From an uncultured virus (IMG/VR IMGVR_UViG_3300020137_000030) (taxonomy: Duplodnaviria; Heunggongvirae; Uroviricota; Caudoviricetes): DNA of 20,000 bases. Both the position numbers and the translations under genes were made by a program. The stretch lies in IMG/VR virus record IMGVR_UViG_3300020137_000030; one strand, written 5' to 3'. The notes below the pieces were generated by a model. That model searched no databases and was not told the origin of the DNA. It saw only the letters and a program-made list of their open reading frames with translations. Positions 1 to 20,000 of the stretch are shown piece by piece (position 1 is the stretch's first letter; each line of letters starts with the position of its first letter).

Positions 1-45
1 CCTGCCGAGCCGACGCACGACTGTCACCTCTGGTGGCAGTCCCGC

Positions 46-117
46 GCACGTCTAGCTCAGCGGCAGAGCAGTCGGTCCACACCCGACCACGCGGGGGTTC
101 GAGTCCCTCGACGTGCA
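46..117 (+). tRNA. tRNA-Val(CAC)
   Basis: Cloverleaf GCACGTC/GACGTGC, anticodon arm GTCGG-TCCACAC-CCGAC, T-loop TTCGAGT; C at position 33. Confidence 0.88.
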
Positions 118-184
118 CGACCAGCCCTGGTCGCCCAGGTTGCGCTTCCGTGGGCACAACCTGTTCTGGCCGGGGCTGGCACAC

Positions 185-255
185 GCCCCACTGGTGTAGT
201 GGCAGCACGCCTGGTTCTCAGCCAGGCAGCGGGAGTTCGATCCTCCCGTGGGGTG
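185..255 (+). tRNA. tRNA-Glu(CTC)
   Basis: GCCCCAC/GTGGGGT acceptor, CCTGG-TTCTCAG-CCAGG, TTCGATC. Confidence 0.92.
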
Positions 256-542
256 CTCGGAGCGGGCGACGGCTCCAACCGAACGGCTCAGCCGGGACGG
301 CAGACGGTCGTACGGGACGAGGCCGCCAGCCTCGCTCTATGGGACCGGTACAGCCCGTGCATCCCGGTCACCAGCAGCAGCCCGGCCACTGGCGGTGGCC
401 GCTGAGGTACGCCCGGGCATGCGCCCCGAAGGACGGCTCGGCCGGGTCTGACCCGGCGGGTCGGCCGACCGCACTGGGACAGGCGGGAACCCGCCCGTGC
501 GGGACCGGCAGGCAGGGCTCGCCACCGGTCGACACGGGACGA

Positions 543-619
543 TGCGGAGTGGGGGAGAGGCGTCCCCGCCGGGCTCATAACCCGTGAGATCGCCAGTTCG
601 AGTCTGGCCTCCGCAACCA
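543..619 (+). tRNA. tRNA-Met(CAT), initiator-like
   Basis: TGCGGAG/CTCCGCA, GGG-CTCATAA-CCC (three G-C pairs typical of initiators), encoded CCA. Confidence 0.88.
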
Positions 620-620
620 C

Positions 621-717
621 GCCCTCGTAGCGCAGCCGTAGGACAGGAAGCCTCTTCCCCGCGCGAGCGGGGGTCGTTCTCGGGAGGTTGCAGGTTCGAG
701 TCCTGCCGGGGGCACCA
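621..717 (+). ncRNA. tRNA(Arg)-like scaffold whose D-stem 3' side and anticodon arm are replaced by a CRISPR-repeat-like sequence
   Basis: Intact acceptor GCCCTCG/CGGGGGC-A-CCA and T-arm GCAGG-TTCGAGT-CCTGC; no 7-nt anticodon loop; 97 nt long. Confidence 0.7.
652..680 (+). CRISPR. Solitary type I-E-like CRISPR repeat unit
   Basis: CTCTTCCCCGCGCGAGCGGGGGTCGTTCT (29 nt); core TTCCCCGCGC-AGCGGGG matches the E. coli I-E repeat GTGTTCCCCGCGCCAGCGGGGATAAACCG at 17/18 core positions. Confidence 0.6.
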
Positions 718-742
718 GCACCACCGAGGAAGGAGGGTCGCC

Positions 743-1069
743 ATGTCGGCCACAACATCGGCAGCGGTCCTGCTGCCGTCCCAGCTCGAGACCCGCGGCA
801 CCGCCGCCGTGCTCGTGCGCCACGCAGTACCCGCAGGCACCACCGACGTCGCGATCGGCGCCGTCGAGGCCGCATCAGTGTCCGCCGGGGCCGCCGACGA
901 GATCGTCAAGCGGCTCCTGGACGCCTCCGTGCAGCGGGTCGTCCTGGTCAACCCGCAGGCCGGGGTCGAACGGTCGCTGCGTCTGGCTCTGGCCCGTCGC
1001 AGCACCCGCGACCGCACGTTCCTGCTGTCGGTCCAGCACCGCAGCGACGACGTCCTGTACCCGGCCTGA
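743..1069 (+). CDS. Small protein (108 aa), possible STAS-like/DUF4325-type domain
   Basis: Strong SD AGGAGG before the ATG; LETRGTAAVL...SVSAGAADEIVKRL...VVLVNP pattern resembles STAS-like DUF4325. Confidence 0.6.
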   Translation: MSATTSAAVLLPSQLETRGTAAVLVRHAVPAGTTDVAIGAVEAASVSAGAADEIVKRLLDASVQRVVLVNPQAGVERSLRLALARRSTRDRTFLLSVQHRSDDVLYPA

Positions 1070-1102
1070 CCGGGTTCGCACGCCGCTTCCGGGCGGCACC
1101 AC

Positions 1103-1189
1103 GCCCCTGTGGTGGAAGTAGGTAGACACGCCGGTCTCAGGAACCGGTGCCCGGCGACGGGCGTGCGGGTTCGACTCCCGCTCGGGGCA
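1103..1189 (+). tRNA. tRNA-Leu(CAG)
   Basis: CCGGT-CTCAGGA-ACCGG, long variable arm, TTCGACT; one acceptor mismatch. Confidence 0.88.
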
Positions 1190-1343
1190 CGGGTCCACCG
1201 TGGTGGACGACGATCTTGGAAGCCGACGCGACCTCACCGTCGCCGACAGCGCCCTCCCGGGCGGGTCAGGACCCGGGGACCGAGCCGGACGGCGAGCACC
1301 GGTAACCCGCGGCGTGCCCGGTGAGGGGTGCGGGCGCGGGCCT

Positions 1344-1420
1344 GCCCGCCTAGCTCATCTTGGTAGAGCGGCGACCTCGTAAGTCGCAGGTGCCCGGTTC
1401 GAGACCGAGGGTGGGCTCCA
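1344..1420 (+). tRNA. tRNA-Thr(CGT)
   Basis: GCGAC-CTCGTAA-GTCGC, encoded CCA. Confidence 0.92.
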
Positions 1421-1464
1421 CGGGGTGGCCGTCGGACCGCCCCCGACCGGTTGCGGCCGGTCAT

Positions 1465-1539
1465 GCCCGGCTGGCTCAGTGGCAGAGCGCACCCTTGGTA
1501 AGGGTGAGGTCGCGGGTTCGATCCCCGCGCTGGGCTCCA
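1465..1539 (+). tRNA. tRNA-Thr(GGT)
   Basis: CACCC-TTGGTAA-GGGTG, encoded CCA. Confidence 0.95.
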
Positions 1540-1567
1540 CGCGTGTCGCCGGCGTCACGGGCGACGA

Positions 1568-1640
1568 GGGGCTGTAGCTCAGTCGGGAGAGCGCCGATCT
1601 GAAGAGTCGGATGTCGCTGGTTCGATCCCAGCCGGTCCCA
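1568..1640 (+). tRNA. tRNA-Phe(GAA)
   Basis: CCGAT-CTGAAGA-GTCGG, canonical D and T arms. Confidence 0.93.
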
Positions 1641-1644
1641 CCTT

Positions 1645-1731
1645 GCCCTCGTGGCGGAAGCAGGTAGACGCGCTGCCTTGAGGAGGCAGTGCTCCGCGAG
1701 GAGCGTCCCGGTTCGATCCCGGGCGAGGGCA
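1645..1731 (+). tRNA. tRNA-Leu(GAG)
   Basis: CTGCC-TTGAGGA-GGCAG, long variable arm. Confidence 0.93.
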
Positions 1732-1734
1732 CGA

Positions 1735-1851
1735 GGCACGGTCAACGTCACCGCCGACGGTTCCCTGTTCGCCGTCGTCGGAGCGAAGGTGAGACAGCCC
1801 TGCGTGGCACCGCTGCCCGACTCCGGGGCGGTGGGTCTGGCCTGCCGTGCC
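1735..1851 (+). ncRNA. Putative structured RNA motif, copy 1 (three-way junction, TCAACGTCA/AGCGA core)
   Basis: GGCACGG/CCGTGCC closing stem; junction sequence shared with 1931-2022. Confidence 0.55.
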
Positions 1852-1854
1852 CTT

Positions 1855-1927
1855 GCCCCTCTGGCCCAACAGGTAGAGGCGTCCGGCTCAAATCCGGAAT
1901 CTCCCGGTTCGACTCCGGGGAGGGGTA
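1855..1927 (+). tRNA. tRNA-Leu(CAA), short variable arm
   Basis: TCCGG-CTCAAAT-CCGGA, 4-nt variable loop as in actinobacterial Leu(CAA). Confidence 0.88.
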
Positions 1928-1930
1928 CGA

Positions 1931-2022
1931 CGCGGTCAACGTCACCGACCGGGCACGATGCCCGCGCCGGAGCGAAGGGCGGCCAGACGGACCCTCCCAT
2001 GGTCCGTGCCGTACCTGCCGCG
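1931..2022 (+). ncRNA. Putative structured RNA motif, copy 2
   Basis: CGCGG/CCGCG closing stem; same junction core as 1735-1851 with different helices. Confidence 0.55.
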
Positions 2023-2026
2023 CCAT

Positions 2027-2116
2027 GGAGGGCCCAGCCGACTGGCGGCGGCACCTGCCTCGAATGCAGACTGCGGGCTTCGCGTCCGCGTGCGGGTTCG
2101 ACTCCCGCGCCCTCCG
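2027..2116 (+). tRNA. tRNA-Ser(CGA)
   Basis: GGAGGGC/GCCCTCC-G, CTGC-CTCGAAT-GCAG, long variable arm. Confidence 0.85.
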
Positions 2117-2121
2117 CACAT
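2114..2121 (+). promoter_or_regulatory. CCGCACAT motif overlapping the tRNA-Ser 3' end
   Basis: Exact motif; may be a tandem promoter or a coincidence. Confidence 0.35.
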
Positions 2122-2134
2122 CTGCGGCCACGTG

Positions 2135-2142
2135 CCGCACAT
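2135..2142 (+). promoter_or_regulatory. CCGCACAT putative -10-like element
   Basis: Exact motif; 9-nt spacing predicts a start at G2152, the first base of a closed RNA structure. Confidence 0.7.
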
Positions 2143-2151
2143 AGGTACTTC

Positions 2152-2229
2152 GAGCGAGAGACCCCGCCACAGTGGTAGCGGGGCGAGCCGGGCACATGAA
2201 CCCGGCCACGACGCGGACCCGTGTCGCTC
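2152..2229 (+). ncRNA. Putative four-way-junction small RNA
   Basis: GAGCGA/TCGCTC closing stem enclosing hairpins CCCCGC/GCGGGG, GCCGGG/CCCGGC and CACG/CGTG. Confidence 0.45.
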
Positions 2230-2271
2230 GAGTCGGTCCGAAGTCGGTGGGACTGCAGCCCGCCGGCACAT

Positions 2272-2343
2272 GGGGAGGCAGCACGATGGTGGTGCAGCTG
2301 CTTTGCAAGCAGTCGGTTGCGGGTTCGAGTCCCGTCCTCTCCA
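2272..2343 (+). tRNA. tRNA-Ala(TGC)
   Basis: GCTGC-TTTGCAA-GCAGT, G3:U70 pair. Confidence 0.92.
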
Positions 2344-2375
2344 CGAGGCACCTCGGTGCCTGAGCAGTACCCAAC

Positions 2376-2728
<353 letters not shown>

Positions 2729-2875
2729 GTGAACCTCGAGCACGACACGCCGACCGCCCTTGCCGAGCGCGGTCAACCAGGCGGCTCGACAGACCCAAGG
2801 GCGCCCGCGGGTCTGGCATCTGGCCCGGATGCGGTCGAGGGGACCCCGATACCAGGCGATCGGGAGGGCACACCA

Positions 2876-2949
2876 CTGGACGTAGCGCAGATGGCTAGCG
2901 CGTCCGCTTTGGGAGCGGAAGGTCGCGGGTTCGAGTCCCGCCGTCCGGA
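2876..2949 (+). tRNA. tRNA-Pro(TGG)
   Basis: TCCGC-TTTGGGA-GCGGA. Confidence 0.94.
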
Positions 2950-3138
2950 CGTAGCCGCCGTGTGCGGCACCTGCCCGCGGACCACCCTGCCGGTCCGGCC
3001 GCGGGCCGAGTGGACCGGCGATGGGTGCTCACGCGAGTCGACCCGAACTCGACCCAGGAGCGGACGCGAAGCGCCTGCGAATGGGTGGAGGTACAACTCG
3101 ACTCGCCCCGCCGCTGCACGAGCGATCGTGCAGCGTGC

Positions 3139-3211
3139 GCCTCCTTAGCTCATCAGGTAGAGCGGCTCCCTTGTAAGGGGCAGGCGGCCGGTTCGACCCC
3201 GGCAGGAGGCT
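3139..3211 (+). tRNA. tRNA-Thr(TGT)
   Basis: GCTCC-CTTGTAA-GGGGC. Confidence 0.92.
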
Positions 3212-3257
3212 CGCAGCCGCACGACGCGGCGTCGCAGCGCGAACCCTTGCGGCACAC

Positions 3258-3328
3258 GCCCCCGTCGGCCATGGGTAGGCCCGGAGCCTTTCAAGCTCCT
3301 GAACAGGGTTCGAGTCCTTGCGGGGGAA
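3258..3328 (+). tRNA. tRNA-Glu(TTC)
   Basis: GGAGC-CTTTCAA-GCTCC; G1:A72 mismatch. Confidence 0.85.
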
Positions 3329-3360
3329 CCTGCAGCCCGCGCGAGCTGCGATCGCGCCAT

Positions 3361-3432
3361 TCCCTGGTAGCTCAATGGCAGAGCGCCCGCCTGTTAAGCG
3401 GACGGTTCCTGGTTCGAGTCCAGGTCGGGGAG
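3361..3432 (+). tRNA. tRNA-Asn(GTT)
   Basis: CCGC-CTGTTAA-GCGG, TCCCTGG/TCGGGGA-G. Confidence 0.92.
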
Positions 3433-3436
3433 CCCA

Positions 3437-3522
3437 GGTGGGTTGGCAGAGTGGCGAATGCAGCCGTCTTGAACACGGTAGGCCGGGCGACCGGTCCGGG
3501 GGTTCGAGTCCCTCACCCACCG
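3437..3522 (+). tRNA. tRNA-Ser(TGA)
   Basis: GCCGT-CTTGAAC-ACGGT, long variable arm. Confidence 0.92.
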
Positions 3523-3526
3523 CCGA

Positions 3527-3611
3527 GGAGGATGAACCGGGCGAGGCCCGGCGCCGGTTGCTAGCCGGTCGGGCGGCGCGAGCCGCTGGGTGGCGGGAAC
3601 TCCGTCCTCCG
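3527..3611 (+). tRNA. tRNA-Ser(GCT), non-canonical T-loop
   Basis: GGAGGAT/GTCCTCC-G, GCCGG-TTGCTAG-CCGGT; T-loop GGCGGGA. Confidence 0.7.
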
Positions 3612-3615
3612 CCGA

Positions 3616-3700
3616 GGAAGAAGAACCGCCTGGGAGGCGGCGCCGGTTGGAAGCCGGTCGGGCGGCGCGAGCCGCTGGGGATCGTGCCCTCCTTCTTCCG
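3616..3700 (+). tRNA. tRNA-Ser(GGA), non-canonical T-loop
   Basis: GGAAGAA/TTCTTCC-G, GCCGG-TTGGAAG-CCGGT; T-loop ATCGTGC. Confidence 0.75.
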
Positions 3701-3805
3701 CGGGGCCGCCGACGCCCGGTCCGTCCATCGCCTTCGCACAGCGGTGTCCGGCCGAACAAGGCAGAGCCACCGTCACGTGCCGAGGCGTCGTGTCGGTGGT
3801 CTCTT

Positions 3806-3878
3806 GCGGACGTAGCGCAGCTGGCAGCGCGCCACCTTGCCAAGGTGGAGGTCGCGGGTTCGATCCCCGTCGTCCGCT
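3806..3878 (+). tRNA. tRNA-Gly(GCC)
   Basis: CCACC-TTGCCAA-GGTGG. Confidence 0.95.
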
Positions 3879-3883
3879 CTCGG

Positions 3884-3955
3884 TCCCCGCTGGTGCAACG
3901 GCAGCACGCAGGCCTTTGGAGCCTCGAGGTCCGGGTTCGAGCCCTGGGCGGGGAG
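3884..3955 (+). tRNA. tRNA-Gln(TTG)
   Basis: AGGC-CTTTGGA-GCCT, TCCCCGC/GCGGGGA-G. Confidence 0.92.
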
Positions 3956-3972
3956 CACGCTACGGTCGCACC

Positions 3973-4144
3973 GTGCCCGTGACCGTGACCGCCCGACGAC
4001 CACGGTCCAGCACCGGACCGTCAGGTGCGCACGGAGGCGGCCAGCGGTGACACCTACGAGCAGGCACGCGACGACCTGTTCGCCAAGATCCCCGACGGCT
4101 GGCGTGTCATGCACCTGAACGTCAGCCGGGACACGCCCCTGTAG
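3973..4144 (+). pseudogene. Possible small or frameshifted hypothetical gene (...GDTYEQARDDLFAKIPDGWRVMHLNVSRD)
   Basis: Frame 4025-4144 has coding-like GC3 codons and a protein-like sequence; the upstream part appears to be in other frames. Confidence 0.35.
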
Positions 4145-4207
4145 CTCAGCGGAAAGAGCGCCCGCCTACGGAGCGGGAGGCCGCTGGTTCGATCCCAGTC
4201 GGGGGCA
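4135..4207 (+). tRNA. tRNA-Arg(ACG)
   Basis: CCCGC-CTACGGA-GCGGG. Confidence 0.94.
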
Positions 4208-4230
4208 CCCCTCGCGGCTGTCGGCCGCAC

Positions 4231-4302
4231 GCACGGCTAGCTCAGCGGTAGAGCGCCTCGCCGACGCCGAGGTGGTCCGAGGTTCGAGTCCTCGGCCGTG
4301 CA
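4231..4302 (+). tRNA. tRNA-Val(GAC)
   Basis: CCTCG-CCGACGC-CGAGG; C33 and G37. Confidence 0.87.
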
Positions 4303-4304
4303 CT

Positions 4305-4380
4305 GTGCCTGTAGCGCAACTGGCAGCGCGCCTGGATGTGGCCCAGGAGGTTGCGGGTTCAAGTCCCGTCAGGCACCCCA
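4305..4380 (+). tRNA. tRNA-His(GTG)
   Basis: CCTGG-ATGTGGC-CCAGG, C73, CCA; the -1 base is T. Confidence 0.92.
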
Positions 4381-4406
4381 CGTCCGGGCGGTGACGCTCG
4401 GCACCT

Positions 4407-4480
4407 CGTGCTGTGGCCGAGAGGCGAGGCGGCCGCCTGCAAAGCGGTGCACGCGGGTTCGATCCCCGCCAGCACGTCCA
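4407..4480 (+). tRNA. tRNA-Cys(GCA)
   Basis: GCCGC-CTGCAAA-GCGGT, U73, CCA. Confidence 0.93.
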
Positions 4481-4482
4481 TG

Positions 4483-4490
4483 CCGCACAT
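4483..4490 (+). promoter_or_regulatory. CCGCACAT putative -10-like element (internal tRNA-array promoter)
   Basis: Exact motif; predicted start near 4500, 6 nt before tRNA-Arg(CCT). Confidence 0.7.
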
Positions 4491-4505
4491 AGGCGAGGTG
4501 CGCAC

Positions 4506-4581
4506 GCCCCCGTAGCTCAGAGGACAGAGCGGCCGGTTCCTAGCCGGCGGGTCGCCGGTTCGACTCCGGCCGGGGGCGCCA
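4506..4581 (+). tRNA. tRNA-Arg(CCT)
   Basis: GCCGG-TTCCTAG-CCGGC, CCA. Confidence 0.94.
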
Positions 4582-4582
4582 C

Positions 4583-4658
4583 GCCCGTATAGCTCAGAGG
4601 ACAGAGCGCCCGGCTTCTACCCGGGGCGGCCCGGGTTCGAGTCCTGGTGCGGGCACCA
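4583..4658 (+). tRNA. tRNA-Arg(TCT)
   Basis: CCCGG-CTTCTAC-CCGGG, CCA. Confidence 0.93.
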
Positions 4659-4659
4659 T

Positions 4660-4735
4660 GCGGACGAGGCGCCACTGGCGGCGCACCAGGCTTCCAACCT
4701 GGCCGTAGCGAGTTCGAGTCTCGTCGTCCGCTCCA
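4660..4735 (+). tRNA. tRNA-Gly(TCC)
   Basis: CCAGG-CTTCCAA-CCTGG, U73, CCA. Confidence 0.92.
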
Positions 4736-4817
4736 CAGGGTTTCGCGGGGCCTGCAAGGGCCGACCCTCCGGTCGCTGGGCCGGTGACGGCGTGGCCGTC
4801 GATCAAACCGCGAGCGA

Positions 4818-4890
4818 TCGGGATCGGTGTGCTGGCCCGCCAACGAAGCTCTGACCTTCGCCTACCCAGGTTCGATTCCTGGATCCCGAG
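4818..4890 (+). tRNA. tRNA-Gln(CTG)
   Basis: CGAAG-CTCTGAC-CTTCG, TCGGGAT/ATCCCGA-G; weak D arm. Confidence 0.85.
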
Positions 4891-4934
4891 CCCGACGGCC
4901 CCTGGCCGACCAGACCGGCGCCGTCGCACGCCCA

Positions 4935-5008
4935 CGGGCTGTGGCGAAGCTTGGTATCGCGCCCCGTTCGGGACGGGGAGGACGCCGGTTCGAGTCCGGC
5001 CAGCCCGA
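4935..5008 (+). tRNA. tRNA-Pro(CGG)
   Basis: CCCCG-TTCGGGA-CGGGG. Confidence 0.95.
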
Positions 5009-5039
5009 CCGCCACCCCGCTTCTCGTCTCTGTGCTGTT

Positions 5040-5047
5040 CCGCACAT
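5040..5047 (+). promoter_or_regulatory. CCGCACAT putative -10-like element (HNH-deaminase unit)
   Basis: Exact motif, 9 nt before an ATG at 5057; the HNH GTG start with SD lies at 5097. Confidence 0.7.
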
Positions 5048-5096
5048 TGCAGCGTCATGCCCGGCAACCAGCCGGACCGAGCGAAGGAGACGGCAG

Positions 5097-5543
5097 GTGC
5101 CCCAGCCAGGAGTCCTCGTCCTCAACGCGGGCATGGAACCGCTGCACCGCGTATCGCTGCGGCACGCGGTCGGGATGCTGCTGCGCGAGGTCGCCGTCGT
5201 GCACGAGCGGGTCGAGGGGCAGACCTTCGGACCGTTCCCCCGCCCCCTCGTCGTGCGGCTCGTCCGCTACGTGAAGATGGGGTGGGCGTACGCCCGCGGG
5301 GGCCTGGGCCCGGTCGTCTCGAAGTCCGGCGTCAAGCGCCGCGACGGTGTCTGCGCGTACTGCGGCGGCGCACCCGAGACCGTCGACCACGTCCAGCCCC
5401 GCTCCCGCGGCGGTGCGTCGACGTGGCAGAACCTCGTCGCCGCGTGCATCCCGTGCAACCACCGCAAGGCTGACCGAACCCCGACGGAGGCTGACATGCC
5501 GCTGCTGTACGCGACCCCGTTCGTCCCGCAGGGTGCCTGGTGA
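5097..5543 (+). CDS. HNH endonuclease family protein
   Basis: VLVLNAxxEPL N-terminus; CAYCG..TVDHVQPRSRGG..WQNLVAACIPCNHRK; SD AAGGAG before the GTG. Confidence 0.92.
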   Translation: MPQPGVLVLNAGMEPLHRVSLRHAVGMLLREVAVVHERVEGQTFGPFPRPLVVRLVRYVKMGWAYARGGLGPVVSKSGVKRRDGVCAYCGGAPETVDHVQPRSRGGASTWQNLVAACIPCNHRKADRTPTEADMPLLYATPFVPQGAW

Positions 5544-5983
5544 GCCCCGTCGTCGACGGCCCGCCGAAGCCGCGTCCCGGCTGGGACGAGTGGGCCCTGG
5601 GCCTGGCGTCCGCCGTCGCGACCCGCGCCGACTGCACCCGCCGCCAGGTCGGGGCCGTGTGCGTCGGGCCGGACCACCGCGTGCACGGCACCGGTTACAA
5701 CGGCGCCCCGCCCGGTGCGCCCGGTTGCGCGTCCGCCGGTGCGTGCCCGCGCGGGCAGCTCACCTACGGTCAGGTGCCCGCGTCGGCGGACTACACCAGC
5801 GGGCCCGGGGCCTGCATCGCCCGGCACGCCGAGGTGAACGCGGTGGAGTTCCTGCCGGTCGAGTTCCGCGCCGGGGTCACCGTGTACGTGACCGACGAGC
5901 CGTGCCCGGACTGCCGGGCGTTCCTGACCCGGTCCGGGGTGGCGCGCGTCGTGTGGCCGGACGGCGAGCTCACCTTCGACTGA
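5540..5983 (+). CDS. dCMP deaminase (cytidine/deoxycytidylate deaminase family)
   Basis: RPGWDEW, CTRRQVGAV, TGYNG, HAE and PCPDC zinc motifs; GTGA overlap with the HNH gene. Confidence 0.92.
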   Translation: MSPVVDGPPKPRPGWDEWALGLASAVATRADCTRRQVGAVCVGPDHRVHGTGYNGAPPGAPGCASAGACPRGQLTYGQVPASADYTSGPGACIARHAEVNAVEFLPVEFRAGVTVYVTDEPCPDCRAFLTRSGVARVVWPDGELTFD

Positions 5984-5993
5984 TCGCCGGGTG

Positions 5994-6001
5994 CCGCACA
6001 T
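5994..6001 (+). promoter_or_regulatory. CCGCACAT putative -10-like element (no ORF downstream)
   Basis: Exact motif; predicted start A6011 just before a hairpin RNA. Confidence 0.65.
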
Positions 6002-6010
6002 CTACACATC

Positions 6011-6108
6011 AACGCGGTAGCGCGCGGAGCCGGACGCACGAGCCCTCCAGCGGTACCGCACCACGTGGCGGACGCCCACCAGCGGCCTACGGGCAGGCGG
6101 TGGGCGTC
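6011..6108 (+). ncRNA. Putative small RNA: hairpin ending in ACCA (6014-6063) plus a second 10-bp-stem hairpin (6071-6108)
   Basis: GCGGTA/TACCGC-A-CCA; GACGCCCACC/GGTGGGCGTC. Confidence 0.4.
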
Positions 6109-6119
6109 TTGCTGTCCTG

Positions 6120-6127
6120 CCGCACAT
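6120..6127 (+). promoter_or_regulatory. CCGCACAT putative -10-like element
   Basis: 9 nt before ATG 6137; no SD. Confidence 0.8.
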
Positions 6128-6136
6128 AGTTCAGGC

Positions 6137-6865
6137 ATGGCAACCACGGAGACCGCCCTGGCCTGGACCGACGTCGAGACGACCGGCCTGACCGCACACA
6201 CCGACCACCTGCTCGAGGTGGCGATCGTCATGACCGACCTGGACCTGGTCGAGCTCGACCCGGTCGGCTTCCAGGCCAAGGTGCTCCACACCAAGGAGCA
6301 GGCTGACCGGATGCGCGCACAGGCGGGCCCCGTCGTGCGGGAGATGCACGACCGCACCGGCCTGTGGGACGCGATCACCGACCCCAGGCAGGCCCGACCG
6401 CTCGAGGAGGTCGCGGCGCGGGCGCTGGCGTACGTGCGCCGCTTCGCACCGGCGCCCCGCTCGGCCCGGCTGGCCGGCAGCTCGTGCCGTCTGGACCTCA
6501 ACTTCGTCGACGAGCACCTGCCCGCCCTCGCCAAGCACCTGCACTACCGGATGCTGGACGTGTCGTCGTGGGTCGGCCCGGCGCAGTGGTGGGCCGGTGT
6601 GGAACCGATGGAGAAGAAGCTCGCGCACACCGCCATGGCGGACATCCGCGAGTCGATCAACGAGATGCGCTTCGTGCGTGCCGCACTGGGGCTGGGCCAG
6701 CCGCGTCCGCTGCGGACGGTCAAGGAGGTCGCCTACGAGCTCGGCGTGTCCACCCACGTGGTCAAGGCCCACATCGCCGCGGGGCGTCTGCCGTCGGTGA
6801 CGCTGCCGGACGGCAAGGTTCGCATCAGCCCGGTCGACGTGGCCAGGTTTGTCCACGGCGGGTGA
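6137..6865 (+). CDS. orn: Oligoribonuclease (DEDDh) fused to a C-terminal excisionase-like HTH
   Basis: WTDVETTGL, MHDRTGL, HLHYRMLDVSS, HTAMADIRESINE; tail LRTVKEVAYELGVS..IAAGRLP..RI. Confidence 0.88.
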   Translation: MATTETALAWTDVETTGLTAHTDHLLEVAIVMTDLDLVELDPVGFQAKVLHTKEQADRMRAQAGPVVREMHDRTGLWDAITDPRQARPLEEVAARALAYVRRFAPAPRSARLAGSSCRLDLNFVDEHLPALAKHLHYRMLDVSSWVGPAQWWAGVEPMEKKLAHTAMADIRESINEMRFVRAALGLGQPRPLRTVKEVAYELGVSTHVVKAHIAAGRLPSVTLPDGKVRISPVDVARFVHGG

Positions 6866-6949
6866 CGTCCCGGCGCGCCTCGCACCTCACCTTCCGGCGG
6901 TGACCTACCGTGGTCGTCGGCAGTAGGCGCCGCCGCCGAGGGCACCGTG

Positions 6950-6957
6950 CCGCACAT
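6950..6957 (+). promoter_or_regulatory. CCGCACAT putative -10-like element
   Basis: 9 nt before ATG 6967. Confidence 0.8.
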
Positions 6958-6966
6958 CTGTGAGCC

Positions 6967-7314
6967 ATGGAGCCCACCGCACGCATGGTCCGCAGAACCG
7001 AGACCGTCGAGGTCACCGCTCTACTGGAGGTGGCAGGCCTCGACCCGGTCGGCGGCGTGGACCTCCACAGGGTCGACGTCGTCGCATGGCTGAGCGGCGA
7101 CCGCTCAGGCGTCCGCCTGCGACTGGTCGGCACGAACACCAACGGCGTCACCCGCGACGGCAGGTTCAGTGCTCCGCACGCCGCCGGGGCGGACCCGACC
7201 GACCCGCACAACACGTGGCACGGCCACGTGAACGACCTGCCGCGCGAGCTCCTGGAGCTCACCGAGAAGGCCACGGGCATCCGGTTCGCCGACTACAGCC
7301 AGGAGGACGCGTGA
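6967..7314 (+). CDS. Hypothetical protein (115 aa)
   Basis: Leaderless-type start after the motif; GTGA-coupled to the downstream methyltransferase. Confidence 0.75.
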   Translation: MEPTARMVRRTETVEVTALLEVAGLDPVGGVDLHRVDVVAWLSGDRSGVRLRLVGTNTNGVTRDGRFSAPHAAGADPTDPHNTWHGHVNDLPRELLELTEKATGIRFADYSQEDA

Positions 7315-8243
7315 GCGTCGACGCGATCGACCTGTTCGCCGGGTTCGGCGGCCTGACCCTCGGAGCCGAGCAGGCAGGCGCGAACGTCGTGTGGGCAGGC
7401 AACCACTGGCCGACGGCGGTCGCCACCCACGCCCGCAACCACCCACGCACCGTCCACGCCTGCCAGGACCTGCGCCAGACCGACTGGACCACCCTGCCCG
7501 CCTACCGCCTGCTGTGCGCCGCACCCGCATGCCAACCGCACAGCAGCGCCTCTCAGCCCAAGCGCCGCAAGGACGCCGAAGCCGTCCGGGCGACCGCGTT
7601 CGCCGTGATCGACTGCGCCGACGTCACCGAGCCGGAGGCGATCATCGTGGAGAACGTGCCAAACTTCGTCCGCTGGCGCCTGTACCCGTGGTGGAAGGAA
7701 GGGCTCGAGCGCCTGGGCTACCAGGTCGAGCCAAGGATCGTCACGGCTTCCCGCATGGGGGTCCCGCAGCGCCGCACACGCCTGTTCGTGGTCGCGACGC
7801 GCCCGGGCGTGACGGTCCGGCCGTTCCAGGTCCAGGACGTCGAGCCTGCGATCGGCCCGCACCTGCTGACCGACGACCAGGTCCCCGCCACCGCGTGGAG
7901 GTCCGTCGCCGAGGCCACCGCAGGAGTGCGTTCGCGCGTCTGCCGGGGGCGTGAGCGTCACGGGGTGCGGTTCCTCACCCAGCACGTCACCGGGCATCCC
8001 GGCGTGCCGCTGCACGAGCCGATCCGAACCATCACGACCGCGGCCCAGCACTGGAACCTCGTCGACGGCGACCGGTACCGGCCGCTCGCGCCGCGTGAGC
8101 TCGCGCGCGCCAGCGGCTTCCCGGACACGTTCGCGTGGGACGAGTCGCTCAGCATCGCGGACGTGACCAAAGGCATCGGCAACGCCGTGTGCCCACCGGT
8201 CGGCCGAGAGGTCGTCTCAGCGGTCCTGGACGCCATCGGATAG
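7311..8243 (+). CDS. DNA (cytosine-5) methyltransferase, orphan
   Basis: DLFAGFGG, APACQPHS, IVENV, PQRRTRLF, RELARASGFP, IGNAV; SD AGGAGG before the GTG. Confidence 0.92.
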   Translation: MSVDAIDLFAGFGGLTLGAEQAGANVVWAGNHWPTAVATHARNHPRTVHACQDLRQTDWTTLPAYRLLCAAPACQPHSSASQPKRRKDAEAVRATAFAVIDCADVTEPEAIIVENVPNFVRWRLYPWWKEGLERLGYQVEPRIVTASRMGVPQRRTRLFVVATRPGVTVRPFQVQDVEPAIGPHLLTDDQVPATAWRSVAEATAGVRSRVCRGRERHGVRFLTQHVTGHPGVPLHEPIRTITTAAQHWNLVDGDRYRPLAPRELARASGFPDTFAWDESLSIADVTKGIGNAVCPPVGREVVSAVLDAIG

Positions 8244-8264
8244 CGTCGCCCCGCACGGGCGGGC

Positions 8265-9116
8265 TCAGGCGGGTCGCACGGACTCGACCGGGGCCCGCAC
8301 GAGCCTCCCACGGTCGCGCAGGTGGACCACCACACTGGTGCGCCCGACCCTGGTGACCGGCCCCGACTCGCCGTCGTACTCGTGGCCGGGCAGGTCGATC
8401 GTGACGGTGTCGCCCACCTTGAGCGTGACCGTCGCCTTCGGTTCCGGGTGGCGGGCGACGGCGGCAGCGACCTGCGGGTCGACGACGTTGCGGGTCCACT
8501 CGAAGCGCCGCTCGTCGGGGGCCTGGTCGCGCGGGTGGTCTCGGTGCCCGCAGTAGCCCAGCGTGCGCTTGCGCGGCGACGGCATCCGACCCTGCGTGAC
8601 GGTGTGCCCCGACGGGCAGGTCCCCACGACCGCCGCGGTCTGGACGGTGACGTCCTGGTCGAGCCGGACCGTGGCTGTCGGGTCGGCCCCGAGACGCAGC
8701 GCGGTCGCCTGCCAGCGTGACCCGTGCCCGTCGTGCGGGCCGCACAACGCGTGGGCGACCTCGTGCAGGACCGTGTCGAGCCGCTCGGCGCCGTCCACCG
8801 CGGCCATCTTCGGCCCGGACAGGACGATCAGCCGCCGGGCGTGGTGGGTGGACCCCAGCCGGGACCCGAGCTTGGACGTGTACGCGAGCGTCCAGTCGTG
8901 CAGTCCGTGCTCGTCCATCGTCTTGCGCGCCTGCACGTACAGGGCGTCGAGCAGGTCTCCGGGTGCGACGTGCGGGTCGTCGGCGTACGGGTCGACGGCG
9001 GGTGGTTGCGCCTCGAGCGTGACGGCGGGCTCGTCGCGCGCCTTCGTGACGAACTGGCCTGCCCCGGCCCCGGGGGCACGGTTGCGCGGGTGGGCGGACT
9101 CGACGAACGTTGCCAT
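8265..9116 (-). CDS. SprT-like zinc metalloprotease domain protein with N-terminal HPR peptide and C-terminal SH3/KOW-like domain
   Basis: LLDALY..HGLHDW..RLG..TVLHEVAHAL..GHGSRWQ; tail LKVGDTVTI..GPVTRVGRTSVVV. Confidence 0.85.
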   Translation of the reverse strand: MATFVESAHPRNRAPGAGAGQFVTKARDEPAVTLEAQPPAVDPYADDPHVAPGDLLDALYVQARKTMDEHGLHDWTLAYTSKLGSRLGSTHHARRLIVLSGPKMAAVDGAERLDTVLHEVAHALCGPHDGHGSRWQATALRLGADPTATVRLDQDVTVQTAAVVGTCPSGHTVTQGRMPSPRKRTLGYCGHRDHPRDQAPDERRFEWTRNVVDPQVAAAVARHPEPKATVTLKVGDTVTIDLPGHEYDGESGPVTRVGRTSVVVHLRDRGRLVRAPVESVRPA

Positions 9117-9125
9117 GCCCGATGG

Positions 9126-9133
9126 ATGTGCGG
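9126..9133 (-). promoter_or_regulatory. CCGCACAT putative -10-like element (minus strand)
   Basis: ATGTGCGG on +; 9 nt before the minus-strand ATG at 9116. Confidence 0.8.
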
Positions 9134-9141
9134 GGCGGGTG

Positions 9142-9149
9142 CCGCACAT
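9142..9149 (+). promoter_or_regulatory. CCGCACAT putative -10-like element
   Basis: 9 nt before ATG 9159. Confidence 0.8.
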
Positions 9150-9158
9150 CGAAGCAGC

Positions 9159-9485
9159 ATGGACACGACCGCCGAGCCGATGGAGCGCACCTGCATGATC
9201 TGCGGGCGCAGCGAGCTGGATCACCCCGCGCGCGGCTGGCGCAACGCCTGCTTGGTCGCGTTCGAGGCGAGCCGCTCCACCTACGCGCAGGGGGAGCAGC
9301 GTGCATCTCTGGGCCTGTGGCCCGCCGCGGCGTGGGAGGCGTTCCAGCGGCTGCACGCCCTGACCGCGGCCACGTTCCGTGACGCGCCGGAGCCGGACGT
9401 CGCCGAGTGGGTGGACCGCCTGCAGGCCGAACGGTCCCGTCAGGGGCGCGGCAGCCTCTACCAGCTGCCCGTCCCGCTGTTCTGA
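9159..9485 (+). CDS. Hypothetical protein (108 aa) with CxxC..H..C motif
   Basis: MDTTAEPMERTCMICGRSELDH..NAC; start fixed by motif spacing. Confidence 0.7.
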   Translation: MDTTAEPMERTCMICGRSELDHPARGWRNACLVAFEASRSTYAQGEQRASLGLWPAAAWEAFQRLHALTAATFRDAPEPDVAEWVDRLQAERSRQGRGSLYQLPVPLF

Positions 9486-9509
9486 GCAGGCTGCGGGCAG
9501 GCGTCGACG

Positions 9510-9517
9510 CCGCACAT
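9510..9517 (+). promoter_or_regulatory. CCGCACAT putative -10-like element
   Basis: 9 nt before ATG 9527. Confidence 0.8.
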
Positions 9518-9526
9518 CTGTCCGGC

Positions 9527-10489
9527 ATGAGCCAGGACCTCGGACAGCACCGCGGCGGCTTCCGCCGCTACGTCTCGCCCCTGCGCTACCCGGGCGGGAA
9601 GGCGCGCATGGCGCCGTTCCTGGCTGACGTGTTCGCCGAGCAGGTCGGCGAGCTCGCGGTGGAGGTCTGGTTCGAGCCGTTCGCCGGGGGTGCCGGGGCT
9701 GCGCTCACCCTGCTGGACGCCGACGCCGTCCCGGAGGTGTGGCTGGTGGAGAAGCATCCCGCCATCGCGGCGATGTGGCGCACCGTCCTGGCCGACGGCG
9801 CGCACCTGGCGGCTCGGGTCGAGGCGGCCGTCCCGGACCTGGCGCTGTACGCCTGGGCGCGCGGCGTCGTGGCGGCCTCGGGCGACGAGCATGACGACGC
9901 GGACCTGGGGTTCGCCGCCCTGGTCCTGAACCGGTGCTCCCGCTCGGGGATCGTGCACCCGTCCAGCGGCCCCATCGGCGGCAAGCACCAGACCGGTCGT
10001 TGGACGGTCGCCTCCCGCTGGAACGGGCCGTCCTTGGCCGAGCGGATCCGGCATGTTGCCCGTCTCGCACCCCGGATCAGGTTCTGGCAGGGCGATGCCG
10101 TGGCGGCACTGGAGGAGCTGGCGGGGTCGGGGATCGAGGACGAGGTGCTGGCGTTCGTCGACCCTCCGTACCTGCGGGAGGGCAACCGCCTGTACGCCAA
10201 CGGCATGTCCCAGCACGACCACCAGCGGCTCGCCGACGTCTTGAACGTCAGTCCGGCGCGCTGGCTGCTCACCTACGACGACGAGCCTGCCGTGGCCCGT
10301 GATCTGTACCCCGAGCGCCGCGTCCTGGCCTACCGGATCGCGAACACTGCGAACCGGGTGCGCATCGCGACGGAGCACGCCGTCCTGTCGCCGCACCTGG
10401 ACCTGCCTGTCGGTCTGGAGATGCTTCCCGGCGCGCAGGTCTCGTGGGTGCGGGCTCGCGACCTGGGGACGTACCGCGCGGCCGGGTGA
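9527..10489 (+). CDS. DNA adenine methyltransferase (D12/Dam-like family), orphan
   Basis: SPLRYPGGK, EPFAGGAG, LNRCSRSG, FVDPPY, WLLTYD. Confidence 0.92.
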   Translation: MSQDLGQHRGGFRRYVSPLRYPGGKARMAPFLADVFAEQVGELAVEVWFEPFAGGAGAALTLLDADAVPEVWLVEKHPAIAAMWRTVLADGAHLAARVEAAVPDLALYAWARGVVAASGDEHDDADLGFAALVLNRCSRSGIVHPSSGPIGGKHQTGRWTVASRWNGPSLAERIRHVARLAPRIRFWQGDAVAALEELAGSGIEDEVLAFVDPPYLREGNRLYANGMSQHDHQRLADVLNVSPARWLLTYDDEPAVARDLYPERRVLAYRIANTANRVRIATEHAVLSPHLDLPVGLEMLPGAQVSWVRARDLGTYRAAG

Positions 10490-10510
10490 ACTTCGCCCCC
10501 GAGCCTGGTG

Positions 10511-10657
10511 GTCCCGCCCATGCGGGCGAGGGGACGGCCGCACACTAGGCGGCACGAGCAGCAGCGCCCCCGTCCCGCCCACGCGGGCGAGGGGACGGCG
10601 TCAGGGCGCGGTAGGTGGCGGTGCACGCCTGGGTCCCGCCCACGCGGCACGGGACGG
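10511..10657. CRISPR. CRISPR-like mini-array: three palindromic 28-nt repeats with 61-bp period and two 33-nt spacers
   Basis: GTCCCGCCCAYGCGGGCGAGGGGACGGC at 10511 and 10572 (27/28 identical); degenerate copy at 10633; no cas genes in the window. Confidence 0.45.
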
Positions 10658-10669
10658 GACACCGGGGCG

Positions 10670-10677
10670 CCGCACAT
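10670..10677 (+). promoter_or_regulatory. CCGCACAT putative -10-like element
   Basis: 9 nt before ATG 10687. Confidence 0.8.
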
Positions 10678-10686
10678 AGGTGCCGC

Positions 10687-11646
10687 ATGAGTACCACCCG
10701 AGCCACACCGCTGATGGTCCCCACCAAGGCGCACACGCCACCGCAGATGGTCGTGCCCCGTGCCCGGCCGCCGCGGGCGTCACTGTCCATGCGCACCCTG
10801 TCCAAGCGGGTCGTCGCGTGGGCATGCGTGTGCGACACCGACCCCGAGCCGATGACCGGCACCGTCACGCTCACCACCACGTCCGGCGAGGACGCACCGC
10901 AGTCGGCGTTCATCGAGTGCGTCGACGAGGTGCTCGCCACGCTGGACGGATGGTTCTGCGACCTGGCCGCCCGTCACGGGTGCGACTACGTCGAGCTGGC
11001 GCTGTCGAATCCCGGCCTGCGGGCCGCGATGCTCACGCGCACCGACCTGCGGCACGTGGCGGTCCTGCCGGCGTCGTTCGTCACCGGACGCGACGAGATC
11101 GTCACGGCCAGCGTCGCGCTCGCCGACGAGATGCACCTGCGGCTGATCGCCCCGAGCGCGGACGCGACCGTCGACGTGGCTGTCGCGGTGTCGTTGCGGG
11201 CGCGTCGGCGTGGCGCGGGCCTGGCGTGGGTGCGCCCGGACGGCCTGTACGAGACCCGGTTCGCGGACGTGTCCGACCGGTCGGCGGCGAGCGTCCTCGC
11301 GCTGGCGATGGCGCTGCGCGCCCACCGGTGGCACCCGGGGCGGCTGAACCTGGCCACCGCCGACCGTCTCGCCGCCCGGCTCGCACGCGACGCCATGGCA
11401 TCCCGCGACCTGTCGGTCGTCCCGGCTCGTGCCGCCAGCCAGCGGCACCTGCGGCAGTTCGAGCCGGCCGGTCAGGTGCGGGTGGTCGTCAGCGGCCACG
11501 ACGACGTCCTGGCGTCGGCCGCCGCCCGGCTGGCGTTGCTGTCGCGACGTGACCACGAGGTCGGCATCGAGGGTGCACAGCACCAGGAGCGTGCCACGGC
11601 GGCCGTCCGGGACGAGCTCGGGACGCCGCTGAAGCGTTCGGCTTGA
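10687..11646 (+). CDS. Hypothetical protein, possible degenerate RNase H-like C-terminal domain
   Basis: GAGLAWV..AASVLALAMAL..LNLATAD..VSGHDDVLASAAARLA follows the RNase HI motif order but lacks most acidic residues. Confidence 0.65.
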   Translation: MSTTRATPLMVPTKAHTPPQMVVPRARPPRASLSMRTLSKRVVAWACVCDTDPEPMTGTVTLTTTSGEDAPQSAFIECVDEVLATLDGWFCDLAARHGCDYVELALSNPGLRAAMLTRTDLRHVAVLPASFVTGRDEIVTASVALADEMHLRLIAPSADATVDVAVAVSLRARRRGAGLAWVRPDGLYETRFADVSDRSAASVLALAMALRAHRWHPGRLNLATADRLAARLARDAMASRDLSVVPARAASQRHLRQFEPAGQVRVVVSGHDDVLASAAARLALLSRRDHEVGIEGAQHQERATAAVRDELGTPLKRSA

Positions 11647-11672
11647 GGCGGCGGAAGGTGGGGCGCGGGCCC

Positions 11673-11680
11673 CCGCACAT
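11673..11680 (+). promoter_or_regulatory. CCGCACAT putative -10-like element (leadered nrdH transcript)
   Basis: Exact motif; the extended CCGCACATCTACCCCT is shared with 13359. Confidence 0.7.
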
Positions 11681-11722
11681 CTACCCCTTCACCTACGAGC
11701 CCGACCACCATGAAGGATCGCC

Positions 11723-11983
11723 ATGGCCAGCATCACCGTCTACAGCAAGCCCGCCTGCGTGCAGTGCAACGCCACCTACCGCGCCCTCGACAAGCTCGGC
11801 GCACCGTACACCGTCATCGACATCTCCGAGGACCCGGACGCGCGCGACTTCGCCATGTCGTTCGGCCACCTCAGCGCCCCCGTCGTGGTCGTCGACGGCA
11901 TCGACGGCGTCGACAACTGGGGCGGGTACCGTCCCGACCGGATCAAGGCCGTCGCGGAGCTGATCGCCGCCGAAGCGGCCTGA
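11723..11983 (+). CDS. nrdH: Glutaredoxin-like protein NrdH
   Basis: ITVYSKPACVQCNATYRALDK..APVVVV..WGGYRPDRIK; SD AAGGA. Confidence 0.95.
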   Translation: MASITVYSKPACVQCNATYRALDKLGAPYTVIDISEDPDARDFAMSFGHLSAPVVVVDGIDGVDNWGGYRPDRIKAVAELIAAEAA

Positions 11984-11990
11984 GCCCGCA

Positions 11991-12037
11991 CACGACGAAG
12001 GCCCCGGCGCGAGGGATGCGTCGGGGCCTTCGTCGTG
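11991..12037. terminator. Hairpin with a 20-bp stem between convergent genes (probable bidirectional terminator)
   Basis: CACGACGAAGGCCCCGGCGC / GCGTCGGGGCCTTCGTCGTG. Confidence 0.8.
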
Positions 12038-12044
12038 CCTGGGG

Positions 12045-13280
12045 TCAGGCGGCGGGTGCGCCAGCGAGGTAGTCGCGGTACAGGTCGCGGGCGGGCTCGT
12101 ACGTGGCGGACACCTGCGCCAGGACGTCACGGCCCCGCTCGAGCGCGCCCAGGGCGCGGGTCGCGAGGGCTGCGGGGTCGCCGACGAGCGCTGCGGCGAC
12201 GTCGTCGCTGGCTGCGGCGAGGGCATGCTCGAAGGGGCGCCCCGTGGTCGGGTCGTCGGCGTTGCCGACGGCGACCGACGCGTAGCCGAGCATGCGGCGC
12301 ACCTCGGCGGCGAACACGATCGGCAGGTCGGCCAGGGCCCGCTCGCGCCAGTCCTCACCGAGCGCCTGCGCGACCAGCTCCTGCGTGGCCGGGTCGACGT
12401 CGACGCCGCGCAGCACGTCACAGACGGCGTCCGCGACCTTGCCGGCCTGCTCGCGCAGGTCACCGTCCGCGAGGCGTTCCAGCAGCGCGTAGGCGGCGGT
12501 CAGGAGGTCCTCGCGGGTGGCCTGGACGCCGCCGGTTGCGGGGGAGCCGGTGAGGGCTGGCCGCAGCGTCAGCAGCCACGACCAGTGCATCGCGATGTCG
12601 TCGGCGAGGCGTGCCCAGGTGACCTGGCGCAGCACGGGCAGCAGCGCGTCGGAGTGTTCCAGCGCCCAGTCGCGGTCCTGCACGTCGGTCTCGCCCGCGA
12701 GGTTGATCGAGTCCAGGGCGGGGTCGAACGCGCCGTTCTGCCAGTCGACGATCCTGGCGCAGTCGTCGGGGTCCGCGGGGTCGAGACCGACCAGGGACAG
12801 CACGTCCACCCAGGTGCCCGCCGCCTCGTCGGACTGGTCGAACGTCAGCGTGCCGGACTCGTCCTCGACCAGGTACCCGGGGTGGTACAGGCCCGCCTCG
12901 GTGAGCACCAGGGCGACGCGCAGCGCCCAGGCGTCCTGTTCCTCGACGACGTCGTCACCGAAGCGCTGCCGCTCGGCCAGGTAGGGCGGCAGCCAGAACA
13001 GCGGGTTGCGCAGAGCCTCGGGGTGCACGTGCGGGAAGGCCCGTCGGCTGTCGTACTGGCCGGGGGCGGGCTCCGGGCCCAGGTCGACGTACAGCGGCAG
13101 CGGGACCGTCAGCAGCGGGGTCACCACGGTGTCCTCGACGCTCATCCCGGTGGCGGCCTGCCAGGCGACGAGCCGGTCGCACAGGAGCTCCTCGACGTCG
13201 TGGTCCTCCTGCTGCGCGGTCAGCAGGGAGTCGCCCGCCCCCAGCAGGAACCGGTAACGCCTGGTCGTCGTCTGGCTCAT
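12045..13280 (-). CDS. Hypothetical acidic protein (411 aa)
   Basis: Long ORF with protein-like composition (NPLFWLP, WALRVAL, WVDVLSLVGLD); SD GAGGAAG. Confidence 0.8.
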   Translation of the reverse strand: MSQTTTRRYRFLLGAGDSLLTAQQEDHDVEELLCDRLVAWQAATGMSVEDTVVTPLLTVPLPLYVDLGPEPAPGQYDSRRAFPHVHPEALRNPLFWLPPYLAERQRFGDDVVEEQDAWALRVALVLTEAGLYHPGYLVEDESGTLTFDQSDEAAGTWVDVLSLVGLDPADPDDCARIVDWQNGAFDPALDSINLAGETDVQDRDWALEHSDALLPVLRQVTWARLADDIAMHWSWLLTLRPALTGSPATGGVQATREDLLTAAYALLERLADGDLREQAGKVADAVCDVLRGVDVDPATQELVAQALGEDWRERALADLPIVFAAEVRRMLGYASVAVGNADDPTTGRPFEHALAAASDDVAAALVGDPAALATRALGALERGRDVLAQVSATYEPARDLYRDYLAGAPAA

Positions 13281-13358
13281 CTCTTCCTCGCTTCATCGGC
13301 CGTGTCAACCCCGTGCGCCATAGAACATGCGCCGGAAAGCGACGGGTTGCCGGGCACG

Positions 13359-13366
13359 CCGCACAT
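13359..13366 (+). promoter_or_regulatory. CCGCACAT putative -10-like element
   Basis: 9 nt before ATG 13376. Confidence 0.8.
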
Positions 13367-13375
13367 CTACCCCTC

Positions 13376-14158
13376 ATGAGCGACTTCGAGAGCCTGCACC
13401 CCAGACATTCGGCCGGGACGAGCGGGGCTGGTCAGTTCGCGACGAAGGTGCACGGCGAGTCGTCGGTCAGTCTCGAGGCGTTGGACGCCCCCGGGGGAGC
13501 GGACGCCTTCGTGGACCACATCTGGCGGGCGGCCGCCATGATCCAGTCGTCCGGTGCGCACGGCGCCAGCACGCACGCACGCGCCCTGCTGGCGCTGCAG
13601 GAGCGGGCGCTGGCGCAGACCCCTGACGTCGACCCCGACGTCGCCCGGGACGACTTCTGCGTCCCGATGCTGACGGCCGCGCTCGAGGGGCGCGACGAGC
13701 AGGTGGCGCAGCTCGCCGCACGGCTCGCCGACCTGGACGCGGCAGAGCGGGCGTGGCGCGCCGACCCGACGTTCACCCCGCCGCAGCCGTGGGACGGGCT
13801 CGAGGTGGACGCCGCGACCGGCGCCCAGCACACCCGGGCTGACATCGTGACCGCGCAGCGGGCGGGGTACCTGCCTGCTGGTGCCCGCTTCGAGGTGCGC
13901 CCGTACCAGAGCCCGGCGGGAGGGATCATCGACGTCGTCGTGCGTGACATGCCGGCCCACGACGTCTACCAGGCACAGGCCCCGGCCACCTTCCGTCGCC
14001 GCTACTCGGCGTACGCGGCGCAGGTGCGCGAGCGGGTGCGCCGCATCGGTCAGGTCTACTGCGTGCCGCGGGAGCAGGCGGCAGCGGGCGGCCACGTCAC
14101 GCGGACCTGCTTCGTCGAGATCCAGGACGGCCCCGAGCGCGCGGGCACCAGCATCTGA
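13376..14158 (+). CDS. Hypothetical protein with N-terminal HPR peptide; C-terminus resembles LPD29-like polyvalent-protein domains
   Basis: MSDFESLHPRH..GAGQFATK; RADIVTAQRAGYLPAGARFEVR..GGIIDVVV. Confidence 0.75.
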   Translation: MSDFESLHPRHSAGTSGAGQFATKVHGESSVSLEALDAPGGADAFVDHIWRAAAMIQSSGAHGASTHARALLALQERALAQTPDVDPDVARDDFCVPMLTAALEGRDEQVAQLAARLADLDAAERAWRADPTFTPPQPWDGLEVDAATGAQHTRADIVTAQRAGYLPAGARFEVRPYQSPAGGIIDVVVRDMPAHDVYQAQAPATFRRRYSAYAAQVRERVRRIGQVYCVPREQAAAGGHVTRTCFVEIQDGPERAGTSI

Positions 14159-14168
14159 GAGGCACACC

Positions 14169-14723
14169 ATGAGCAGCACACCCATGGTCGTCGGGCTCGA
14201 CCTGTCGATGACCAGCACCGGGGTCGCCACGATCGACGAGCTCGGGCAGATCGTCACCCTGACCGAGAAGTCCAAGGGGTCACGCACCGACGACCTGCCC
14301 ACGCGTCGGCGGCGGCTGCGCGAGCTGGCTGACCGGATCGTCGCGCACACGCCCGGCGCCCGGCTCGTCGCGGTCGAGGGCCCGTCGTTCGCGTCCACTG
14401 GCAGCGGCACCCACGACCGCTCCGGGCTGTGGTGGCTGGTCGTGGACTCGCTGATGGCGGCGGGCACACCGGTCGTGATCGTGCCGCCTGCGACACGCAT
14501 GATCTACGCCGCGGGGGCAGGCAACGCAGGCAAGGACAAGGTGCTGGCGTCGGTGGTGCGCCGCTACTTCGACGTCGAGGTCGGCGGCAATGACGAGGCG
14601 GACGCTCTCGTGATCGCGGCCATCGCGGCGCGCCTGATCGGTCGGCCCGTCGAGGAGTCGATGCCGCAGTCCCACCTGCGCGCGATGGCCAAGCTCTCCC
14701 TTCCCGCGGCCACGGCCGCCTGA
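14169..14723 (+). CDS. RuvC-like Holliday junction resolvase
   Basis: VVGLDLSMTSTGVA, VAVEGP, VPPATRMIYAAGAGNAGKDKV, NDEADAL. Confidence 0.88.
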   Translation: MSSTPMVVGLDLSMTSTGVATIDELGQIVTLTEKSKGSRTDDLPTRRRRLRELADRIVAHTPGARLVAVEGPSFASTGSGTHDRSGLWWLVVDSLMAAGTPVVIVPPATRMIYAAGAGNAGKDKVLASVVRRYFDVEVGGNDEADALVIAAIAARLIGRPVEESMPQSHLRAMAKLSLPAATAA

Positions 14724-14740
14724 CCACGACGAGGATCACC

Positions 14741-15226
14741 ATGCCCGCGAGCGCACCTCACCTGACCGTCGTCGGCTCGGCGCACGCCCAGTCGACGCTG
14801 CGCGACCCGCAGTTCCGGCTCGCAGCCGTCGACGTGACCGGCTACCCGGTCGCGGCCACCAACGGGCACGTGCGCACCTGGGTGAGCCAGCGTGCCCGTG
14901 CCGGCAAGTCCCTGGCGTGCGTGCAGCTGACGTTCAGCGACCTGTCGAACCTGTCGCTGCAGGGTGCCGACCTGGCGCACGCCGACCTGTACGGTGCGTC
15001 GCTGCACGGTACGCGGCTGATGTCGGTCAACTTCCAGAACGCGGACCTGCGCCTGGCCGACCTGCGCGGGGCGGACATGACCGGTGCGAGCCTGCGCGGG
15101 GCGGACCTGCTGGGGGCCCGCATCGACGCGACCACCGACCTGTCGTGGGTCGACTGGGACGAGCACACCCGTTGGCCCGAGCAGTTCTCGCCGCCGCAGC
15201 CGGTGTTCGGTCCGGTCAACATCTGA
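14741..15226 (+). CDS. Pentapeptide repeat protein
   Basis: Tandem A(D/S)L(R/Y)G-type repeats (GADLA HADLY GASLH..NADLR LADLR GADMT GASLR GADLL); SD GAGGA. Confidence 0.9.
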   Translation: MPASAPHLTVVGSAHAQSTLRDPQFRLAAVDVTGYPVAATNGHVRTWVSQRARAGKSLACVQLTFSDLSNLSLQGADLAHADLYGASLHGTRLMSVNFQNADLRLADLRGADMTGASLRGADLLGARIDATTDLSWVDWDEHTRWPEQFSPPQPVFGPVNI

Positions 15227-15232
15227 GCGCTG

Positions 15233-15240
15233 CCGCACAT
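15233..15240 (+). promoter_or_regulatory. CCGCACAT putative -10-like element
   Basis: 8 nt before the dnaE ATG at 15249. Confidence 0.75.
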
Positions 15241-15248
15241 CAACACCC

Positions 15249-18200
15249 ATGAGCACCACGACCTCGCGCGGCTTCGTGCACCTGCACACGCACGTCGAAT
15301 ACTCTCCGCTGGACGGCATGGCCCGCATCGCCGACGCCGTCGCCGCGGCCGCTGCCGACGGTCAGCCCGCGATCGCTGAGACCGACCACGGGACGCTCGC
15401 CGGGGCGTGGAAGCTGCGCGCGCTGGCCGCGAAGCACGGGATCAAGGCGATCCCCGGCATCGAGGCGTACATGGCGATCGGCACCCGCCACGACCCGCAG
15501 ATCATCGAGGTGCCCGCCGACGAGGAGTCGGGCGACGCCATCGACGACGACAAGGGCACGGTCGGCGCCACGGGCGAGATGCGCATGAAGCGCAAGGTGT
15601 ACGAGCACCTGACGATCCTGGCGACCAGCCAGGAGGGGTGGCGCAACCTCGTGCGGATGCACAACAGCGCCCAGCAGACCTACTCCCCGTCCGGACGCGG
15701 GCTGGCCAAGCCGCAGCCGTTGATGGACTTCGCGCTGCTCGAGCAGCACCGCCAGGGCCTGATCGTCCTGACCGGCTGCATCGGCGGCGGGGTGGCGGGC
15801 GCCCTGGCGCGCGGGGACCGCCCCGCGGCGGAGCGCTACCTGGACGAGCTGGTGCGGATCATGGGCACCGACAACGTGTTCGTCGAGGTCATGGACCACG
15901 GCATCCCCGCCCAGCGCACGATCGCGCCCGCGCTGCGCGAGCTCGCGCAGCAGTTCGGTGTCGGTCTCGTGGCGACGAACGACGCGCACTACGCGCGCGC
16001 CGACCAGCAGGACGCGCACGAGGCGTGGCTCGCTGTCGGCACCAAGGCGACGCTCGCGCAGGAGAACCGCTTCAAGTTCCACGGCACGGGTCACCACCTG
16101 CGCACCGAGGCGGAGATGCGGGCGCTGTTCGACGGTGAGGACTGGTGGCAGCAGGCGTGCGACAACACGGTCGCGATCGCCGACCGTGTCGCGGACGACG
16201 TGTTCGGCCCCACACGCCAGCGGCTGCCGGTCTACGACGTGGCGACGCTGCACCCCGACTACGAGCCGAGCGCGACGGTGGACCGCAGCGACCCGCGCGC
16301 GATGTCGAACGCCTACTTCCGGTACCTGGTGTCGCTGGGTGCCCGCGAGCGCCTGGGCCTGACTTCCGACGCGAAGCTGCCGCCGGAGGTGAACGCGCGC
16401 ATCTCGTGGGAGTACAAGGTCATCACCGACCAGGGGTTCGCCGACTACTTCCTCATCGTGCGGGACGTGATCGAGTGGTGCCGTTCGACGCGCGGCCTGC
16501 CGACGAAGGCGCACCCGCGCGGGCGTGACGGGCAGAAGAAGCCGATCCGGGTCGGTCCTGGGCGCGGCAGCGCGGCGGGCTCGTTCTGCTCGTACGCGCT
16601 GCGGATCGTCGGCCCCGACCCGATCAAGAACGGACTGCTGTTCGAGCGGTTCCTCGACCCCGAGCGCGCCGGCATGCCCGACATCGACGTGGACTTCGAG
16701 CAGGGGCGACGCGGTGAGGTGCTGGCGTACCTGTCGCGCCGCTGGGGTGCTGACAAGGTCGCGCAGATCGGCACGTTCGGCATGGCGCGCACCAAGGCGG
16801 CGATCAAGGACGCCGCGCGCGTGCTCGGCATGACGCCGCTGGGGGAGAAGCTCTCGAAGCTCGTGCCGGTCGAGGGTGGCAAGCCTGTGGCGATCGCCGT
16901 GCTGGAGGACCCGGAGAACCGTGCCGGTGCGGACTTCCGCGCGGCTGTGGCTCGCGGCGGGGCCGATGCGGTCCGGATCATCGACCTGGCGAAGTCGTTC
17001 GAGGACGTCATCAAGACGCCCGGCGTGCACGCGTGCGGTGTGCTGATCTCCGACGAGCCGCTGCACGACCTGGTGCCGTTGCGCGCGAACCGCTCGAAGT
17101 CGGCTGGCCCGAACGCGCCGATGGTGACCGAGTGGGACGGCAACGACGTCGCCGACTACGGGCTGCTCAAGCTCGACGTGCTCGGGCTGCGCAACCTGGA
17201 CGTGGTGTCCCTGGCCGTGGACTACATCGCCGAGCGAACGGGGGAGGTCGTCGACCCGGACGAGGTCGACCCCGACCACGACGACGCCCGCGCGCAGGCG
17301 ACGTGGGCCCTGCTGCGCGCCGGGAAGACCCCAGGCGTCTTCCAGATGGAGTCAGAGGGTATGACGAAGCTCGCGCAGGATGCGGGCCCCGACAGCCTCG
17401 ACGACCTGTCGACGATCGTCGCCCTGTACCGGCCGGGACCGCTCGGCCAGGGCATGCACCACCACTGGGCCGCTCGCAAGCGCGGCACCGAGGCGGTGGA
17501 CTACTCGATCTTCACCGACGACCCGGCCGAGCAGGCGGCTATCGCCACGGTGCTGGACGAGTCGATGGCGGTGCCCGTGTTCCAGGAGCAGTCGATGCGC
17601 CTGGGCGAGGCAGTGGCAGGGTTCGGGCCGGGCGAGAAGAACCGGCTGCGCAAGGCGATCTCGAAGAAGAAGGAGGCCGAGATCGCCGCGATCGGCGAGC
17701 TGTGGGCGGCGGGGGCCGGCAAGGAGATCCGCGACGAGGACGGCAACGTCACCAAGATCGCGTTCTCGAAGCGGACCGCCGACCGGGTGTGGGACGCGAT
17801 CAAGGAATCCGGCCGCTATCAGTTCAACAAGTGCTTGTCGGGGGACACCACCGTCGAGACCGGGCGGCACACCACCTGGACGATCGCCGACCTTCACCGA
17901 CGCCTGCACGAGAACGAGCGCCGCGCGGACGGCATGTGTGCGGCCTGCGTGCAGCGACCTTCGCGGGCTGGTTCGCCCATCTGCGGAGCCTGCGCCCAGT
18001 GGCGACGGATGGTTCGAGGGAAGCGCGGCCTGCACGTGCTCGCCTACGACTTCGCGGACGGGCGCATCCGCCCCAAGCGTGTCAAGGACGTGCACGACAA
18101 CGGCGTGCGCGAGGTGCTCCTGATCACCCTTGCCGACGGGAAGGCCCTGCGGGCCACCCCCAACCACCGGCTCATGTCGGGCGGGCGCTGGGTGCTGGCT

Positions 18201-20000
18201 GGCGACCTGTCTGCAGGTGACAGCCTCACGACCAGCGCCGGCTACGAGGCTCCGGTGTGGGACGGCGGGTACCGCCTGACGCAGGGGGAACGCCAGGGTG
18301 CCCCGGGCAGGCTGTACGCGCCGGGGGAGCAGAACATCGGGTACGTCGATGGGGGCCACGTCGCACTCAAGGCGTGGACCGCACAGACGGCCCCCACGGC
18401 CGCCTGTGGCGTGTGCGGAACTTCGGAGGGCCGCCTCGAGCGTGCGCACCTCGACGGGAACCGCCGGAACAACACGTCCGAGAACCTGCGCTGGCTGTGC
18501 GTCTCGCACCACAAGCCCCACGGCTACGAGCACAACGGTCGGCGGCGGAAGTGGGGCAAGGGTTATGCGACGGCCGAGGCCGAGGTCGTGTCGGTGGTCC
18601 CTGATGGCCAGGTTCGTACCTACGACCTCGAGATGGACGACGAGGGCCACAACTTCGTCGCGAACGGCATCGTCTCGCACAACAGCCATTCGACCGCATA
18701 TGGGCAGATTGCTTTCATGACGGCGTGGCTCAAGGCGAACTGGCCTGCCGAGTTCGCGGCGGCGATCCTGGCGACGACCAAGAAGAACCCCGACAAGCGC
18801 CTCGCCGCGATCATGGCGATGCGCGCCGAGGGCATCGAGCTGCTGCCACCCGACTGCAACCTGTCGATGGAGGACACCGCACCGGAGGGCGACAACGTGC
18901 GCCTGGGCCTGTCCGAGGTGCGTGGTGTCGGCGCGAACGCCGCGGCGATCATCGCCGCCCGCGAGTCCGGCGGTCCGTTCACCGGGCTGGCGGACCTGCT
19001 CGCCCGGGTCCACGCGGCCCCCAAGTCGGCCGACACCGACGAGGCGGACGACGAGCAGGCCGACGAGCAGGAGGCCGGTGCGGCACTGCCGGTCAACGTC
19101 GTGGAGCAGCTCATCGAGGCTGGGGCCATGGACGCCTTCGGCCCCCGGCTCGGCCAGTTCATGGTGGTCCGCGCGCTGCGCGAGCACCCCGAGCTGGCAG
19201 TGCCGGACGTCGAGTGGGGCCTGCTGGAGCGCTCCGGGCGCCAGCGCGTCGCCATCGGCGTCGTGACCGGCGAGCACCCGCTGTCCGTCCTGGGCGAGCA
19301 GCTGCGCGGGTACCGTGCACCGAACAAGCAGACCGTCCGCTCGGTCGCGAGCATCGACACCGCCCCCGAGCGGGGGCGCGTCACGGTCCTGGGCGTCCTG
19401 GCCGGGTACGGGGAGAAGGCGTACTCCAAGGGCCGCATGGCCCGCATCGCCGTGGAGGGCACGAACGCTTCCGCCGAGGGCGTCATGTGGGACGACGACC
19501 GCACCCGCATCGACTTCGAGCCGACCGTCGGCCAGGTCGTCGCGATCAGCGGAGACGTGCGCCTGCGCGAGGTCGAGGTCGAGAACGAGGAGGGGGAGCT
19601 CGAGACCATCGAGCGGCGCGAGCTCACCATCCGCGACATGTGGCTCGTCCCCGTGCAGGACCCGGCCACCGACCGGTTCCACGTGACCGTCGACCCCATC
19701 CATGTCGACCCGCAGCGCGTGGTCACCCCGCCGCTGGCGCTGGTCCAGGCCGGGGTGGAGGTGCCGCTGCAGGCCTACCAGGTCTCGCTGCCGGACCCGG
19801 TCGTCATGAGCCTGGGCGACCTGCTGCCGAACGCGCCATGGCTCAGCGAGCCGCAGCAGGGGGTCTGGGTCGCCGGTAGCGGCTCCGACGCGGTCGTCGT
19901 GCAGGTCGGCAAGGCCACCACGGCGCTGCTCAACCACGCCCGCACGGTCGCGATCGACAACGAGCAGCCCGGATGGGTCGCAGTGGCGGCCGCCCCGTGA
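15249..20000 (+). CDS. dnaE: DNA polymerase III alpha subunit, intein-containing
   Basis: PHP motifs FVHLHTHVEYSPLDG/TDHG/TNDAHY; GPGRGSAAGS, MPDIDVDF, LLKLDVLGL, FNK|SHSTAY; TGA at 19998-20000. Confidence 0.96.
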   Translation: MSTTTSRGFVHLHTHVEYSPLDGMARIADAVAAAAADGQPAIAETDHGTLAGAWKLRALAAKHGIKAIPGIEAYMAIGTRHDPQIIEVPADEESGDAIDDDKGTVGATGEMRMKRKVYEHLTILATSQEGWRNLVRMHNSAQQTYSPSGRGLAKPQPLMDFALLEQHRQGLIVLTGCIGGGVAGALARGDRPAAERYLDELVRIMGTDNVFVEVMDHGIPAQRTIAPALRELAQQFGVGLVATNDAHYARADQQDAHEAWLAVGTKATLAQENRFKFHGTGHHLRTEAEMRALFDGEDWWQQACDNTVAIADRVADDVFGPTRQRLPVYDVATLHPDYEPSATVDRSDPRAMSNAYFRYLVSLGARERLGLTSDAKLPPEVNARISWEYKVITDQGFADYFLIVRDVIEWCRSTRGLPTKAHPRGRDGQKKPIRVGPGRGSAAGSFCSYALRIVGPDPIKNGLLFERFLDPERAGMPDIDVDFEQGRRGEVLAYLSRRWGADKVAQIGTFGMARTKAAIKDAARVLGMTPLGEKLSKLVPVEGGKPVAIAVLEDPENRAGADFRAAVARGGADAVRIIDLAKSFEDVIKTPGVHACGVLISDEPLHDLVPLRANRSKSAGPNAPMVTEWDGNDVADYGLLKLDVLGLRNLDVVSLAVDYIAERTGEVVDPDEVDPDHDDARAQATWALLRAGKTPGVFQMESEGMTKLAQDAGPDSLDDLSTIVALYRPGPLGQGMHHHWAARKRGTEAVDYSIFTDDPAEQAAIATVLDESMAVPVFQEQSMRLGEAVAGFGPGEKNRLRKAISKKKEAEIAAIGELWAAGAGKEIRDEDGNVTKIAFSKRTADRVWDAIKESGRYQFNKCLSGDTTVETGRHTTWTIADLHRRLHENERRADGMCAACVQRPSRAGSPICGACAQWRRMVRGKRGLHVLAYDFADGRIRPKRVKDVHDNGVREVLLITLADGKALRATPNHRLMSGGRWVLAGDLSAGDSLTTSAGYEAPVWDGGYRLTQGERQGAPGRLYAPGEQNIGYVDGGHVALKAWTAQTAPTAACGVCGTSEGRLERAHLDGNRRNNTSENLRWLCVSHHKPHGYEHNGRRRKWGKGYATAEAEVVSVVPDGQVRTYDLEMDDEGHNFVANGIVSHNSHSTAYGQIAFMTAWLKANWPAEFAAAILATTKKNPDKRLAAIMAMRAEGIELLPPDCNLSMEDTAPEGDNVRLGLSEVRGVGANAAAIIAARESGGPFTGLADLLARVHAAPKSADTDEADDEQADEQEAGAALPVNVVEQLIEAGAMDAFGPRLGQFMVVRALREHPELAVPDVEWGLLERSGRQRVAIGVVTGEHPLSVLGEQLRGYRAPNKQTVRSVASIDTAPERGRVTVLGVLAGYGEKAYSKGRMARIAVEGTNASAEGVMWDDDRTRIDFEPTVGQVVAISGDVRLREVEVENEEGELETIERRELTIRDMWLVPVQDPATDRFHVTVDPIHVDPQRVVTPPLALVQAGVEVPLQAYQVSLPDPVVMSLGDLLPNAPWLSEPQQGVWVAGSGSDAVVVQVGKATTALLNHARTVAIDNEQPGWVAVAAAP
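17832..18683 (+). mobile_element. Intein (284 aa) with HNH-type endonuclease, inside DnaE
   Basis: Begins CLSGDT after FNK; block B LRATPNHRL; ends TYDLEM..HNFVANGIVSHN followed by Ser+1; internal CGVCG..HLDGNRRNN..NLRWLCVSHH. Confidence 0.93.

What the first reader, a model, noticed from the sequence alone, without database searches (positions are those of the whole stretch)
621..717. tRNA scaffold carrying a solitary type I-E CRISPR repeat: candidate tRNA-embedded RNA anti-CRISPR
Seen: a tRNA-Arg-like acceptor stem, T-arm and encoded CCA are intact. The D-stem 3' strand and anticodon arm are replaced by CTCTTCCCCGCGCGAGCGGGGGTCGTTCT (652-680). Known: this matches the type I-E repeat pattern (CCCCGC-4nt-GCGGGG stem plus 8-nt handle), and solitary repeat units on mobile elements can act as RNA anti-CRISPRs (Racr) by sequestering Cas6/Cas7. 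Inference: the tRNA shell would give RNase P processing and stability. Cas6e cleavage at the stem base would release an 8-nt handle plus 37 nt of tRNA 3' half, a crRNA-sized decoy. An alternative is a scar of recombination between a host array and a targeted tRNA.
Basis: partly seen in the sequence, partly recalled or inferred. Interest (0 to 1): 0.9.

Follow-up and report, generated by a model that had tools for sequence, protein, structure and literature searches.

The report
CRISPR array start inside a tRNA
An arginine tRNA gene on a large mobile element has had its middle replaced by the first 43 letters of a bacterial CRISPR array, most likely a scar left when the element escaped CRISPR attack, though the hybrid RNA could also act as a decoy against that immunity.

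Summary
Window 652-679 is 26/28 identical to array repeats that lie beside type I-E cas genes. So one 43-nt piece, leader end plus first repeat, replaced positions 17-38 of a tRNA-Arg gene. The tRNA's own 3' half follows in spacer register, with the repeat where a PAM would have been. The element belongs to a family of Actinomycetales megaplasmids/integrated elements. The relatives that keep this slot hold an ordinary tRNA-Arg there; no second chimera was found in genome, metagenome or viral scans. Best reading (0.6): a scar of capture from an array that had just acquired a spacer against this tRNA. A working RNA anti-CRISPR is possible (about 0.2) but untested. If it works, the active piece should be the 52-nt product upstream of the cut, not the 45-nt handle product. 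The scan earlier noted similar captures on other DNA (type I-C repeat in a phage tRNA-like RNA, e1-5687709; unchecked here).

The parts
621..636 (+). Retained 5' part of a tRNA-Arg gene (positions 1-16: acceptor 5' strand, U8-A9, D-stem 5' strand GCGC, start of D-loop)
   Evidence: 14/16 identical to the Arg(ACG) gene in the same slot of G1228, which has the same D-stem strand; the 16 best of 351 tRNA genes over the whole shell are all Arg
636..651 (+). 3' end of a type I-E CRISPR leader (5' junction at about 634-637, a 3-nt overlap with the tRNA; junction position inferred)
   Evidence: 13/16 identical to leader ends in L020 and G371, 12/16 to L001; 13.3 bits, reached by 3 of 39,968 window 16-mers and 0 of 290 spacer tails; with arrays picked by likeness to the element left out, 8.5 bits, 20 of 39,968
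652..679 (+). One 28-nt type I-E repeat; hairpin 657-672; expected Cas6e cut between 672 and 673 (cut site from established knowledge, not tested)
   Evidence: 26/28 to G007/G363 repeats beside cas5e, cas7e, cse2, cas6e (just under its cut-off), cas3, cas1e in G007; hairpin pairs 0.83 in the ensemble
680..717 (+). Retained 3' half of the tRNA (positions 39-76: anticodon-stem 3' strand, variable loop, T-arm 690-706, acceptor 3' strand 707-713, A714, CCA); 680-712 is one spacer length (33 nt)
   Evidence: 33/35 identical to a chromosomal Arg(TCT) of G1087, 29-31/35 to the best Arg(CCG) genes, 23-26/35 to the Arg(ACG) genes of the slot; 33 nt is the modal spacer length behind a 28-nt repeat
543..619 (+). 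tRNA-Met(CAT), initiator type by its acceptor end (inferred), one base upstream; probably the same transcript
   Evidence: ARAGORN; also the upstream neighbour of the slot in G1228 and G1087
743..1069 (+). 108-aa ORF with a STAS-like/DUF4325-like predicted fold; not tied to the repeat
   Evidence: 51% identical homolog behind the ordinary tRNA in G1228; no Pfam match; Atlas leads
4135..4209 (+). Intact tRNA-Arg(ACG) standing in the slot where relatives have Arg(CCG); possible replacement for the destroyed gene
   Evidence: neighbours Gln(TTG) and Val(GAC) as for Arg(CCG) in G1112; G39 as in 9 of 10 CCG genes but 2 of 9 other ACG genes

Best explanation
A capture scar. A type I-E array (of a host or of a co-resident element) acquired, at its leader end, a spacer from the 3' half of this element's tRNA-Arg gene. 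The element then took in the array's leader end and first repeat: the 3' join lies in the shared spacer/protospacer, the 5' join at a few shared bases. Spacer-mediated recombination during repair of the attacked DNA is the likely route; a half-finished Cas1-Cas2 integration would leave the same join. The repeat now occupies the PAM position, so the site looks like an array and escapes that spacer. The price was the tRNA: the gene can no longer decode, and another gene of the array supplies Arg(ACG). Shown: the identity of the three pieces, their register and the ancestral state. Inferred: the order of events, the PAM, escape, compensation, and lack of any present function.
For: Leader end and repeat are both present and in register; a leader marks the first repeat, where new spacers enter. 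One event explains the length: 16 + 43 + 38 = 97 nt. The 3' join falls right after tRNA positions 37-38, so the PAM slot reads AAG or AAT if the ancestor was Arg(TCT)-like, GAG if CCG, GAT if ACG. AAG and GAG interfere in E. coli and the repeat's own flank does not (PMC6568314). Ordinary tRNA-Arg genes hold the slot in the three relatives that keep it. No repeat-like sequence in 217,109 bases of 11 loci of related elements (best 11.4 bits against 24.3) or in 130 enlarged tRNA shells (best -1.4). Recombination between spacers and their targets is reported (Varble 2019 as cited in PMC8616872), and capture from host arrays is suggested for phage mini-arrays (PMC6858448). One spacer of a G002 array matches 25/26 bases of a tRNA-Leu gene of a related element.
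Against: No donor array with this spacer was found, and the host is unknown. Only 6 of 290 spacers begin with T, as this one would. PAM-like triplets are common in tRNA-Arg (8-13 positions of about 76 by the loose rule), so the PAM fit is modest support, and whether AAT or GAT are active PAMs was not visible in the text read. The closest relatives are distant (DnaE 57-76%), so an ordinary tRNA in them does not show that the chimera is unconserved among near kin. Acceptor stem, T-arm, CCA and hairpin are all intact, which fits a recent event but also selection. The Arg isoacceptor of origin is unresolved (slot says ACG; sequence says TCT or CCG).
Confidence: 0.6

Rival explanations
1. Same origin, but now a working RNA anti-CRISPR expressed from the tRNA operon. 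Processing at 621 and a Cas6e cut after 672 would give a 52-nt RNA: 31 nt plus the 21-nt repeat hairpin, in effect a crRNA without its 5' handle. It could hold Cas6e and about five Cas7 but not Cas5/Cas8, like the RacrIF1 subcomplex.
For: Full repeat with a stable hairpin (0.83); lengths computed; the upstream product is the active one in RacrIF1 and two I-E Racrs inhibit a Pseudomonas I-E system (PMC10651486); even a non-targeting crRNA reduced interference there; G371, host of a relative, has an array of this repeat class; a contig from an RNA library covers the element.
Against: Single occurrence; no conservation shown. No own promoter found, by a sigma-70 scan only. The 5' and 3' products stay paired through the acceptor stem (probability 0.97-1.0), which would hinder Cas7 loading. 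The 31-nt length follows from the scar geometry without any selection. The RNA-library contigs also cover coding DNA and do not show transcription. The adjacent ORF is conserved without the repeat and shows no sign of being an Acr.
Confidence: 0.2
2. A one-spacer guide or seed array. The 45-nt 3' product (8-nt handle plus tRNA 3' half) loads into Cascade and targets sister elements that still carry the intact gene with its PAM, while this element is protected; or the leader end plus repeat serves as an integration site or DNA decoy for Cas1-Cas2.
For: Leader-repeat-spacer order is that of an array start; virus-borne mini-arrays target related elements (PMC6858448); of five genomes searched, two hold a tRNA within 2-3 mismatches of the 32-nt stretch, all mismatches in its first five bases, so hosts might be spared.
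Against: No second repeat and no 3' hairpin; the 3' product folds on itself (-17.6 kcal/mol); only 16 nt of leader are kept; no added spacer or joint at the repeat in four runs (contigs only); no exact target found.
Confidence: 0.1
3. Chance likeness: a decayed or enlarged tRNA whose G+C-rich anticodon arm, with a short tandem duplication, happens to resemble a repeat.
For: Arg anticodon stems can read CCCGC/GCGGG (window 4135, L018); 4 of 41 genome hits are short tRNA-like genes whose anticodon arm forms the same palindrome; enlarged tRNA shells are common (130 distinct).
Against: Given the stem, the other 16 positions match at p about 1e-4 with a profile from arrays found by stem-centred patterns, and 0 of 104 non-array hairpins score as high. 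The leader match is independent (p about 5e-4). 26/28 identity to real repeats.
Confidence: 0.03

Closest known systems
Solitary repeat units and RNA anti-CRISPRs (RacrIF1, RacrIE1/2; Camara-Wilpert et al. 2023, PMC10651486; read: passages and parts 2-3 of 9 of the main text, one supplement search)
   Same: One full repeat of a host CRISPR subtype, alone, in non-coding DNA of a mobile element, with an intact Cas6 hairpin.
   Different: It lies inside a tRNA gene of an operon and carries a leader end; no own promoter found; no function tested. The word tRNA does not occur in that paper's main text, and the 16-nt hairpin was not found in its 9 supplementary files as held.
Spacer-mediated recombination between CRISPR loci and their targets (Varble et al. 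2019; not held; known here only through passages of the review PMC8616872)
   Same: Array DNA joined to the target exactly at the spacer/protospacer.
   Different: There: staphylococcal phages and transfer of CRISPR loci. Here: a 43-nt type I-E leader-repeat piece fixed inside a tRNA gene of a megaplasmid-type element.
Virus-borne mini-CRISPR arrays (Medvedeva et al. 2019, PMC6858448; passages read)
   Same: Leader, repeat and a spacer-length sequence on a mobile element, away from cas genes within this window.
   Different: No second repeat; the 'spacer' is the element's own tRNA; only 16 nt of leader. The stand-alone repeats in that paper had no recognizable leader.
Delocalized crRNAs of CAST transposons that home near tRNA genes (passages of PMC11656645)
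   Same: A repeat outside an array followed by tRNA-related sequence.
   Different: No transposase or Cas genes among the 15 window proteins scanned; the repeat is embedded in the tRNA shell itself.
AcrIIIA1 with t(m)RNA fragments (PMC11662646; abstract only)
   Same: tRNA-derived RNA in an anti-CRISPR context.
   Different: Protein-dependent, type III-A, host tRNA fragments, no repeat mimicry.

Membership tests
Type I-E CRISPR repeat | At least 90% identity to a repeat of an array beside I-E cas genes | tested here: met
   26/28 to G007 and G363; cas5e, cas7e, cse2, cas3, cas1e over cut-off and cas6e just under in G007; cas3 and cas1e in G363. Caveat: a related repeat (19-20/28) lies beside type I-G genes in G1302.
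Type I-E CRISPR repeat | 6-bp hairpin with 4-nt loop followed by an 8-nt handle | tested here: met
   657-672, pair probability 0.83; handle 673-680 differs from the G007 repeat at two positions
Solitary repeat unit (SRUFinder criteria as read) | No other full or partial repeat nearby; non-coding context; mobile element | tested here: met
   Profile score 34.1 against 4.8 for the next best place in the window; tRNA array with megaplasmid-type DnaE. The rest of the contig (up to 248 kb) was not seen, and the SRUFinder bit score was not computed.
RNA anti-CRISPR (Racr) | Expressed as RNA, often from its own promoter | tested here: inconclusive
   No sigma-70 site in 1-1300; RNA-library contig covers 564-770 but contigs cannot show transcription
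RNA anti-CRISPR (Racr) | Host carries a CRISPR-Cas system of the matching subtype | tested here: inconclusive
   Host unknown. G371 has an array of this class; G1228, G1112 and G1087 showed only scattered single matches to the core pattern.
RNA anti-CRISPR (Racr) | Bound and cut by Cas6; upstream product binds Cas7; interference falls | not testable with these tools
   Needs biochemistry
RNA anti-CRISPR (Racr) | Often next to acr genes (a tendency, not required) | tested here: inconclusive
   Neighbour ORF is STAS-like by predicted fold and conserved without the repeat; no Acr library was searched
Functional tRNA | Cloverleaf with D-arm and 7-nt anticodon loop | tested here: not met
   Positions 17-38 replaced; not called by ARAGORN
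Functional tRNA | Acceptor stem, T-arm, discriminator and CCA | tested here: met
   Present in sequence; T-arm disfavoured in the computed ensemble, forcing it costs 2.4 kcal/mol
CRISPR mini-array | A spacer flanked by two repeats (one may be truncated) | tested here: not met
   No second repeat at 713 or elsewhere in the window
CRISPR mini-array | Leader before the first repeat | tested here: met
   16-nt leader end only

The most novel reading that the evidence does not exclude
A CRISPR escape scar turned weapon: one capture event erased the PAM and built an RNA that the tRNA operon expresses and trims at no extra cost. Cas6e cleavage would yield a handle-less 52-nt decoy, and perhaps a 45-nt guide against sister elements. 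It would be a tRNA-scaffolded RNA anti-CRISPR and a direct snapshot of how solitary repeat units are born from the leader end of host arrays.
Probability: 0.2. Interest if true: 0.85.

Novelty: new variant of a known kind. Interest (0 to 1): 0.55.

Why it matters
Thousands of solitary CRISPR repeats are known on viruses and plasmids, but how they get there is mostly conjecture. Here the donor (an array's leader end and first repeat), the target (a tRNA gene whose ordinary form is seen in relatives) and both joins can be read from the sequence. That makes 'capture at the newest spacer erases the PAM' directly testable. It also suggests that tRNA arrays of mobile elements are CRISPR targets and can pay for escape with a redundant tRNA.

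Tried and rejected
No genome is held for the window, so the rest of the contig and the host's CRISPR loci could not be read. Homolog searches for the chimera: viral hairpin-plus-T-loop scan, 8 loci, none a tRNA with an embedded repeat; all-genome scan, 41 loci, none with paired acceptor ends around an insert; metagenome and viral shell scans, 95 and 85 loci, 130 distinct shells, none with a repeat; leader-plus-repeat scan of viral contigs, 1 locus, the known array of L001's contig. These are exact-pattern scans and would miss diverged copies. DnaE relatives in viral contigs were at most 37% identical and were not followed. Searches for related elements with the 411-aa protein: 8 of 401, 1 of 7 (74), 1 of 36 (81), 2 of 351 (86), 0 of 301 (93), 23 of 337 (100); tRNA arrays were fetched for only 7 of these genomes (G371, G039, G362, G1228, G1112, G1087, G1302). 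The G039 stretch and the G1302 stretch held only 2 tRNAs each, G362 has another gene order, and G1112 has lost the slot. My interim assignment of the shell to Arg(CCG) was dropped when closer relatives showed Arg(ACG) in the slot and Arg(TCT) scored best. My idea that the D-arm was remodelled by several mutations was dropped for the leader match. The first profile test (p 5e-7) was circular and was replaced. A YrlA/Y-RNA reading (23.1 bits, far under 69) was rejected. REP-type palindromes score below the element. Gaps between RNA-library contigs at 408-563 and 771-826 are no evidence of RNA ends. 290 spacers gave no full-length match to the window. No complex prediction was run: it cannot score an RNA partner.

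Full report
Context. The window starts inside an array of 28 tRNA genes and a tmRNA called by ARAGORN. It is followed by an HNH nuclease, a dCMP deaminase-like gene, an exonuclease, two methylases, a glutaredoxin and an intein-bearing DnaE. The best DnaE matches among plasmids are Curtobacterium and Arthrobacter-group megaplasmids (41-48%). Named homologs of the 411-aa protein come from Cellulomonas hominis and a Cellulosimicrobium. So this is a large tRNA-array element of Actinomycetales, plasmid or integrated; the host is unknown and no genome is held.

The observation. 621-717 has a 7-pair acceptor stem, T-arm, A73 and CCA and is the only uncalled tRNA shell in the window. It is spanned without a differing letter by contigs of three DNA runs (two samples, possibly the source) and one RNA library of another study. 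The hairpin core is expected 0.01 times by chance.

It is a real type I-E repeat. A search of 401 Actinomycetales genomes with 653-679 at up to 3 mismatches gave 85 matches in 4 genomes: three arrays and one lone copy; the reversed control gave none. The G007 and G363 repeats equal 652-679 at 26 of 28 positions, and G007's array lies beside cas5e, cas7e, cse2, cas6e, cas3 and cas1e. Because tRNA-Arg anticodon stems can share the inner palindrome, I tested the 16 positions outside the stem with a profile from six arrays found by stem-centred patterns: p about 1e-4, and 0 of 104 non-array hairpins score as high.

It brought its leader. The 16 bases before the repeat match what precedes the first repeat of actinobacterial arrays: 13/16 to L020 and to G371's own array. 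They score 13.3 bits on a profile of 15 candidate leader ends (two of which are probably not leaders); 3 of 39,968 window 16-mers and 0 of 290 spacer tails reach that, and Arg D-loops reach at most 3.5. With the five arrays picked by likeness to the element left out, 20 of 39,968 reach the score.

The ancestral state. In G1228 the order is Val, Glu, Glu, Met(CAT), Arg(ACG), a 51% homolog of ORF 743-1069, Leu(CAG). In G1087 it is Met(CAT), Arg(ACG), Leu(CAG). In G371, Arg(ACG) and Arg(CCG) precede Leu(CAG). G1112 has lost the stretch. Against a 76-nt gene the element keeps positions 1-16 and 39-76, and 43 nt of leader end plus repeat stand in for 22 nt: 97 nt from one event. The 16 best of 351 tRNA genes are all Arg, but the isoacceptor is open. 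Slot, D-stem strand and T39 favour ACG. The T-arm favours CCG (7 of 10 against 2 of 9). The best overall scores are chromosomal Arg(TCT) genes (44/51, against 43/51 for CCG). The window's intact Arg(ACG) at 4135 stands where G1112 and G1228 have Arg(CCG) and has G39 like 9 of 10 CCG genes. That suggests an anticodon change or a swap that covers the loss; whole-gene identities do not decide it, and the part of the array upstream of the window was not seen.

No second chimera. Pattern scans of viral contigs, all genome representatives and metagenomes found none. Profile scans of 11 loci of related elements and of 130 enlarged tRNA shells found no repeat. Exact patterns miss diverged copies, and no close sister element is available.

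How it most likely arose. New spacers enter behind the first repeat (established knowledge). Leader end, first repeat and then 33 nt of tRNA is what the start of an array looks like just after it has taken a spacer from this tRNA; arrays of this class have a 28 + 33 period. A crossover in the spacer and a second join at a few shared bases near 634-637 would give the element as seen. The repeat then fills the PAM slot, which was AAG/AAT, GAG or GAT by isoacceptor. In E. coli AAG and GAG interfere and the repeat flank does not (PMC6568314: passages and section 6; the full PAM list is in a figure I could not see). Against: only 6 of 290 spacers start with T, such triplets are common in tRNA-Arg, and no donor array was found. 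Spacer-target recombination is reported for staphylococcal phages (Varble 2019, via passages of PMC8616872). I noted the PAM-slot idea before seeing the scan's earlier notes; note e1-5687709 reports the same geometry for a type I-C repeat in a phage tRNA-like RNA (not checked here).

Could it work as an anti-CRISPR? The hairpin forms in silico (0.83) and the acceptor stem too, but the T-arm is outcompeted (0.02, against about 0.55 in an intact control), and in the longer precursor the best fold is not a cloverleaf. In RacrIF1 the product upstream of the cut holds Cas6f and Cas7f and does the inhibiting, while a handle-only RNA did not. The 45-nt product would be a guide rather than a decoy; the nearest tRNAs in five genomes differ from it in the first five bases. 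There is no evidence of expression or processing: RNA-library contigs cover coding DNA as well, and no promoter was found with a sigma-70 scan.

Novelty. Ten literature searches listed no paper whose title or abstract start describes a CRISPR repeat inside a tRNA gene; I saw listings only for most, and subscription papers and bioRxiv supplements are not covered. The Racr paper's supplements, as held, lack this hairpin; long files may have been cut. It meets the criteria of a solitary repeat unit that I could test, fails those of a functional tRNA and of a two-repeat mini-array, and cannot be filed as a Racr without an experiment. Verdict: a new variant of a known kind; interest 0.55; about 0.2 that it is a working tRNA-scaffolded anti-CRISPR.

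Noticed in passing
L015 8340-8503, L016 5089-5252, L019 5032-5192; also L426 11310-11432 and L428 (reverse strand) 8341-8492: tRNA-shelled RNAs of 123-164 nt (paired acceptor ends and T-arm, greatly enlarged middle), missed by ARAGORN, in the arrays of related elements; the three Curtobacterium copies resemble each other and sit between Asn(GTT) and Thr(TGT).
   Followed up: no
L443 69-7950 (G1302, same contig as a related element): Type I-G cas7, csb2 and cas3 genes beside an array whose repeat and leader look like type I-E ones; no cas1 among the 8 ORFs scanned.
   Followed up: partly
window 4135-4209: tRNA-Arg(ACG) in the slot and with the 31-39 pair of Arg(CCG) genes of relatives; possible anticodon switch. 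No Arg(CCG) is called in the window.
   Followed up: partly
window 2132-2267, 2873-3053, 257-542, 1249-1340: Non-tRNA stretches inside the array conserved in relatives (2132-2267 is 96% identical in G1112); candidate structured RNAs with no Rfam match over a gathering score.
   Followed up: no
window 3517-3694: Two tandem 89-nt copies, 79% alike; the second is called Ser(GGA), the first looks by eye like Ser(GCT) with an aberrant T-loop and is not called.
   Followed up: no
L252 (G002 array) against L372 12061-12086; L012 array: A spacer matches 25 of 26 bases of a tRNA-Leu(CAA) gene in G371's element, and another spacer holds a tRNA T-arm: I-E-type arrays may sample tRNA genes.
   Followed up: partly
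L005 300-500; L002, L003, L004, L006; L283 4417-4445: Degenerate or lone I-E-like repeats on viral contigs (L005 beside two tRNA genes) and one lone copy in G404.
   Followed up: no
L022, L030, L040, L047: Short tRNA-like genes whose anticodon arm is itself the CCCCGC-N4-GCGGGG palindrome with a 4-nt loop.
   Followed up: no
L427 5800-7150 (G1112): An ORF that looks by eye like a transposase (not tested) stands where Tyr to Leu(CAG), including the Met-Arg slot, lie in relatives.
   Followed up: no
   Followed up: no

Follow-up and report, generated by a model that had tools for sequence, protein, structure and literature searches.

The hammerhead ribozyme core consists of CUGANGA and GAAA, and the small RNAs C4 and CI act as antisense RNAs through two loops, with targets located in the same operon. 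C4 and CI are hairpin-like substrates of RNase P (PMC5499578), C4 is listed for Proteobacteria and phages (PMC2864571), and the satellite sRNA SviR of the Vibrio cholerae PLE, which is conserved across PLEs and has proven targets, lowers translation of the helper phage (bioRxiv 2022.04.08.487710). Theta ribozymes are nested double pseudoknots with a catalytic C, 58% of their occurrences being tRNA-associated (PMC10879173), and the GOLLD and ROOL RNAs occur near tRNAs and in prophages (PMC5737381).

Here, we analyzed a 20,000-nucleotide stretch of DNA from an uncultured virus (hereafter, the window), in which two related RNA motifs, copies A and B, directly follow two tRNA-Leu genes. Both copies belong to a real, structured RNA family of actinobacterial mobile elements that is apparently undescribed.

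Two copies of a three-way junction RNA in a tRNA array

The array, the two copies, their parts and the flanking tRNA genes are arranged as follows.

46–5010, + strand: tRNA array hosting both copies, all on one strand, with 28 tRNAs and a tmRNA found by ARAGORN and one further tRNA found by Rfam
1645–1731, + strand: tRNA-Leu(GAG), discriminator at 1731
1735–1851, + strand: copy A, following tRNA-Leu(GAG); 54.7 bits with a covariance model that includes copy A
1735–1742 and 1844–1851, + strand: helix P1 of copy A, 8 bp, with a U.G pair at the junction
1743–1750, + strand: first junction strand of copy A
1751–1781, + strand: P2 arm of copy A
1782–1786, + strand: second junction strand of copy A
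1787–1843, + strand: P3 arm of copy A, with two terminal hairpins and no kink-turn
1855–1927, + strand: tRNA-Leu(CAA), discriminator at 1927
1931–2022, + strand: copy B, following tRNA-Leu(CAA); 52.8 bits with the covariance model
1931–1936 and 2017–2022, + strand: helix P1 of copy B, 6 bp
1937–1944, + strand: first junction strand of copy B
1945–1970, + strand: P2 arm of copy B
1971–1975, + strand: second junction strand of copy B
1976–2016, + strand: P3 arm of copy B, with a pyrimidine-rich apical loop at 1994–2000; CCA directly follows the copy
2027–2115, + strand: tRNA-Ser(CGA)

Coordinates and letters bear out the original prediction that both copies start immediately after a tRNA-Leu discriminator (1731 and 1927) plus CGA, a trinucleotide that is not specific to the motif, being present at four out of 28 listed tRNA or tmRNA ends, including those of tRNA-Val and tRNA-Ala. 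The two-part core common to both copies is present at two places in the window and was absent from all 200 shuffles. The three-way junction fold was distinctive on the + strand (z = -2.30 for copy A and -2.22 for copy B), with unremarkable folding of the - strand (z = -0.38 and -0.52, respectively).

The predicted layout of P1, P2 and P3 around a three-way junction was right in its topology, but a U and a G that had been drawn as unpaired junction bases in fact pair with each other, so that the junction strands measure 8, 5 and 0 nt and P3 adjoins P1 directly. Three junction bases could form a short extra helix, with hardly any covariation. Similarly, the helices do differ between the copies and stay paired, as had been proposed, except that the P3 arm of copy A carries two hairpins rather than a single one. 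In both copies the closing helix is short (6–8 bp), and the kink-turn pattern described below was sought and found in neither. A third copy, suspected at position 1 from the letters CCTGCCG, is unsupported: this heptamer is present 12 times on the + strand of the window, and an unfiltered model search of the window returned the two copies only, the next best match scoring 13.3 bits.

The host element

The surrounding DNA was compared with the genome of Pseudactinotalea terrae, in which 10 out of 15 tested window proteins have homologues around a similar tRNA array (nine by tblastn, and the ORF at 743–1069 by BLASTP).

743–1069, + strand: ORF inside the tRNA array, 108 aa; the P. terrae array contains an ORF with 38% identity to it (BLASTP)

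This ORF matched nothing in Pfam or PHROG and, by eye, may be STAS-like. Window proteins include an HNH protein, a dCMP deaminase, an exonuclease, DNA methylases, a glutaredoxin and an intein-bearing DnaE (15249–20000; Pfam Intein_splicing), whose tblastn alignment to the P. terrae homologue omits the intein part. A scan of 63 ORFs from the P. terrae element region gave zero matches to capsid or terminase families; the same ORFs encode an AAA_10 ATPase, an M23 peptidase, a prepilin peptidase, a ParA-like ATPase, an integrase, RtcB and two sigma factors. This gene content suggests that the window is a piece of a conjugative mega-element or megaplasmid. Within the array, a tRNA-like gene at 621–714 was missed by ARAGORN and matched by Rfam, and another at 3525–3605, also missed by ARAGORN and 79% like the adjacent tRNA-Ser(GGA), is probably tRNA-Ser(GCU). 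The tmRNA of the window (2376–2730) carries the tag AKSDFSLTA, and that of the P. terrae element AKSDFALVA.

Copy B together with the tRNA end (1904–2023) aligned at 76% over 131 nt (blastn) with the only copy that the P. terrae tRNA array carries; the closing helix is identical and both tip loops are different. Judged by sequence, copy B is the ortholog of this P. terrae copy, whereas copy A is a paralogue that has diverged further. When the window region and two family members were compared by BLAST with named phages and plasmids, all matches were to tRNAs or due to chance.

Neither a sigma-70-type promoter nor a + strand terminator was found within positions 1–5200. In RNA run X4, one contig (1273–2925) spans both copies with zero differences, which is not proof of transcription because X4 also covers protein genes. 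Elsewhere in the window, the motif CCGCACAT recurs 14 times, its 9-mer form 10 times versus 0.28 expected, often shortly upstream of start codons in genes without a clear Shine–Dalgarno sequence.

2114, 2135, 4483, 5040, 5994, 6120, 6950, 9142, 9510, 10670, 11673, 13359 and 15233, + strand: CCGCACAT
9133, - strand: CCGCACAT

In 160 kb from P. terrae, 55 of the 56 occurrences fell between 1,011 and 1,111 kb, a region that also encodes the two sigma factors. The motif is probably an element-specific promoter for short-leader mRNAs. In addition, at 8724–9198 and 13313–13430, a short H-P-R...GAGQF peptide motif was observed at the start of two ORFs, visible as a 58-nt inverted repeat.

A covarying RNA family of Actinomycetota

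Searching with the core pattern returned 20 viral loci, 17 of which passed a structural descriptor, and with wider scans the set grew to 103 distinct copies, spread over 90 loci and the window, with lengths of 90–165 nt. Among genome loci, 62 out of 112 passed the descriptor and 60 of these 62 were from Actinomycetota, as read from record titles. A covariance model search added further copies and loci beyond the pattern scans and placed the family in at least six out of 151 Streptomyces genomes (centre included; 24 candidates scored per genome). A very loose pattern applied to 401 Actinomycetota genomes gave mostly unstructured matches, so no prevalence was drawn from it, and a metagenome scan contained one true member among 14 loci, with no recovery of the contig from which the window comes.

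In line with the original view that the core matches no recognised ribozyme, neither copy had a match in Rfam 15 at E <= 5; for 40 locus sources compared with Rfam, nothing on the element came near gathering. In the literature, we found no description of the family and no regulatory RNA family of this kind for actinobacterial phages and satellites; six supplement files of PMC10690425 had no match to the motif, and the supplements of PMC5737381 and three files of PMC10690425 may yet contain it. Known ribozyme folds were also considered. The original prediction had called the topology hammerhead-like, which holds for the three stems around a conserved junction and not for the core: CUGANGA was present in none of the 103 copies, and neither was its combination with GAAA. 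A crude HDV-like descriptor fitted neither window copy, and covariation supports a plain three-way junction instead of a theta/HDV-like fold.

Support for this junction, and thus for a conserved structured RNA, was strong. In an alignment of 69 sequences, 85.4% of paired cells were compatible with pairing, versus 64.6% after shuffling and 37–44% in slid controls, and 17 out of 25 pairs vary on both sides. RNAalifold recovered the same fold unaided. Because the descriptor demanded 5 bp in P1 and 3 bp in each of the other two helices, with a preference for longer ones, the invariance of the core and the innermost base pairs are in part a product of these requirements and of the search patterns.

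Anatomy statistics were taken from 84 copies, dereplicated by closing helix. P1 pairing amounted to 57–85% at base pairs 6–13 (35–42% expected) and fell to background at base pairs 14–16, and CCA followed the closing helix in 21 out of 43 long-P1 copies, versus 2–7 out of 43 in seven later sequence windows. This 13-bp ruler is not universal, since 34 of the 84 copies carry helices of 8 bp or fewer, mostly without tRNAs. A 13-bp helix followed by CCA has the shape of a hairpin-like RNase P substrate, cleavage itself being a prediction.

Both the ruler and the CCA trailer would also suit an RNA with no antisense role that signals processing or stability, binds a protein or acts as a decoy, and in which the core and the 13-bp helix would recruit RNase P or a host protein to cut, protect or titrate and the arms would be spacers. 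We consider this explanation unlikely but realistic, and the observations below bear on it again.

A kink-turn consists of a 3-nt bulge and tandem G.A pairs between two stems. This pattern was present 7–8 bp into P3 in 34 of the 84 copies, and in none of the 84 in each of two controls.

Genomic context and alternative functions

Outside the window, adjacency to a tRNA is the exception. The RNA adjoins a tRNA in one of the 90 outside loci, the P. terrae copy, and any tRNA lies in the fetched flank of five out of 90; both window copies and the P. terrae ortholog begin no more than 5 nt from the 3' end of a tRNA, and the remaining 89 outside loci do not. One metagenome copy is located about 40 nt upstream of tRNA-Pro. 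With adjacency so rare, theta-like trimming of tRNA 3' trailers, as originally proposed, is not supported as the function of the family. In two proviruses (L002 and L019), a T-arm-like hairpin immediately precedes the RNA, at a distance of about 15–45 nt, and ARAGORN found no tRNA there.

Most members instead follow a stop codon closely; their carriers are prophages or satellite-like islands, and arrays of 2–4 are frequent. By crude gene calls, an ORF on the same strand ends no more than 50 nt before the RNA in 41 out of 69 loci, and a same-strand ORF lies downstream in 53 out of 68. At least 38 out of 74 loci with long flanks have a gene of one of these kinds (capsid, tape-measure, terminase, HNH, RecT/YqaJ, SSB, Rad52-like or RusA) among the two nearest ORFs on either side. 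In Streptomyces prophages, arrays of mostly 2–4 copies, a few nucleotides apart, sit downstream of a conserved 157-aa ORF, between conserved early genes and YqaJ/RecT or RusA. An ORF of 150–163 aa was present just upstream of the arrays at nine loci (L018, L020, L045, L048, L092, L181, L182, L203 and L215); in the scanned copies, neither this conserved prophage protein nor the ~122-aa protein before it matched Pfam or PHROG. Many members occupy small islands of the chromosome, together with an HTH_17 gene and a gene for a capsid or tape-measure protein.

L151, L165, L196, L209, L217: island loci, first set
L163, L183, L192, L194, L197, L198, L199: island loci, second set

By gene content, such islands resemble capsid-forming phage satellites of Actinomycetota. 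Across contexts, no partner gene family recurred among the neighbouring ORFs; for the processing or protein-binding explanation, which the position after one ORF and before another on the same strand also favours, this suggests a host protein as the partner.

The same contexts were weighed against three further explanations. The first, already raised in the original prediction, is a new class of small self-cleaving ribozyme, which would cut phage polycistronic RNA and, in the window, tRNA trailers. It would account for a near-invariant junction with variable stems, bacterial hammerheads have similar contexts, in prophages, behind stop codons and in tandem (PMC3088659), and the window copies begin 3 nt past the tRNA discriminator, inside the +-5 nt given for theta ribozymes (PMC10879173). 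Still, we judge such a class improbable: the hammerhead core was found in none of the 103 copies and an HDV-like fit in neither window copy, the P2 and P3 loops do not pair with each other, several core changes are tolerated in Streptomyces paralogs, tRNA adjacency is confined to that single outside locus, and a ribozyme needs neither loops complementary to Shine–Dalgarno sequences nor a CCA trailer.

Secondly, the RNA could be a cis-acting element controlling transcription or translation of downstream genes, such as a put-like antiterminator or an attenuator, in keeping with its same-strand position within phage operons and the placement of Streptomyces arrays before YqaJ/RecT or RusA. The downstream genes are highly varied, however, the next gene in the window is a tRNA, and the loops paired with the start of the downstream gene in none of 67 cases at z < -2, which makes this option quite improbable.

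Finally, SSB, RecT, Rad52-like, terminase and capsid genes among the neighbours would fit a signal in folded single-stranded DNA that serves replication, packaging or recombination. The invariant U.G pair, the kink-turn, the CCA trailer, the strand-asymmetric folding and the co-orientation with transcription all indicate RNA, and we regard a DNA signal as highly improbable.

Loop contents and target searches

Across the 84 copies, the loops were biased toward complements of translation-start regions. CATG occurred in 14 P2 loops versus 2.1 after shuffling, and TCCT, CTCC or CCTT in 44 P3 loops versus 21.4; neither count was reached in any of 300 shuffles, figures that overstate significance because family members share ancestry. 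Palindromes, sense ATG without C and words of the Shine–Dalgarno sense were not enriched in the same loops. CATG is restricted to a minority of P2 loops and missing from the P2 loop of both window copies, and the two signals co-occur weakly (p = 0.08). The order of the loops, P3 then P2 when read as antisense, corresponds to the geometry of Shine–Dalgarno sequence, spacer and start codon. Within Streptomyces prophage arrays, paralog-specific loop words appeared by eye to be kept across phages. P2 and P3 loops showed no mutual complementarity (-1.96 versus -1.95 kcal/mol), and with palindromes not in excess either, kissing or dimer models were rejected.

Target searches for the family loops were all negative or non-significant. 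Within +-2.5 kb, candidate matches numbered 14 out of 79 for own loci and 100 out of 544 for other loci, hence without excess, and two-part loop patterns had no target in their own genomes or records. In 42 larger regions, matches of at least 11 nt were seen in 20% of own versus 10% of other comparisons, mostly away from gene starts. A two-loop test over 5.8 Mb gave a score of 58 for true pairs, 52 for swapped pairs and 39–56 for shuffled ones (not significant), and a search of whole own prophages revealed no significant target excess. Individual matches were rejected as well: a 14-nt match in one genome (G045) lies on the non-coding strand of a flanking gene, and a 13+9-nt match of one member (L174) to the start of a head-module gene in another phage fails for the same gene in the genome of that member. 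Streptomyces P2 tips pair with a distant prophage gene at its start, a bulge of 4–7 nt interrupting the pairing, and own-versus-cross specificity of this lead reached p = 0.10 in 10 prophages.

In the window, one exact complement was found.

732–739, + strand: Shine–Dalgarno sequence of the ORF at 743–1069, an exact 8-nt complement of 1990–1997 in the P3 tip of copy B

This site was the best of 15 window gene starts for the P3 loop of copy B, statistical support being absent, and is suggestive only as a candidate target of copy B.

The lack of targets counts in favour of a processing signal or protein-binding RNA, which leaves unexplained, however, why loops are biased toward complements of start codons and Shine–Dalgarno sequences and why arrays hold several copies with different conserved loops.

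A putative two-loop antisense RNA

Taken together, the biased loops and the closing helix of 13 bp with its CCA favour a processed antisense RNA over a new ribozyme. Our leading, still tentative reading, to which we give slightly less than even weight, is an antisense RNA that is excised, can be retargeted and uses two loops to block the start of translation, C4/CI-like in action though not homologous to either. The covarying three-way junction with its near-invariant core would be a fixed scaffold, and the two arms, variable in length and sequence, would present exchangeable tips.

Copies in prophages and satellites would first be cut from long transcripts by RNase P at the 13-bp helix with its CCA trailer. 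In the window, where the helices are short, maturation of the flanking tRNAs could release the RNA instead: copy A would owe its 5' end to 3' maturation of tRNA-Leu(GAG) and its 3' end to an RNase P cut at the 5' end of tRNA-Leu(CAA), and, correspondingly, the 5' and 3' ends of copy B would result from 3' maturation of tRNA-Leu(CAA) and an RNase P cut at the 5' end of tRNA-Ser(CGA). The junction, aided in many members by the kink-turn, would then position both tip loops, so that the P3 loop could pair with the Shine–Dalgarno region while the P2 loop paired with the start codon and the codons right after it, thereby blocking initiation. Duplication followed by loop change would amount to retargeting and give rise to arrays of 2–4 different copies. 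As none were found nearby, the targets probably lie elsewhere, in the host, in a helper phage or in a competing element.

A more far-reaching version, possible but in our estimation unlikely, is that phages, satellites and conjugative mega-elements of actinobacteria carry a naturally reprogrammable guide-RNA system that forms arrays. Here, a constant scaffold mimicking a tRNA end would be excised by host RNase P or tRNA maturation, two guide loops would jointly read ~20–25 nt of mRNA comprising the Shine–Dalgarno sequence and the start codon, and each array copy would silence a different gene of the host, helper phage or rival element, with no need for an element-encoded protein.

To our knowledge, Actinobacteria lack Hfq-type sRNA machinery. 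If the antisense reading is true, mobile elements in conflict with one another would be using a self-excising translation repressor that can be retargeted, and the RNA would offer a scaffold for gene knock-down in Streptomyces and relatives; if it self-cleaves instead, it would constitute a new ribozyme class.

Comparison with known systems

Type I hammerheads share with the family three stems around a conserved core as well as prophage and tandem contexts (PMC3088659), but the family has junctions of 8, 5 and 0 nt and lacks CUGANGA. Like the window copies, theta ribozymes are structured RNAs that immediately follow tRNA genes on mobile DNA; in contrast to their double pseudoknots, the family forms a nested three-way junction closed by one helix, and it adjoins a tRNA in one of 90 outside loci. 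GOLLD and ROOL occur in the same tRNA and prophage contexts, but are large and ornate, whereas the family measures 90–165 nt and has no Rfam match.

As a sequence homologue, C4 was rejected: the best hit to RF01695 scored 19.6 bits versus a gathering threshold of 45 (E = 8.9) and was out of register. In architecture, C4 of phages P1/P7 and CI of satellite phage P4 are, like many members of the family, small phage or satellite RNAs with a long closing stem and a branched top. The Rfam consensus of C4 also has a pyrimidine-rich loop and a CCA-like 3' end, and the bias of the family's loops toward complements of translation-start regions adds to the likeness with both. The family differs in being actinobacterial, in its core, in its kink-turn, in its multi-copy arrays with different loops and in lacking an excess of loop-complementary targets in its own loci and prophages. 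SviR, likened here by description and not by sequence, is a mobile-element sRNA too, and many family members lie in islands with capsid, terminase and tape-measure genes, although their loops vary and their targets are putative. Most plausibly, the family works like C4/CI or SviR, as a processed, branched antisense RNA.
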